A DNA stretch of 64,000 nucleotides. It comes from Sedimentisphaerales bacterium (GTDB lineage Bacteria > Planctomycetota > Phycisphaerae > Sedimentisphaerales > Anaerobacaceae). The stretch is from the NCBI GenBank assembly GCA_963708075.1, contig OY970194.1, positions 1,632,001 through 1,696,000 on the forward strand, read 5' to 3'. The notes under the pieces are model-generated. The model ran no database searches, had not been told where the DNA came from, and worked only from the letters and a program-made list of their open reading frames with translations. The translations under genes were made by a program, and so were the position numbers. Shown here one piece after another: positions 1-64,000 of the stretch (position 1 is the first letter of the stretch; each line of letters starts with the position of its first letter).

Positions 1-329
1 GCGGCAGTTTCCAGCCCCAAGGACACGTGCAGGTCCTGATGAACCTCCTCGACTTCGGCATGTCCCCACAGCAGGCCGGCGAGCAGCCGCGAATCGAGCA
101 CGCCGAAAGCTCCGAGCCCACCGGCACAAAAATGATCGGCTGCGGCACCGTCGGTTTCGAGCGAGGCATCAGTGACGACGCGAAGTTGAAACTCGCCTAC
201 ATGGGCCACAAGGTCCGCCCGAACTTAGGCGCCTTCGGCGGCTACCAGGGCATCTGGCGCCAGGATGACCCACTACGTTACTTCGGCGGCTCCGACCCCC
301 GCAAAGACGGCTGCGCCGTCGGTTATTAG
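1..329 (+). CDS. ggt: Gamma-glutamyltransferase, C-terminal part (5' truncated by window edge)
   Basis: Frame from nt 3 reads GSFQPQGHVQVLMNLLDFGMSPQQA...PRI...GGYQGI...GGSDPRKDGCAVGY, the typical GGT small-subunit C-terminus. Confidence 0.9.
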   Translation, partial: GSFQPQGHVQVLMNLLDFGMSPQQAGEQPRIEHAESSEPTGTKMIGCGTVGFERGISDDAKLKLAYMGHKVRPNLGAFGGYQGIWRQDDPLRYFGGSDPRKDGCAVGY

Positions 330-381
330 CCACATGTGGAATACGCAGGTTGGACCGCCTCATTTTTGGGAGTACATAGCA

Positions 382-1329
382 ATGCACATTCGAAATCTCC
401 TGGTCACAGCATCATTCGTTCTTCTCGGGACTTCTGTCGTTGCCGTTTCGGCCCAGGCGACTGTCGGCACGATCGAGGCAAAGCTGCAGGAAAACCAGAT
501 CGTCGTCACGGTAGGCGGGCAACTGTTCACCTGCTACAAGTTCGACCCATCCCAGAAGTATCCCTACTTCTGGCCGGTCAACGGCCCGGCCTCGGGCAAG
601 TCCGTTACGACCGAGACATCGGAGCCCTACCCGCACCATCACTCGCTCTTCTTCGGCTGCGATCGGGTCAATGGCGGCAATTACTGGCAGGAGAGCAACG
701 AACGCGGTCAGATCATCTCCCAGGGACCGAAGATCGTTGAATCCTCGGGCAGCAAGGTCGTCTTCACCGACGAAACTCGCTGGAAGCAACCCGGCAAAGA
801 CCCCATCATTCGCGACCGCCGGCAGGTCGTCATCACCGCTCCCAGCGCTGGCCTGCGCCTCATCGACTTCACGATCAGCATGGAACCGCTGGTGGACATC
901 CGGATTCTCAAGACGAACCACTCGCTGTTCTCCGCTCGCGTTGTGCTCGAACTGGGCGTCGCCAAAGGCGGGACGCTGGTCAATGCGGAAGGCCAGACCG
1001 GGGAAAAGGGAACGTTTGGCGTCGCTTCGCCATGGTGCGACTACTACGGCACACGGGCCGGCGTCACCGAGGGCCTCGCCATCCTCCAGCATCCGGGCAA
1101 TCGCTGGTATCCCGCCAAGTGGTTCACGCGTGACTATGGCTTCTTCTCCCCGACCCCGATGTACTGGCTCGAAGGCGATCAACTGGATCTCCCCAAGGGC
1201 CGGAAGCTGACCCTCAGTTACCGCGTCGTCGTCCACAGCGGCGACACGCAGAAAGCCGGCATCGCCGCCATCTTCGATGCCTACAAACGCGCAGAAGGAC
1301 AGCCGCCGACTGCACCGAACGCCAAGTAG
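382..1329 (+). CDS. Secreted DUF6807 ('PmoA-like') family protein, probably carbohydrate-related
   Basis: Signal peptide MHIRNLLVTASFVLLG..AQA; motifs KYPYFWPV.GP, PYPHHHSLFF, WCDYYG, HPGN, WFTRDYG; start placed at ATG 382. Confidence 0.75.
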   Translation: MHIRNLLVTASFVLLGTSVVAVSAQATVGTIEAKLQENQIVVTVGGQLFTCYKFDPSQKYPYFWPVNGPASGKSVTTETSEPYPHHHSLFFGCDRVNGGNYWQESNERGQIISQGPKIVESSGSKVVFTDETRWKQPGKDPIIRDRRQVVITAPSAGLRLIDFTISMEPLVDIRILKTNHSLFSARVVLELGVAKGGTLVNAEGQTGEKGTFGVASPWCDYYGTRAGVTEGLAILQHPGNRWYPAKWFTRDYGFFSPTPMYWLEGDQLDLPKGRKLTLSYRVVVHSGDTQKAGIAAIFDAYKRAEGQPPTAPNAK

Positions 1330-1347
1330 GGTGGAGCTTGCCCCACC
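1326..1347 (+). repeat. GTAG-tagged REP palindrome overlapping the stop codon of the upstream gene
   Basis: GTAGGGTGGAGCTTGCCCCACC; near-identical copy at 31945-31966. Confidence 0.8.
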
Positions 1348-1430
1348 GATTCCCTTTCGTTGTTGCCACAGACGTCACCGAGAACGTACAGAGAGAAAGA
1401 CCAAGAGCAAGTCTTACCCGAGGCTCAGTA

Positions 1431-1456
1431 TGTCATTCCCGCGAAGGCGGGAATCC
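1431..1456 (+). repeat. CGTC/dRS3-like palindrome
   Basis: TGTCATTCCCGCGAAGGCGGGAATCC (ATTCCC-N8-GGGAAT core). Confidence 0.7.
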
Positions 1457-1761
1457 ATGCCTGTCTCATCCGCAGATTTCGCCGATTTGCGCCGATCCTG
1501 ACAGGCAATCCACGCTTGACAACTGCGATCTGACGGCGGGCACCTGCAACGCTCGCTTTGGCCAATGATACTCTTTCCATTTTCTCAGCATGGCTCTACA
1601 ATATGGCCGCAAATACATGATGAAGGGTCCTGGGAGATGGAGATGAACCCTCGGTTCAGTGGGTCGAAGTGGTGGCAGACGATGGGTAATCTGACGCTCG
1701 TATTCTTTTGAAGCGTCATATCGATGACCCCCAGTGTACCTCTTGATCAGAGAGGAACTGA

Positions 1762-2745
1762 ATGAAGGCATCAGAAGCTTACAAGCGGCTATATCACTAC
1801 ACCGATTCGGGCGGGTTGCTGGGAATCCTACGGACAAACACTTTGTGGGCAACTCGCTACGATTGTCTCCGTGATTCCTCAGAAATAGTCTTCGCCAAAG
1901 ACGAATTGATCCTCCGAATTCGTCGGCGTGTGCGTGAGGAATATGAAAAGCTGATTCGACAATCAGCAGACCTTGAGCAGAAAATCAACCAACAAGGAGG
2001 GTTGGACCAGATTAGTCAGCATGATGCGGACGTTTTTGTCAAGGCGCATTATAAGGCAACTGGAGACGAGATATACATCCTTTCATTCTGTGAACACCAC
2101 AATGACTCCTATGTCAGCGACCACGGGCTGCTGAGCCAATGGCGAGCTTATGGAGTTGGGGGTGGTTTCGCCCTAGTATTCGATACCCACAGATTGGAGG
2201 AGATGTTGCACGCAGAGGCAGAGAGATTCGCACACGGGCCAATGCATCTCTCTGATGTTGTGTATAGCCACGATGAGGAGAAGTTGGAACGGGAGCTATC
2301 CGGAGATCTATCCGTTATCGCCAATAGCGTGGCAAATTTCTTCCGCGTTGTCACCAGTGAACGGGAGAAGGAAGAACGCGAGACATGTTTTCTCGACAGC
2401 TACGAGCCTTTCTTCAATTGTATCACACGTCTTAAGCATCGGGGCTTCTATGAGGAGAACGAGATTAGACTGACTGTTTTGCGAACTGTCCGGGATCAGG
2501 AATTGTCAAGGCGAGCCGGGAGGGAAGACGTCACGCTAGCGCCCGAAAAAAAGGTGAAGGTTCGTGATAGAAATGGCCAGCTTGTGCCTTATATTGAGCT
2601 TTTCGATTCAGCTAACATGAAGCTCCCGATTGAGAGAATCATCGTTGGACCTCACAAAGACAAAGAGGCTCGCGCAAGTGCGTTACGCCAAATGCTGAGC
2701 AATACCGGGATTGAAATAACGTGTTCTGATATCCCTTACATTTGA
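1762..2745 (+). CDS. DUF2971 domain protein (AT-richer islet)
   Basis: LYHYTD..GLLGIL...LWAT, LLSQWRAYG, K...F.EENE.R, PYIE, IERIIVGP, SDIPY motifs. Confidence 0.85.
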   Translation: MKASEAYKRLYHYTDSGGLLGILRTNTLWATRYDCLRDSSEIVFAKDELILRIRRRVREEYEKLIRQSADLEQKINQQGGLDQISQHDADVFVKAHYKATGDEIYILSFCEHHNDSYVSDHGLLSQWRAYGVGGGFALVFDTHRLEEMLHAEAERFAHGPMHLSDVVYSHDEEKLERELSGDLSVIANSVANFFRVVTSEREKEERETCFLDSYEPFFNCITRLKHRGFYEENEIRLTVLRTVRDQELSRRAGREDVTLAPEKKVKVRDRNGQLVPYIELFDSANMKLPIERIIVGPHKDKEARASALRQMLSNTGIEITCSDIPYI

Positions 2746-2818
2746 GGGGATTTGAGCGAGGCAACAGCGATTTCGCATTGCGTCATTGGATACTCGAATC
2801 TGTCCCGGCTTTCGACAT

Positions 2819-3964
2819 TCATATTTCGGCCTTGGCCCTGCTCAGTTCCAGCAGGCGGGCGGCGATGGCTTCGGCGGCGTTGGGCTTGGCGACGAGCTTG
2901 CAGGCCTCGGACATTTCCTGACGCGTCAGATCGTCTTTCATCAGGGTCTGCAACTCCTCGGCGAGCCATTCGGTGCGGTCCTGCACGTTGGAGACGTCGT
3001 CCACGACGATGGCGGCGCCGACCTCGACGAGCTTGCCGGCGTTGCGGTACTGGTGCATGTCTTTGTGGTGCGGATAGGGCATGCAGATGCTCGGGACGCC
3101 GGCAGCCGCGTACTCGGCGACGCTGACCGCCCCGCTGCGGCCGACTACCAGGTCCGCCGCGGCCAACAGGTCCGGCATCCCCTCGTAGTAGGCCACCACT
3201 TTGTGGGCAATCCGGGCCTCCTTGTATCCATTCAGGACCGTCTCATAGTTGTCGAGCCCCGTCAGATGCACGATTTGCCAGGAGTCAGCGAACTGAGCCA
3301 ACTGACCGAGCAGGCCGCAGACCGCCTCGTTGATACGGGCCGAGCCGCTGGAGGCGCCGGTGATGAGCAGGACCTTTTTGGCAGGGTCCAGGCCCAAGTC
3401 CTGGATCGCCGCCTCCGGGTGCGGATGCGCAAAGCCGCTGCGCAGGGGACAGCCGACCACGTTGATCCTCGCCCGGCTTCGCTGGAAGTACTTGCCGCTC
3501 TCCTCAAACTGCACGAAGATTTCATCCGCCCAGCGTGCGGCGAGCTTGTTGGCCCGCCCGGGTATAAGGTCAACGTTCAACAGTGTCACGGGAACGCCCA
3601 ACTTTCGCCCCGCCAGGCACACCGGCGCCGCGACGAAGCCGCCGGCTCCGACCACGACCGCATGGGCGGGTTTCAAACCCGCCCCTACATCGGCGATCAG
3701 CTTTTTGGCCCGAGTGTAACTTCGCCGAAACGTCCACAGGAATCGCAGGAACTTCAAGGGGTGCGAGGCCAGCCCGACCGCCGGCAGCGGCGTGCGTGCG
3801 AACGGCGTCTTGCCCAGGATATGCTCATCGACCGCCCGCGTGCTGTGGAAGAAGTGAATGCCGGCATCCGGCTGCTGCTTGAGGATTTGCTCAGCGACGG
3901 CCAAGGCCGGGTAAATGTGCCCGCCTGTCCCGCCACCCGCGAAGAAAAACGACACCTTGCTCAC
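2819..3964 (-). CDS. murG: Undecaprenyl-PP-MurNAc-pentapeptide GlcNAc transferase
   Basis: GGGTGGHIYPALA, PGRANK, VGCPLR, GRSGA.SVAE, HQYRNA motifs; GTG start at 3964 inferred. Confidence 0.93.
   Translation of the reverse strand: MSKVSFFFAGGGTGGHIYPALAVAEQILKQQPDAGIHFFHSTRAVDEHILGKTPFARTPLPAVGLASHPLKFLRFLWTFRRSYTRAKKLIADVGAGLKPAHAVVVGAGGFVAAPVCLAGRKLGVPVTLLNVDLIPGRANKLAARWADEIFVQFEESGKYFQRSRARINVVGCPLRSGFAHPHPEAAIQDLGLDPAKKVLLITGASSGSARINEAVCGLLGQLAQFADSWQIVHLTGLDNYETVLNGYKEARIAHKVVAYYEGMPDLLAAADLVVGRSGAVSVAEYAAAGVPSICMPYPHHKDMHQYRNAGKLVEVGAAIVVDDVSNVQDRTEWLAEELQTLMKDDLTRQEMSEACKLVAKPNAAEAIAARLLELSRAKAEI
3664..3688 (-). repeat. GTAG-tagged REP palindrome inside the murG coding sequence
   Basis: Minus strand GTAGGGGCGGGTTTGAAACCCGCCC, read in frame as VGAGLKPA. 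Confidence 0.8.
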
Positions 3965-4154
3965 ACTTGCCCCTTGCCTAACTACCTCGGCCACACCCTT
4001 ACTCAGCGACAGCCCCACTTCGAGCCTATCGCAGAAACCTCGTTCCTATCCTACTCGCTGCCGGGCCGATTTGTACACTGTTTTGTCCGCTCCGTGAGGG
4101 CCGTATCCCAAAGAGTGCAGGGCGATGAAGATGGGTTGCTTTTCACACGCTTTC

Positions 4155-7100
4155 TTACGGTATGATGGTACTTGCGGCCGCTGATCCTGCCTTGTGGCGC
4201 CACTGGCTGCCGAGCAGGGCCAGGTCCGGCCCGCCGACAGCGCCGTCGCGTGAGAGGTCGCCGGGGCTGCTCTCGCCGACGGTCGCCCAATCCGTAGCCA
4301 AGTGCGTCAAATCGAGCCAGTCCACGCGGTTATCATTGGTGATGTCGGCCAACAGCATCCATTGCGGCGGGGCTATGCCCGCCTCAACCGTGCCGCCATA
4401 GGCGCCCATGTCGATCCGGGGGTTCGCCGCCGTCAGGTTGTTCGGATCGCCCGGAATCGCGCTCGGCTCATCGCCCAAAGCCCGGCCGGGATTGCCTGCG
4501 TCGATGCACGGGCTGGTCTCGCTGTCCTGTATCCATCTCGCCAAGCTTTCATCCCATCGCCGGCCCTGGGTGCGGAGGTGATAATCCCCATTGGACATAT
4601 CCACAAACCGGGGATCGGAGCCGATATTGCCGATGCCGCCGAGGGTGCCCGTGAGGCCTTCCACGCAGCAATAATCCATTGCGATTTCGCCGCCGTTCCT
4701 CGCGGCCTGTGCAAGCTCCGAGCCGAGCCCATTGGCTGTGTCTACATTCGCCCACAGGATGCAGTTCTCCATGCGGAGCACGCCGTCCCCACCGCTGAGG
4801 ACTCCTCCATATTTCTGCCCGGCCTGGTTACCGCTGATCGTGCAGTTCATCACTCTCGCAACCGATTTCTCGATCAACATCGCGCCGCCGGTACGCTCAG
4901 CGCGGTTGCCGCTGAAGACGCAGTTCGACAACGTTACGTCGCTGTTCTCCGAGATGGACATGGCGCCGATGGTCTTCGCCGAGTTGCCTGAGAAGAGGCA
5001 GTGTGAAAACGTTGAGTGACTGCCGCGGCTGTCCACGGCACCGCCCTGCTCGCCGGAATTGCCGGTGAATACGCAGCGAATCACGCGGGCGCCGCTGCCG
5101 GTGAAATTCGCCATCGCCCCTCCGGTCAAGCTTGCGGAGTTTCCGATGAAGGTGCAATCTTCAACGGTAGGGCTGCTCTTCTGCCCATTGGCCATGCCGC
5201 CGCCACTGCCGACGACACGCTTTACGGAGCACGTGTTGTCCTCGAACGTGCAGCCGGCAACGGTTGGATGGCTGCCGTAGGAGTTGCACAGTCCGCCGCC
5301 ATATTCGTCGGCGGAATTCTTGCGGAAGATACAATTGCGGATTGTCGGGCTGCTGGCGATGCACTGAATGCCCCCGCCGTAGTCCGCATTGCCGCCGTTG
5401 CTGATCGTGAAGCCCTCCAGGACGGCGTCTTTGCCCTCCCCGCCTTGGAACGCGAAGGCCCGGCCCTCGCCCCGGCAATCGATGATACACGATTGCGGGC
5501 CATTCTCGCTGCGCACAGTGATCGCTTTGCCACCAAAGTCGATCTCGATGTTGCCCTCGCCTGAGTACGTGCCATCGGCGACCCAGACCGTGTCGCCGTT
5601 CCAGGCGTCGTCAATGGCGGCCTGAATCGTCGGGTACACGCTCGGCACGCGGAACCCCGCGAAGTCGCCGCTGATCTCAAAGGAATAATATCGCCCCTCG
5701 TTGTCGGCTATTGCTTCGTTTCCTGCCCGGTCCGCCATCGCCACAAGAAAGTAGTACGCGGTCCCCGGCGTCGGCCCCAGGATCTTGATGGCGTGCCGGT
5801 CACTCAGTTCCGTATCCGTGGCGTTCAGGGAGAAGGGCCCGGCCAGTGTGTCGGCGTAGCGAATCTCGGCTCGTGTTGGCTCGCTCGTCACCAGCTCAAC
5901 TCGCACAGTCCCGCCACGGATCTGGACCGTCTGTTCCGTGAGCGAGGGAGCCTCGTAATCCATGTGGGCGGATGCCTCGATCCATTGGTTCGGCCTTTGG
6001 GAGCCGTCATCCGCGTTCAGATACCGCGCGACAACGCGTTCGCCATTCTCCGCCTGTACGCGTCCATCCCCAGTCTGGAGCCTGCCGCGTTCACTCGCCA
6101 CGGCGCCGCGGAACACGCCCCTGGCCTCCACAGTCTCAACGAGTGTCACCGTTTCTGTATCTCCCCCATCCGTAACGATCAGCACGGATTGTGTCCCGGA
6201 GCCGCCCAGATCCCCATCCGCCAGGAGTACGCCGATCTCGTCACCCTCTGCATATGCCGGCTGATCGAATCGCACGGCCCCCTGTGAGGGCACCGCCGCA
6301 CGCATTGCCCGGCCCACGTTCAGCCGGCTGTCGGATGCGCAGATACCCGCCGCAATCGCGTCGCCCGTGGACAGCACGATCTGCTCCACTTCCTCGATCG
6401 TGAGGAGCGGATTGGCGGCCAGCAGCAACGCACACGCCCCGGAGACATGCGGGGTGGCCATCGACGTGCCCGACACCGTTATTGTGTATGTATCATTGCC
6501 CGCCGGCGAGGAGATATGCGAGGCGCGAAGGGAGAGGATATCACGTCCCGGCGCCGCAATATCCACCCAGTCACCATAATTCGACAGGAAGTGCCGCTTA
6601 TCGTTCGATTCCGTTGCCGCCACCGCGATGACCTCGGGGTACGCCGCCGGGTAGAACGGTGTATCGGAACCCTCGTTGCCCGCGGCCGCGACAACGATCA
6701 CGCCCTGCCGCCGGGCGTACGCGATAGCGTCCTGGATCACCTGCGATTCATCCTCGCCGCCCCAACTCAGCGAGATCACATCGGCCCCATTGGCGACAGC
6801 GTAGTAGATCGCGGGGGCCGCATCGGCCGAGGTGCCGTCACCCGCGGCGTCGAGAATCTTCAAGGCTATGACGCGGGCGTTCCAACACACACCTGCGATA
6901 TCAAGCCCATTATTTCCGACCGCAGCGGCTATCCCGGCGACTTGCGTCCCGTGGCCATGGTCATCATTCGGGTCACTGTTGTTGTACGCGAAGTTGTACC
7001 CATGGACATCGTCGATATAGCCGTTATCGTCGTCGTCCACGCCGGGCACCCCATTCAGTTCCGCCTCGTTGCACCAGATGTTGGCCTGAAGGTCGCGGTG

Positions 7101-7655
7101 GGTATAGTCCACGCCTGTATCGATCACGGCGATGACCACGTCGTCGCTGCCCCGGCAGGTCTCCCAGGCCTCGGGGGCCGCGATTTTCTCCATGCCCCAC
7201 TGCCTGCAGTATTCCGGGTCATTCGGTTCCCTGCAGATAGAGATGGCATGGCTCAGTTCGGCATACTCTACGTCCGGGTCCCGCCGCAGGGCCTCCAGAA
7301 GATCGGCAATCGTGTCACGAGTTCCGGCATCCACCCGAACACGGTAGATACCACTCAGATCAGGCACGTCTCCGCTATCGCGGTTACGCCCCTGACGCAG
7401 TACAAGACGTCCCTGCTGCCGCGTCCGGAGCATCCGGGACCTTGTCCGCTGTCGTTCGGAACGTGTCACTAACGCTCTGGTCTCTCGCACATGGCCGTGC
7501 TTGTGAAGCGTTTGTAGACTCTTGGGCAGAAGAGACGTGCCGTCGTCCCCCCGCTTTTCTGTTGCCTGCGGACGCAGCTTGATGATGATTTCACATTGTG
7601 GGGCGCGACTTGTGTCTGGACCGCGGGCGACCACCGGCACGACAATTGCCGACAA
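4155..7655 (-). CDS. Secreted modular S8 (subtilisin-like) protease: prodomain, S8, Ig/Fn3-like, right-handed beta-helix, C-terminal dockerin-like domain
   Basis: Triad VIDTGVD / HGHGTQVAG / GTSMATPHV; TIQAAID..GD.V.VADGTY and F.GN.A..GG repeats; paired D.N.D..V...D motifs; a signal-like stretch continues upstream to about 7715, so the true start is uncertain. Confidence 0.9.
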   Translation of the reverse strand: MSAIVVPVVARGPDTSRAPQCEIIIKLRPQATEKRGDDGTSLLPKSLQTLHKHGHVRETRALVTRSERQRTRSRMLRTRQQGRLVLRQGRNRDSGDVPDLSGIYRVRVDAGTRDTIADLLEALRRDPDVEYAELSHAISICREPNDPEYCRQWGMEKIAAPEAWETCRGSDDVVIAVIDTGVDYTHRDLQANIWCNEAELNGVPGVDDDDNGYIDDVHGYNFAYNNSDPNDDHGHGTQVAGIAAAVGNNGLDIAGVCWNARVIALKILDAAGDGTSADAAPAIYYAVANGADVISLSWGGEDESQVIQDAIAYARRQGVIVVAAAGNEGSDTPFYPAAYPEVIAVAATESNDKRHFLSNYGDWVDIAAPGRDILSLRASHISSPAGNDTYTITVSGTSMATPHVSGACALLLAANPLLTIEEVEQIVLSTGDAIAAGICASDSRLNVGRAMRAAVPSQGAVRFDQPAYAEGDEIGVLLADGDLGGSGTQSVLIVTDGGDTETVTLVETVEARGVFRGAVASERGRLQTGDGRVQAENGERVVARYLNADDGSQRPNQWIEASAHMDYEAPSLTEQTVQIRGGTVRVELVTSEPTRAEIRYADTLAGPFSLNATDTELSDRHAIKILGPTPGTAYYFLVAMADRAGNEAIADNEGRYYSFEISGDFAGFRVPSVYPTIQAAIDDAWNGDTVWVADGTYSGEGNIEIDFGGKAITVRSENGPQSCIIDCRGEGRAFAFQGGEGKDAVLEGFTISNGGNADYGGGIQCIASSPTIRNCIFRKNSADEYGGGLCNSYGSHPTVAGCTFEDNTCSVKRVVGSGGGMANGQKSSPTVEDCTFIGNSASLTGGAMANFTGSGARVIRCVFTGNSGEQGGAVDSRGSHSTFSHCLFSGNSAKTIGAMSISENSDVTLSNCVFSGNRAERTGGAMLIEKSVARVMNCTISGNQAGQKYGGVLSGGDGVLRMENCILWANVDTANGLGSELAQAARNGGEIAMDYCCVEGLTGTLGGIGNIGSDPRFVDMSNGDYHLRTQGRRWDESLARWIQDSETSPCIDAGNPGRALGDEPSAIPGDPNNLTAANPRIDMGAYGGTVEAGIAPPQWMLLADITNDNRVDWLDLTHLATDWATVGESSPGDLSRDGAVGGPDLALLGSQWRHKAGSAAASTIIP

Positions 7656-7849
7656 AACGAGCAGGACGGTCGTAGCAAGTCGTGATCTTATTGCAGCGCC
7701 CTTTCTCCGGCTGTTTCACGCCCCCATTCCCTCGCCCATCAGGTCACGGCACATCGAGCCGTCACCCAGCCAACAGTATACCCGAAAATGCCCGAAAACG
7801 CACGTGAAAAATGGGAAAAAGACGCCGTAGCGCCACGGCGATGCCTTTC

Positions 7850-9022
7850 CTAAGTCTCGCTCAGATAGTCACTTACCGATGGCTCGGTTGACGTGCTGCG
7901 CACAGCGATACTCAGGAGGACTCCGACCGCCGCAGATGATAGCAGCATGCTCGTGCCCCCGGCACTGACAAACGGCAGCGGGATGCCCTTGGTGGGCAGG
8001 ACGACGGTCACGACGCCTATGTTCAGGGCGGCCTGAAGCCCGATGGTGAGCACGATGCCCGTCGCAAGCAGCCGGGCGAACCGATCCCGACAGCGAAGCA
8101 CGACCAGTAAACCCAGGCAGATAAACAGAATAAAGAGCACGATCAGCCCAATCGTCCCGAGCAGCCCAAGCTCCTCGCCGACGATGGAGAAGATAAAATC
8201 AGTGGTGTCTTCGGGCAGGTGTCCGTACTTGCAGGTGCCCTGGCCGAGCCCCTTGCCGAGAACCCCGCCGGAGCCGATGGCAATGAGCGACTGGTTCGCC
8301 TGATACGCCACGGAGTCGCCGTATCGCTCCGGGTAGAGGAACGCGAGCACACGGTCAAGGCGTTGCGGAGAATTATACAGAACCGCTATAAACCCTGCTA
8401 CACCAAAGGGTAACGGCATCAGCACGTGCCACCATCTCGCGCCGGCGATCACCAGCATCAGGAAGCTGATCAGCCCAATGAACACAGCGGTGCCGAGGTC
8501 CTCAATGATGATCAGCCCGCACACCATGCCGATCAGTGCACACAACGGCAGAAACCGCGTCCAGAACAGCCTTATGCCGCCGTCCAACTTGCCGCATGCC
8601 CCCGCCAGGAAGAGCACCATCGTCCATTTGGCCAGTTCCGATGGCTGAGAGCTGATGCTGACGGGTCCCAGAGGCACCCGAAGCCAGCGTCGGGCCCCAT
8701 ACATCTCCGTACCTACCGACGGAATCAAGACCAACGTAAGTAGCACCGCAGCCAGCACTAACAGCCAGAGCGCCGGCCATTTGTACCACTTCGTACGATA
8801 GCTCCAGAAGCGATAATCAGGCAGAGATGCCATAAACAGCGCCACGACGGCGATGGGGAAGAACATGATTTGGCGCAGGCCCGGGTACTCGTAGAACCGC
8901 CGCCATTCGAATTCATAGCTCAGGTTGGCGCCGGCCGAAAATACCATCACCGCCCCCGTCGCCATGAGGAACAGAATCACCATGGCGATCAAATCCGCCA
9001 GCCGGTTCCGACCTTCGCTCAT
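7850..9022 (-). CDS. ftsW: SEDS peptidoglycan polymerase FtsW/RodA
   Basis: GARRWL, QPSELAK, YQ..QSLIAIGSGG..GKG, LPE.TTDFIFSIVGEELG, LPTKGIPLPFVSAGGTS. Confidence 0.92.
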   Translation of the reverse strand: MSEGRNRLADLIAMVILFLMATGAVMVFSAGANLSYEFEWRRFYEYPGLRQIMFFPIAVVALFMASLPDYRFWSYRTKWYKWPALWLLVLAAVLLTLVLIPSVGTEMYGARRWLRVPLGPVSISSQPSELAKWTMVLFLAGACGKLDGGIRLFWTRFLPLCALIGMVCGLIIIEDLGTAVFIGLISFLMLVIAGARWWHVLMPLPFGVAGFIAVLYNSPQRLDRVLAFLYPERYGDSVAYQANQSLIAIGSGGVLGKGLGQGTCKYGHLPEDTTDFIFSIVGEELGLLGTIGLIVLFILFICLGLLVVLRCRDRFARLLATGIVLTIGLQAALNIGVVTVVLPTKGIPLPFVSAGGTSMLLSSAAVGVLLSIAVRSTSTEPSVSDYLSET

Positions 9023-9323
9023 AACTCCATCAACTGCAAGCATTTACCAGTGAATCCACCCCGCGCACAGTCCGAGAACATATTCTCCAATTTATTTCTT
9101 CGGCAGAACCGTGCGTTAATCTACAGAAAATCGCAGGAGATCGTGACGTACGATGCGCAACGGGCTTTTGGTGGAGCAGGCCGGGGTGTGTATCGGGATC
9201 GATCGGTTCGCGGATAGCAGACGCCCGGCTGGAATTGCTGAACCATGAGCGGCGGCTGCACAGTACCTGTATGGATGAGAGACACGGTGCAGGTTCATCA
9301 GCGGCTATTGAAAGGAGTCGGTG

Positions 9324-9824
9324 ATGGCGACGATGGAGAATCTCAAGGATGCGTTTGCGAGCGAGAGCCAGACGCACTGCAAGTATCTGGCGTTTGCCCG
9401 GAAGGCGGACGAGGATGGCTATCCGGAGGTGGCGAAGCTGTTCCGGGCGGCGGCTGCAGGCGAGGCCGTACACGCCATCGTCGACCTGCGGGCTATCGGC
9501 GAGGTCAGATCCACAGCGGAGAACCTCCAGGAGGCGACCAGCGGTGAGAGCATCGAATCCAGGGACGTGTACCCACGCTACGAGGCGATGGCCATGCAGG
9601 AGGACAACGTGACGGCCGTCGAATCGTTTCAGAACGCCATGGCCGCCGAGCAGGTCCATCAGAGCCTGTGCCTGGCGGCCTTGCGGCACATCAAGGGGGG
9701 ACAGGACCTGCCGCCACGCAGGATGTATGTGTGCGGCGAGTGCGGCGATCTGGCCGTCGACGAGCCCCCGCAGACATGCCCGGTGTGCAGCACCCCAGGC
9801 AACCACTTCGAAGAGGTACAGTGA
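9324..9824 (+). CDS. rbr: Rubrerythrin
   Basis: ENL.DAFA.ES, E..HA, GE..E...YP, AE..H di-iron ligands; C-terminal CxxC...CPVC rubredoxin domain. Confidence 0.9.
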   Translation: MATMENLKDAFASESQTHCKYLAFARKADEDGYPEVAKLFRAAAAGEAVHAIVDLRAIGEVRSTAENLQEATSGESIESRDVYPRYEAMAMQEDNVTAVESFQNAMAAEQVHQSLCLAALRHIKGGQDLPPRRMYVCGECGDLAVDEPPQTCPVCSTPGNHFEEVQ

Positions 9825-9845
9825 CTCCTGAGAGACTAACCGGCT

Positions 9846-9923
9846 GGGTGCCATGTCTACGCTTGCGTAGACATGTTCCACTCGATGGCAAGGCATGCTT
9901 ACGCGAGCGTAAGCATGGCACCC
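9846..9923. repeat. GGGTG-ended ~79 bp double-hairpin element (REPIN-like), copy 1
   Basis: GGGTGCCATG...CATGGCACCC termini; internal hairpins CATGTCTACGCTTGCGTAGACATG and CATGCTTACGCGAGCGTAAGCATG; copies at 24341 and 28512. Confidence 0.85.
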
Positions 9924-10042
9924 GAACCATCCCATTTCTTCCCGATACCAGCGAGAACCGGCGCGGCGACCCGACATGACAAATGGAAGCGTCCCCGCAA
10001 AATTTGCCCGCACACCATAGGCACCGGGCGCCGGGTTTTGGC

Positions 10043-10071
10043 TTGACAGTGCAATTTTTGAGGCGGATAAT
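10043..10071 (+). promoter_or_regulatory. Putative sigma70 promoter of the sugar oxidoreductase operon
   Basis: TTGACA-N17-GATAAT. Confidence 0.6.
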
Positions 10072-10243
10072 CCGTCTTTACTGGCGCCGTTCGAAGATGG
10101 GTGAACTGCTGCGGCGGATATTGCGGGGGAGCGGCGATTCGGTCGATCGGCGGGTGTCAAAGTCACAGTAGGGACAGATGGATGGATACGCAGGAGATGC
10201 GTCGTTCTCGTTTTGGGCACATCGTTTACGGAAAGGCGGCGGT

Positions 10244-12064
10244 ATGAGCCAGGGTCGCAGCACACGTCGGGAGTTTCTCAGGAGTTCAGTCGTTTTGGGT
10301 GCGGGGGTTCTGGCGGCCGGTCCGCTGAGCCGGGGCCTGGCGCTGGCCGGCAGTTCGGGCTCCAAGATGAAGTTCGGCCTCGTGACCTATCTGTGGGGCC
10401 AGGACTGGGACCTGCCGACGGTGATCGCGAACTGCAAGAAGACGGGTGTCCCGGGCGTGGAACTGCGGGTGGAGCACGCCCACAAGGTGGAATCGAACCT
10501 GACCGAGGCCCAGCGGCGAGAGGTCAAGGCCCGCTTCGCCGACAGCGGCATCACGCTGGTAGGCATGGGCACGAATTTCGCCTTCCATTACGCCGAGAGC
10601 GACAAACTGGCGAAGGACATCGCCGGAGCCAAGGAGTACATCAAGCTGTCCCACGATTGCGGCGGGCTCGGCGTCAAGGTCAAGCCGAACGACCTGCCCA
10701 AGGGCGTGCCCTATGAGAAGACCATCCGGCAGATCGGCGAATCGTTGAATGAGCTGGCCGAATTCGCGGCCGGGTACGGCCAGAAGCTGCGACTGGAGGT
10801 CCATGGCGGATGCTCGCTGCTGCCCACGATGAAGGCGATCATGGACGTGGCGACCCATCCCAATGCCGGAGTGTGCTGGAACTGCAACTCGCAAGACCTC
10901 GAAGGTCAGGGCCTGGAGTACAACTTCAACCTCGTGCGTTCGCGGTTCGGCGACACCGCCCACGTCCGCGAGTTGAACCTCGACGATTATCCGTACCAGC
11001 AGTTGATCAACCTGCTCGTCGCGACGAACTACGACGGCTGGGTCCTGCTGGAGGGCCGGACCAAGCCCGCCGACCGGGTGAAGGCCCTGGCGGAGCAGCG
11101 GGAGGTCTTCGAGCAGATGGTGGCCAAGGCCCAGTCGGCCCCCAAACCCAGCGCGAGCGGTGTCAAGATCACCGAGCACGATAAGAAGGTCACCGTGGAG
11201 ATCGACGGCAAGCTGTTCACAGAATACTGCATGAAGGACGTCATCCGGCCATACTTCTACCCGGTGATCGGCCCGACGGGCATGCCGGTCATTCGGCACT
11301 GGCCCATCGCCGACGGCGGACCCGACGAGGAGCGCGACCATCCTCATCACAAGTCGCTCTGGTACACCCACGGCAACGTCAACGACGTCGATTTCTGGAC
11401 CGACGGCAAAGGCAAGATCGTCCACGACAAGTTCGTCGAAATCAGCTCCGGGCCGAAGGTCGGCGTGATCAAATCGCAAAACAACTGGATCGCCCCGGAC
11501 GGCAAGCTCATCTGCACCGACACGCGGATGCACCGGTTCTACAACCGGCCCGAGGGCACGATGATGGACTTCGAGGTGACGATCCACGCCTCCCAGGGCC
11601 AGGTGACCATGGGCGACACGAAGGAAGGCTCGATGGCGATCCGCCTGGCCCCGACAATGCAGACCACGCCGACGAAGGCCATGAAAGCCAGAGGCGAAGC
11701 GGCCAAGGGCCATATCATCAACAGCGAAGGCCTGACGGACAACGCTACGTGGGGCAAGCGGGCCACGTGGTGCGACTACTACGGGCCGGTCAACGACGAG
11801 GTCGTCGGCGTGGCGATCTTCGACCACCCGGAGAACCCGCGGCATCCGACGTGGTGGCACGTCCGCGACTACGGGCTGTTCGCCGTCAATCCGTTCGGCA
11901 TCCACGATTTCGAGAAAAAGCCCGCCGGCGCAGGGGACTTCGTGATCCCGGCCGGCCAGAGTGCAACATTCAAGTACCGCTTCTACTTCCACAGAGGCGA
12001 TGAGAAACAAGGCAAAGTGGCCGAACTGTATCGTGAATACGCTTCGGCGGCCGGCAGCAAATGA
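10244..12064 (+). CDS. Tat-exported fusion: sugar-phosphate isomerase/epimerase TIM barrel + DUF6807 domain
   Basis: TRREFL Tat motif; xylose-isomerase-like barrel (LRLEVHG, HVREL, YDGWVLLE); C-half RPYFYPV.GP, DHPHHKSLW, WCDYYG, WHVRDYGLF. Confidence 0.8.
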   Translation: MSQGRSTRREFLRSSVVLGAGVLAAGPLSRGLALAGSSGSKMKFGLVTYLWGQDWDLPTVIANCKKTGVPGVELRVEHAHKVESNLTEAQRREVKARFADSGITLVGMGTNFAFHYAESDKLAKDIAGAKEYIKLSHDCGGLGVKVKPNDLPKGVPYEKTIRQIGESLNELAEFAAGYGQKLRLEVHGGCSLLPTMKAIMDVATHPNAGVCWNCNSQDLEGQGLEYNFNLVRSRFGDTAHVRELNLDDYPYQQLINLLVATNYDGWVLLEGRTKPADRVKALAEQREVFEQMVAKAQSAPKPSASGVKITEHDKKVTVEIDGKLFTEYCMKDVIRPYFYPVIGPTGMPVIRHWPIADGGPDEERDHPHHKSLWYTHGNVNDVDFWTDGKGKIVHDKFVEISSGPKVGVIKSQNNWIAPDGKLICTDTRMHRFYNRPEGTMMDFEVTIHASQGQVTMGDTKEGSMAIRLAPTMQTTPTKAMKARGEAAKGHIINSEGLTDNATWGKRATWCDYYGPVNDEVVGVAIFDHPENPRHPTWWHVRDYGLFAVNPFGIHDFEKKPAGAGDFVIPAGQSATFKYRFYFHRGDEKQGKVAELYREYASAAGSK

Positions 12065-12067
12065 CGT

Positions 12068-12152
12068 AATTGATAATGGATGATTGATGATGGATAATTG
12101 AAATAGGAGGTCGGACCTTCCTTCATCAATGATCAATCATCAATCATCAATG
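12068..12152. repeat. Heptamer tandem inverted-repeat hairpin
   Basis: Left units TGATAAT/GGATGAT/TGATGAT/GGATAAT; right units ATCAATG/ATCAATC x2/ATCAATG. Confidence 0.8.
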
Positions 12153-12166
12153 GAAAGGGTCAGACT

Positions 12167-13648
12167 ATGAGCAACGTGACACGTCGTGACTTTCTCAGGA
12201 CTTCGATGGCCGTGGGCGCCGGCCTGGCGATGGCGGCACCGGCCTCACGCGTGCTGGGGGCCAATGACGACATCCGCCTGGGCATCGTGGGCGTCGGAAG
12301 CCAGGGCGGCGGACACATGGGCATCTTCAGCAAGATCCCGGGCGTCCGCCTCGTGGCGATTAGCGACGCCGATCGCAATCAGCTTGACAGGAGGGCTGCC
12401 AATTTCGAGAAAGAGAACGGCGTCAAGCTCAAGACATACGTGGACTTCCGCAAGCTGCTGGAGGACAAGGAGATCGACGCGATCACGTCGGCCACGCCGA
12501 ACCACTGGCACGCGCTGGTGACGGTCTGGGCCTGCCAGGCGGGCAAAGACGTGTACATCGAGAAACCCGCTTGCCATGAGATCTGGGAGGGCCGCAAGAT
12601 GGTCGAGGCCGCCCGCAAGTACAACCGCATCGTCCAGATCGGCACGCAGAAACGCTCGTCCGAAGCCCACAAGGCGGCGTTCGAGTGGATTCGCGAAGGT
12701 CACATCGGCAAGATCAAGTGGGTTCGCGGGTTCTGCTACAAAGGCCGCGGCCCCGGCACTAATGGGATCGTCAAGGGCACGAATGGTCCCAAGCCTATAC
12801 CGGCCAGCGTGGACTACAACCTCTGGTGCGGCCCGGCCGAAATGACACCGCTGCAGCGCGAGCAGTTGCATTACGTCTGGCACTGGGTCTGGAACACCGG
12901 CAACGGCGACATCGGCAACCAGGGTCCCCACGAGATGGACATCGCCCGCTGGGCGCTGGGCAATCCCGGACTGCCGACGAGAGCCTTCAGCATCGGCGGC
13001 CGGTTCGGCGTCAGCGAGGTCGGGGATGTGGGCGAGACGGCCAATACCCAGATCGCCTTCTTTGACTACAAGCCGGCTCCGCTGATCTTCGAAGTGCGCG
13101 GGCTGCCTACGAAGAAAGGCGAGCGCACGATGGACAACTACCGCCGGACCGGTGTCGATATCGGCGACTGCGTTCAGTGCGAAGGCGGGTACTTCCCCTC
13201 CGGCGACGGCGGCGGTTGGGTCTTCGATAACGACGGCAAGAAGATTCAGCAGTTCTCCGGCCGCGGCGGCGAAGGACACCATGAGAACTTCATCAAGGCC
13301 GTGCGCAGCCGCAAACGCAGCGACCAGAACGCCGACATCGAGGTCGGACATCTCTCGGCCGCCCTGTGCCACATGGCCAACACCTCCTACCGCCTGGGCA
13401 AGAAGGCGACCGTTGACGAGATCAAGGCCGCCATCGGCGACAATGCCGAGATGATGGACTCATTCAACAGGATGCTCGACCATCTGGCCGCCAACGAGGT
13501 GGACCTTACGAAAGAGCCCATCACGATGGGCCCGGTACTCACGATGGATCCCGAGAAGGAGCAGTACGTCGGCGAGAACAGCGAGATGGCCAACATGTTC
13601 CTGAAACGCAACTACCGCGAGCCGTTCGTGGTGCCGGAGCGTGTCTAA
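12167..13648 (+). CDS. Tat-exported Gfo/Idh/MocA oxidoreductase
   Basis: TRRDFL; GIVGVGSQG; ATPNHWH; GKDVYIEKP; DIGNQGPHEMD. Confidence 0.92.
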   Translation: MSNVTRRDFLRTSMAVGAGLAMAAPASRVLGANDDIRLGIVGVGSQGGGHMGIFSKIPGVRLVAISDADRNQLDRRAANFEKENGVKLKTYVDFRKLLEDKEIDAITSATPNHWHALVTVWACQAGKDVYIEKPACHEIWEGRKMVEAARKYNRIVQIGTQKRSSEAHKAAFEWIREGHIGKIKWVRGFCYKGRGPGTNGIVKGTNGPKPIPASVDYNLWCGPAEMTPLQREQLHYVWHWVWNTGNGDIGNQGPHEMDIARWALGNPGLPTRAFSIGGRFGVSEVGDVGETANTQIAFFDYKPAPLIFEVRGLPTKKGERTMDNYRRTGVDIGDCVQCEGGYFPSGDGGGWVFDNDGKKIQQFSGRGGEGHHENFIKAVRSRKRSDQNADIEVGHLSAALCHMANTSYRLGKKATVDEIKAAIGDNAEMMDSFNRMLDHLAANEVDLTKEPITMGPVLTMDPEKEQYVGENSEMANMFLKRNYREPFVVPERV

Positions 13649-13650
13649 GA

Positions 13651-13718
13651 GAGTAGACAGTTGTCAGTTCCCAGTTGACAGTTGCGCACTGGGAACTGAC
13701 AACTGAAAACTGGAAACT
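13651..13718. repeat. Heptamer tandem inverted-repeat hairpin
   Basis: CAGTTGT-CAGTTCC-CAGTTGA-CAGTTGC vs ACTGGGA-ACTGACA-ACTGAAA-ACTGGAA; 18-bp perfect inverted repeat 13658-13675 / 13688-13705. Confidence 0.85.
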
Positions 13719-13723
13719 CAGAG

Positions 13724-14557
13724 ATGAGATTTGCCCTCTGCAACGAGATGTTCGAGGCCCGGCCGATGGCCGAGATCGCCGCTGTCGCGAGCCGGCTCGG
13801 CTATCACGGCCTGGAGCTTGCCCCCTTCACGCTGGCTCCCTCCGCGACCGAGGTCACGAAGCGGCAGCGCAAGGAAACCCGCAAGGTCATCGCCGACCAC
13901 GGGCTCGAAACGGTCGGCCTGCACTGGCTGTTCGCGAGGCCCGGGGGAGCAAAAGATCTTCCGCCCCTGCACATGACCACGCCGGACCAGGCCACATGGC
14001 AGCGGACGCGGGATTACCTGACCGCTCTGCTCGACCTGTGCAGCGATCTCGGCGGCAAGGTCCTCGTCCTCGGCTCGCCCAAGCAGCGAGATATCATCGA
14101 GGGCCAGACCAGAGAGGGCGCATGGCGCCGGGCGGTCGATCTGCTCAGCTCGGTGCTCGACCAGGCCGGTGAGCTGGGCCTGACGATCTGTTTCGAGCCG
14201 CTCTCGCCCGCCGAGACGAACTTCGTCAACACCGTCGAGGAAGGCATGAAAATGGTTCGCGAGATCGGCCATCCGAATTTCAAGATCCATCTCGATGTCA
14301 AGGCGATGAGCTCGGAATCCAGGCCCGTACCGGCGGTTATCCGCGCAGTGAAGGTCGGGGACATCGGTCATTTCCATGTGAACGATCCAAACCTCTACGG
14401 CCCCGGCATGGGCGAGGTCGATTACGCCCCCATCGCCCAGGCCGTCCGCGACATCGGCTACGACAAGTGGCTCTCCGTCGAGGTCTTCAAGTACGACCCC
14501 GACCCCGAAACCATCGCCAGAAAGAGCATCGACTACCTCCGCCACTTCTGGCCCTGA
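13724..14557 (+). CDS. Sugar phosphate isomerase/epimerase (tagatose-3-epimerase-like)
   Basis: FEPL...ETNF, LDVKAM, HFHVND, GPGMG, WLSVEVF motifs. Confidence 0.88.
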   Translation: MRFALCNEMFEARPMAEIAAVASRLGYHGLELAPFTLAPSATEVTKRQRKETRKVIADHGLETVGLHWLFARPGGAKDLPPLHMTTPDQATWQRTRDYLTALLDLCSDLGGKVLVLGSPKQRDIIEGQTREGAWRRAVDLLSSVLDQAGELGLTICFEPLSPAETNFVNTVEEGMKMVREIGHPNFKIHLDVKAMSSESRPVPAVIRAVKVGDIGHFHVNDPNLYGPGMGEVDYAPIAQAVRDIGYDKWLSVEVFKYDPDPETIARKSIDYLRHFWP

Positions 14558-14588
14558 CGGACATCGGTATCCCGCAAGCACGTTTCAC

Positions 14589-14619
14589 GAGGCAGGCCCC
14601 CAAGCCTGCCTCTTCGTTT
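14589..14619 (+). terminator. Intrinsic terminator of the 10244-14557 operon
   Basis: GAGGCAGGC-CCCCAA-GCCTGCCTC then TTCGTTT. Confidence 0.65.
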
Positions 14620-14645
14620 GTCCACCGAAGCGACAAGCAGGATCC

Positions 14646-14725
14646 GGGTGGCAGCGGCAAGCGCAGCTTGCCGACGGTTTGCCCATTCGCCATCGGCAAA
14701 GCTTTCGGCTTTGCCGATGCCACCC
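14646..14725. repeat. GGGTG-ended 80 bp double-hairpin element, second subfamily
   Basis: GGGTGGCA...TGCCACCC ends; hairpins CGGCAAGC-GCA-GCTTGCCG and CATCGGCAAAGC-TTTCG-GCTTTGCCGATG. Confidence 0.75.
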
Positions 14726-14904
14726 AGCGATATGAGATACTCAACCATAGTCGGTATCACCCCATGTCTGCCGTACCACAATCTTTCGTGCACCCGATCC
14801 TCCCCGGCTGCGTAGAATACTCGTTACGTTCGATGGAGAATATCGATAGAATAGCCGGCACGATTCAGGACCTTGTCTGTTATGCATTGGGCGAGTCGGT
14901 GAGT

Positions 14905-17466
14905 ATGGACACGAAACGGAAACTCCTTAGAAATGCCGGTTCCATCATCAGCGTCTGTCTGTTCGTCGTGGCCGCCGTTGTCATTCATCACGAACTGAAG
15001 GCCTACCGCGTCCACGACATCGCCCGTCAGATCGGGCAGGTGCCTCGCGGCAACGTGCTGGCCGCCTTCGTACTCACCATCCTCAACTATCTGGTCCTGA
15101 CCGGCAGCGACGCACTCGCGCTGCGGTACGTGCGTCATCCGCTCGCCTATCACAGGCTCGCCTTCGCCTCGTTCATCGGGTACGCCTTCAGCAACAATGT
15201 AACGATCGTCGGGGGAAGCGCCGCTCGATACCGAGTCTATTCGGCATTAGGTGTGTCTGCCAACGATCTCACGGAGCTGATCCTCTTTTGCAGCCTTACA
15301 TTCTGGCTGGGTCTCTTCGCTGTCGGCGGTGCCGTGCTTGTGCTGGAGTGGCAATCGCTGCCCGTGCCGCAGGAATTGCACCTGCCCTTCCAATCCATCT
15401 GGATGATCGGGATTGTCTTTCTCCTGGTCGTGGGCGTCTATCTGGTCGGTGTCGCACTGCGCCGGCGTCCACTGAACATTCGCGGGTGGGAGTTGCCTGT
15501 GCCCTCGCTGGCGTTGGCCGTCGGTCAGGTTGGGATCTCGGCTCTCGACTGGCTGCTGGCGGCCGGAGTCCTGTTTGTTCTGCTCCCGGAGGGGCTGCAC
15601 GTAACGTTCGCCAGGTTCCTCGGCATCTTCATGCTTGCCCAGTCGGCCGGGCTGCTCAGTTACGTCCCGGGAGGACTTGGCGTTTTCGAGACCGTCCTGC
15701 TGTTGTCCCTCGCCGACGACAGCGATGCGGCGGCTCTGACAGCGGCGTTGCTTCTGTATCGGTTCATCTATTACTTTCTGCCGTTGATGCTGGGCGTCAT
15801 GTTGTTGACCATTCACGAGATTCTGCCCCAAATGCCCACCGTCAAGCGCGTCGGCATTCGCATTGGGAAATGGGGCTCGGCGGTCGTGCCGCAGGTATTC
15901 GCCTTCGCCGTGTTCGTGGCCGGAGCGATCCTTCTATTCTCCGGCGCCCTGCCGCCGGTCCGGGGACGGTTCGAGGTGCTTCGGGACCTGCTGCCTCTTC
16001 CGGCGATCGAGCTATCCCACTTCCTCGGCAGCCTCACGGGTGCGGCGCTGCTGATCCTGGCTCGCGGCCTGCAACGACGCCTGGACGGCGCGTACCACCT
16101 CACGATCCTCTTGCTCGCTGCCGGCATCGGCTTTTCCCTGCTCAAGGGACTGGACTACGAAGAGGCGATTATCCTCGGCGTCATGCTGGCGGCCCTCCTG
16201 CCCTGCCGGAGCCAGTTCTACCGCAAGGCCTCTCTCACCACACAATGGTTCAGCCCGGGATGGATGACGCTGATTCTCATCGTCCTGCTGTGCTCCGTAT
16301 GGTTGGGCCTGTTCGCCTACAAACACGTGGACTACTCCCATGACCTGTGGTGGAAATTCACGTTCCGGGGCGATGCGCCGCGGTTCCTGCGAGCGACGGC
16401 GGGAGCAGTCGCCTTGATCCTTCTTTATGCCGGAGCGCGACTCCTCGTGCCGACACAGCCCAACCCGGAAGTGCTGGACCAAAGTACGCTGGCGAAAGTC
16501 CGTGAGATTGTCGATGCGTCGCCAAAGACCTATGCCTGCCTGGCCCTGCTGGGCGATAAGCAGTTCGTCTTCAGCGACAGGCAGGATGCGTTCATCATGT
16601 ACGGCGTCGAGAATCGCACATGGGTCGCCATGGGCGATCCGATCGGACCTCAGGAGCAATGGGAGGACCTCGCCTGGAAGTTTCTCGAGATCTGCGACCG
16701 CTATGATGGCCAGCCCGTGTTCTACCAGGTCGATGCGCAGGCTCTCGATCTGTACACGAATCTGGGTATGACGTTCTTGAAGCTCGGGGAAGAGGCGCGG
16801 GTGTCCCTCGCATCCTTCTCACTGGAAGGCAACGCCAGAAAGGGATTGCGACACTCCCACAACAAGACCGCGAAGGACAATTACACCTTCCGGATACTGC
16901 CTGCAGACCAGGTCCCGGCCATCCTGGACTCGCTGACGCGTGTCTCGGATGCCTGGCTGCGGGAGAAGAATACGAGGGAGAAGGGATTCTCGCTGGGCTT
17001 CTTCGACCCTGCGTACATCTCGCGGTGCCCCGTCGCCGTCGTGGACAGCCCCGACGGGATCGCCGCGTTTGCCAATCTCTGGCAGGGCGCGGGGAAGGAG
17101 GAGCTGTCCGTTGACCTGATGCGCCACCTGCCGAGCTGCCCGGAAGGCATCATGGACTACCTGTTCATCGAGCTGATGCTATGGGGCAGAGGGCAGGGCT
17201 ACGCGTGGTTCAATCTGGGCATGGCCCCCTTGTCGGGCCTGGAGAATCGGGCCCTGGCCCCCTTCTGGACCAAGGCCGGCGCCTTGCTCTTTCGCCACGG
17301 GGAGCACTTCTATAACTTCCAGGGCCTGCGGCAATATAAGGACAAATTCGGCCCGGAATGGCGTCCGAAGTACCTGGCCTGCCGCGGCGGCCTGGCCCTG
17401 CCCCGCATTCTGACGAACATCGCCACCCTGACCTCCGGCGGCCTCGGCGGAATCATCGCGAAATAG
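14905..17466 (+). CDS. mprF: Bifunctional aminoacyl-phosphatidylglycerol flippase/synthase
   Basis: Multi-TM flippase (RYRVYS..G, VPGGLGVFE, LLYR.IY) plus DUF2156 synthase (GDPIG, KLGEEA, EKGFSLG, DLMR, FNLGMAPL, YNFQGLRQYKDKF.P.W). Confidence 0.93.
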   Translation: MDTKRKLLRNAGSIISVCLFVVAAVVIHHELKAYRVHDIARQIGQVPRGNVLAAFVLTILNYLVLTGSDALALRYVRHPLAYHRLAFASFIGYAFSNNVTIVGGSAARYRVYSALGVSANDLTELILFCSLTFWLGLFAVGGAVLVLEWQSLPVPQELHLPFQSIWMIGIVFLLVVGVYLVGVALRRRPLNIRGWELPVPSLALAVGQVGISALDWLLAAGVLFVLLPEGLHVTFARFLGIFMLAQSAGLLSYVPGGLGVFETVLLLSLADDSDAAALTAALLLYRFIYYFLPLMLGVMLLTIHEILPQMPTVKRVGIRIGKWGSAVVPQVFAFAVFVAGAILLFSGALPPVRGRFEVLRDLLPLPAIELSHFLGSLTGAALLILARGLQRRLDGAYHLTILLLAAGIGFSLLKGLDYEEAIILGVMLAALLPCRSQFYRKASLTTQWFSPGWMTLILIVLLCSVWLGLFAYKHVDYSHDLWWKFTFRGDAPRFLRATAGAVALILLYAGARLLVPTQPNPEVLDQSTLAKVREIVDASPKTYACLALLGDKQFVFSDRQDAFIMYGVENRTWVAMGDPIGPQEQWEDLAWKFLEICDRYDGQPVFYQVDAQALDLYTNLGMTFLKLGEEARVSLASFSLEGNARKGLRHSHNKTAKDNYTFRILPADQVPAILDSLTRVSDAWLREKNTREKGFSLGFFDPAYISRCPVAVVDSPDGIAAFANLWQGAGKEELSVDLMRHLPSCPEGIMDYLFIELMLWGRGQGYAWFNLGMAPLSGLENRALAPFWTKAGALLFRHGEHFYNFQGLRQYKDKFGPEWRPKYLACRGGLALPRILTNIATLTSGGLGGIIAK

Positions 17467-17629
17467 AACAACACCAGACACCGCGGATACGCTATCAGCG
17501 GGCCAGCGACTCTCCGTCGAGCCATTCTACGTCCGCTGCTTCCGGCCGTGAAAGCCACCGTGACGAACAAATCCGTGAAAGGCTTGTCAAATCGACCGCT
17601 GGTCTTATTCTCTCACCATATCGAAGGCC

Positions 17630-18025
17630 GTAGGGTACGCCATGCACACCATTTCTCCCACGCGTCCGAAACATCGGGAGTGCGGGGTTTGGCGGAAGCG
17701 GCTCTGGGAACATCGCATTCGGGATGAGAGCGACATGATCCATCGCGTCAATTACATCCACTACAACCCGGCAAAGCACTTGCTCGTAACATGCCCTCAT
17801 GCATGGGCATATTCCAGCTTTCACCAGTGGGTGAAAGAGGGTTATTACAAACAGGATTGGCTGTGCGTTTGCGAGGGCCGGCGGCCCATCATGCCGGATT
17901 TCGGTCGGATCAGCATTGTAGGCGAGTAACAACCATCTGCTATGCGACGATTTCCTGGTTTCGGCGAGCTCTGACCCGCAACGGGCCGCCAATCTCAGAG
18001 TCGTGGTGTGCACGGCACACCCTAC
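17630..18025 (+). mobile_element. Deleted RAYT/REP locus: C-terminal RAYT fragment between two inward-facing GTAG REPs
   Basis: REP GTAGGGTACGCCATGCACACC (17630-17650) and inverted GGTGTGCACGGCACACCCTAC (18005-18025) flank the fragment. Confidence 0.8.
17642..17929 (+). pseudogene. REP-associated tyrosine transposase (IS200/IS605 TnpA-like), C-terminal half only
   Basis: W.KRLWEHRIRDE.D...VNYIHYNP.KH.LV..P..W.YSSFH..V..G.Y..DW; no N-terminal HUH motif. Confidence 0.85.
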
Positions 18026-18046
18026 ATGTGAAGCGTCACCTCCTTC

Positions 18047-18613
18047 TTACACGCAGCAGGCGAGGCGGGTCTTCAGGGACTTTTTGGCTCGGTGGAAGTG
18101 GATGCGGGCGCGCGCCGGGGTGGTGCGGGTGCGGGCGGCGATCTCGGCGTAGTCGAGGTCGTCGTAGCAGCGAAGCTGGAGGATGTCGCGGTGACAACTG
18201 TTGAGTTGTTCGACGGCGGCGGTGATCTGCTGCTGAGTCTCCTCGCGGAGTTGAGCGTCGAGGGGCGTGTCGTCGCAGGCAGAGTCCTCCCCCGCGGCGG
18301 CTTTGGCGTGGAGCAGTCTCGCTTCCAGGCAGGACCGCAGGCGCCGGTCGCGGTGGCCGTTCTGGATCTTGCTCCAGGCGATGCGGTAAATCCAGGGCCA
18401 GAACCGCCGGCTGTCGCGCAGCGTGCCGAGCCCGCAGATCATCGCCAGCAGCGTCTCCTGGACCACGTCCTCGGCCGCATTGTGGTCCAGCGTGGTCCGG
18501 AAGGCGAACGTGTACAGGCGATCCCAGACCACGCGGGCGAGGTGGCCCATCGCTGCCCCATCGCCCGACCGGGCCTCCGCAAGAAACGGGATGGATACGC
18601 TGCTAGCACTCAT
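18047..18613 (-). CDS. ECF sigma-70 factor
   Basis: GD..A...L, AEDVVQET, F.PWIYRIA, region 4 L....R.IL.LR....L.Y.EIA...RA.K.LK. Confidence 0.9.
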   Translation of the reverse strand: MSASSVSIPFLAEARSGDGAAMGHLARVVWDRLYTFAFRTTLDHNAAEDVVQETLLAMICGLGTLRDSRRFWPWIYRIAWSKIQNGHRDRRLRSCLEARLLHAKAAAGEDSACDDTPLDAQLREETQQQITAAVEQLNSCHRDILQLRCYDDLDYAEIAARTRTTPARARIHFHRAKKSLKTRLACCV

Positions 18614-18685
18614 ACTTGGTCCTCGCCTATACAAGGCAGTCCATTGGGTCGAGGTAACAGGAATATCAAGTGTCCGACACAATTA

Positions 18686-18713
18686 TTGGACAAAGGGCGC
18701 TGACAGAGGTTCC
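18686..18713 (-). promoter_or_regulatory. ECF-type (possibly autoregulatory) promoter upstream of the ECF gene
   Basis: Minus strand GGAACC-N16-GTCCAA; imperfect palindrome TGTCCGACACAATTATTGGACA at 18671-18692 overlaps it. Confidence 0.55.
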
Positions 18714-18717
18714 CAAG

Positions 18718-18793
18718 TTTGATGTCTGATTTTTGATGTATGATTTTTGAAGCCCCCACATCTCACTTCAAACATCAAGCATCACACTTCGAA
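18718..18793. repeat. Heptamer tandem inverted-repeat hairpin overlapping a stop codon
   Basis: TTTGATG-TCTGATT-TTTGATG-TATGATT-TTTGAAG vs CATCTCA-CTTCAAA-CATCAAG-CATCACA-CTTCGAA. Confidence 0.8.
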
Positions 18794-20437
18794 CTTTCTT
18801 GAGATCGTCTCCTCCGGCCGGGGGGAAGGGTTGTCGCAGGTTTGCTCCTCCGGCCGGCCGATCACGCGCCAGGCAGGCGGCACCAACTCGGGCACGAGCC
18901 ACGGGCTGCCGCAATGATGGCATTTCTCCCCATCCACCCATCGGTCGCGGCCGCAGTTCTGGCATGTGACGCGGGCGGTCTTCGGCCGGGTGATCTGGTA
19001 CGTGACATATGCGGGCAAGGCGAACAGGACGGTCGCCGCCATCCATAGCCGTCTCGTTCGGGCCGGCACGCCCGCGCGACGGGCATCAGCGCCAACGAGC
19101 CGTGCGAGCGCGATACCCACGAACAGGCCGGGCACCAGGAACGGCAGCGCCGACACGAAACAAGGGATTACCGACGACGCGAGGTCCGTATTCTTCATCG
19201 CGGCGAACGAGTTCGGCAGGATGAAGAGCGACCGATGGCCGGCAGTCGCTTCGATGCCCGGCCCCGTGAAATAGGACAGCCACAGCAGCACCGGCGGATG
19301 CAGGCTTTCCAAAATGAACTTCGTTATAGAAAGGGCCGCCGCGCCCGGCAATCGCTCGTACAAGGCCGTGACCATCAGGAGAGTTGTATGTCGCTCCCTG
19401 CCGTCGCCCCGAGGAATCCCTGTGACGGTGCCGTCCTGCCCGCCCACGGCCAGACCATTGGCGTCGAACACGTCCAGCCGCATCGCGGTGCCGTCGCGTG
19501 ACAGCGCCGCCACAGCGTAGCCGGCATATATCTCGCCCCTGCCGAAGAACACGGGATGGACCTCGAATGCAAACAGATCGTCCGGCGGCGGCCGCCGGCC
19601 GGAGGCGAACAGGGCCGCGACATCCGGCAGTCGGCCGACGGAGCCGGTGAACGCCAGCGTCGTGAGATCGAGCATTTGGATGCGTCCCGCCTCATCGAGG
19701 ACGACGATCCGGTCCGGGTTCGTGCCGTAGGTGTAGTGCGGTACCTGAGTGTCAAGGCTGATGTAGAGGCATCCCGGCTGCTTGCGGGGCCAACCGAAAT
19801 CAACCGGCGCAGGGCGCGAGCCGGTAACGGCGAGCCCTGGTGGACCGTCTTGCTGGGCCAGTGGATCGCGAAGAATCGCCGCAAGCTGCGGTCGTACACG
19901 ATGGGACGGTCGAGGTCGCCCGCAATGAGCCGCATGACCGGATCGCGGAATCGGCCAAGCTGCTTGTCAGGCTTTTCCGATATCCCCTCGGGACCGGCAT
20001 ACAGGAGGACGGACTTGGGCACGGCGCTCCCGGTCGATTGAATTACCGGGATCACGGAGTCGAGCACCATCAGGCCGCGAGATCGGTCGAAATAGAATGG
20101 CGGGTCTTTATCGCCCTTGCTCCACACGTACACGGACGATTCAGGCGAGCCAAGCTCGTGGGCTCGCTGATACTGCTGGATGCCAAGCCCCTGCGCAGAC
20201 ACCTCTTCCGGCCTTATCTGGGCGACGAAACGCAAGGGAATACCGTTTGGGTCTCTACCGGTCTTGCGCAATGAGACGCGAGGCGTCGACCACGACTGTC
20301 CGGGCCTGCTCGGGAAGCAGCGAATACCGTGCGGATTCGCAGCCCCACCGGGCCCAGAACAGAACAAGCACGGTCACGAACAGCACGAGGAAACCCGTTG
20401 CTAGAACGTACAGAGTACTGTATCTTCGCGTTTTCAT
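18782..20437 (-). CDS. Large membrane protein of the ABC operon, with C-terminal TM pair and CxxC-CxxC zinc ribbon; at least 2 frameshifts
   Basis: N-terminal TM MKTRRYSTLYVLATGFLVLF; pieces in ORFs 20255-20446, 19375-20367, 18782-19675; ends CQNCG...CHHCG. Confidence 0.65.
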
Positions 20438-20446
20438 AGCCGACAC

Positions 20447-21068
20447 CTACAAGGAAATGGACGTGAAGCGATACCACACGCGCAGCAGCGCCGCGGTGCA
20501 AAACAGCAGCAGGAGCACAATTGCCAGGGCCCCGAAGCCCTTGACGGTCACAAACAGCATGACAAGCACCATGCCGAAGAGGACGCTCAAGGCGGGGAAT
20601 ACCTTGTTCGCCGTCCAGCCCATCAGCAGGCCGACACAATAGCAGGCGAAACCTGTCAGGGCCACTGTTACGAACACCTCGGCGATTGTACGCCCGTACC
20701 ATGTGGGAGGCAGCGATGTGAAGTGCAGGATCGCGACGGCTGTGATCAGCAGCGGCACGAGCATCATGAGAATGATCGCGGCCCCGGCCAGGACTCTCGC
20801 CGCCAGAATCCGACTGCGCGTGACCGCCGACGCCGCCAGCAGCGCGGAGACCCGGTTTGCCCGGTCCGTGTACATCTGCGACGCGCCGAGGAGGCAGAAG
20901 AGGACGAGCAACACGGGGACCATCAGGCCAATAATCACCGGGCTGATCTCCGCGATGTCCCAGACAGCGACCACGATTGTCAGAGCGATGGTGCCGACGG
21001 TGACGAGAACCCGCCAGCGCGATGTGCACGTAATGGTCCTGGATCTCACGAGCGATCAGAGTCAGCAT
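20447..21068 (-). CDS. ABC-2 type permease, frameshift near 21010
   Basis: MLTLIAREIQD start then six hydrophobic helices in the 20447-21049 frame (VTRSRILAARVLAG). Confidence 0.75.
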
Positions 21069-21069
21069 C

Positions 21070-21984
21070 TTACACCTCGCTTTCCTGCAGGATGGGGGCC
21101 GACGCGGGACGGGTGCACTCGACGAAGATGTCCTCCAGCGTCATGGGCATCTCCGTGCAGCTTTCCGGCTTGAACGTTTCGAGAATCGCCTGCTTTTGCG
21201 GATTCCAGTTGGCGACGGTCAGGACCATCTCCCGGCCCTGGCTTTGTTGATGGATGATCTCCGTGATGTACAAGTCCTCGGGCGCCCGCTCGGGGAAGAT
21301 GATGCGGAGCTTCTTGATGCGGTTCTTGAGCTCCTCCAGCGTGCAATCGATGACGATCTTGCCCGCGACGAGGACGCCGACGCGGTCGGCGATCCGCTCG
21401 ACGTCGCCGAGGATGTGCGAGCTGAACAGGATCGTCCTGCCCTGACGCTGGATGACGTCAATGGCCAGCTCAAGAAACTGCCGGCGAGCGACGGTGTCGA
21501 GGCCGAGGGTCGGGTCGTCGAGGATCAGCAGCTCGGGGTCGATAGCCATCGCCAGGGCGAGATTGAGTTGTGCCCGCATGCCGGCAGACAGCTCGCGAAC
21601 CTTGCGGTCCATCGGCAGCCGGAACGTCTCGACCAGGCGGCCGAAGAACTCCCCGTTCCACTGCAGCGACAGCCCCTTGCACAGGCCGATGAGCCGCAGG
21701 ACCCTGTAGCTCTGGATCAGGTTGTGCCCCTCCGCGACGTAGCCGACGCGGCCGTGTGCGTTGGCGGACAGCCGCATGGACTCCTCGCCCAACACGAACG
21801 TGCGGCCCCGCGTCGGCGGCTCCAGGCCGAGCAGAATGCGGATCATCGTGGTCTTGCCCGAGCCGTTGCGGCCGAGCAAGCCGTAGATGCACCCCCGCGG
21901 CACCTGCAGGCTCACCCCGTCCAGCACGCACCGGCCATCGTAGTACTTGACCAAATCCTCAACGACAATCGGGTTGTCATTCAT
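21070..21984 (-). CDS. ABC transporter ATP-binding protein
   Basis: GRNGSGKTT, LSAGM, LLILDDPT.GLD, SSH. Confidence 0.93.
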   Translation of the reverse strand: MNDNPIVVEDLVKYYDGRCVLDGVSLQVPRGCIYGLLGRNGSGKTTMIRILLGLEPPTRGRTFVLGEESMRLSANAHGRVGYVAEGHNLIQSYRVLRLIGLCKGLSLQWNGEFFGRLVETFRLPMDRKVRELSAGMRAQLNLALAMAIDPELLILDDPTLGLDTVARRQFLELAIDVIQRQGRTILFSSHILGDVERIADRVGVLVAGKIVIDCTLEELKNRIKKLRIIFPERAPEDLYITEIIHQQSQGREMVLTVANWNPQKQAILETFKPESCTEMPMTLEDIFVECTRPASAPILQESEV

Positions 21985-22028
21985 AGCCAATCCTCGTGCA
22001 CATCTAACCGTGACATCATAGTGTACCT

Positions 22029-22763
22029 TCAATCGGCGACATACGTGAATTCCCGCTTGTTCAGCAGAAGAATTCCTGCCGCGCCATACAGGACAATCAA
22101 CAAAAGGCTGTGAGCGACACTGGCGACACATCCCGGCAGGCTGCACTTGCCCCGGCCCATCCGCACCAGCAGTTCCACCGGCGGACCTGCGTACTGCAAG
22201 ACTCCATGGTAGATCTTCGTGGCGGCGCTGTCTTCAAAAAACAGCAGGAGCATGTACAGCGGAAACACCGCCGCGATCGTGGCCAGGACCAGCACCATGG
22301 AATTCTGCTCGCGGCTGGCCACCACGGACACGGATGTGGACAATGCAGCCCAGGCGTTGAAGATCAGCCACGAGGCGAGCAGCCACACGGTGAAATGATC
22401 GATGCCTCCCCTGCCCGACAGCCGATGCAGGAACAGAATCAACGCCCCTGCTGCCAACAGGTGGACCGCCCCCTGCAATGATAATCCCAGAAAACGGTAC
22501 AGGTAGAGCTCCCAAAGGTGGATCGGCTCGGTCACCACCATGCGTATCCGGCCGGACGCGATGTCGTCGCCGAAGATGCCGGCGCTAAGGACCAGGGGCA
22601 GAAGGCATCCGGTCCACGCGAATACGAAGCCTCCCCACTGCCACGCGTCCGGCGGCATAGGAATCAGAAAGATCGCCGCACAAGTCCCGAGCCAGCACAG
22701 GTGCATGAAGCGAAGGCTCGCCTTCCGCAGGAACGTCTCCGCAATGAGTGTGCGGGCTTTCAT
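22029..22763 (-). CDS. ABC-2 type permease
   Basis: Six TM segments, DIASGRIR motif; ATGA overlap with upstream ATPase. Confidence 0.8.
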   Translation of the reverse strand: MKARTLIAETFLRKASLRFMHLCWLGTCAAIFLIPMPPDAWQWGGFVFAWTGCLLPLVLSAGIFGDDIASGRIRMVVTEPIHLWELYLYRFLGLSLQGAVHLLAAGALILFLHRLSGRGGIDHFTVWLLASWLIFNAWAALSTSVSVVASREQNSMVLVLATIAAVFPLYMLLLFFEDSAATKIYHGVLQYAGPPVELLVRMGRGKCSLPGCVASVAHSLLLIVLYGAAGILLLNKREFTYVAD

Positions 22764-23716
22764 GACTGGCTCCTCCCATGGCACAGACGCATGAAGGTCT
22801 GTTCAATGTCCTGGGGTTCGAGAGCAACGCCCGTAATGTCCGCCCCCGCCCGTACGAGCGAGCCGACGACGCCGGGGACATCTTCAATGCCGTTAACAGC
22901 GACGATCAGCCGCGTCTCGGATTTCTCCAACGGCCTGTAAGGCGCCAACGCTTCCTCGCGAATAGCGGGACTGCCGGGCAGAAACTCGATCCGCAGCCGT
23001 GCCATTTGCCCGACAGGCATTTCGCCGCCAAACGTGAGGATCCGGCCCTGGTGCAGAAAAACGTACTCCGATGTCAGCTTCTCCAACTCACCCAGGCGAT
23101 GGGAACTGATGATGATCGTTGCCCCGGATTCCCGGACTTCCGTGAGCACGCGCCGCAACTCGATGACGCCAATTGGATCGAGGCCGTTACTCGGCTCATC
23201 CAGAAGCAGCAATCTTGGACGGTCGAGCAACGCGACGGCCAACGCAAGGCGCTGTCTCATTCCCTGCGAAAACCCGCCCACGGCGCGGTCGGCATACTCC
23301 TCAAGCCGCAGCTCGATCAACAACCTCTCGGTCTCGTCAGCGATGCCCTTCCTGGACAGGCCATGCAGAGCGGCGTGATGCTTCAGGACCGCACGTGCGG
23401 AATAGCGTGGCAGGAATGCCGGCGACTCAGGGACGTAGCCCAGGCTGCGCCTGGCCTCCAGGGACCGTGCCGGATGCCCGCAGACGCGAATCGTGCCGCC
23501 GGTCGGAAAAATCAGACCCGCGATGAGGCTCAGGAACGTCGTCTTGCCGGCCCCGTTCGGTCCGATCAGGCCGATGATCGTCCCGCCGCCAACGCACAGC
23601 GAGACATTGTCCAGGGCGAGAACCGACGTCTTACGCCCGGCCCCCGCGCCTTTGTAGACCTTCGTGACCTCGCGGCATTCAATCACGGTGCCCTTCTCGC
23701 TCTCACCGCTGTTCAT
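22760..23716 (-). CDS. ABC transporter ATP-binding protein
   Basis: GPNGAGKTT, FSQGMRQR, LLLLDEP.NGLDP, SSH. Confidence 0.93.
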   Translation of the reverse strand: MNSGESEKGTVIECREVTKVYKGAGAGRKTSVLALDNVSLCVGGGTIIGLIGPNGAGKTTFLSLIAGLIFPTGGTIRVCGHPARSLEARRSLGYVPESPAFLPRYSARAVLKHHAALHGLSRKGIADETERLLIELRLEEYADRAVGGFSQGMRQRLALAVALLDRPRLLLLDEPSNGLDPIGVIELRRVLTEVRESGATIIISSHRLGELEKLTSEYVFLHQGRILTFGGEMPVGQMARLRIEFLPGSPAIREEALAPYRPLEKSETRLIVAVNGIEDVPGVVGSLVRAGADITGVALEPQDIEQTFMRLCHGRSQS

Positions 23717-23744
23717 TTCCGCCCTCGCCGAACATCTGCCCGAC

Positions 23745-24140
23745 CTACTCCTTCCCGGACATCAGGTTGAATTTCTCCAACGCCGTGCTGAACCAATCGG
23801 TAAGTGTCTGCTTGTCGATCTGCATGTGGAACGCTTCGACGGTGATCCGCTCCAGCTCATCGCAAATCAGCTTGCGTCGCACGGCCCGGCTCAGCGCGCT
23901 GTCGAGCCCGGCGACGAACGCCCCCGCCCCGGAGCGAGTGACGATGATCCCCTCCTGCTCGAGCTGGCGGTACGCCTTGGCGATCGTGTTGGGATTGATG
24001 GCAAGCTGTTGGGCAAGCTGTCGCACCGTGGGCAGCCGCTCCTCCCTGGCCAGCCGGCCCAAGGCAATATCCCGCTTCACCTGATCGATGATCTGCAGGT
24101 ACACCGGCCTGTCCGACGCATTGTCGATCCGAAACTGCAT
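23745..24140 (-). CDS. GntR family (YtrA subfamily) regulator
   Basis: PVYLQIIDQVK, LPTVRQLA..L.INPNTIAKAY..LE.EG; short C-terminus; heads an ABC operon. Confidence 0.93.
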   Translation of the reverse strand: MQFRIDNASDRPVYLQIIDQVKRDIALGRLAREERLPTVRQLAQQLAINPNTIAKAYRQLEQEGIIVTRSGAGAFVAGLDSALSRAVRRKLICDELERITVEAFHMQIDKQTLTDWFSTALEKFNLMSGKE

Positions 24141-24160
24141 AACGCTCCGCCCGAATCACT

Positions 24161-24210
24161 TGTACTACTGCAACTAATACAATCATAGAACTCCCGCCCC
24201 CACCCGTCAA
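24161..24210 (-). promoter_or_regulatory. sigma70 promoter and YtrA-type operator
   Basis: TTGACG-N17-TATGAT (24210-24182) directly followed by palindrome TGTATTAGTTGCAGTAGTACA (24181-24161). Confidence 0.75.
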
Positions 24211-24275
24211 GCAGGATTATCAAAATTCTTTCCGGATGTGCGCACGACCTGCGAATGACGCCCAACGTCCTTCAC

Positions 24276-24298
24276 GTAGGGCGAGCGTCCCCGCTCAC
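24276..24298 (+). repeat. GTAG-tagged REP-like palindrome
   Basis: GTAGG-GCGAGCG-TCCC-CGCTCAC. Confidence 0.55.
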
Positions 24299-24340
24299 TA
24301 CCGATTGCGATCGACAATTTCGTGTCTTCGGGTGGCAGCC

Positions 24341-24419
24341 GGGTGCCATGCTTACGCTCGCGTAAGCATGTTTTGAATACTGGACTTCACATGTCTGCAC
24401 GGGCGTAGACATGGCACCC
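24341..24419. repeat. GGGTG-ended double-hairpin element, copy 2 (opposite orientation)
   Basis: GGGTGCCATGCTTACGCTCGCGTAAGCATG...CATGTCTGCACGGGCGTAGACATGGCACCC. Confidence 0.85.
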
Positions 24420-24448
24420 GGCCCGATGACAGCCCGTTGCATGGACCC

Positions 24449-24543
24449 TGTCATCCTGAGCGTAGCGAAGGATCCGGGCCGAGCATGAGAACGAGCGTTG
24501 GTTATGTTCGTTACCGGTATGCTTCACTTCGTTCAGCATGACA
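24449..24543. repeat. Inverted pair of CGTC-type palindromic repeats
   Basis: TGTCATCCTGAGCGTAGCGAAGGATC ... ATGCTTCACTTCGTTCAGCATGACA. Confidence 0.75.
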
Positions 24544-24717
24544 AACGAGCCTTGTCTTCCCCACGGGATGTAGTCGCACACGTGCCCGTGCCTGCGGATC
24601 GCCCGGCTTGACGTCTCCGGCCGGGCAGGATAGAGTACGCTCGTGTTCGCGGAAATCGATGCCCCGGCGAGCCCGGGACAATAGCTGCGAACACGACCAT
24701 GAAAGGAGAGGCCCGGA

Positions 24718-25194
24718 ATGGTGCGAACACGAAAGAGCTGGCGGGAGAAGCTGGAAAATCCGGTGGCGGGTCTGCCGAAAGTCTGTGAGGTACCGGACAA
24801 ATGGGTCAAGACGATGGGCGGGCGCCAGATCCTTGTACCGACGCCCATGATGGTGGATGAGTACGTGCGGACCGTTCCGGAGCGAAAGCTCGTCACCGTC
24901 GGCCAGATTCGCCGACGCCTGGCCGAGCCATTCAAGGCCGACTCGACCTGTCCCCTGACCACGGGCATCTTCCTTCGCATCATCTCCGAGGCCGCTGAGG
25001 AGGACCGCCAGGCCGGCAGGAGCACCATCACCCCCTGGTGGCGGGTCATCAAAGATGACGGCGGCTTGAACCCCAAGGTTCCCGGCGGCATCGAGGGCCA
25101 CGCAGAAAAGTTGAAACGGGAAGGCCACGAGGTCGTTGCAGTCAAAGGCAAGAAGCCGCCACGCGTGGCCGATTTCGAGAAGTCTCTGGTGTAG
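24718..25194 (+). CDS. MGMT-family DNA-binding / alkyltransferase-like protein
   Basis: RKSWREKL, VPE.KLVT...IR..LA, TCPLTTGIF, PWWRV (W in place of the catalytic C), L..EG. Confidence 0.8.
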   Translation: MVRTRKSWREKLENPVAGLPKVCEVPDKWVKTMGGRQILVPTPMMVDEYVRTVPERKLVTVGQIRRRLAEPFKADSTCPLTTGIFLRIISEAAEEDRQAGRSTITPWWRVIKDDGGLNPKVPGGIEGHAEKLKREGHEVVAVKGKKPPRVADFEKSLV

Positions 25195-25229
25195 GTGCCG
25201 CCCGGGCAATGACGCTCGAAGCCAACGTC

Positions 25230-26654
25230 TCAGTTCGCCGGGCCGTCATCGGAGTTGATGGCTGCTGGCGCTGCCGGTGTCTCCGCCTTGATCTTCACGT
25301 CATCGACAAACCAGTCGTCATACGCCTGTGAGGCGTCCGCCGTGCCGACACTTCGGATCCGGAACCTGAAATCCGCGTGCAGTGCCTCCGCAGGCAGCAC
25401 CAGCGTTCTCTTCACGAACACTGTCATATCCGGCCCCCGGCCCGGCTCCCGGCTTAACTCCACCCATGTCGAGCCGTTGGAATATTCGACAATCAGATCG
25501 TCATCTGCATCCGGCGACTCGCCGCCGCCGGTGCGCTGATAGTGGTACGTCAGCATCGCCCGGGAACAGGAGGACAAGTCCAGCGTGACGGATTCAACCG
25601 AGTCGCCGCCATGGGGATAGCCGTTCAAACGCAGCGAACAGGGGGCGGAAGGCTCTTCCATGCCGGCGCCATCCACCGTGGCGCCGTTCACCAGGGTCCA
25701 GTTGCCGGTATCGATGGTCGCCGATGGGAAGGTATCCTCAAAAATGACGGCGGCAGCGGATGGTCCATGAGGCCGCGCGACCCACGTGAGCGCATTGGCC
25801 ATCAGAAGCGCGCCGTCGGTGGACACATCCCACAAATCGCTCCCCGCGTCGGATGACACAGGGTAGAATCCAAGGTCCACGCGCCGCGTGTCGCCGATCA
25901 TCTTGGTGACGACCAACGGCCGCCCATCCCATGCCAGGTCATTAGGGTACGCTCCCGGAGACGGAAATGCATCCACGATGAAGAGATCCGCCGGGTTCAG
26001 CTTATAGATCATGCGAGCCACGTTGTCCGAGTGCCACAGGAACCGGCCGTCGAACGCCATACCCATCGGGAACTCTCCAATGGCGTCGAATACGGCCACG
26101 ACGGCCCCTCCGCGTGTCATGCAATAGATCCTGTCCGGAGTTCCCGACGCGAAGTCCGTCGCGGTATCGCTGCACCACAGGTGAGTCCCATCGAACTCCA
26201 GCCCGGAAGGGCCGGGACCAGGTGAGGGAAAAGAGAGGAGCACCGCCCCATCCGCAGGATCCAGCTTGTAACTCCTGTCCCCGTCCGACTCGGCATACCA
26301 AAGCGCAGAGCCATCCCACGCCAGGCCGTTCGGATACGTGCCCGGCAGCGGAATGGACCGGACCACGGCGCCAGTGTTCGGATCGACCCGGTACGCTTTC
26401 ATCGTTCCATGGTCCGAGACCCAGAGACAGGTCCCGTCCCACGTGAGTCCGGAGTTTCCCTCACATGGTGACGGCATGGCCGTCACGAGTTTGGCCGGTG
26501 AGGCTGTGGGCAACTGGGGGGAAGCAGCGGCAAGGACGTTCCTGCCTGCGCCTTGTGACGCGTCTGTGCCATTGCCCTTCATGTCCGCCCGTGCGGATGC
26601 GGCGCCTATGGCGAGAGCTACCATGGAGATCAATGCGAGCCTCTTGCCTTCCAT
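25230..26654 (-). CDS. Secreted beta-propeller protein (G[LM]x[WF]DG..LW repeats) with C-terminal jelly-roll-like domain
   Basis: Signal peptide; 4 full repeats plus a truncated fifth; C-terminal IFEDTF...W...DDWFVDDV. Confidence 0.7.
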   Translation of the reverse strand: MEGKRLALISMVALAIGAASARADMKGNGTDASQGAGRNVLAAASPQLPTASPAKLVTAMPSPCEGNSGLTWDGTCLWVSDHGTMKAYRVDPNTGAVVRSIPLPGTYPNGLAWDGSALWYAESDGDRSYKLDPADGAVLLSFPSPGPGPSGLEFDGTHLWCSDTATDFASGTPDRIYCMTRGGAVVAVFDAIGEFPMGMAFDGRFLWHSDNVARMIYKLNPADLFIVDAFPSPGAYPNDLAWDGRPLVVTKMIGDTRRVDLGFYPVSSDAGSDLWDVSTDGALLMANALTWVARPHGPSAAAVIFEDTFPSATIDTGNWTLVNGATVDGAGMEEPSAPCSLRLNGYPHGGDSVESVTLDLSSCSRAMLTYHYQRTGGGESPDADDDLIVEYSNGSTWVELSREPGRGPDMTVFVKRTLVLPAEALHADFRFRIRSVGTADASQAYDDWFVDDVKIKAETPAAPAAINSDDGPAN

Positions 26655-26885
26655 GGCTTACCTCCTTGTCCATACTCCACTCGTGATTTCGACACGGTTA
26701 TGGGATACTAGCAGCCGCCCAAACGCGCGTCTATCAGGGAAATGCCTAGGCTCCAGGCGAGCGCCCCCGGGTCGCTCGATTGATTCTTGGATGGCGGCGG
26801 GTCGCAGTGTATGATGAGAGGGGCCGGGAGTCGTGCCTGGAGCCGACGGGAAGGTCCCGGAGATTGCGACGACGGGAGATGGTTC

Positions 26886-27513
26886 ATGAAATCGAAGACA
26901 GTCGTGATTGCAGGCGTGGCGGTCGTTGTACTGGTGCTGATCGGTGCGGCGGCGTTATTCGTGATGCCGAGCGGGCCCCGGCTGGAGGACGTCAAGCACC
27001 TGCTGGAGCCGCGGATCGTCACGCTGCCCAGTCAGCGAGTGCTTGTCGTCGAGGCCAAAGGCGATCCGACTGTCATGGGCAGCGAGGCTTTCGGCCTGCT
27101 GTTCAAGACCTATTACAGGCTCAAAGGTGTGCCGAAGGGTCCCAGGCAGCCGGCGCCGCGGGCCCGGTGGCCGTTGTCGCTCGATACGCGGAAAGAGCAA
27201 TGGATCGGCCGGTACGCGATGCCCGTGCCCGATAGCGTCGGCTCGCTTCCGGAACAAGCGGCGAGCGCTTCAGGGCTGCGCCGACCTGGCGACGTGGGAG
27301 TACGGCCAGGTCGCGGAGATCCTGCACGTCGGCCCGTACAGCGAGGAGGAGCCGACGATTCGAAAGCTGCTGCAGTTCGTCAAGGACAGCGGATACGTGA
27401 CGACGGGCGAGCATGAAGAGGAGTATCTCAAGGGGCCCGGAATGTTCGGGACGGGCGGGCCGGAGAAGTACCTGACCATCATTCGATACAGGCTCAAGAA
27501 GGCGGGCGGATGA
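26886..27513 (+). CDS. GyrI-like small-molecule-binding protein with N-terminal anchor, frameshift near 27280
   Basis: VEAKGDP, then in second frame WEYG.VAEILHVGPY.EE..TI..L, HEEEYL.GP, YLTIIRY. Confidence 0.8.
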
Positions 27514-28295
27514 ACGTCCAACACCTTAAGAACAGGCCAAAGATCGAGGCGTTCCTGCGACACAGTCCCGAGTTGCACATCTACAGCCTCGGCGACCTGG
27601 ACGACTTCTTCTGGCCCTATACGACGTGGTACGGTTGGGAGGAAGGCGGGGAGCTGAAGGAGATCGCGATGATCTACATGAGCCGGACGCTGCCCACGCT
27701 GGTCGGGATCTCGCAAGAGCCGGAGCTCATGCACAGGCTGCTCGGCGAGATCATCCCCCTGCTGCCCGAGTTGTTCTATGCACACCTGAGCCAGGGCGCA
27801 GAGCACGCCTTTTCCTGGACTCACGTGCTGGAGTCCCATGGCCTGCACTACAAGATGGCGCTTCGGGACACTGCGTGCGTTCGGGACATCGATTGCTCCG
27901 CGGTCGCTCAACTGACGGTGCGGGACTCGGTGGACCTGGTCCGGCTGTACCAGGAGAGCTATCCGGGCAACTGGTTCGATCTGCGGGCGCTGGAGACCGG
28001 GCAATACTTCGGCGTTCGGCAGGACGGCCGGCTGGTCAGCGTGGCGGGCGTGCACGTTTATTCCGAGCGGTACGCCGTGGCCGCCCTGGGCAATATCGTC
28101 ACGCATCCGGCCTATCGCCGGCGGGGATACGCCAGGCAGGTGACCGCCCGTTTATGCCGGTCGGTCCTTCAGAAGGTCGAGCACGTCGGCCTCAACGTGA
28201 GGGCGAACAACGACGCGGCCATCGCATGCTATGCCGGCCTCGGCTTCGAAATCGTCGCCCCATACACCGAGTTCACCATCACCAAAAGAGCGTAA
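27510..28295 (+). CDS. GNAT acetyltransferase
   Basis: LGNIVTHPAYRRRGYA, LNV...N.AAI.CY..LGF. Confidence 0.9.
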   Translation: MNVQHLKNRPKIEAFLRHSPELHIYSLGDLDDFFWPYTTWYGWEEGGELKEIAMIYMSRTLPTLVGISQEPELMHRLLGEIIPLLPELFYAHLSQGAEHAFSWTHVLESHGLHYKMALRDTACVRDIDCSAVAQLTVRDSVDLVRLYQESYPGNWFDLRALETGQYFGVRQDGRLVSVAGVHVYSERYAVAALGNIVTHPAYRRRGYARQVTARLCRSVLQKVEHVGLNVRANNDAAIACYAGLGFEIVAPYTEFTITKRA

Positions 28296-28337
28296 TACCA
28301 CAGCGCAACTTGATGCCAGAAGGTCGGTCTATCCCTG

Positions 28338-28492
28338 GAAATCCGAAGCACGAAACTCGAAGTCCAAAACACATCCCAAAACCTGAAGCTCTGAAGATCG
28401 AAACGCTGGCGCCAGGCCCGGCCCGGTTTCGAATTTGCGATTTTCGTCCTTCGTGCGTGTTTCGGGTTCTCGATATTCCGATTTCGAATTTC
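28338..28492. repeat. Degenerate heptamer (GAAnnnn) tandem inverted-repeat element
   Basis: GAAATCC-GAAGCAC-GAAACTC-GAAGTCC... vs ...TTTCGGGTTCTCGATATTCCGATTTCGAATTTC. Confidence 0.7.
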
Positions 28493-28511
28493 ACGCCACG
28501 GCGCGACCGCC

Positions 28512-28590
28512 GGGTGCCATGTCTACGCTTGCGTAGGCATGTTCCATTCGATGGGCAAGACATGCTTACGCGAGCGTAAGCATGGCACCC
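28512..28590. repeat. GGGTG-ended double-hairpin element, copy 3
   Basis: Near-identical to 9846-9923, and shares the following ~30 bp tail (TTTCTTCCCGA.ACCAGC). Confidence 0.85.
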
Positions 28591-28699
28591 AAACCAACCT
28601 GGTTTCTTCCCGACACCAGCCGCGCAGCGGCTCAGCGACATGACAACGGGAAGGTGCGCCGTGACGTTCCGTCAGGCACGTCATAAGTGGTTGCATCAC

Positions 28700-29695
28700 T
28701 CAGGACTTTCTAGCGACGATGAGGGAATTCATGTACTCGTCGCGATGGGCCAGGCGGATGTTGGAGAAGCCGGCGGAGGTCAGGTCCTCCCGGAGCTCGT
28801 CGAAGGTGAACGTGCCGCCACCTTTCGTGGCGACAAGCATGTTGACGGCGAACAGCGCGCCGCCGACCGGCTGCGTGTGCGAGGCGTCCATGACGACGTC
28901 CCGGATGGCCAGGACGCCTCCGGCCGTCAGGGCGGCGTGAATCTTGGCGTACAGGTCGCGGTTCTCCTGCCGGGAGTTCTGGTGGACGATCGCGCTGAGC
29001 CATGTGAAATCGGCGCCGCCTGGCAGCGGGTCGGTATAGAAGTCACCCGGCACGAGTGTAACCCGGTCGATCAGGCCGGCACGGGTGAGCCGCTGTCGAG
29101 CCAGCGGGATGACCTGCGGCAGATCGAACAGGACGGCGGTGGCATCGGGCACGGCCCGGAGAAAGGCGATGGTCCATGTGCCCGAGGCGCCCCCGATGTC
29201 CAGCAGCCGCTGGAATGTCAGGGGGGACAGTCTTTCAATGAGTTGCGGTGCAACGGAGGCAGCGAAATTGTCCATCGCGCCGATGAAGGCCTCGCAATCG
29301 CCGGCCTCGCCCCGGATGCTGGGGGGCCGCTCCGCGGGCAGGCCCGTCTTGACCACGCGGGCAAGCTGGGCCCAGCGGCGAAGACAATTCGCCTGGTGGC
29401 GCACCGCGGACAGGACGTTGGTCGGCGAGGTCTCCGTGAGCATGTCCGCGACTTCCGGCGGAACACGGTACGTGTCGCCCTGCTTCGCCAGCAGTTCGAG
29501 GGCGGCCAGGGCGTCGAGGAGAATGGCGGTCGCACGCGGGTCCGAGCCAATCCGCCCCGCCAGGACGTCCGCCGAGGCAGGCTCACCGCTGAGCGAGGAA
29601 AAGACATCCAACTCAGCAGCAGCGGCGATGACGCACGCCGCCTGAAAGCCCCGTACTGTTTCGAGAAGCCTATCCACGTTCCATGACTTGGCCAT
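28700..29695 (-). CDS. SAM-dependent O-methyltransferase (dimerisation + Methyltransf_2)
   Basis: AAAELDVF, LLDIGGASG, GDFY.D.LP, SAIVH, GGVLAIRD. Confidence 0.9.
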   Translation of the reverse strand: MAKSWNVDRLLETVRGFQAACVIAAAAELDVFSSLSGEPASADVLAGRIGSDPRATAILLDALAALELLAKQGDTYRVPPEVADMLTETSPTNVLSAVRHQANCLRRWAQLARVVKTGLPAERPPSIRGEAGDCEAFIGAMDNFAASVAPQLIERLSPLTFQRLLDIGGASGTWTIAFLRAVPDATAVLFDLPQVIPLARQRLTRAGLIDRVTLVPGDFYTDPLPGGADFTWLSAIVHQNSRQENRDLYAKIHAALTAGGVLAIRDVVMDASHTQPVGGALFAVNMLVATKGGGTFTFDELREDLTSAGFSNIRLAHRDEYMNSLIVARKS

Positions 29696-30017
29696 TGCAG
29701 ACACCTGAAATTCAACCCTTTGAAACCCGGCCGGTGGCCATTATAGCGGGTAGGCTACCGGCCGGAAGACCGAAATCCGCCCGGAAGGGCCATCCCGCCA
29801 CATGGCGACCATTCCGGCACAAATCCATGAATCGGGCGGTTGCTTCCCATAATATCCGTCAGTTTTTCCGTGTCTTTGTGCTTGACGCGCGGGCCAGGGG
29901 TCGTTTTACTATGCCCGTTGGACACGCCGGTGGCATGGCAACGGGGAGGCGGAGATCAGGTACCTGCTTGCCGGACCGGCAGAACGACGGTTGCTGAGCT
30001 GTATAAGGAGTTTCGCA

Positions 30018-30815
30018 ATGACAAGGATAGTTGTAACTGCAGCAATGATCGCACTCTTGACCGTAGTCGTCGGGTGCCAGAATCCCAACCAGGGAACCAG
30101 CCAGCGGCTGCCCAGTCGCGACACGCCGGGCGTTCAGACCACTACACCCATGCCGGTGGAAATGGCGGCCTCGGCCGACGAGATCGACCTTGTCGAGCAG
30201 ATGACTGCACAGCGTCAGGCCTACCGCGGCAGCTTGGAGAAACTCGTCCAGTATTATGACGTATCGGGCAATAACACCAAGCTGACCTGGGCCCGTACGG
30301 AGCTTCAGGCCCTGGACCGGATTCCTCAATATCGGTACGTCCTCCCACCACAGGTGTTGACGCCGGATCTGAAGGCCACGGCGAAGATCCAGGCCGCCGA
30401 CGACCTGTACGCCAAGGCGGTCGATACGGAGCGAAGAGCCGGCGCGCTGCCGGTGCTCAAGGATGAAGAGTTGCTGCGAGCAGCGCTCAATCAGTACAGC
30501 GAGTTGCTCAGCCAGTACCCCACCAGCGACAAGATCGATGATGTCGCATACAAGATGGCCGGCATCCACGAGTACTTCCGGGATTATACGATCGCCCTGC
30601 AGTTCTATCAGAGAGCCTACCAGTGGGACCCGGCGACGCCGTATCCCGCCCGCTTCAAGGCGGCGGCGATCCTCGACCACAGACTCCACCGCCGGGCCGA
30701 GGCGCTGCAACTGTACCAGGAGGCGATTGTCAAGGAGGCCCAGTTCACCGACCTCAAGGCAAACGCAGAACGGCGCATCCAGGATCTGTCCACTTCGGAT
30801 AGAGGCGGCCAGTAG
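30018..30815 (+). CDS. TPR lipoprotein (BamD/YbgF-like helical repeats)
   Basis: Lipobox VVVG-C; Y..LL..YP.SDKIDD.AY and later TPR-like helices. Confidence 0.7.
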   Translation: MTRIVVTAAMIALLTVVVGCQNPNQGTSQRLPSRDTPGVQTTTPMPVEMAASADEIDLVEQMTAQRQAYRGSLEKLVQYYDVSGNNTKLTWARTELQALDRIPQYRYVLPPQVLTPDLKATAKIQAADDLYAKAVDTERRAGALPVLKDEELLRAALNQYSELLSQYPTSDKIDDVAYKMAGIHEYFRDYTIALQFYQRAYQWDPATPYPARFKAAAILDHRLHRRAEALQLYQEAIVKEAQFTDLKANAERRIQDLSTSDRGGQ

Positions 30816-30927
30816 AGCGGATCAGTCCCTTCGAAGTTTGACGGGTCTGGCGTAATGTCAGACCCGTTTTTATTGGCGGGCGTCGCAGTTTCGCCGGCGC
30901 AACCACCTGATGATCGGGATCATGTGA

Positions 30928-32384
30928 GTGTCCGACAGCATGGAACAAAATGTGGCCGGATTCATCCGCCTGCACGGGCTTTTTGCAGGCGCGGATCGGA
31001 TTCTGCTCGCTGTTTCCGGCGGGGCGGACTCGACCGCCCTGCTGCACGTCCTCCAGTCGCTTCGAGCTCACGGGCTCCTTTCCGCGGAACTCGTTTGCGC
31101 CCATGTGAATCACCGATTGCGCGGCTTGGCGAGCGACGAGGATGAGCGGTTCGTGGTCGAGCAGGCAGCCCGACTGGAACTGCCGATCGTCACGAGGGCC
31201 GTCGATGTGCGGGCCTATGCGAAGACACACCGGCTGTCGGTGGAGACAGCAGCCCGGCGATTGCGGCTGGAGGCCCTCCGCGAGATTGCAGCGACTTCCG
31301 GGTGCACGTGGGTGGCTACGGGCCATCAGAAAAATGACAACGCCGAGACGATCATCCAGCGTCTGCGCCGCGGGACCGGTTTTCGCGGCCTTGCAGGCAT
31401 CTGGCCCGCCCGGCGATTCGGCGACGGCCCGTGGTTCGCCAGTCCCCTGCTCGATGTCACGCGAGAAGACATCGTCGCCTATCTCCGCCGGCGAAAGCTT
31501 GACTGGCGAGAAGATTGCACGAACGTCGATCCGACCTACACGCGGAACTACATCCGGCATAAGCTGCTGCCCGCCCTGCAACAGGAGTCTCGCGGCTCTT
31601 TGGTCGAGAACCTGTCTGACTTGGCGGCATCTGCGAGGCGGCTCTACGAGCGGGTACAGCGGGGCGCAGAGGAGGCAATGTCCCAACTGGCGCAGCCGGA
31701 TGAAAGCGGCATCGCTCTTGCCGCATCGCGGCTGTCGTCGCTGCCCGAACTGGTCGCGGTTGAAATCATCCGGCAGGTACTGGTGCAGATCGGCTGCGGC
31801 GAGCAGAACCTGACCGCAGACCATTACCGAGGCATCATGCAACTGGCGAGAAATGCGGCAGAGAGAGAGTTGGCCCTGCCCGCCGGATTCGCCGCCCGGC
31901 GAGAGCGGGAAATCGTCATCCTGTCGAAACCGGCGGCGCGCCGCGTAGGGTGGGGCTTGCCCCACCGTCACCCTCTGTTATGCTCCTGATACCCGGGGAA
32001 ACACAATTTGCCGGCTATCGGATCAAGGCCAGAGTTCTCGACGCGGGAGAACTCGACCTGGGGAAAATCACGGAAGACAAAAGCCCCTTCTGCGAGTATC
32101 TTGATCTTGACCGCGTGAGGCAGCCCGTGACCGTGCGCCCCCGCCGGACCGGGGACAAGTTCCGGCCGCTCGGCTTCGCCGGGGAGAAGAAGCTCGGCAA
32201 GTTTCTCACGACGGCCAAGGTGCCCCGCGAAATACGGGAGCACATCCTGGTCTTTGCCGATCAGGAGAAGATCATCTGGGTCTGCCCCGTACGAATCGCG
32301 GAGCCGGCAAGGGTCACAGAGCAGACCCAACGAATTCTCAAGCTGGAGGTCGTACATGATGACTCGCGTAACCACGCGCCGTAA
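30928..32384 (+). CDS. tilS: tRNA(Ile)-lysidine synthetase, frameshift near 31950
   Basis: AVSGGADSTALL, HVNH.LRG, E.AAR.LR, TGH..ND.AET, RN.IR; second frame carries TilS_C (VR..R.GD.F.P.G....KKL..F...KVP...R). Confidence 0.9.
31945..31966 (+). repeat. GTAG-tagged REP inside the tilS interdomain linker
   Basis: GTAGGGTGGGGCTTGCCCCACC; one mismatch to 1326-1347. Confidence 0.8.
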
Positions 32385-33807
32385 CTTCCTGAAGGCGGCG
32401 GGCGTTGGCGTACTGGGTGCACTCGCGCCGGGTTGCCGGTATGCGCCAACCCAGGGCCATTCCCAGGACCGCAAACGTTCGCCTAACATCATCTTCATCC
32501 TCGGCGATGATCTGGGCTGGGCGGAGCTGGGATGCTACGGCAACACGTTCAATGAGACGCCCAACCTCGACAGGCTCGCCGGCGAGGGCATGCGCTTCAC
32601 GACCGCCTACTCCGCGGCCCCGGTCTGCTCGCCCTTCCGCGCGGCCCTGATGACGGGACAGTACCCCGTGCGAACGGGCATCACGGACTACCTGCGGCCG
32701 GACGACGCGAAGCATCTCGCGACGGACTACGAGACCTTGCCCGAGATGCTCAAGAAAGCCGGTTATGTCACCGGGATCGTCGGCAAATGGCATCTTACCG
32801 GATACGCCAATCACGGCGCGGAGGAGATCCCGCCCGGCCGGCACGGCTTCGACGAAGTGATCGTCTCGGAGAACCGGGGCATCGCCAACGGCAGTTATTT
32901 CTTCCCCTACCACTTCAACAGGGAGATCCAGCAGCGTCTGCCCGGCCGGGAATACCTCGTGGACCGCTGCAATCTCGAGGCCGTGGAGTTCATCGAGCGG
33001 CATAAGGATCAGCCGTTCTTCCTCTACCTGAGCCACTACGCCGTGCACACGAGGCTGGCAGGCAAGCCCAGGCTGGTCGCCAAGTACGAGGCCAAGCCGG
33101 ATGCCGGAAAGGGAGCCCAGGCCCCTCGGAACAACCCGCACCTGGCGGCGCAGCTCGAGAGCATCGACCAGGGCGTGGGAATGATCCGGGACAAGCTGAA
33201 GGCGTTGGGCCTGTCCGAGAACACGATCCTTGTCTTCACCGGCGATAACGGCGGCGAGGGCCGTGTGACATCCAACGCGCCGTGGCGGGCCGGCAAATCC
33301 ACGCTCTACGAAGGCGGCATCCGCGAGCCGCTTATCATCTATTGGCCCGGCGTGACCACGCCCGGCAGCCTCTGCCACACGCCTGTCTGCACGATGGACT
33401 TCTACCCCACGTTTGCCCAGGCCGTCCGACGCACGCCGGCACGGACACAAACCATCGATGGCCTTTCCCTTGTGTCGGTCCTGAGAGATTCCCGCGCTGT
33501 TCTCCGCAGGGATACGCTTTACTGGCACTATCCGCTGGAAAAATCCCACTTTCTCGGCGGGCGATCCGTCGGGGTCGTCCGAAAAGGAGACTGGAAACTC
33601 CTTGAATTCTTCGATACCGGCGAGCTCGAATTGTACAATCTGGCCGAAGACCCCGGCGAGCAACGCAATCTCGCTGCTCAGAAACCGGACAAGAGGCAGG
33701 AACTCGTGAACGCACTGCACACGTGGCAGCGGCAAGTGGGAGCGAAGTTTCCGCAGGGACAGCCAAAACGATCAGGCGAGGACAGGCCGCTGGAGGGAAA
33801 CGGATGA
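32356..33807 (+). CDS. Tat-exported arylsulfatase-family sulfatase
   Basis: TRRNFL; DDLG; CSPFRAALMTG (CxPxR); GKWHL; GDNGG; YEGGIR.P. Confidence 0.93.
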   Translation: MMTRVTTRRNFLKAAGVGVLGALAPGCRYAPTQGHSQDRKRSPNIIFILGDDLGWAELGCYGNTFNETPNLDRLAGEGMRFTTAYSAAPVCSPFRAALMTGQYPVRTGITDYLRPDDAKHLATDYETLPEMLKKAGYVTGIVGKWHLTGYANHGAEEIPPGRHGFDEVIVSENRGIANGSYFFPYHFNREIQQRLPGREYLVDRCNLEAVEFIERHKDQPFFLYLSHYAVHTRLAGKPRLVAKYEAKPDAGKGAQAPRNNPHLAAQLESIDQGVGMIRDKLKALGLSENTILVFTGDNGGEGRVTSNAPWRAGKSTLYEGGIREPLIIYWPGVTTPGSLCHTPVCTMDFYPTFAQAVRRTPARTQTIDGLSLVSVLRDSRAVLRRDTLYWHYPLEKSHFLGGRSVGVVRKGDWKLLEFFDTGELELYNLAEDPGEQRNLAAQKPDKRQELVNALHTWQRQVGAKFPQGQPKRSGEDRPLEGNG

Positions 33808-34832
33808 TCAGCAGACGACAACTGCTCGAACACGCCAAGGCGCAAGGGGCCACGGATATTCACATCTGCGCCAACGCCCCGATTCTGTTTCGTATCGCAG
33901 GCAAGCTCGTCCCCGTAACCAAGGAACAGATCACGGCACAGCAGAGCCGGGAGCTCGCGCTCGACCTGCTCACGGATGCCCAGAAGAAGCTCCTCGAGGA
34001 GCGGCTCGACTACGATCTGATGCTCGCGGAGGAGAGCGGGCGGTACCGGGTGAACGTCGGCTACTTCGACGGGCACGTTGGCGCGACCATCCGCATCCTG
34101 CCGACACATCCGCGAGCGATCAACGACCTGCTTCTGCCCGAGACCGTGCGGGACCTGGCGCATCGGAGGAAGGGACTCGTGCTGATCACAGGGGCGACCA
34201 GTCAGGGCAAAACGACCACGCTGGCCGCCATGATCGACGAGGTCAACGCCACCCAGGAGAAGCACGTCATCACGATCGAAGATCCCATCGAGTACGTGCA
34301 CACCAACAAGACCGGCGTCGTCCGGCAGCGCGAGATCGGCAGGGACACGCAGAACTTTCACACGGGATTGCGGGCGGCCTTGCGCCAGGACCCGGACGTC
34401 ATCGCCATCGGCGAGATGCGAGACTACGAGACGATCAAGATCGCCCTGACGGCGGCGGAGACGGGCGTGCTCGTCCTCTCCACGCTGCACGTCATCTCCA
34501 TCGACAAGATCCTGGAAAGGCTGCTGAGCTACGCGCCGGCCGGCGACGAGGACCAGTTGCGATTCCTGCTGGCCGAGTCCCTCCAGGGCGTCATCCACCA
34601 GGAATTGGTGCCCACCATCGATGGCAAGCAGCGCGTGGCCTGCGAGATCCTCGTCATCACCACTGCCGCCAAGAACATCATCCGGCGCAAAGGCGGCTAT
34701 TTCCTGCGAAGCGTCATCGAGACCGGCAAGAAGCACGGCATGCTGACGATGGAGGAATCCATCGGCGCCCTCCTGGAGCAGAAGATCATCACCGACGGCG
34801 TGGCAAAAGGCATCCTCGTCAACTACAAGTGA
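33804..34832 (+). CDS. pilT: PilT/PilU family ATPase
   Basis: ATDIHI, GATSQGKTTT, TIEDPIEY, ALRQDPDVIAIGEMRD, AAETG.LV.STLH. Confidence 0.88.
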   Translation: MISRRQLLEHAKAQGATDIHICANAPILFRIAGKLVPVTKEQITAQQSRELALDLLTDAQKKLLEERLDYDLMLAEESGRYRVNVGYFDGHVGATIRILPTHPRAINDLLLPETVRDLAHRRKGLVLITGATSQGKTTTLAAMIDEVNATQEKHVITIEDPIEYVHTNKTGVVRQREIGRDTQNFHTGLRAALRQDPDVIAIGEMRDYETIKIALTAAETGVLVLSTLHVISIDKILERLLSYAPAGDEDQLRFLLAESLQGVIHQELVPTIDGKQRVACEILVITTAAKNIIRRKGGYFLRSVIETGKKHGMLTMEESIGALLEQKIITDGVAKGILVNYK

Positions 34833-34835
34833 GCG

Positions 34836-36992
34836 TCAGAACTCGCAGACGCCGCTGATGCAGCCGCCGGCGTAGTCGGTGTCGGCCGATACGAAATCCG
34901 GCAGCTCATCATGCTGGAGCTCTTGCACTTCGCTCACGGACAGCACCTGGTCGGTTTTGGACCCGTAGCGGTAAATGGTGATGCCTTTGCACTTGAGGCG
35001 GTACGCCTCCAGATAAATCTCGCGGACGTCCTCCACCGTCGCGTCGGCGGGCAGGTTGATCGTCTTCGATACGGCGTTATCCGTGTACTTTTGAAAGGTG
35101 GCCTGAATCTCCAGGTGCTGCCGGGGGGAGACGTCGAACGCCGTAACAAAAAGCCGCTTCACATCATCCGGAATCCCTTTGATCTGCGCCAGCGACGGGT
35201 GCCTGGCCACCTCGGCCAGCAGCTCCCGGCTGTGGAACCCGCGGTCCTTCGCGACCTTCTCAAACAGCGGATTCGTCTCGAACAGCCGCGTCCCCGAAAG
35301 CACGTTGCGCACGAAACTGACGGCGAACAATGGCTCGATACCGCTGGAGCAGCCGGCGATGATGCTGATCGTGCCCGTGGGGGCGATCGTGTTCACGGTG
35401 GCGTTGCGCAGCCTGGCGATCGCCGCCGGCATAGACCGACTTCTCGAAATTCGGGAACTCCCCTCGTTGCTTCGCGAGCGACTCGGAGGCGGCAAGCGAC
35501 TCCTTGTGAAGGAACCGCATAAGTTTGGTGGCAACTGAGACGGCGTCGGCGGAATTGTACGGTATCCCGAGCCGGATGAGCAAATCCGCAAAGCCCATGA
35601 CACCGAGCCCGATCTTCCGGTTGCCCAGCGTCGCCGACTGTATGGTTTCGAGCGGATAGTTGTTGACATCGATCACATCATCGAGGAACCGCACGCCCAG
35701 GTAGATCGTCTCACGGAGCTTGTCCCAGTCCACCGCGGCCCCGCCGATCTCTCCATCGCCCCCGGCACCTTTCGTCATCTTGTCCAGATTGATCGAGGCC
35801 AGGATGCAGCTCTCGTACGGCAGCAAGGGGACCTCGCCACATGGATTGGTCGCCTCGATCCGGCCGACCTGGGGTGTCGGATTTTTCTTGTTGATCTCGT
35901 CAAGGAAAACCAGCCCGGGGTCGCCCGTTCTCCAGGCGGCGTTGACGATCAGGTCGAAGAGGGAACGCGCACCGAGCCGCCTGACGCTCTCGCCGGTGCG
36001 CGGGTTCACGAGATCGAATGGGCGATTGTCGGCAATGGCCCGCATGAATTTATCCGTCGCCCCAACAGAGAGGTTGAAGTTCCTGAACGCATCGGAGCCG
36101 ACCTTGGCCTCGATGAACTCAAGGATGTCGGGGTGATCGCAGCGGAGGATGCCCATGTTGGCGCCCTGCGCTGGCCGCCCTGGACGATGACCTCGGTGGC
36201 CTTGTCGAAAATGCCCATGAAGGAGATGGGGCCGGAGGCGCGTCCCTTGGTGGACCCGACGATATCGCCCCTTGGCCGCAGGCGCGAGAAGCTGAATCCG
36301 GTGCCGCCGCCGGTCTGGTGGATGCGCGCCATATCGGCCAGAGTCTGAAAAATGCCCTCGACCGAGTCCTCGACGGGGAGCACGAAACACGCGGAGAGCT
36401 GGCCCAGACGCGTCCCGGCGTTCATGAGAGTCGGCGAATTCGGCATGAACTCGCGGTTGCGCATCATGCGGTAGAACTGGTCCTCGATGTCATCCACACT
36501 CTCATCCGACTCGTAATCGGCCTCAGCCCGGGCCACGTGGTGAGCCACCCTGCGGAACAACTCGCTGGGCGTCTCCACGATCCGCCGGTTCTCGTCCTTG
36601 AGCAGGTACCGCCTCTTGAGCACCTCCACCGTGTTGATGGGCAGCTTGAGATCGTCCTTGAGTCCGAGCGCCGACTTGGCGAAACGTTCCTGGGATTTCC
36701 GCTCGCGATAGAGGATATAGCTCTTGGCGATGTTGCTGTATCCCTCGCTCATCAAGGCCGCCTCGACAACATCCTGGATGTTCTCGATGCCGGGCGTCTT
36801 ACCCCCGTATTCCTCCGCGAGTTTCTCCACAACAGCCTCGGTCACCCGCCGGGCGACGACCTGAACGCGGCTCTCGTCATGCAGGACTTCCAGCGCCGCC
36901 CGTCCGATGGCGCGTTCAATCTTGGAGGCATCGAAACCGACGATGGAGCCGTCCCGCTTTCTGACTTTCTCCGGCACTGTTTGCGTCGCCAT
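34836..36992 (-). CDS. nrdJ: Class II (B12-dependent) ribonucleotide reductase with ATP cone; frameshifts near 36170 and 35420
   Basis: VRKRDG ATP cone; [33 protein letters not shown]-terminal GCISGVC. Confidence 0.9.
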
Positions 36993-37189
36993 GGTCTATT
37001 CCCCACTTCACCGCAGCCCGTACAATCATCCGTACCCGACAAATATACGAGATGCCCCCGCATGCCGGTTCCCAGGAAAATACGATGCCAGCCGCCTCTA
37101 ACGAATCCTCCCGCCCGGCGCGGAAATCAGGCATCTACCGGCAGTACCGCAGCAGACACCCCGGCACCCGCGTGAAGCGATGACAAGGA

Positions 37190-37726
37190 TTACTTCTTCC
37201 CGTTTCCGGAGTGCCTGCACACGTACACGAACGCCGGCGGCAAATTCCGCGGCACAAATCTCAGTTTCACTTCCGAGAAGTACCGCCGAATCTCTCGGCT
37301 AAGGACGGGGGTATACTGCAACTGGATGTATTTTCCGGACCTGCGCGATATGGCCAGAATCTGCTCCATGGCGTCCTTGCTGAACAACGTCAAGGGCAGA
37401 CCCGAAACCACACAATCCGGATTTTCTATGTATCGCTCGCAGTTGCGTGCATCATCGTTGATGATCCGCAGTCGTGGATCCCCGATCTGCTCGAGGCAGC
37501 GACAGAAGTCCGGATTGATCTCAAAACAGGTCAGGCAACCATCCTCAGGCAGTTCCCTAAGGATTTCCCTGGTGACCGGCCCAGTGCCGGCCCCGAACTC
37601 GACCACTCGATGACTTCCCCTGATCTCCTCGGCCATCCGTCTGGCGAGCACCCTGCCGCTCTGCGTGAACGTCCCGCACTGCTTCGGGTGTCGGAGAAAC
37701 TGCCTGGCGAAACGCAGACCCATCAT
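37190..37726 (-). CDS. Phospholipid/ornithine-lipid N-methyltransferase-like (PmtA/OlsG type)
   Basis: FLRHP..CG...S...LA..M, VVEFGAGTG, FEINP.F, VVSGLP, N.PPA.VY. Confidence 0.75.
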   Translation of the reverse strand: MMGLRFARQFLRHPKQCGTFTQSGRVLARRMAEEIRGSHRVVEFGAGTGPVTREILRELPEDGCLTCFEINPDFCRCLEQIGDPRLRIINDDARNCERYIENPDCVVSGLPLTLFSKDAMEQILAISRRSGKYIQLQYTPVLSREIRRYFSEVKLRFVPRNLPPAFVYVCRHSGNGKK

Positions 37727-37953
37727 ATCACTGCCTCTATCCATAAAAGCGATCTCTCATGACTGCTACGATAAAAGATGTGGACGACCGGCGTCAAGAG
37801 TTTTGTGGATTGGTCCCGAAATGAGATTTGCCGGCAGATTTTCGTCAAGAAACTTGACCGAACGTACGATGTGAATTATAAGTGCGTGGGCGCGGGCTGC
37901 GCAGCTCGTATGGGGCGGCACGCGACGCAGAAGTCCTATAAGAACAAAAGGAG

Positions 37954-38736
37954 ATGGACGTGAGCCGGTCAATGAAATTCGGTACGATGATACTCTTGGT
38001 TTCAACCGCTTTCATGGCGGGGTGTTTCCCTTCTAACCCCGAGGACATACAAGCGTTCGTCAAACCGTACGAAGTGAACGTCACGGCGGAGAACTACGTT
38101 CTGCAGCCGCCGGATGACATCGAAATCCATTGCACGCAGGTACCGGAGGTCCACCTGCAGCGCCAGCGGATACGTCCCGATGGCAAGGTCAGCTTCGAGG
38201 GGATTGGAGAGGTCGAGGCTGCCGGCAAGACCCCGGCGCAGGTCGCGACCATTCTGAAGGAAAAGATCGCCCAGTTGTATTCGGTGCCCGGCGACCACCC
38301 GGTCGACGTGCGCATCGCCGCCTATGGGAGCAAGGTGTTTTATGTGGTAGGACAGGTAATGCGTCCGGGGCCTCTGAACTACACCGGCCGTGACAGCGTG
38401 CTGACGGCACTGGCGGCCACGTATCCGAACCCCATGGCCTGGGAGGAGCGCGTGCAGGTGATCCGGCCGGCCGCCACCGAGGATGAGGTGCCCAGGATCT
38501 TCGAAGCGGACTTCAACAAAATGACCCAGCGTGGCGATACCAGCAAGGATGTACTGCTCCGGGAGGGGGACATCGTGTACGTTCCGCCGACTGTTCTGGC
38601 GGCCATCGGCATGGTTCTGGAGGAATTCATTACGCCAGTCGCCAGGGCCTTCTACGGCTGGTACCTGGTACAGAACCCGCCGATTTCCACCGATCGGGGC
38701 TATACTCCGACGGGCGGCAGTTACTGGGGCCGATAG
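37954..38736 (+). CDS. wza: Polysaccharide export lipoprotein (Wza-like, Poly_export + SLBB)
   Basis: Lipobox MAG-C; Y.LQP.D.I, IRPDGKVS, GEV.AAGKT, YVVGQV..PG, L..GDIVYVP. Confidence 0.85.
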   Translation: MDVSRSMKFGTMILLVSTAFMAGCFPSNPEDIQAFVKPYEVNVTAENYVLQPPDDIEIHCTQVPEVHLQRQRIRPDGKVSFEGIGEVEAAGKTPAQVATILKEKIAQLYSVPGDHPVDVRIAAYGSKVFYVVGQVMRPGPLNYTGRDSVLTALAATYPNPMAWEERVQVIRPAATEDEVPRIFEADFNKMTQRGDTSKDVLLREGDIVYVPPTVLAAIGMVLEEFITPVARAFYGWYLVQNPPISTDRGYTPTGGSYWGR

Positions 38737-38788
38737 GACCGGTGGCGTTCGTTTGAGCCGCCGCCCGGGGCCTCTGGGGGGCAAACAC

Positions 38789-39599
38789 ATGGCTGTAAGG
38801 CGTGCCTTGAAGTTGACGCACGTGGCCAGCACGATCTGGTTCATGGTGTGCGTTGGCTACATGCTCGTCCTGACCTTGCACGAGGTCGGCTTCAAATGGT
38901 GGCTCATCTTCTCCCTATCGGGCCATTCCGCCGTCGCCGTCGGCGTCCTGATCAGCGTATATTTGTTTGCGTTGGTCCGCGACATGGGCGGGAGCCAACA
39001 GATTCAGGTGGAGCACCCGTTCACCAGCACCCATTCCTACATGGGTTTCTACGTGGCGGCCCCCCTGCTGGGTGGCTTGGCGGGCATCTTCGGCATGATC
39101 GGCGCCAGCGATCTGAGCCGATATGCGGACGGTGTGGCGCGGGGGACCCTGGGGACGACATTTTTCGTCTGGGTCGTTCTCGACCCCGTGGCCGGTTCTC
39201 ATTGAGATCCTGCTGCCCGTCAGCCGCAGACACAGGGCCGAGCGGGTCGCCCGGGCGGAGCTGGAACGCAAAGCCCGCCAGCAGAAACGCGAAAAACTGT
39301 TGGCGGATGCGGTAGCGAGAGAGGAACAGGAACGCGAACGATGGCGACAGGTCCTGCAGCCGCAGGCCCAGCGTCTTGCCGCCCTGTTGGCAGATAATGC
39401 CTTGAGCGAGCATGCCGAGCAGGAAGCGGTCGATATTGGCGCCCGCGCATGGCATCTCGGGGGACTCAGTTGCATGCGCCAACTGCGCGAGATGGCCATG
39501 GCGATCAGCGAACAAGAAGCCGGTCCCGCAAGGGCGACCGATTATATCGCCTACTGGTGGGACGGCATTGGAGACTGGCGGCGCCCCTCCCTCGATTAG
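38789..39599 (+). CDS. Hypothetical membrane protein (4 TM + coiled coil + C-terminal WDGIG.W motif), frameshift near 39195
   Basis: TM half in ORF 38531-39205, continuation in 39123-39599. Confidence 0.6.
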
Positions 39600-39670
39600 A
39601 CCGCCGGCAAAGCCCTGATAGGGCACAAAATCAGGGTCCCGGCGCATACCTCCCCTTTGCAAATAACAAG

Positions 39671-39702
39671 GGGAGAAGATCGCATCCCTGCGACCTTCTC
39701 CC
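39671..39702 (-). terminator. Hairpin terminator between convergent genes
   Basis: GGGAGAAGATCGCA-TCCC-TGCGACCTTCTCCC; T-rich run follows on the minus strand. Confidence 0.6.
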
Positions 39703-39873
39703 ATCGCTTAACCGTACGTACTGTCACGGCAATCCACAAACGATTCAACTTATCGGCACGACTCGTGCTCCCTCTTAAGCTTCCGCCGAATTCAGATACC
39801 AAGAGCGCAGGAGGGAGCCCGCTTCCTTGCGACCTCCTTCCGATCTACCCCTGAGATCAGATCCCGCGCAGTG

Positions 39874-40572
39874 CTACAAAGCTCGCCGGCGTCGCAGCCA
39901 GCCGACCATCGCGGTTCCCATGCCAGCAAGTAGAATGGCACCGGGGGCGGGGGTCGGTGTAATCCTTCCCCAGAGCATGGCGGTGTTCGCGCCGTCCTCC
40001 GGTGACTGGAACTGCGATTCCAGGGTTGAAGGGCTAGCCCCAAACCCAAGGAGTTCCAGGGAGTACTTGTCCCCGCCGAGCATAAATGTCTGATGCGGCA
40101 TGGAATTCGGGAAGTAGATGAAGTCATCCGTTCCCAGTCCTGGCGTCTCGTTGATGTGGAACGTGAAGGTGGACGTCCCGCTGCCACTCGGACTGGAAAA
40201 GGTCATGGTGACCGCCAGATCCACCGCAGTGGCGTTTGACCCCGTCTGGATCTCATAGTTGAAGTGCGCTAACTCGCCGACCACAAAGGCGACGTCCTCT
40301 GTGACACTCAGCGGCCCAACCGAGCCACCGACAGCACCGGTGAAACCCAAGCCGCTCTGATTCGCCTGGTGATACGGCGTGCCCCAGCGGACCTGGTCCT
40401 GCAGCGTATTTCCATACGCTACTCCCACGCCGTCATTGTAGACAATGTCCACACCACCCACGGGATTGGACCATGCGCCATCGACAGCGCTGAGGGTCAG
40501 CGATCCCATGGCGGGACTGGCCGCCACGACCCACACAACAAACATCAGTGTCAACACTAGTAGCTTCTTCAT
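39874..40572 (-). CDS. PEP-CTERM-type sorted protein, choice-of-anchor K / THxN-like domain
   Basis: Signal peptide; VRWG.P, QSGLGF, LAHFN, F.INETP; tail PAPGAILLAGMGTAMVGWLRRRRAL. Confidence 0.85.
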   Translation of the reverse strand: MKKLLVLTLMFVVWVVAASPAMGSLTLSAVDGAWSNPVGGVDIVYNDGVGVAYGNTLQDQVRWGTPYHQANQSGLGFTGAVGGSVGPLSVTEDVAFVVGELAHFNYEIQTGSNATAVDLAVTMTFSSPSGSGTSTFTFHINETPGLGTDDFIYFPNSMPHQTFMLGGDKYSLELLGFGASPSTLESQFQSPEDGANTAMLWGRITPTPAPGAILLAGMGTAMVGWLRRRRAL

Positions 40573-40583
40573 CTTTTGTCTCC

Positions 40584-41057
40584 TTAAGCCTGCGGGTCCC
40601 TATTCGGAGTGAGCGTGAATTCGCCGCTGAACGGGTATGCAGGACACGTGCCAGCCGTGCGGGTGACCGTCAGGGTGGGCACAGCAAAGTCCGGGGCAGT
40701 CACAAGCAGCACCCAATAGGAAAACCGTTTCATCTGTTTCTCGTTGTTGATGCAGCAGATTTCGCAAATCCATTTGGAAAAGAGGGGCTTTTCGAGCCTC
40801 GGGGGACCGCGGGCCAGAGCAGATTGTGGAAATCCAGCTTCCTCTCGCAAAGCATTTCGTCGATCGCGATCAGTAGGGATGTCGCGACAAACCCCGTACT
40901 GAGACGCGGCAGGATGGGTCAATACATAGAGCTCGCCCGTCGAGGCGGCCAATTGCCTACTGCGGGTGCGCACAGGCAGCGCAGATACGATGCCTGTCAG
41001 CAGCCCACTACGCCATCCATGCGTAAGCGGGAACAGGGTTCCCCTGCCGAGCCACAT
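40584..41057 (-). CDS. Leader ORF 1, MW...RGPP at aa 83-86 (candidate arrest peptide; frame stays open to 40584)
   Basis: AAGGAGACGGGAG ahead of ATGTGG; RGPP codons 40811-40800. Confidence 0.45.
   Translation of the reverse strand: MWLGRGTLFPLTHGWRSGLLTGIVSALPVRTRSRQLAASTGELYVLTHPAASQYGVCRDIPTDRDRRNALREEAGFPQSALARGPPRLEKPLFSKWICEICCINNEKQMKRFSYWVLLVTAPDFAVPTLTVTRTAGTCPAYPFSGEFTLTPNRDPQA
40638..40654 (-). promoter_or_regulatory. sigma54 -24/-12 promoter upstream of PEP-CTERM gene 1
   Basis: CTGGCACGTGTCCTGCA (GG-N10-GC) about 65 nt upstream of the ATG. Confidence 0.65.
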
Positions 41058-41163
41058 CTCCCGTCTCCTTACGGTCGGATCCCCTCACTACCTTTTTGTT
41101 GTGCGGGCAAGCGCCCTGTGTCACGATCCGGGCGACTCCTCCAGCCAACATGGGATCGCCTGC

Positions 41164-41191
41164 ATCGTACACTGCGTGTCCCCCGCGTCAA
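41164..41191 (-). promoter_or_regulatory. sigma70-like promoter of leader 1
   Basis: TTGACG-N16-TACGAT. Confidence 0.5.
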
Positions 41192-41263
41192 GGGAAATCC
41201 AAAAAATGCAGGGAATTGTGGTTGCGCAGGGACCCCAGGAAATCCTGCAGCATCCTTCCAGGG

Positions 41264-41298
41264 AAAATAAAACGGGGCAGACTCGGAAGTCTGCCCCG
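41264..41298 (-). terminator. Intrinsic terminator of PEP-CTERM gene 2
   Basis: 11-bp perfect stem CGGGGCAGACT-N4-AGTCTGCCCCG followed by TTTTATTTT. Confidence 0.85.
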
Positions 41299-41335
41299 CG
41301 TGTGTATACGTGACTTCGTTAGACAGCCACCTGTA

Positions 41336-41977
41336 CTACAGGCTCTCACGTCTCCTGAGCCAACCGATCAGACTGGTGCCAATGGCAGCCAGAACGATCG
41401 CACCCGGAGCCGGAACAACCGGTGCCGGTGGCGGCGGTGGCGGAGGCGGATCCTGCTCGTACCAGTCCCACCTGTAGGTGACACTGAGCTGCGACCAACC
41501 CACAATCACGCCCGAACCTGTCTCACCGGTATCGATGTTGATGTCCACATCCAACATTCCATCCTCAAGACTGGCCAGAATGGCCGACAGATTGAATGTC
41601 GTCGTGGTCCAGGTGTCGGGAAGTCCCACCGGCGGCTTGACCAGATTGCCTAACACAGTGCCGTCAGCAATGATCTGGTCTGTCTCATCCGCTTGCCAGG
41701 CGTACACGGTCAGTGTAGCCGACTCGAGGGTGCGCACACCGGAGGCATCCGGAGACGGATCGCCAAGATACGTCACCGAATGATCCCAATCCCAATCCTG
41801 GTAGAAATACCGGTAACTGGTAGAGTTGTGACTAGGGCTGGCGCCGGTCGCCAGGAAATAGTTGCCATCAGTACCGAAGTTGGCAGTATCTCCTACCGTG
41901 TCCGGCAGCGTCATGGGGCCGGCTTGCGCCACCCCCATGGCCAGTAACACACTGGTCACCAACGCTATTCTTCGCAT
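41336..41977 (-). CDS. PEP-CTERM-type sorted protein with 8-Pro linker
   Basis: GGAGG SD; signal peptide MRRIALV...AQA; DPPPPPPPPAPVVPAPGAIVLAAIGTSLIGWLRRRESL. Confidence 0.85.
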   Translation of the reverse strand: MRRIALVTSVLLAMGVAQAGPMTLPDTVGDTANFGTDGNYFLATGASPSHNSTSYRYFYQDWDWDHSVTYLGDPSPDASGVRTLESATLTVYAWQADETDQIIADGTVLGNLVKPPVGLPDTWTTTTFNLSAILASLEDGMLDVDINIDTGETGSGVIVGWSQLSVTYRWDWYEQDPPPPPPPPAPVVPAPGAIVLAAIGTSLIGWLRRRESL

Positions 41978-42366
41978 AACTCCTCCATACTTCTCTTCCC
42001 CAGATCCGGCCATTCCGTCCACTGTTCGCGGCCTCGGCTGCACGGGAATCAACGTCTCCCGTCATCACCGAACTCCTTCGAACGCGCGTCGTTTCCGAAA
42101 CGATCCGAATCCAAGTCCGAGACTCGATACACGGTCAAGCTTTCAAAGGCTCCGTCCCCCCCGCCGCAGAGACGACCGTATCTCTCAGAACGACGAAGGT
42201 GTTTCGACACTCCTTTTTTCAAGGCGTTGACATGTAATGAACTGTTCCACTCACTAACGCCCAGACTCCGTGGTGGACGATCACATGACACTTCCACTTT
42301 CTCGACGAAAGGGCCTTGCGCACTGGCCCTTGCCCAGAGAGCGCATGTGTTGGTGTCGCAGCGGCG

Positions 42367-42627
42367 CTACGGAGGCCCACGTGGCACCTGCGCAGCCACC
42401 GGCTGAGACACGGGAGGTAAGTGTGGGTTTGAATGCCAGGTCATACTCAGGAATAAACGCCGCAGTGCGTTTTGGAGGCTTTGATATACGCGAGACAGGT
42501 TGGGAAGGACCCCGCCGGCCGGCAGGCAGAGCAGGTCGAAGGCTGCAGTAGAGGCATCACTGCCCAGAGGACGAGGGCCGGCACCGCCTTCCGCAGAAAC
42601 GGAAAGGGCCCGTCCATCACACCACAT
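42367..42627 (-). CDS. Leader ORF 2, 86 aa MW...RGPP-stop (candidate arrest peptide)
   Basis: GGGAGA ahead of ATGTGG; alternative in-frame GTG at 42648 after GGAGGAGG; ends VPRGPP*. Confidence 0.55.
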   Translation of the reverse strand: MWCDGRALSVSAEGGAGPRPLGSDASTAAFDLLCLPAGGVLPNLSRVYQSLQNALRRLFLSMTWHSNPHLPPVSQPVAAQVPRGPP

Positions 42628-42804
42628 TCTCCCGCTGTTTTCCAGCACCGCTCCTCCTCCTAATCCAATGCCCGAACGCATATCATACCGATGACGATCC
42701 CGCGCTCGCGCACAATCAGGAATTCTTCCTTCTCCTGATACGCTTTCCCTCGAAATAAGTAGCGGTGGGAGCCCTCCTCCAGTGAGGCACCAACTATACA
42801 ATGC

Positions 42805-42834
42805 ATTCTATACTTGGTATCCGCCTGCCGTCAA
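42805..42834 (-). promoter_or_regulatory. sigma70-like promoter of leader 2
   Basis: TTGACG-N16-TATAGA or N18-TAGAAT. Confidence 0.5.
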
Positions 42835-43161
42835 GGACTTTCTCGGAAAATGGCAGAAATAGTCCACCCACCGTGGTCTTCAGAATGCATCGCGACCTAG
42901 CGCCGGGGATACTGCACGGCGTGTTGATACTTCATGTTGTTATACCATAACACTGGTACTATTTATGTGGTAGACATGGAGTGTGACGATACTGATTGGT
43001 CACAAGGGGAATGCGTAGGGTGCGGCAGGATGTGACAGAGGAGACTGGCCCCCGCCTCTACGGCCGATGGAAGGTGGGCGAGCAGATGGCGGGAGCGATG
43101 AAGTGTCCAAGAGGAACCGTTGAGCCTGGTCCGGCGCGGGCGAGGCCATCAGGCTGTACCG

Positions 43162-43470
43162 CTATTTCGCCTCGCCAAGGAACTTCAGAAGCATGTTGAT
43201 CTTGTCTTTGACTTTGATTTTGCGGTAGATATTGCGGATATGGACCTGCACCGTGGCAGGTTGGATATGGAGGGACTCAGCGATGCGGCTGTTGCGCAGC
43301 CCCTGGCACGCGAGGTCAGCGATCTGCACCTCCCGTGGGGTCAACTCGTACCGGCTCCGGAGAAAGGACCATTGGCGCTCGCTGAGCACGGAGAGGGCGC
43401 GCCCCTGCCCCGGCCGGTCCGTGACCGGGCGGTCCGGTTCTCGGGCATCGAGCGACCGGTCCATCATCAT
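43162..43470 (-). CDS. Stand-alone LuxR-type HTH regulator
   Basis: LTPREVQIA.L...G.RN..IA..L.I...TV.VHIRNIY.K; no receiver domain. Confidence 0.88.
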   Translation of the reverse strand: MMMDRSLDAREPDRPVTDRPGQGRALSVLSERQWSFLRSRYELTPREVQIADLACQGLRNSRIAESLHIQPATVQVHIRNIYRKIKVKDKINMLLKFLGEAK

Positions 43471-46400
43471 TGGCCTTTCAGCAGTTGATCAAGGAGAAGC
43501 CTGGCCTCAGCCTGGTCCTCGGGCGGCAAGTGTCTTGCCGGATCCATCGCCTCCTTGAGGGCCTGCTGAGCCTGCGTGGTGCGCCTCATCTTGGCATACG
43601 CGCGGGCCAGATGGAAATACGCGCTGGCCAGTGGCCCGGCATTTCCCGGATACAGTTCGACGCACCGGGCCAAGTCCTCCGCCGCCTTTTCGGATTGCCC
43701 CAGCCGGTAGAGGATGACTCCTCGTGTCTCCAAGACGTCCACGTAGTGCGGCGCAATCTTCAGTCCCTTATCCGCCAGTTCCAGCGCTTCCTTGTACTGC
43801 CCGTTCTGCTCACAAAGGGCCCAGGCTAGATTGTTCAAGGCAACAATGTTGTTCGGGTCCAGTTCAAGAACCTTCTGGTTCAGCGCGACGGCTTCCGCTG
43901 TGCGTCCCATCTGCTGCACCAGCATGGCGAGGGAGGTCACGACGGGGATAGACTTCGGTGTGCGCTGCGCGGCCGCCGTCAGGAGGCTCTCGGCCATTTT
44001 GATCGCCTCCGGACTGCCCTGCGCTGAGAGCGAGCGGGCCACAGTCGAGACAACGAAGCCGTCCTCAGGATGCTTCGCGACCCAGTTCGCCACCTGCTCG
44101 GCTACTTCCGTCCAGCGTTCATCCGAGGCCAGCAGGGCCGCCAGCGTCGCCGGAGGGATCGGATTGTTGGGCTCGGCCTTCATACGCGCTTCGAGAATGG
44201 ATCGGCCCTCGGTCCTGTTCCCGCTCCTGTACAGAGCCCTGGCCAGACGTCTCTCGATCTGGACGTCATTCGGATACTGTTCCAGCAGGGTCTGCAACGT
44301 GGGCGCCGCCAGTATCGGGGAGCGAGCTTCTTCCGCGTCGGCCTTGAGTAACAGCAGATCCCTGTCCCGCTCATTGTGGCTCAAGCCGCTCAAAGCCATA
44401 TCCAAGGCTTTTCCGGGTTGCCCTTGTTCTAACTCCAATCTGCCCAGCAGATGCCACGCCTGCGATAGTTGCGGCCGAGATACCGTGATTTCCCGCAACA
44501 GCCGTTGTCCCTGAGTGATAGCCGGCCTCGTGCCCCTGCTCAGCAGGAACTGCGATTTCAGGAGCTTGAGCCCGGGATCGTTCGAATCGGCGGCACAGGC
44601 CTTATCGAGCGTCGCCTCGGCCTCCTGCATCAGCCTGGGACTGCCGGAAGCCAGGCACAGTGGAATCGCGTCATTCAGTACGGACGGGTTCCTCGCGGAC
44701 AGGTCCAACGCCTTGCGAACGTCCTGGATGGCCTCGTCCCTGCGACCGATGGCTTGGTGGAATCTGGCCCGTGCCACCCGGGTGCCGGCGTTGTCCGGGG
44801 CTTTGGCGACGGCCTGCGCGAAATCCGCCGACGCCTTCTCGTATTCTTGCAGGCCGACATAGGTCCGCGCGCGCAGCAGATACGCAGCCGCGTGGTCGGT
44901 CTTCTGTACCATTTCATCGCACAGCCGCACGGCGGCCTGCGCGTTCCCACGAAGCATGTGCAACTGGACCGTGGCTTGAGCAATGGAAATAGACTGGGAC
45001 ACCTTGGCCTCAAGCCCCTTGAGAATGACCTCTGCGTCATCGAGCTGGCCCTGAGCCATGTAGATGGTTGCCAGAGCCAGTCTGGAGTCCACGTCGTTCG
45101 GCTCCTTCCGAACAAGCTGCTGCAGGGTACCCGAGGCGGAATCAAAATCGCCGCGGCGCGCCTGGTCCCGCCATCGCATCCTCTGGCCCTGCAATTCAAG
45201 CTTCTCGAGATCCGGATGGTAAAGCTGCCGCTCGCCGGCCTGTTTGAGAATTCGCTCCGCTTCCTCCTGCTCGCCGTTCTTTTGGAGGGCGGCGACCGTC
45301 TGCATGATGATGACGATGTTATTGGGTGCGCGCCTGAGCGCTTCCCGGTATGCCGACAAAGCCAACTGCTTCTGGTTGGCCCTGTCATGCGCCGCCGCGA
45401 GAAGCAACCGGCTCGCCTGGTCGTTTGGATTGGCCAGCAGGTTCTCCTGCAGGAGCGCGGCGGTTTGCGTGTAGTAACGGGCTCGGAAGACATTCGGATC
45501 CGCAACCATAGCAGGATTCACCCAGACTCTAGCCTGCTCGTACCGCCATTGCCAGCCGGCCTGCCCCTCCAATGACTTGATCCGGTCTACCAGCGTCTGA
45601 GCCTGCTGAGCGTTCGCGACGACAGCAGGACATGTTAGAAGCTGGCGTTTGACCTGAATATCGTTTGGGAATTGTACGGCCATATCCGTGAGCCACGGGT
45701 GCAGATCACTCTCCCTCGACCAGAACCGATACAGGGAAGCCAGAAGCAGTCCAAGGTCACGCCGGGCCTCAGGCGACTGCATCCGTGCGATCGCCTGCTT
45801 GATCACGGACTCGCATTGCTGCGGATCTTTCTGCCGGTTGAGCAGCAGGGCAAGAGTCTGCACGGGCTCGATCACTTGAGGGAACTGCTCCGTGGCCCCG
45901 CGCCAGAGCCGTGGCCTCCGCAACCTTGTCCTGGCCGGCCAAAACCTCAACTTCCATAAGGGTCGCCCGGAGGTCCGAAGGGTTCTTGCTGCGCATCTCC
46001 TCCAGGAGCTTGACGGCCTCAGCAGCTTTGCCCTGTCTGGTCATGGCCTGGGCCAGAAGGAACTTGACCTGGACAGATCCCCCCATCGCCTGATCGACCT
46101 GTGCCAATTGCTTCTCGATCTCCTGCCAGGCCTGCTCGCGATTTGGCGTCGATCCATCGGCTTCCGCCAGCAGGAATATCCGACTCTGCAGCTCCAGCAA
46201 TATCGCTTCCGCGTGGCCGGGGATCAGTCGCTGCACTTCGCGCGCTTGCTCCAAAGCGCCGGCCCAGTTTCTTGCGCGAATCATCAGCCGGGCCAGGGTC
46301 AGCCGGCCCTCGACGCTCGTGCGATCCTCCGTGACCAGGGTTTGCAGTTGAACGTTCGCGGACTGGAGGTCACCCAGTTGGGCGTACGTGGACGCGAGCA

Positions 46401-47616
46401 TGATGCGCACCGGCACCTTGGCGCCAAGCCCGCCCGCGTACCAGTATTCTTTCAATCCCTGCCCCACGACGTCCCGCCAACGAGCGACAGCCTCCCAGAG
46501 GTCGCCTCTGCTGGCAGCCACGAGGCCGTCAAGAAAGGTCAGCAGTTCCGGCTGCAAACCTTTCTGCCGCATCCGGGACACGCATTCCTGAGCCTTCTCC
46601 GGCTGATTGGCGGCAGCGAAGAGCTCGGTAGCCGTTGGCAGAAAATCCCAGGGGTATGCGGCCAGTTCCTTCAGTCCGTTTTCCGCTACGGTTGCCTTCT
46701 CCTGTGCCGAGCCGCCGGACATCACGGCGGCCGCCCAGCTCTGCCACAGCGATACTCTTCCGGGCATCTTGGCCTGTAGAACGGTGAGATGCTCTTTGGC
46801 CCTCTCAGACGCCTGTATCCTGAGCAGCTCTTGCACCAGGCGCAGATGGACGTCCACATCGTCAAGACTGCATTTCGCCGCCTGTTCGAAGTCCGCTATC
46901 GCCTGATCTCGGTGCCGGAGCCGGCTGTGGAACGCACCACGAGCGATATAGGCCATCGCGGACTGTGGATTTGCGGCCACCGCCTTGTCAAACCAGTCCG
47001 CCGCCGGCGTGTTCACATCTGTGGGACGCTCCTCCAAGGCCAGCAATCCCAGCATCTCATAAGCCGGGACAGCGTCAGGATGATCTTTGATCAAGTCGAT
47101 AAGCACCTTGGCGGTCTCTGCATATTTCCGCTGCCCGTAGAGGGCACGCGCCAACATCCGCCGCAGTTCCGGATCATCCCTGCTTTGCAGGTATTTGGAC
47201 GCGACGGCTGCCGCCTCGTCCGGACGCGAATAGGGCCTTTCGAGGAGGAGCTCGACAAGACACTTCGCCGCTTCCACATTGCCCACATCCACACGCAGGA
47301 TGGATTGATAGGTCGCGACCGCACGCTCGACGTGCCCCTGAGTACGCGGTCTTCGCTTGCGCTGAGCATCGGCGTACTTCAGCATTGCCGGGAGATCGTC
47401 ATTGCGGACTTCCACGTACCGGCCGAGCTGTTCCGCCGCTTCATCCCAATTCTCCTGGGCATACGCTTGCTCGCCGCGGGGCAGCGCACGCTCCGCACGA
47501 GTGCTTTTCTGCCAGCGGTGCAACGAGAAGACAGCCCCTGCAAAAACCGTAATCGCCACGACAAGAACGATCGCCAGCGTCCAGTTGAAGTACCGTCTTG
47601 CCATTCGTTTGTCCAT
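43467..47616 (-). CDS. Very large membrane-anchored TPR protein (PrsT-like), frameshift near 45900
   Basis: N-terminal TM, then many TPRs, ending ALNNLAW...VLETRG.ILY. Confidence 0.8.
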
Positions 47617-47717
47617 CCTTTCTGATCAGAGCATAAGGCTCGGGATCGACTGCGGCATCCGGGTCGGCTTGCGCACAGCCGTGTTCGGCGCCCGTCGCGA
47701 AGATTTCTGTGTCGCCG

Positions 47718-49477
47718 CTAGAACTGGTTGATGAAATTGGCGGTCATTCTCTTGAACGTTCGCCAACAGATCCACAGATCCAGGCGCCATGAGAGATCAC
47801 GGACGTACCGGGTATCGTAGTGGATCCACTCCTGAAAGTCCTTCATGGGCTCCCGCGTTCTGCAGATTTGCCACAGGCCGGTGATGCCGGGGCGGACAGA
47901 AAGCCGCGCGTCACGCCACCAGGGGCACAGTGTATTCTCAGACTCCGGCGAGGGACGCGGACCCACCACGCTCATGTCGCCTCTCAGCACATTGTAGAAC
48001 TGCGGTATCTCATCGAGGTAGGTCTCCCGCAAAAATCGGCCCACCGTCGTGATGCGGGGATCATCCGCCATTTTGAACTGCGGACCATCCACCTCACTGA
48101 TGAATCGCAGCTTGTCCTGCAGCTTGTCGGCCCCGACTCGCATGGTTCGGAATTTGACGCAACTGAAAGGTCGGCCATGGAGTCCCTGTCGTCTGTCCCG
48201 GAAGAGCATCGGTCCGGGCGAGCTGAGCTTGATGGCCAGGGCAATGAACGGGATGATCGGCGCAAAGAGAACAAGAACGACGACAGCCGCGATCACGTCC
48301 ACCACGCGTTTGAGGCATCTGGCGTATGAGAATCGGGACCAACTGCGAAAGGCGGCGGTGTCCTGCGAGCGAGTGCCTGCGGAGCAGCGATACATCGTGC
48401 TGCCCGGAGAGCGTCCACCTGCGGGCGACCCGGATGGGGCGACCAGGGAATGCCTGACCACCTGGTCGCGGGCAACCTCGCCGTGACGTCCCACGATGGA
48501 GGCATCGACCACAGCGCCGGTCCGGACTGTGCTGTGATCGCAGAGAATGCTGGGCCCTATGATCACAGCGTCAGACTCCACGCATACCTGTTCGCCGAGC
48601 AACACCGGGCCGACAAATCGCGACTGCGGCGAGATGCCGCCGTTGCCGCCCGATGAAGCCACACCCTGCTCCCCCGCCACCGCCTGGTGCGCCGGGCAAC
48701 AGGACGTGTCGGCCAGCGCGATTGCCGCGAGGGACAATAATCCTTCCTCCGTCCCCAGATCGACGGACGATCCGGCCACGGCGATCGATTTCACGTGCGA
48801 CCCGCGCGCCGGAGCTTCTCAACGGCAGCCTGGAATTCCGCAGGCAATCCCCCGTCCAGGATCGTGCGGGCCGCCTCGCCTCTCACGTAGAGATGGTGAG
48901 GCCAATCCGCAGGCATGGGGATCGGCTCCATCGAATCGCAATACAACCGCCGATAGCCGACGAGCTGTCCCTGCTGTGTCAGGCGGACCCGCTCGCGGTA
49001 GGCGGAAAGGTCGGGGTCAGCCGTTACCGCAACAGCATCGGCGCCCGCGTCGGCAAGTCCCTGCTCGAGCCGCTGGCGGCTCATCCGTGACACGAAACGC
49101 CCGTTGGAGATCACCAGCCAGGAATTCCCGGCAATACTCCGGAGCATTTCGGGGTCAATAACGACGGTGTCCGTGTAGATGACTTTTTGTCCGAGATTCT
49201 CGGGGAACACCGTCTGCCACTCGTGAGGAACCGCCCAAATCGCGCGTTGTGCCGGAACGTTGTCTGCGCAGTGCGCGGGGCGGCCGAGAACATCGAGAAC
49301 GATACGGCCCAGAGGGGCCGCGGACAAGGCGTACTCGAGGAAATCCGGCTCACGCCCCGGTCCGCCGGGTCTGCCCCGCCGCAGGACAACCAGCCTGACG
49401 ATCGGGTCGGACTGCACGGCAAGCGTCACATCGCTGGCGGCCACGGCACTACGCTTCTTGATCACCCGCGTCGACAT
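47718..49477 (-). CDS. Priming sugar transferase (WcaJ/WbaP catalytic domain) with N-terminal degenerate nucleotidyltransferase + left-handed beta-helix; split at 48791-48794
   Basis: KR.VD, KFRTM, DPRIT.VGRFLR.T.LDE.PQF.NVL.GDMSVVGPRP, PGITGLWQ; upstream VDLGT and hexapeptide repeats. Confidence 0.82.
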
Positions 49478-51773
49478 CCGGTTCTCATCCCTGCGTCCGT
49501 CTCTTCGCCGTGCGTGAGAAGCAACATCCTCTTGGCCCTGCGGCCCTTGTACTTCGGCTGCGACCCTGCGGGCCGGTAACTGTAGCCGGTGCGGTACAAG
49601 CTGTGATATACCGGCACGTTGCTCAGCACGGCTCCAAGCACGTGTGCACGGATCCGATCAAACCGCTCCCGGGCCTCTTTCAGCTCAGGACCCGTCGTCT
49701 GACCGGCGAAACTGACGAGTACTACCGCATCCATCAGCTTCGCCCACACCAGGGCATCTGGAAATGACAGCGCCGGCGGCGTATCCACGATCACATGATC
49801 GTACTGCCGACTCAGTTTCTCGATCTGTTCCGCTGCCATCGTCGAGGTCAGCAGCTCATAGGTATCGGCCAGATTCCTGGGGTTGGCCACGAGCACGTGC
49901 AAGCCGCTCGACGCCACCATATGAATCGCATCATTGGGATTGCCCCCCAGCAGAACATCCTGCAGCCCGGTGGAGCCGTTGAGGATGCCCAGCATGTAGC
50001 CGATATCGGGCTTGCGAAGATCGCCGTCGATCAGGAGCACCTTCTTGCCCGATTTGGCGAGACTCGTCGCCAGGTTCACGGCGAACGTGGTCTTGCCCTC
50101 CCGCATCCCGGCGCTGCTGACAGCCAGTTTCTTGGGCATGCCCCCGGCGGTCAGCAGAGACAGGTTCGTCCGAATCGTCTGGTAGTCGCTGGCCAGGTGT
50201 TCGGCGAACAGGGCCGCTTTGATCGTGCGGGAACTCGTCGTGGTGCCGATGACGGGCAGGTCAAGCTGCCGGGTGACATCATCGGGGGACTGCAGGGTCT
50301 TGTCCATCCGATCCCGCAGGATCGCCAGACCGAAACCACAGCCCAGCGCCAGGAAAACCACCACAGCCGAATACTTGGCCCGCTTGTCTTCGATGCTGGT
50401 GATTTCCGGCTGGCCGATCGGCTGAATCCGAGGCGCCCGCTGCATCTCCATCTGGATGTCGCTGATCCGGCGCAGGATCTGATCGTGAAGCTGCTGATTC
50501 GTGGCCAGCGAAAACTCTATGTCCTGCAGGTTCACGCTCGCTTTTCCGACCTCGCGCGTCGTCGTCTCCTGCGATTTCAAGGCCTCACGCAGATTGGTTT
50601 CATACAGCTGGATCTGGTCGCGCTCGGCTTTGAGCGCCGCCATTCTCATCTTGGTCGTTGACGCGGTACGATCGGCGACCTGCGTCTCGAATTCCTGCGT
50701 CAGTTCCTGTTCTTTCGCCTTGAGGCTCTCTTCAAAACTCGTCAGCAACTGCTGTTGGCGGGCAAGCTCAGGATTCTCAGCGCCAGCCTCTGCCTGGCGA
50801 TGAGGATGTCCCGCCTGAGCTGCACGATATTCGTGGTCAGCTCCTTCACCATCGAATCGGCGGCGATGTACTCCTTGCGGGCGGCGATCAACTGCTCCGG
50901 AGGGGTGTTGGTGTCGCTGGCCTGCTCGATCGCAGCAATGGTCGCACCCAGACCGATTCGGCGGGATTCCAGCCGGGCCGCCTCCGTCCACAACGTCGTC
51001 TGACGCTGCATTTCCATCTGTTGCCGGCTGTCCAACTGCGTGGTCCCGTATGGCTGAGAAAGCGTGCTGATCTCGGTGTGCTGCTGGGCGATCTTCGTCG
51101 CCAGGGCTTTCTCCTGGTCGTCGAGTCTGCGAAGCGTCACGTCCGTCTGTCTGGCGGAATCGAGGCCATACTTGCTCTGATAATTGCTGATGAACGCGTC
51201 AATGATCCGTCTCGCCTCGCCATCGTTTCTGCTTCTTACGGTCACACTGATGATCTCCGTTCGGCGCAGCGGAGCGGCCGTAATCGTCCCTTTCGTGATG
51301 GCCCTCCTCAGAACGTCGACCGGCTCCCTCGTACGCGGAGCGATCCTGAACAGCCTCGCGATTCGGTCGACAGGATCATTTGCATCTTCCCGGAAGAACG
51401 ACAGGTTCATCGGCTGGAGCTCGTCCGCCACTCCCTGCAGCACGGCTGAGCTCAGGATCTTGGCCGCCTGGGTGTTGAGGTAGCTGTCGTAATCAGAGAT
51501 CTCGCCCCGATCCGGCTCTCCTGTGAGGATACGCGGCAGGACAGGGGCCACGTGGATGGCGCCCGTCACAACGTAACGAGGCTTGATCAGCAGCCAGATC
51601 GCCGGCAGCACCAACACGGCGATCAACACGGAGACAAGAGCCACGATGTACCAGCGGCGGCGCAGAGCATCCAGGACGCTCGGCGGCATCGGTTGCTCGG
51701 GCTGTACCGGCGAATCGTAGATCACAGGCTTCTGCTCGATCACCTGATCTAAATATTTTTCCAGATTGTTCAT
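49462..51773 (-). CDS. wzc: Wzc-like polysaccharide co-polymerase / BY-kinase, frameshift near 50780
   Basis: LRRRW + TM, coiled coil, TM, SSAGMREGKTT, IDGDLRKP, IVDTPP, C-terminal Tyr cluster. Confidence 0.88.
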
Positions 51774-51790
51774 AGGACCATTCTCCCGTT

Positions 51791-53791
51791 TTAAGAGTCC
51801 ACCGCGTGCTGCGTTCTTCGTCGCACAATCACCGCGGGTTTCACCTCCGCCTGAGGGCTGATCAACCGTCCGAGGAGCCAGAACTCACCGACAACGAGGG
51901 CCAGGGCCAGCGGCATCATGGCGTACCCCCCAAAGTCGTGGAACAGCTTCTCAACGTTGTCCCCTTCTATGATCGTGAAAGCCACGGCTGTTATGGCCAG
52001 CCGCAGCGTATTGCAGAACAGGGCGATGGGCAGACTGGAAAGCAGGATGATCAGCTTTTCCCACCAGGTCCGCTGGACAAGCAGAACCACCAGGGCACTG
52101 ATCACCAGGAACGCCGTGACCATGCGCAGGCCATTGCACGCTTCGGCCACCGCAACATTCGTCTGTCCGATCCCGATGACATTTCCATCCCGCAAAACGT
52201 CATAGCCTGCCAACTCCAGGCAAAACACCGCTGAGTCCGTCGCCCAGCCCTGGAGAGGCAGACTGATCTGCGCCTGGACCCGATGCGGCCACGGCAGCAT
52301 CAAACACAGGAACACCAGGACGGTGGCCACCCTTCGCAGGGCTCTCCATCCGAACAAAAGAAGAACTAATGCGATTACGGACACAATGATGGAGACCCTC
52401 TCTGCGGAGCCATACATCCAGAACAGGCCAAAGAGCCTCATGGCCTGGGAAAGCACGAAAATCCCCACGCCCCAGAAGAGCATGGGTCTGACCGGCAGTG
52501 AAACCAGGTCACGCCGGCGCGTCCACAGAACGTAGAGGGCCAGGAACGGGACCAACAACCCGGCGGAGTACTCGTCGCTCCTCTGCCACTCCTTGGCCAG
52601 ATCCTGCAAAACAGGCCAGTACGACCATAGCAACGCAACGACCAGGCCGCCGCATCCCAAGATGCCGGCAAGCTGCTTTTGCGAAAGCGGTACCCGGGCA
52701 GGCGGCGCCCCCATGTTGCCACCGGGATGCCCACCGGCAATCTCGCGTTTGCCCATAGGCGCGGTCCTCCTGGCGACAGGTCTGAGAATCGCGGTCTTTT
52801 GTCCCGCCGAGACCGTCTGCTCCGCGACGATGCTTCCATCGGAAACCACAGCGTCGCGTGCTATGACAGACCCGCGAACCTCGCAGCCGGCGCCCACCTT
52901 GCAGCCATTCCACAGGACGCTTTCGACGATCACACTGTCCTCGCCGACGCGGGCTCCGCTGTCGAGGACGGCCGGCCCGACCACCACAGCTCCCCGGGCC
53001 AGATACGTGCCCTCGGAGACCGCTACAGGGCCGTAAATCCGCGCCCCGGGATCGATGCCCTCGCCGCCACTCACCGGCGCCAGCCGTTTACTCGAGCACT
53101 CGCAGAGAGTGTACCCGTCGGCGACAACTCGCTCACTTTCGAGATACAGGGATACCGCATGGAGGTACCCTGCCCGGTCGTGAAAGTTCCCTACGTCCTG
53201 GGGCAATACCACGGGCTTGATGACCCCTCCCGCCCGTAAGATGGCAGGAATCAGTCCTTCCTTGATATCACTATACCCGCTGGGAGCGACAAGTTTGAGC
53301 ACATGCGGACGACAAAGATAAATCTCCGCCGAAGTCCCATAATGCGACTCGCCCGATGGGTCGGGGTTGAATGCTACCGTCAAATCCGCCTCGTTGCGGG
53401 TGTGAGCTTCAATCAGATCGCGGATCGCAGGTGGGCGGACCATACTGCCCGAGAATACCAAGATCAAGTCACCTGGATCCGACGCCACGGCATCTCGCAG
53501 GCACCCGGCCGTGCCGCTGCTCAGTTGCTCGATCACCAGTCTCACGGCGATCCGTCGATCCGTCTCAATGGCCCCGACGGAACTGGATACCGTGCTGTCA
53601 CAACACAGGGCTATGTCCCTGACTCCCTCGTTGGCGAGATGGCGCAGCAGTCGCTCGACGGCAGGCTTGCCGGCAATCGGCCACAGTGCGACAGGCAGGC
53701 GAGCTGCGAGCGGACAGCGCCCGAAGTCCTGTCTGCCGACAAGGACTACGGTCCGGATGCGAGCCTCGTCAAATGCCGCTTTCTCAGTCAT
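51791..53791 (-). CDS. Fusion: degenerate sugar nucleotidyltransferase + left-handed beta-helix + exosortase
   Basis: LWPIAGKP, GTAGCLRD, hexapeptide repeats; exosortase W...DEYS.G, VAEACNGLR, CNTLR, FHDFGG in one uninterrupted ORF. Confidence 0.88.
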   Translation of the reverse strand: MTEKAAFDEARIRTVVLVGRQDFGRCPLAARLPVALWPIAGKPAVERLLRHLANEGVRDIALCCDSTVSSSVGAIETDRRIAVRLVIEQLSSGTAGCLRDAVASDPGDLILVFSGSMVRPPAIRDLIEAHTRNEADLTVAFNPDPSGESHYGTSAEIYLCRPHVLKLVAPSGYSDIKEGLIPAILRAGGVIKPVVLPQDVGNFHDRAGYLHAVSLYLESERVVADGYTLCECSSKRLAPVSGGEGIDPGARIYGPVAVSEGTYLARGAVVVGPAVLDSGARVGEDSVIVESVLWNGCKVGAGCEVRGSVIARDAVVSDGSIVAEQTVSAGQKTAILRPVARRTAPMGKREIAGGHPGGNMGAPPARVPLSQKQLAGILGCGGLVVALLWSYWPVLQDLAKEWQRSDEYSAGLLVPFLALYVLWTRRRDLVSLPVRPMLFWGVGIFVLSQAMRLFGLFWMYGSAERVSIIVSVIALVLLLFGWRALRRVATVLVFLCLMLPWPHRVQAQISLPLQGWATDSAVFCLELAGYDVLRDGNVIGIGQTNVAVAEACNGLRMVTAFLVISALVVLLVQRTWWEKLIILLSSLPIALFCNTLRLAITAVAFTIIEGDNVEKLFHDFGGYAMMPLALALVVGEFWLLGRLISPQAEVKPAVIVRRRTQHAVDS

Positions 53792-54328
53792 CCGCCTTCT
53801 CTATATCGTCACCTGTATTCATGTGGCCGCCGAACACCGCGGCTCCTGCTTTTACCGCCCGCTGTACGCCGCTGCCTGTGCATACTTATCCCAATGCGAA
53901 TCGTCTGGGACAGCCTCCGAAACGGACATCTGCCCAGATCATGCTGTACGGCACATTCCATGTAGCGCACGCGGATGGTCCAACTAACGCGGTCGGCCTT
54001 CCCAAGTTCCTTATCGGCAGGGCCCGACAGCGGCTTTCGGCGATTCTGCAGGTGCAACCACCCCCCGGGGTACCGCAAACGTCCTGGATGCGGGCTCACA
54101 TCTTTCGATGATCTCACCCTGCTTTCCCGTTTTTCTCCAAATAATCGCGTTGCCGCAGACAACAACATATATATGTACCCGAATCCGCCTCCTGATGCAA
54201 GCAGAATCCGAGGTCCCGTCAGCTCTATTTATCCGACGGCTTTTCCGCTTTCAGTATGTCGCCTCGTGGTTGGTTATTATCGGACTTGCACGAACCCGTG
54301 AATCCCCCTGCCGCAACGCTTTTCCAAG

Positions 54329-55646
54329 TCACCAACAGATCCCCTCGTACGTGCTCGTGTCACTTCGACGATCCATGATACGGGCCAAATCCACAATGGT
54401 CTTCCCGTCTTTGACTTGTCGCACGATCCCTTGGAAGGCCGGCGTCTTGTTGCCGACGACGATGACCCGGCCATGATCCAGGACCCTGCCGGGATCCTCC
54501 GTCAGCAACGGAGCGATGTGGGGGATGCGATTGAGGATGTAATCCCGATTCGTGCCCATCAGGTTCGCCAGACGTACGTCTTCATCGAAGATGAGTACAT
54601 CATAACCTTTACCCAGCAGACGCTCGATGAGCTCGACCATGGGGCTCTCCCGGAGGTCATCTGTCCCCGGCTTGAAACTCAGCCCCAGGACGCCGATCTT
54701 GCGATGGCCGAAGCTGGTGATCAGGCGGAACGCCTCGCCGACCTGCCGCTCATTGCTCGCGAGAATCGAGTTCAGCACGGGCAGTTCCAGGTCAAGCGTT
54801 CGTGCTTTGTAGGTCAGGGCACGCACATCCTTCGGCAGACAGGAGCCGCCGAAGGCAAAACCCGGCTTGAGATAGCACGCGGACAGGTTCAACTTCGTAT
54901 CCCGGCAGAAGATATCCATGACCTCATGGCTGTCCAGCCCCACGGCCTTGCACAGGTTGCCGATCTCGTTCGCAAAGCACACCTTCAAGGCATGCCAGAC
55001 GTTGTCCACGTACTTGACCATCTCGGCTGTTTCCACGTTCGTGCGGACCATCGGCGCATCGAGTCGCTCGTACAGGTTGGCGACGAGGTCGCCGCTGCGG
55101 GTATCCATCTGGCCAATGACGACCTTCGGCGGATGATCGAAGTCCTGAACGGCGCTGCCCTCCCGCAAAAACTCGGGATTGTTGCAGAGAACCGAAGCCG
55201 GTTCCCGCTCGCTTGCCCGAGCACTCCTCCAGGATCGGCAGGATGATGCTCCGCATCGATCCCGGCAGTACCGTGCTGCGACAGACCACGACGTGAAAAT
55301 CGCTCTTGTTCTGCAGGGCCCGGCCGATCTGCTCCGACACCCGGCGCACGTACTTCAAATCGAGATTGCCGTTGAGCTGGCTCGGCGTGCCCACGCAGAT
55401 CATGGAGATCTCCGTCGCCGCCACGGCCTCGTCAGCGTCCGACGTGGCCCGCAAGGTCCCCTTCCGCACGGCCTGCTCCACGAGTTCGGGAGTACCTTTT
55501 TCCATAATGGGCGACCGGCTGGCATTGATGAGGTCCACCTTGGCCGCGTTCGTGTCCACGCCGATGACAGTATGGCCATCCCGCGCCAGGCAGCCGGCCG
55601 TCACCACCCCCACGTAACCCAATCCGAAAATGCTGATTCTGCTCAT
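54329..55646 (-). CDS. UDP-glucose/GDP-mannose 6-dehydrogenase (AlgD-like), frameshift near 55190
   Basis: ISIFGLGYVG, CVGTPS, RSTVLPG, FGGSCLPKD, LSFKPGTDDLRESP. Confidence 0.9.
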
Positions 55647-55695
55647 GGCAATCGTGACTCTATGCGTGGAGTCCCGTAAGACTCCGCTATCGCTT

Positions 55696-56172
55696 TCAGC
55701 CTTCGTTCAGGAAGACATCGATCCGGTGGGAAACCGCACTGGGATCGACCGTGCGGGGGCGAGGCACGAACGACTTCAACCCCGGGATCTTGTCCGCCAG
55801 CTCCGTCTCGTCACGGGCCAGCAGAATATGGCCAAGGGCCTCGAACTTGATCGCCAGAACCACCTGGTGGTCATTGACGACCTCGTTATACTTTTTGCGT
55901 CGAGGCATCGCCAGCAGCGGCTTGGTGTGCTCCAGGGCCATCGTGATCGTGCCCATGCCTGCGTGGCTGATGATCGCCGACGCCTGCTCGACATTCCGGT
56001 CAAATGCACTCTTGTCCAGGGAGGCCACCGCCTCGAAGTTGCGGGGCCGGTACTTGCTGTCTCCGATCTGTGCGACGACCTGCTCGTGAATCAGGCCCTG
56101 ATCGAACAGGTCATCGACCGCTTTCACCAGACGGTCGAACGGAAATTGTGTCCCGACGGTCAAGAAAATCAT
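55696..56172 (-). CDS. PssE/Cps14G (Alg13-like) glycosyltransferase subunit
   Basis: MIFLTVGTQFPFDRLV, ISHAGMGTI, PR.....E.VNDHQ. Confidence 0.9.
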   Translation of the reverse strand: MIFLTVGTQFPFDRLVKAVDDLFDQGLIHEQVVAQIGDSKYRPRNFEAVASLDKSAFDRNVEQASAIISHAGMGTITMALEHTKPLLAMPRRKKYNEVVNDHQVVLAIKFEALGHILLARDETELADKIPGLKSFVPRPRTVDPSAVSHRIDVFLNEG

Positions 56173-56630
56173 ATGATGGCACCCACATATTCGACGCCGT
56201 GGTACTTCTCCACGAGTTCCGGCCATTGGACGAGGAAGAGGTCCGCGAAAGGCCGGATCAGCCGCCCCGACAATGAGATTTGTTCCACGTTCGTAATACT
56301 ATCCACCCAAACGATCCTGGCGCGGAGAAGCTTGGCGAGGAAACAGCAGATGCACGCCGGGGCCGCGCCGGTGCTGATAATCATGTCCGGCCTTTCCCGG
56401 AACATGATCCGAATGCAGCGTGCCAGAACGCTCAGGACTCGACCCGGATGCTCGCGGTTGCATTCCCCAACGACGTGCACCCTCCCAATCGAGGCCAGAT
56501 TCGCCCGCACGGCTTCCGAGGTGGTGACGACGAACACATCATGCCCGTTCGTGCAGCCGACCACCTTGAGCAACTGGCTCAGGTGCCCTCCCGCGGAGGC
56601 AGCCAGGCAGATCTTCTTGGCACTTACCAT
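56169..56630 (-). CDS. PssD/Cps14F (Alg14-like) glycosyltransferase subunit
   Basis: CLAASAGGHL.QL, PD.IISTGA, SLSG, FLVQW. Confidence 0.9.
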   Translation of the reverse strand: MVSAKKICLAASAGGHLSQLLKVVGCTNGHDVFVVTTSEAVRANLASIGRVHVVGECNREHPGRVLSVLARCIRIMFRERPDMIISTGAAPACICCFLAKLLRARIVWVDSITNVEQISLSGRLIRPFADLFLVQWPELVEKYHGVEYVGAII

Positions 56631-57715
56631 ATTCCCAACCGCCTCCGAACAGGCCGCAGCAGAGCCTGCGGCAAGAACAGGGGACGATGCCGACGCCAGT
56701 CTTTCAGGAAGGTTCTCCACATCTGCCTCCTGCCGGCGTCATCGAGCGATTTCAGCTCGCGACAGTATGCCTGCTCGTATAGTTCAGGCTCTTGCGGCAT
56801 CTCGGCCACCAAGTCACATCGCCTCGCGATCTCCTGCCGCAGGGTGGCTTCATCGTCGCCGCCGGCGAGAGCCGGCCGGTAGTCCGGCCCGGTGCGAACA
56901 GGAATCGCTGCCCACTCCAGTACGCCTTCAGCCCCGATGGAGACGCTCAGGATTGCCGTCCACTTTGTCAGGTCGAACTCGTGGTCAAAGATAAAATCGC
57001 CCAGGCTATAAGCCACAAGCGAGCCCTTCTCCCTGTAGATGCCCTGGAATACATGGGCGTGGTGCCCTGCTACAAGTTTGGCGCCGGCCCGGATCAAGTC
57101 GCGTGCGGCACGCTGCTGCCACAGGTTCGGCCGGTCGATCAGCTCATCTCCCCAGTGTGCCGACACGATCACGACTTGTCCCTCGCGTGCTTCGGTCCTG
57201 ACGGTTTCGAGGACTTGCTCGAATGTCGCGGGGCGAAACGCGTATCCCCCCGGATGAAAGCAGGCGCCCACGATGGAAAGCGGGACTTGATTGACCAGCA
57301 TGCGAGTCGCCGTCACGCGAGCGTCGAATGAGCCCTCCGGTCCGGCCCCAACGACCTGGATGCCCGCCTGCTCCAGGTTCCGGGCCGTATCCCGGGCCGC
57401 TTCCACCCCATGCTCGAGGATGTGATTGTTCGCCAGGTGCGCAGCCGTTATACCCCACTGGGCAAGGTACTTCGCCGTCCGGGCACGACCCCGCATCTGG
57501 AGAGAGCGCAGCGAGCGTTCTTTTCGTCCCACGTCGGACAACACGCATTCCACGTTGCAGAGAACGGCGTCATGGGCACGGAACACGGCCATGATCTCAT
57601 CCGGGAGAAAAGCCGGACCGTACCTGTCGATACTCGAGCCGGCGCCCCATCCAATCCTTGTGAATTGATCGCCGCACATCACGTCGCCAACGCAGGCAAT
57701 CCGGACTGTTCTCAC
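56624..57715 (-). CDS. CapA/PgsA-family metallophosphoesterase-fold protein
   Basis: VGDVM, N.EC, LANNH, HWGDE, GHHAHVFQ, YSLGDF.F. Confidence 0.88.
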   Translation of the reverse strand: MRTVRIACVGDVMCGDQFTRIGWGAGSSIDRYGPAFLPDEIMAVFRAHDAVLCNVECVLSDVGRKERSLRSLQMRGRARTAKYLAQWGITAAHLANNHILEHGVEAARDTARNLEQAGIQVVGAGPEGSFDARVTATRMLVNQVPLSIVGACFHPGGYAFRPATFEQVLETVRTEAREGQVVIVSAHWGDELIDRPNLWQQRAARDLIRAGAKLVAGHHAHVFQGIYREKGSLVAYSLGDFIFDHEFDLTKWTAILSVSIGAEGVLEWAAIPVRTGPDYRPALAGGDDEATLRQEIARRCDLVAEMPQEPELYEQAYCRELKSLDDAGRRQMWRTFLKDWRRHRPLFLPQALLRPVRRRLGIW

Positions 57716-58908
57716 CCTGAGGCCCCCCGCTTCGCGTCAATCGTCCGCTCAAGCAGTTCGGAGAGACACTCCAGGTGATGTTTCCAGCTATGGCTCGCGG
57801 CGATCTCGATTCTCTTCGCTCTCCGCTGCGGCGTATCGCGGTGAAGCTCCCACTCGATTGCCCTGCAGAATTCCTCCTTGCTCCCGGCAATACTGATCAC
57901 ATCCGCATACTGCTTCGCCTCGTTGATCTCGACGGAGACAATCGGATTGCCGGACGCCATGTACTCAAGCATTTTCAGGGGATTGCAGTTGCGGATCCAG
58001 TCGCTCATTTTCCACTGGAGCATACAGACGTCGAAGCCCGCGCACAGCCGCGGGATTTTCTCATAGGGCAGTCTTCCGATCAGATGTACGTTCTTCAGGC
58101 TGCTCAGCTCCGAGTAATCACCTGCCGTGACCTGCCCCGCGAACACAAAAGAAACGCCGGGCAGATTCCGCGCGCAGTACGTCATCATCTCGATGTCGTT
58201 GTGCGCGGTCATCGTGCCGAAATAGCCCGCAATCGGCCTGGGGATGTGAGCCACTTCCGCCAGAGGCTCCCCGTGCTCGGCCGCCTCCCGAAACAATTCG
58301 AAATCCACGCCGTGGGGAAGGTAATGGACGTTGTCCCGCTGGCGCCGCTTGAATTCATACAGCTCCCGCGAGACACAGATCAGCAGGTCAGTGCCGCTGG
58401 AAACCCGCTGTTCGCGGGCCTTCTGCTTCTGAGCATTCGACGTGTAGGAATCCGTGGCAAACAGATCCGACACATGATAAACCGTCGCCTTCGGTTGAAA
58501 CCAGGAGAGCGCGTCGACGGCCCGCACGTTCTCCAGCCACAGGATCGGGCGATCGAACTTCAACAGCCGGCATACCCCCTTGATCTGCGACCGCAGGCAC
58601 ACATCATTGAATCCATCGAGGACTCTGCGGCCCTGGATGGGAACGAACAGCGGGCTGAACACGTGCAGGTTCTCCATGGGTCTGCGAAGACCCCGCGTCA
58701 GGCTTTTCAGTTTTCTCGCAATCCGGACCGCCAGGCCCCTGCGCTGCCCTGCATTCGACGCCGCGCTCACAAGATCGGAGCTGAACGGATTGACATAGAG
58801 GACCCGGTTCGCACGAGCCAGCTTGGACATGATATGGGTGGTGCAACTGGGATTCATTGCCCACCAGTCGCTTGGCCCGAAACAGACAATATCGTGCCCC
58901 GTCAACAT
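57712..58908 (-). CDS. GT4-like glycosyltransferase (TuaH-like)
   Basis: RVLYVN, LPHGVD, AGYFG, FDV, NPLKMLEYMASG.PIVS, SW. Confidence 0.85.
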   Translation of the reverse strand: MLTGHDIVCFGPSDWWAMNPSCTTHIMSKLARANRVLYVNPFSSDLVSAASNAGQRRGLAVRIARKLKSLTRGLRRPMENLHVFSPLFVPIQGRRVLDGFNDVCLRSQIKGVCRLLKFDRPILWLENVRAVDALSWFQPKATVYHVSDLFATDSYTSNAQKQKAREQRVSSGTDLLICVSRELYEFKRRQRDNVHYLPHGVDFELFREAAEHGEPLAEVAHIPRPIAGYFGTMTAHNDIEMMTYCARNLPGVSFVFAGQVTAGDYSELSSLKNVHLIGRLPYEKIPRLCAGFDVCMLQWKMSDWIRNCNPLKMLEYMASGNPIVSVEINEAKQYADVISIAGSKEEFCRAIEWELHRDTPQRRAKRIEIAASHSWKHHLECLSELLERTIDAKRGASG

Positions 58909-58922
58909 CGTGCCCGCTTGAA

Positions 58923-60302
58923 TCAATGATGCTCCGCCATCACGAAGGACATGAACTTGCCCCGGCTCGTGCGATCCACTTGCTTCACGGCGCGAAGCTC
59001 TGCTCGCATTCCCGGCGGCACCTGCTCCGCCATCACGCCACGAAGCCGTTCCTCGTGCTTGCCGGCAAACCCGGCATCGGGCACATATTCCAAGGTCAAC
59101 ACATCGCCGGCGTCCTGAACGATCCGCCCGGCGACAATCGGCATATCGTACATGGTGTATAGAATGCGTGCGAGGATACACTCCATCGCGGATGCCCCCA
59201 ACTGGAGTCCGGAGGGAGTGACAATCGTATTCCCATCGCGCCCGATGATTTTGTCAACAATCGTGAAGGCCCTGCCGCAACCGCACGTGCGGCCCGAAAC
59301 CTTGACCAGATCGCGCAGGTTGTAGCGAATCAAGGGCATCGCCAGGTTCCAAAAGCCCGTGGACACCACCTGGCAGCAGTCCTCGTTGGGAGGAGCCGCC
59401 GGGATCAACTCCGTGAGCCCATACTCTGGAATGACGTGGTACGATCCCCGCTCACACGTGTGAATGTAGCAGACCCGTTCCGCGCTTCCGTAGAAGTCGA
59501 ACACCGAGCACTCGAACGCCTCCGCGATCGTTTTCTTCTTAGTCTCATCCAGGGTTTCCGACGTGGTGAAAACGCAGTGCAGTCTCAAGGGCAGCTTTCG
59601 CTCCAGGCAGCCTTTGGCCAGAAGGTAGGCTGCCGAAGGGTAGGCAACCAAGGCTTTGATCCCGTGGGCCTTCATCAGTTCCACGTAGTGCGGCACCACT
59701 TCAGGCGTCAGGTGAAATGTCGAGAGGGTCAGCTCCCGCATCGCGGCATCGTAGTAGTGGAAATTCGTCGGCGCTTGTCCCGGCGGCTGGACCGTCCGCC
59801 CCTCCAGGTAGGCGCACCGATCCGATGTCCGCACGCCGGCCCAGTCAAATTGCCGCCGTACAAAGGCATGCTCCCGAGCGATGGACCACGGGTCCCGTTT
59901 GACGGGAACGGGCAACCCCGTGGTGCCCCCCGTGTGAGCCGTGGTGAGAAATGCACGCCGGTACCGGGTTGAGACGATCTCGTCACCCACCTTCTTGAGG
60001 TCGTCTTTCGACATGATGGGAAACCGCCGGATATCATCCAACTGCCGGATATCATCGGGGCGAATGCCGTGTTCGCCCATCACCCTCCTGTAGTACGGCA
60101 CGGTCTCCCACGCGTGTCTGACCAGGCGCTGGAGCTGCTCCAACTGGAACGCCTCCAACTGATCCCCGGTATACCACTGGGTTTGTGATATCTGCCGATA
60201 GAGGCGTTTGAAGGCGCCTGAATGACGTTTGATCAGGCAGGTCTTCGCCCCCTTCAGCGTAGCTTTCAGGTCCACCATCCGCATGAAATCATCTCCGGCC
60301 AA
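58923..60302 (-). CDS. CapK / phenylacetate-CoA ligase-like adenylate-forming enzyme
   Basis: VPYY, TGGTTG.P, YPS, YGSAE, MPLIRY..D, GR.G, TSRGKF; start uncertain. Confidence 0.85.
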   Translation of the reverse strand: MAGDDFMRMVDLKATLKGAKTCLIKRHSGAFKRLYRQISQTQWYTGDQLEAFQLEQLQRLVRHAWETVPYYRRVMGEHGIRPDDIRQLDDIRRFPIMSKDDLKKVGDEIVSTRYRRAFLTTAHTGGTTGLPVPVKRDPWSIAREHAFVRRQFDWAGVRTSDRCAYLEGRTVQPPGQAPTNFHYYDAAMRELTLSTFHLTPEVVPHYVELMKAHGIKALVAYPSAAYLLAKGCLERKLPLRLHCVFTTSETLDETKKKTIAEAFECSVFDFYGSAERVCYIHTCERGSYHVIPEYGLTELIPAAPPNEDCCQVVSTGFWNLAMPLIRYNLRDLVKVSGRTCGCGRAFTIVDKIIGRDGNTIVTPSGLQLGASAMECILARILYTMYDMPIVAGRIVQDAGDVLTLEYVPDAGFAGKHEERLRGVMAEQVPPGMRAELRAVKQVDRTSRGKFMSFVMAEHH

Positions 60303-60328
60303 AACACGGGCAGCCTGTGAAGCGGCAC

Positions 60329-61277
60329 CTATCGCCTCTGAAACCGTCGGATTCGCTCGTCCACGATGACGCCGCGGCGAATGATAGTCGCAGGGTCGAG
60401 CGTTGCATCCGTGTCGCCCATGATGAGCTTATCGAGGAAACGCGCCACCTCCCTGCTGATCGACTGGGACACCGAGCGGAAGAAGAGCGTAGGGGTATGA
60501 TCGACGGCATAGTGCAGAATGCCTTTGTGCCAGTAGACCGGCTCCGTGATTGTCGTGGCCCGGCTGCTCTCGATGCCCATGTGCGGATCGCAACTGATGT
60601 CCACGATCATCGAGCCCGGCTTCATCTTCTCGAGATCCTCATCGTACACGAGGTGGTCATCGCGGAATACGTCCCACAGGACACCGTTGACAATCACGTT
60701 GTACCGCCCGATCTCGCGGCGCAGCAGATGACTGGTCTTTCGGTCGTAGACGATGGTCTCACACCCATATCGCTCAAGGGCGCAGAGCGCCGCGGGCGAC
60801 ATTTCCCCGCCCGATGATGGCGATATCGCATTCGTAGGGCAAACGCCCCCACTGCAGCAAGGCGTGCGCGATGGCGGCCTCGCCGGAAATCTCATTATTG
60901 CGCCAGAAGGTGTGCCTCCCATCCGAGAACATGTCCTCCCAGGCAATGGCCGTCATGTGATTCGCGATCAGCTTGTCCGTCATCTCGCGTCCCTGCACGG
61001 CATGGATCCAGCCGAACAGCGTGGTGCCCTCGCGAAAGTAGGGATCACCAATCATCGGCTTGGGCGAACAGACGATGGGACAACTGCACACGACGTCCCG
61101 GGGCGCCACACGGGCCCCGGCCCGTCGGTAGGCTTCATCGCTGTAGCCGTGCTCCAGGCCATACCCCTGCTCAAAAACCAGCATATCCACGTGCTCCACT
61201 TGCGGAACATCCGTGGGCAGCATCGCGATACGCTTCTCATTCTCTTTTGCTGTTATCGGGAAACCAATCTCTTGCAT
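60329..61277 (-). CDS. N5-(carboxyethyl)ornithine synthase-like opine dehydrogenase (AlaDH/PNT fold), frameshift near 60790
   Basis: IGFPI..KENE.R, FE.GYG, FGWIHAVQ, AWEDM, F.RNNE..GEA, IIGRGNV..GA, IVDISCD, YAVDHTP. Confidence 0.82.
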
Positions 61278-61307
61278 AAATCTCCTACGAACCTGAACCA
61301 ACCACCC

Positions 61308-62273
61308 TCAATCCTGTGCACGCATGCGCAGTCCTTTCCACCCGTGACAGACTCTGGAGACGCCTCGCGCGTATACGACAACACGGGACCATGCGCGGCG
61401 GCGGCCGCTCGGCGGCCACACCGTACGCGCAAGCCAGAACGGAATACGCAACAACAGAAACATGCCCATCAGTCCACAGCCGGCGACGTATGCGGGCCGC
61501 GAACGATGCTTGTGCAGAAACTGCAGAACCCCCGCTTTCAGTTGCAGGGTCATTTCATTGGCTGCCTGGGAGGAGCTGGCGCCGCCGAGATGGATGATCT
61601 CTCCCTGCGGAGCGAACAGGACCTTCCAGCCCGCTTGTCGAAATCGAAAGCACCAGTCCGTCTCCTCGCCATACATGAAGAAGCTCTCGTCCATCAGGCC
61701 CACCTGATCGATGGCCTCGCGGCGGGTCAGCATGAAACAGCCCGTGACCACCTCCACCTCGCGGACATCATCCCGTTTCCACCAGGTCATCTGCTCTCGC
61801 CCGAAGAAGCGGCTGCTCGGAAATAGCTTGTTCAGGCACGTGGCGAACAGGAACATGTTCAATACGGAAGGAACCATGAAACACGTCGGCTGCAGCGTCC
61901 GGTCGCGGTTCAGGACCCGGCAGCCAATGACGGCCGCGCGTGGATGCTGATCGGCGAAGGCTGCCATCTTGTCGATCGCGCCATCGAGCACGATCGTGTC
62001 GCTGTTGAGCAGCAGGACGTAGCGTCCGGCCGCTACCTTCATGCCCTGATTGTTCGCGGCGGCAAATCCCCTGTTCTCGGCGTTCTCAATGAGACGCACT
62101 CCGGGGAAATCGCGTTTCACCATCGCAGGTGTGCCGTCGGCGGACGCGTTGTCGATCACGAGGACTTCGAGGGAGACATTCCTGGTCTGGGCGTACACCG
62201 ACTCCAGGCAATCCCGCAGGATGTCCCGCGTGTTCCAACTGACGATGATCACGGATACGTCTATGCCGGCCAT
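61308..62273 (-). CDS. GT2 glycosyltransferase (read in frame with the upstream polymerase)
   Basis: VSVIIVSWNT, VIDNAS.DGT, N.GFAAANN, LLLNSD, F.MYGEETDWC. Confidence 0.88.
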   Translation of the reverse strand: MAGIDVSVIIVSWNTRDILRDCLESVYAQTRNVSLEVLVIDNASADGTPAMVKRDFPGVRLIENAENRGFAAANNQGMKVAAGRYVLLLNSDTIVLDGAIDKMAAFADQHPRAAVIGCRVLNRDRTLQPTCFMVPSVLNMFLFATCLNKLFPSSRFFGREQMTWWKRDDVREVEVVTGCFMLTRREAIDQVGLMDESFFMYGEETDWCFRFRQAGWKVLFAPQGEIIHLGGASSSQAANEMTLQLKAGVLQFLHKHRSRPAYVAGCGLMGMFLLLRIPFWLARTVWPPSGRRRAWSRVVVYARGVSRVCHGWKGLRMRAQD

Positions 62274-63698
62274 TGCAGCGGTCAGTATGTGGAGCTCTGC
62301 GAAATGGAAGTTGGGCTCGTTTGCAGAACTCCACTCAGTAGGAAACGGAGGGTCGAGCTGCGGCAGCTTCACTGGATCCACTGACCCGCGCGACGCGGGC
62401 GCCGCTTTCGCCGGCTCACCCACGGCGTCAGGCAGGAGCCCGGCAAAGGCCAGCAGCATGAAGAACACGGTTGTGGGCGGGCCAAAAAGCGAGACGCTCA
62501 TCATGGCAGCCCATAATCCAGACAGTGCACCTGACACACACCAGACGAGCCATCTGTCCGCGGTCAAGGGGCTCGCAAGGTAAGCCTTGCGAAGTCGCTT
62601 GGCCGCAACAATGTTGATGGCCAGGAAAGGCACCAGACCCATCAACCCGAACCGGTGAAGCTCCAGTATGTAGTGATTGACCGTATCGGTATACGAACGT
62701 CCGTCCAGCCTCGGGCCCCACCCGGGGTCCACATTGTAGCCAAAGCCGGTCAGCCAGTGGTTTGACATGCCGCCTTCGAACAGGGCCACATCGATCAAGC
62801 GGCTGCGATACCATGCCGTCCGCGAAGAGAAGGTGAAGTCACCCAGCACATCATAGAAGTGGCGATTGCTGATGATATCCACCGACGCACACATGAAGAC
62901 GACAACGATTACCGCTGTCTTCCAGTGCTGACGCCAGGGGAAATAAGCGATGAATCCTATAGCCAGCACGGCTGCAAGAACCGGCCCGCTGGACACAGAG
63001 GAGAAGACCCCCAGTCCCATGAGCGCCAGGCCAAACCAGCACACGACCTTCTCCCGGGTATTCTGCAACACCCCTGCACATGCGGGCCCCAGCATGGCAA
63101 AGAACAGGCCATACATGATGGAGTGCGAGAACCCCACGCTTGCACGGTTGAGGCCGAACCTCTCCGGCGATGTGTAATAGACTGTCCCTGCCTCTGGGGT
63201 CTCATAAATGCGCAGGAAACCCAGCGGATTCCACCCTGTGAGGCACTCGCTGAGGCCGACGACGCCTAACGGCGCTGCAACCAGCACAATGCCTTTGAGC
63301 AACTGCAGGTATTGTTCCCGGGTTTGGATGGCCAGACGCACGGCAAAGTACGGCAAGACCATGTCGAACACGGCGCCGGCCCGATTCTCGAGCAAGGCCA
63401 TCATGGAACTCGGACTAAAGACGCCGGCCAGCAGTTCGGCTGCAAAATAGGCTATGACCAATTTGTCCAGCAGGACGAATCGGAATGGGCGATCCGCCTT
63501 GGTTTGCAGAAGGAGTTTGGCAAGCAAGGCCAGGACGACAATTCGGCGCACGGTAAAGTCAATCGTCCCAACGGACACCATAAGATAGGACGGATACCAT
63601 GCAATTGCCGCCACGTACAGGACGAGCCCATACACTGGCCGGACAAAGAATACCAGGATTGCCAAAACACACGCGACGGCTAGCGTGAGTGCTTCCAT
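62274..63698 (-). CDS. O-antigen ligase / Wzy-like polymerase (no stop before the GT2)
   Basis: About 11 TM segments, RA...F.HSI, SSGP, YR..L, D.VNHY; EPS cluster context. Confidence 0.7.
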
Positions 63699-63936
63699 GA
63701 GATACCTCGTGCACTACAAATTATGAGACGCTCTTTTGCCACCCAAACAGGGACCGATAACCAGGCAAGGGCGGTTCTCCAGTCCAGCCCATCATCGGCA
63801 TGGAGGCTGGCATGACTTGAGGGCAACGCAGGCGCAACCGGTCTGGCATTGTGCCTGATGTCCTTCTGACCGACATGCCCCACCACCGATACGGACTTAC
63901 CCGTGAAGGCACAGCCAAGCGATGCAGCACATCCCG

Positions 63937-64000
63937 TTATCGCCCGCTCAGCAACAGCCGCTCCGCGAAACGTATCAGACGGTTTGCCCCCGGTGCCCTT
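63937..64000 (-). CDS. Possible 3' end of an upstream gene (RAPGANRLIRFAERLLLSGR*)
   Basis: Open frame from the window edge to TAA at 63937; too short to identify. Confidence 0.25.
   Translation of the reverse strand, partial: RAPGANRLIRFAERLLLSGR

Follow-up and report, generated by a model that had tools for sequence, protein, structure and literature searches.

Conserved RxPP-type upstream reading frames ahead of PEP-CTERM genes in a planctomycete: candidate ribosome arrest peptides at exosortase cargo genes

Genes and features at the locus

The window, which was the whole 64,000-nucleotide stretch of DNA analysed from a Sedimentisphaerales bacterium, contained two PEP-CTERM genes, PEP1 and PEP2, each with an upstream open reading frame (uORF), ORF1 and ORF2, respectively (Table 1). 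The sorting signal of PEP1 was identified with the curated model NF038125 (88.4 bits, cut-off 85), and NF038131 gave 106 bits. In the case of PEP2, PF07589 gave 15.3 bits, which was under its cut-off of 20.7, but PEP2 was among the genes whose C-terminus matched an HMM built from 31 local PEP-CTERM tails. An exosortase gene was found in the genome (PF09721, 3.6e-60).

Table 1. Features of the PEP1 and PEP2 loci (positions are those of the window).
Feature	Position	Strand	Remarks
ORF2 promoter-like site	42805..42834	minus	TTGACG, 18 nt, TAGAAT; 10/12 hexamer matches
ORF2-type uORF	42367..42648	minus	93 aa from probable start GTG 42648
ORF2 RGPP codons	42370..42381	minus	CGT GGG CCT CCG; candidate arrest site
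Stem-loop	42296..42343	minus	conserved; about 25 nt 3' of ORF2 stop
Non-coding leader between ORF2 and PEP2	41978..42366	minus	conserved, 389 nt
PEP2	41336..41977	minus	213 aa; PEP-CTERM-tailed secreted protein gene
Intrinsic terminator 3' of PEP2	41272..41299	minus	-23.8 kcal/mol, z -6.6
ORF1 promoter	41164..41191	minus	TTGACG, 16 nt, TACGAT; motif scan
ORF1	40584..41057	minus	157-aa frame; putative functional part 41057-40800, 86 aa ending at RGPP
ORF1 RGPP codons	40800..40811	minus	CGC GGT CCC CCG; candidate arrest site
Gene remnant B (MKRFS...)	40584..40733	minus	49 codons of a PEP-CTERM gene; in frame with ORF1
PEP1	39874..40572	minus	232 aa; THxN-family PEP-CTERM protein, choice-of-anchor K domain
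Terminator-like hairpin 3' of PEP1	39671..39702	minus	motif scan

As an earlier first-pass annotation of this DNA had read them, ORF2 ended directly after RGPP and ORF1 stayed open. The ORF2 stop was TAG at 42369-42367, and the ORF1 frame continued to 157 aa. The 71 extra codons of ORF1 ran through the gene remnant B to a TAA at 40586-40584. The end of the ORF1 motif was 66 nt from the start of the remnant and about 228 nt from the start of PEP1, and the candidate stall site of ORF2 was about 390 nt from the start of PEP2. Gene B was full length in relatives, including L073 and L074. In the window, L072 and L080, it was truncated at an identical point, with the PEP1 cassette behind it.

The start of ORF2 had been placed at the ATG at 42627. 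This ATG was ACG in the relative L074. An upstream GTG at 42648 carried the Shine-Dalgarno sequence AGGAGGAGGAG in the window, and this GTG with its AGGAGGAG Shine-Dalgarno was kept in 6/6 ORF2-type sequences, which suggested that ORF2 probably starts there.

The two TTGACG promoters of the first-pass annotation were found in a motif scan. However, the scan gave three sites against 1.3 ± 1.1 in shuffles, so that the count alone was not significant. The TTGACG and TAnnAT hexamers upstream of ORF1 were kept in 7/7 aligned sequences, and the relatives kept the ORF2 site only weakly (0.39-0.44 identity with the window in 20-nt bins). A hairpin had been proposed behind each motif. That at 40778-40800 was not borne out, having a 4-bp stem with z +0.44, and 133 of 200 shuffles folded at least as well. 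That at 42309-42331 was real and was the tip of the 17-pair stem-loop in Table 1. Attenuation by a terminator, which had also been considered, was unsupported. RNA contigs from four libraries of two studies spanned the PEP2 interior up to 42469 and crossed the RGPP codons of ORF2. Such libraries can hold DNA, and the contigs weakly supported transcription of the ORF2 leader into PEP2.

Conservation of the two frames and their motif

The frames were compared with those of metagenome relatives that were 72-96% identical in DNA. In the case of ORF1, the frame was open from ATG to ARGPP in 7/7 ORF1-type sequences, and ARGPP was invariant in all seven. Indels were of 3, 3 and 18 nt before the motif and of 2, 3, 5 and 5 nt after it, and the tail after the motif was 4-24 aa in the relatives. 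In the case of ORF2, the frame was open in 6/6 sequences covering it, with indels of 3, 3 and 6 nt between start and motif and of 1 and 2 nt after the motif. The ORF2-type motif (n = 9) was RGPP in eight and RGSP in one (L076), always followed by a stop or a three-residue tail. In both types, indel lengths were divisible by three as far as the motif and followed no such rule beyond it. The bodies evolved fast (proteins of the ORF1 type were as little as 32% identical to that of the window, and those of the ORF2 type 46%), and the C-terminal SA[LV]ARGPP or RG[PS]P was invariant. Conservation of the frame, conservation of the motif and position before the cargo genes were thus observed at both loci. 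The proposal of R[AG]PP leader peptides at PEP-CTERM genes held in this comparison, since both an ORF and an RxPP motif were kept at the amino-acid level in the orthologous leaders. As judged from these alignments, ORF1 and ORF2 are conserved, frame-preserved uORFs, and the core observation is real and beyond chance.

The likeness of the two ORFs to each other was less robust. Both window ORFs began with MW; however, ORF1-type relatives began with MR or MS, and L074 lacked the ATG of ORF2. Likewise, RGPP was at residues 83-86 in both window ORFs, but it was at 78-81, 83-86 or 85-88 in ORF1-type relatives and at 81-83 (from ATG) in those of the ORF2 type. We regard the shared MW and the equal motif position as coincidence. 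No nucleotide homology was found between the two leaders, and no profile-level similarity between the two proteins, so that a homologous pair could not be demonstrated. The string CLCAPAVG, noted in an alternate frame of ORF1, was present in the DNA. Compensating assembly indels, suggested on that basis, were rejected, since the same frames are kept in L072, an independent contig of 96% identity, and in relatives at a greater distance.

Chance ORFs in GC-rich leaders, with the equal position of RGPP as a coincidence, were weighed against these results. RGPP occurred 695 times in the six-frame translation, GC3 of the two ORFs was 0.57-0.59 and not gene-like, and the exact equality of position was not conserved. 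A 4-mer shared at the same index was found for 0.7% of 400 random trials with ATG-started ORF pairs, and for 13.8% when ATG, GTG and TTG starts were allowed. The decisive evidence against chance, as far as sequence comparison goes, is the conservation of the ORFs and the motif, not this statistic. The kept frame and motif (7/7 and 6/6), together with their recurrence in other loci and families, already contradict the chance explanation at the level of the alignments, and it is barely credible.

The motif was also avoided elsewhere in the genome. In long ORFs, the observed/expected ratios were 0.40 for RGPP and 0.39 for RAPP (about 2.5-fold depletion), against 0.85 for AGPP and 0.76 for AAPP. 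RPPP, which is the motif of group A (see below), was not depleted (0.93), and this was counted against the arrest reading. The avoidance of RGPP and RAPP matches the exclusion from proteomes that Fujiwara et al. described (EMBO J 2025, PMC12992588).

Longer uORFs in the genus

The leader layout tied to PEP-CTERM genes recurred in two longer uORF groups, A and A2, and at two further loci of this genome. Of the 23 other genomes of the genus, 13 had group-A matches. At all 13 loci the ORF ended in A-R-[P/G]-P-P, whose codons varied synonymously and which preceded a tail of 0-52 aa, and the PEP-CTERM gene followed after 74-80 nt in 11/11 measured loci. A2 had matches in 14 of the 23 genomes and two copies in this genome. 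Its 22 unique complete members carried RGPP (13) or RAPP (9), a signal-peptide gene was 81-155 nt downstream in 21/22, and 19 of the 20 downstream tails shown were of the PEP-CTERM type. Among the best 120 of 255 database clusters, 98 had RGPP, 21 RAPP and one QAPP, with tails of 1-25 aa. Both A and A2 proteins had N-terminal and mid-protein hydrophobic segments in a hydropathy scan. The HMM of local tails (--max, Z=65718) aligned 11/13 group-A proteins from HMM position 11 onwards (residues about 54-111), with only -2.6 to 10.6 bits and independent E-values of at least 1.2, and its scores for A2 were at most 2.1 bits. By eye, the internal segment of A and A2 was similar to a PEP-CTERM tail (PDGPGAVCLGVLGFVCVSLVKNRR vs PAPGAVLLGSLGLGVVGWLKRRR).

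The regions adjacent to the motif were SA[LV]A in the ORF1 type (A6), LQNALRRLFLSMT..SNP.LPP in the ORF2 type (A5) and LWRKSQF.P..LAS in A2 (A4). hhalign among the four groups gave nothing significant. Because the groups had no detectable sequence homology, their description as one system rests on motif, position and architecture. The best reading of this comparison is that ORF1 and ORF2 belong to a genus-wide set of RxPP-ending uORFs ahead of PEP-CTERM (exosortase cargo) genes. In this genome, 4/40 PEP-CTERM genes had such a uORF, compared with 30/1634 control signal-peptide ORFs (Fisher p 0.008). Removal of one doubtful case gave 3/40 (p 0.04). The RxPP kind of uORF was thus present at only about one tenth of the PEP-CTERM genes.

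ORF1 shared little with group A. The Shine-Dalgarno and start island of ORF1 was kept in six genus genomes, and group-A loci had nothing in common with the ORF1 leader beyond this island and the beginning of the gene that follows. The island would link ORF1 to group A at the sequence level. It could also mean that the window ORFs are functionless, decaying relics of longer group-A-type genes, kept by recent descent only. ORF1 is about 160 codons shorter than group A and is followed by a gene remnant. ORF2 has the same start, VLE.SGR, as a group-A-like ORF of 231 aa that occupies the corresponding position behind the LuxR gene of genome G018, and profile searches recognised neither ORF1 nor ORF2 as A or A2. 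However, the short forms remained open with an invariant motif and indels in multiples of three, down to 72% identity in DNA and 32% in protein, which is unexpected for neutral relics. Decay without function is therefore improbable.

The A2 proteins raised another possibility, in which the uORFs encode small proteins with their own role in the exosortase/PEP-CTERM system, the long forms being membrane-associated and RxPP being a binding or processing site. A2 had conserved blocks beyond its C-terminus (LCLYAL and WYHDGGPxQIGHSHAISPDC), gene callers listed its members as hypothetical proteins of roughly 200 aa (255 clusters), and one copy was directly 3' of an exosortase gene, yet ahead of a cargo gene. 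Against such a role, the tail after the motif ranged over 0-52 aa and shifted frame between relatives, which meant that the motif stood at no fixed distance from the C-terminus. In addition, AlphaFold2 gave no confident fold (mean pLDDT 47), the short window forms retained only the motif-adjacent region, and RGPP and RAPP were otherwise avoided in the genome. We consider a function of the small proteins themselves unlikely.

Leader RNA and the codons of the motif

The 389-nt leader between ORF2 and PEP2 was conserved although non-coding. Its identity to the window was 0.54-0.94 (20-nt bins), above that of the ORF2 middle, and no conserved ORF was present in any frame of this leader. The consensus fold had an energy of -119.9 kcal/mol, and compensatory changes occurred in 18 of its 129 pairs. 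The stem-loop behind ORF2 (-20.5 kcal/mol, z -1.56) was kept in 9/9 sequences, and three of its 17 pairs were compensatory. Within ORF2, a block of about 45 nt (about 42480-42436) had an identity of 0.93-1.00 (20-nt bins). These features would be expected if control were mainly at the RNA level, with structured leaders, CCUCC as an anti-Shine-Dalgarno sequence and the frames only as carriers or for translational coupling.

The codons of the motif gave different results among the groups. The first Pro codon was CCT in 21/22 A2 loci and in 8/9 ORF2-type sequences, compared with a genome-wide CCT usage of 12.6%, and CCT at this position creates CCUCC at the motif. Pairing of CCUCC with the Shine-Dalgarno of the cargo gene was predicted in 10/21 A2 loci. 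However, masking by the motif codons was predicted in 0/6 ORF2-type, 2/7 ORF1-type and 2/11 group-A loci, and the group-A intergenic consensus fold was weak (-5.5 kcal/mol). When a stalled ribosome was simulated, the Shine-Dalgarno became more accessible by over 0.1 in only 10/21 A2 loci, a count made without a shuffle control. In the ORF1 type, the first Pro codon was never CCT and CCUCC was never present. The codons of ARGPP varied synonymously there (CGC/CGT/CGG, GGT/GGC, CCC/CCA/CCG and CCG/CCT/CCC for R, G, P and P), which indicates that the motif is selected as amino acids. Arg changed only synonymously, the small residue changed synonymously or only between Gly and Ala, the frames were held open by indels in multiples of three, and the leaders matched no Rfam family. 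Control mainly by RNA is thus quite unlikely. An RNA-level contribution is compatible with ribosome arrest and does not exclude it.

Reading as ribosome arrest peptides

Conserved RGPP uORFs ahead of two PEP-CTERM genes are probably regulatory arrest peptides. We read ORF1 and ORF2 as ribosome arrest peptides of the RAPP/RGPP type, of the kind reported by Fujiwara et al. 2024/2025, placed before exosortase cargo genes, and we give this reading a probability of roughly 60%. As in RxPP arrest peptides, the core was invariant near the stop among homologues, the uORF was on the same strand directly upstream of a gene, and the core-adjacent region was conserved within groups and unrelated between them. 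Stalling, regulation and a signal for ORF1 and ORF2 are what we infer from these features.

An RxPP motif alone is insufficient, and this was counted against the arrest reading, as were the long distances from the candidate stall sites to PEP2 and, over a gene remnant, to PEP1. A signal peptide or transmembrane segment at the N-terminus, which is typical but not universal in RxPP arrest peptides, was not seen in either window ORF. As the first-pass annotation had said of signal peptides, no hydrophobic segment was found in ORF1 or ORF2 in the Kyte-Doolittle scan (15-residue window, threshold at least 1.6; maxima 1.08 and 1.57), and 2/7 ORF1-type sequences reached 1.6. This meant that a force-release logic has no handle in these two ORFs.

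The motif variants could be compared with published mutagenesis. According to the main text of PMC12992588, arrest was strongest with RGPP, and the Ala-to-Pro change (RPPP) retained arrest partly. RGSP and QAPP are known natural variants in what PMC12992588 and PMC10987492 describe. As far as these descriptions go, the published effects fit the variants seen here.

In other bacteria, peptide-bond formation fails when Arg-Gly-Pro stands at the nascent-chain end in the P site and Pro-tRNA is in the A site. By analogy, ORF1 (up to residue 86) and ORF2 (from GTG 42648) would be translated, and the selected feature would be the C-terminal Arg-Gly-Pro-Pro with the preceding 10-35 residues. A ribosome that halts on the leader would alter the behaviour of the leader RNA downstream. 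It may free the ribosome-binding site of the cargo gene, as in SecM, MifM and CutF, or, alternatively, shield the transcript from premature termination. In the long relatives, the N-terminal and internal hydrophobic segments could make release of the stall depend on export or on insertion into the membrane. The window copies have neither segment, and their stall may be constitutive.

A wider model is tentative and rather unlikely. Each exosortase cargo gene in the genus might have its own nascent-chain sensor. The signal peptide and tail-mimicking membrane segment of the long leaders would report the Sec-to-exosortase state and switch the cargo gene through the RxPP stall. The short window forms would be derived and either hard-wired or released differently, and CCU-CCN would double as an anti-Shine-Dalgarno that masks until a ribosome parks.

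Comparison with known systems and significance

To our knowledge, little has been described of the regulation of the exosortase/PEP-CTERM system. In a literature search, we found no paper joining PEP-CTERM with arrest peptides, and none of the 15 top-ranked papers named exosortase or PEP-CTERM. If the stall is real, exosortase/PEP-CTERM sorting would for the first time be linked to arrest peptides in its regulation. The stall would also provide a large, testable natural set of RGPP, RAPP and RPPP peptides from Planctomycetota, with more than 255 database clusters and the short forms, and would include natural variants without a localisation signal. The signal-less variants would bear on the question raised in the text of Fujiwara et al. 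2025 (PMC12992588), namely how RAPP-type arrests are released outside Sec/YidC. In addition, the preference for CCU as first Pro codon could help to separate peptide effects from RNA effects.

The first-pass annotation gave the system as not known to be described. This stood only in part, since uORF regulation by RAPP or RGPP is already in print (PMC12992588); as far as the main text of that paper shows, the one part that appears to be new is the connection with exosortase cargo, and PEP-CTERM/exosortase is not named there as a target class. The small proteins of that paper have RAPP or RGPP close to their C-terminus and are encoded ahead of genes with various functions; they include seven validated arrest peptides of Streptomyces lividans and CruR of Bordetella. 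Like the set described there, the uORFs here had R-[AG]-P-P within a few residues of the C-terminal end of an ORF of less than 300 aa, a variable N-terminal part and a same-strand position directly upstream of another gene, and the rest of the proteome avoided the motif. An N-terminal hydrophobic segment was seen in the long A and A2 forms, as in most peptides of that set. In contrast to the set as described, the downstream genes here were PEP-CTERM genes, the window copies had no localisation signal, and the uORFs are candidate arrest peptides.

Work by Sakiyama in 2021 reportedly placed ApdA, ApdP, ApcA and the 'RQH' family upstream of secA, secDF and yidC. The text of Fujiwara 2024 (PMC10987492) gives the same placement. 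As they are described there, these peptides are similar to ours in the C-terminal RAPP, RGPP or QAPP core next to a region that is specific to the lineage, in a patchy, genus-restricted distribution, and in groups alike in the motif only. However, they monitor a gene of the Sec/YidC machinery that follows them, whereas here the next gene encodes a substrate of the sorting pathway and not a component.

Leaders of the DUF2946 type were similar in having an exported leader, a Pro-rich C-terminal stall and a stem-loop before the regulated gene, and A2 also had conserved His and Cys residues. However, no ORF here matched Pfam DUF2946. ORF2, group A and A2 matched no Pfam family, including PF06558 (SecM) and PF11162 (DUF2946/CutF/CruR), and ORF1 matched only PF16988 at chance level (14.6 bits, cut-off 27). 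The language-model neighbour score to DUF2946/SecM clusters was only 0.82, to be taken as a lead rather than as evidence.

In the case of SecM of E. coli (PF06558), the difference lay in the RGPP or RPPP motif instead of RAGP, in the missing PF06558 match and in the window forms without a signal peptide. SecM is alike in having its signal peptide well ahead of an R-A-G-P-type arrest site. The stalled ribosome on SecM is proposed to unmask the Shine-Dalgarno of the next gene, and the same is proposed here. The RGSP variant is known from a SecM homologue, as described in PMC10987492, and the same variant was found in the ORF2-type relative L076.

Conservation of the two upstream ORFs in close relatives

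ORF1 and ORF2, the minus-strand reading frames upstream of the PEP-CTERM genes PEP1 and PEP2, were compared with their counterparts in close metagenome relatives. A search with PEP2 retrieved ten metagenome contigs. Nine aligned with the window across the leaders at 72-96% DNA identity, and the tenth (L081) was left out because it matched the PEP-CTERM tail only. In the case of the ORF1-type sequences (the window copy and its counterparts), the frame was open from the ATG to ARGPP in 7/7. Protein identity to the window went down to 32%, and the end ...SA[LV]ARGPP was still invariant, written with differing synonymous codons. The ORF2-type frame was open in all six sequences, with a conserved C-terminal third, LQNALRRLFLSMT..SNP.LPP.....A.V.RG[PS]P. 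Indels between start and motif were 3, 3 and 18 nt in the ORF1-type and 3, 3 and 6 nt in the ORF2-type sequences; past the motif, the ORF1-type sequences had indels of 2, 3, 5 and 5 nt and the ORF2-type sequences indels of 1 and 2 nt. Since indels were multiples of three before the motif and arbitrary after it, the selected frame ends in effect at the motif, as would be expected for an arrest peptide. We give the reading that ORF1 and ORF2 are arrest peptides a probability of roughly 0.6.

The first-pass annotation, made from the sequence alone, had described a matched pair of MW...RGPP leader peptides with candidate arrest control of the PEP-CTERM genes; its observation was confirmed in part and its interpretation supported in part. 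Translation of the window copies reproduced the MW start and RGPP at residues 83-86 in both, and ORF2 stopped directly after RGPP, with ORF1 open to 157 aa. Direct alignment and a repeat search gave no nucleotide similarity between the two leaders. Two ORF1-type relatives began with MR or MS, and the motif index differed among relatives, so MW and the exact 83-86 position were a coincidence. A tetrapeptide shared at the same index turned up between ATG-started ORFs in 0.7% of 400 random trials and in 13.8% once GTG and TTG starts were allowed; this statistic was therefore suggestive and not decisive by itself. We took the close relatives, not the position statistic, to decide whether the ORFs are real. 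GC3 of ORF1 and ORF2 was not gene-like.

The ATG start assigned to ORF2 was replaced. GTG 42648 is most likely the true start, because this codon and its Shine-Dalgarno sequence AGGAGGAG were kept in 6/6 ORF2-type sequences, the ATG was ACG in one relative (L074), and conservation rose sharply at 42660. Compensating assembly indels, which had been raised as a possibility, were rejected because the same frames were kept in independent contigs, among them L072. Within ORF2, a block at ~42436-42480 showed an identity of 0.93-1.00 (20-nt bins) across relatives that were ~75% identical elsewhere. It holds a small hairpin, AAACGC...GCGTTT, and suggests an RNA or DNA constraint added to the coding constraint.

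Gene context

The features are collected in the table below. The PrsT-like, LuxR/EpsA-like and export protein genes resembled an XrtA/PEP-CTERM exopolysaccharide locus, although no match reached its curated cut-off. An extended -35 context, CC-TTGAC-[A/G]-C-GGGG, was common to the promoter-like sites of three leader ORFs, which may share the same regulator or sigma factor. An Rfam search of 38000-45000 gave nothing besides a sub-threshold tfoR match (21 bits against 70, E 0.11), which lay on the PEP2 terminator and was taken as chance.

Features of the locus and of the same genome (window coordinates unless stated)
Feature	Position	Strand	Remarks
PrsT-like TPR gene	45950-43467	-	TIGR02917, 225.7 bits, below curated cut-off
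Small LuxR/EpsA-like HTH gene	43470-43162	-	
Promoter-like site before ORF2	42834-42805	-	
ORF2	42648 (probable GTG start)-42367	-	
Spacer from ORF2 to PEP2	389 nt	-	
PEP2	41977-41336	-	sub-threshold PEP-CTERM tail; tail recognised by local tail HMM
Strong terminator 3' of PEP2	41299-41272	-	
Second promoter-like site, before ORF1	41191-41164	-	common -35 context
ORF1	41057-40584	-	
Gene B remnant (PEP-CTERM gene)	40584-40733	-	49 codons (MKRFS...PFSGEF.LTPN); full length in relatives
PEP1	40572-39874	-	THxN/choice-of-anchor-K PEP-CTERM protein, score above curated cut-off
Terminator-like hairpin 3' of PEP1	39702-39671	-	
Export protein gene	37954-38736	+	TIGR03027, 78.7 bits, below curated cut-off
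Other promoter-like sites with the common -35 context	own genome ~4607830-4607870, ~2028530-2028570		
Exosortase gene	own genome 2028930-2029982 (locus L041, 2934-3983)	-	PF09721, 3.6e-60

The remnant of gene B, a PEP-CTERM gene starting MKRF, formed an in-frame fusion with ORF1, and the PEP1 cassette came after it. Gene B was cut at the same point, with the PEP1 cassette, in the window, L072 and L080, and not in L073 and L074. The cassette carried its own Shine-Dalgarno sequence, overlapped by the ORF1 stop TAA 11 nt before the PEP1 ATG. In L073 and L074, the ORF1-type stop TGA and the start ATG of the PEP-CTERM gene after it overlapped (ATGA), which allows termination-reinitiation coupling.

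Related leader ORFs in the genus

Six genus genomes kept the island of ORF1 that comprises its Shine-Dalgarno sequence and start, and in them it opened an ORF of 244-291 aa (group A). Group A was matched in 13/23 other genus genomes. Its members have two hydrophobic segments, the first N-terminal and the second with KNRR after it, as well as a variable linker. A-R-[P/G]-P-P was invariant in 13/13 loci, with synonymous codon variation. The motif lay 74-80 nt before gene B (11/11 measured); L021 and L027 lacked the start-codon anchor and were left out of motif-to-gene distances and Shine-Dalgarno pairing counts. A group-A profile did not match ORF1 or ORF2 when run against the window's own genome. 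The families, compared with the window by tblastn, gave nothing significant beyond start and motif (best E 0.005, search space 3.4 kb). A PEP-CTERM tail HMM gave no significant match to the internal hydrophobic segments, and a likeness between the cargo tail and the internal segment of group A was not statistically supported.

When the window's own genome was scanned, two further PEP-CTERM genes proved to have upstream ORFs of ~200 aa (group A2), ending ...LAPRGPPGMS and ...LASRGPPDLAHE. The second member of the layout, an exosortase gene, was seen at one locus: one such leader ORF and its PEP-CTERM cargo gene lay directly downstream of the exosortase gene, whose best NCBIfam matches were XrtD and XrtA, both below the subtype cut-offs. 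A2 was present in 14/23 other genus genomes with at most four copies each, whereas 400 further genomes sampled across the phylum gave no match to an A2 profile (7 candidates per genome scored). From 30 A2 loci, L049, L056, L063 and L071 were left out because the ORF filter gave nothing; contig ends truncated L053 and one L061 ORF, L061 and L070 duplicated L047 and L066, and L069 had no C-terminal motif. The 22 unique complete members carried RGPP (13) or RAPP (9), and in 21/22 a signal-peptide gene followed 81-155 nt on, nearly always with a VPxPGA...LRK tail. In a collection of 5.8 billion proteins, A2 gave 255 clusters, none of them with a name or a Pfam domain; the best 120 of these carried RGPP (98), RAPP (21) or QAPP (1), with 1-25 residues from motif to end.

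Between membrane segment and arrest motif, A2 proteins had a conserved His/Cys-rich block, WYHDGGPxQIGHSHAISPDC (alignment A4, columns ~150-175), which recalls the Cys/His metal sites predicted for some S. lividans arrest peptides (PMC12992588). For an A2 protein, the AlphaFold2 model was of low confidence (mean pLDDT 47). In the ESM Atlas, the nearest named clusters were DUF2946 and SecM (score 0.82), which we treat as a lead only.

The motif and known arrest peptides

In the long ORFs of the genome, the ratio of observed to composition-expected occurrences was 0.40 for RGPP and 0.39 for RAPP, compared with 0.85 for AGPP and 0.76 for AAPP; RPPP showed no depletion (0.93). An upstream motif ORF was found for 4/40 PEP-CTERM genes, one of the four being doubtful, and for 30/1634 control signal-peptide ORFs (p 0.008). 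ORF1 was left out of this count because it reads through.

RAPP and RGPP stall ribosomes when their third codon occupies the P site and their fourth the A site, and the stall resists EF-P (PMC12992588, PMC10951233). RGPP is described as the strongest arrest sequence, and Ala-to-Pro keeps arrest partly (PMC12992588). The closest known kind is the RAPP/RGPP class described by Fujiwara et al., which comprises ORFs upstream of sec and yidC genes (2024; PMC10987492) and small proteins, secretory or membrane, that carry RAPP or RGPP C-terminally (2025; PMC12992588). In the latter study, the downstream genes include those for TonB receptor, copper and DsbA-type proteins, among others, and seven arrest peptides were validated in S. 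lividans. We read the present ORFs as probable members of this kind. 'PEP-CTERM' and 'exosortase' are absent from the main text of both papers; the supplements and figures of PMC12992588 may list downstream gene classes. Within the literature library searched, no paper contained 'PEP-CTERM' together with 'arrest peptide'. Using hhalign, no homology was detected among A, A2, ORF1-type and ORF2-type, as reported for RAPP-type arrest peptides (PMC10987492, PMC12992588). The points of note would be targets that are cargo genes of a sorting pathway, and natural signal-less forms.

Leader RNA and proposed mechanism

We propose that a stalled ribosome would alter the downstream leader RNA; CutF offers a model, in which the stall melts a stem-loop. 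The first-pass annotation had placed a hairpin after each RGPP. The one after ORF2 was the tip of a 17-pair stem-loop with compensatory changes, kept in 9 sequences, whereas folding after ORF1 was not above that of shuffled sequence. The ORF2-to-PEP2 leader was conserved, non-coding and partly covarying. The first Pro codon was CCT in 21/22 A2 and 8/9 ORF2-type sequences (genome-wide CCT usage 12.6%), which yields CCUCC. Pairing of CCUCC with the Shine-Dalgarno sequence of the cargo gene was predicted in 10/21 A2 loci, and most A2 loci had a stable hairpin after the stop. The CCT bias, this pairing, the A2 hairpins and the ORF2-PEP2 leader were counted for the leader-RNA step. Counted against it or as open were the predicted pairing in 0/6 ORF2-type, 2/11 group-A and 2/7 ORF1-type loci, and the window's ORF1 and ORF2, in which no signal peptide or membrane segment was found. 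Likewise counted as open was a stalled-ribosome model, run with no shuffle control, in which mean Shine-Dalgarno accessibility rose from 0.38 to 0.50, with 10/21 loci up by more than 0.1. The group-A consensus fold from motif to gene B was weak (-5.5 kcal/mol, 1 compensatory pair).

TnaC-type control acts by Rho shielding. By analogy, an alternative to the leader-RNA step would be that the stalled ribosome shields the transcript from Rho. RNA-library contigs from four runs of two studies began within PEP2, crossed the leader with the ORF2 motif and reached 42469; they lend weak support to co-transcription, as such libraries can contain DNA. Two stretches had no RNA-library contig, 40142-41281 (ORF1 with the 5' part of PEP1) and 42536-43200; such gaps prove nothing.

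A long-range CCUCCG-Shine-Dalgarno pairing for ORF2 was predicted by RNAalifold but supported by 0/6 single-sequence partition functions, and was rejected. At window position 42317, in the loop of the stem-loop (42343-42296), two bases (GC) were absent that 8/8 related contigs had, as did the RNA-library contigs of the four runs. This difference was confined to the loop and affected no reading frame. Three genus relatives (L030 5771-7100, L037 5005-7376, L038 5200-6620) had a spacer of 1.0-2.3 kb between the LuxR and PEP2-like genes, with no RxPP ORF in it. All three reading frames of this spacer were conserved between the three genomes, which points to a putative non-coding element.
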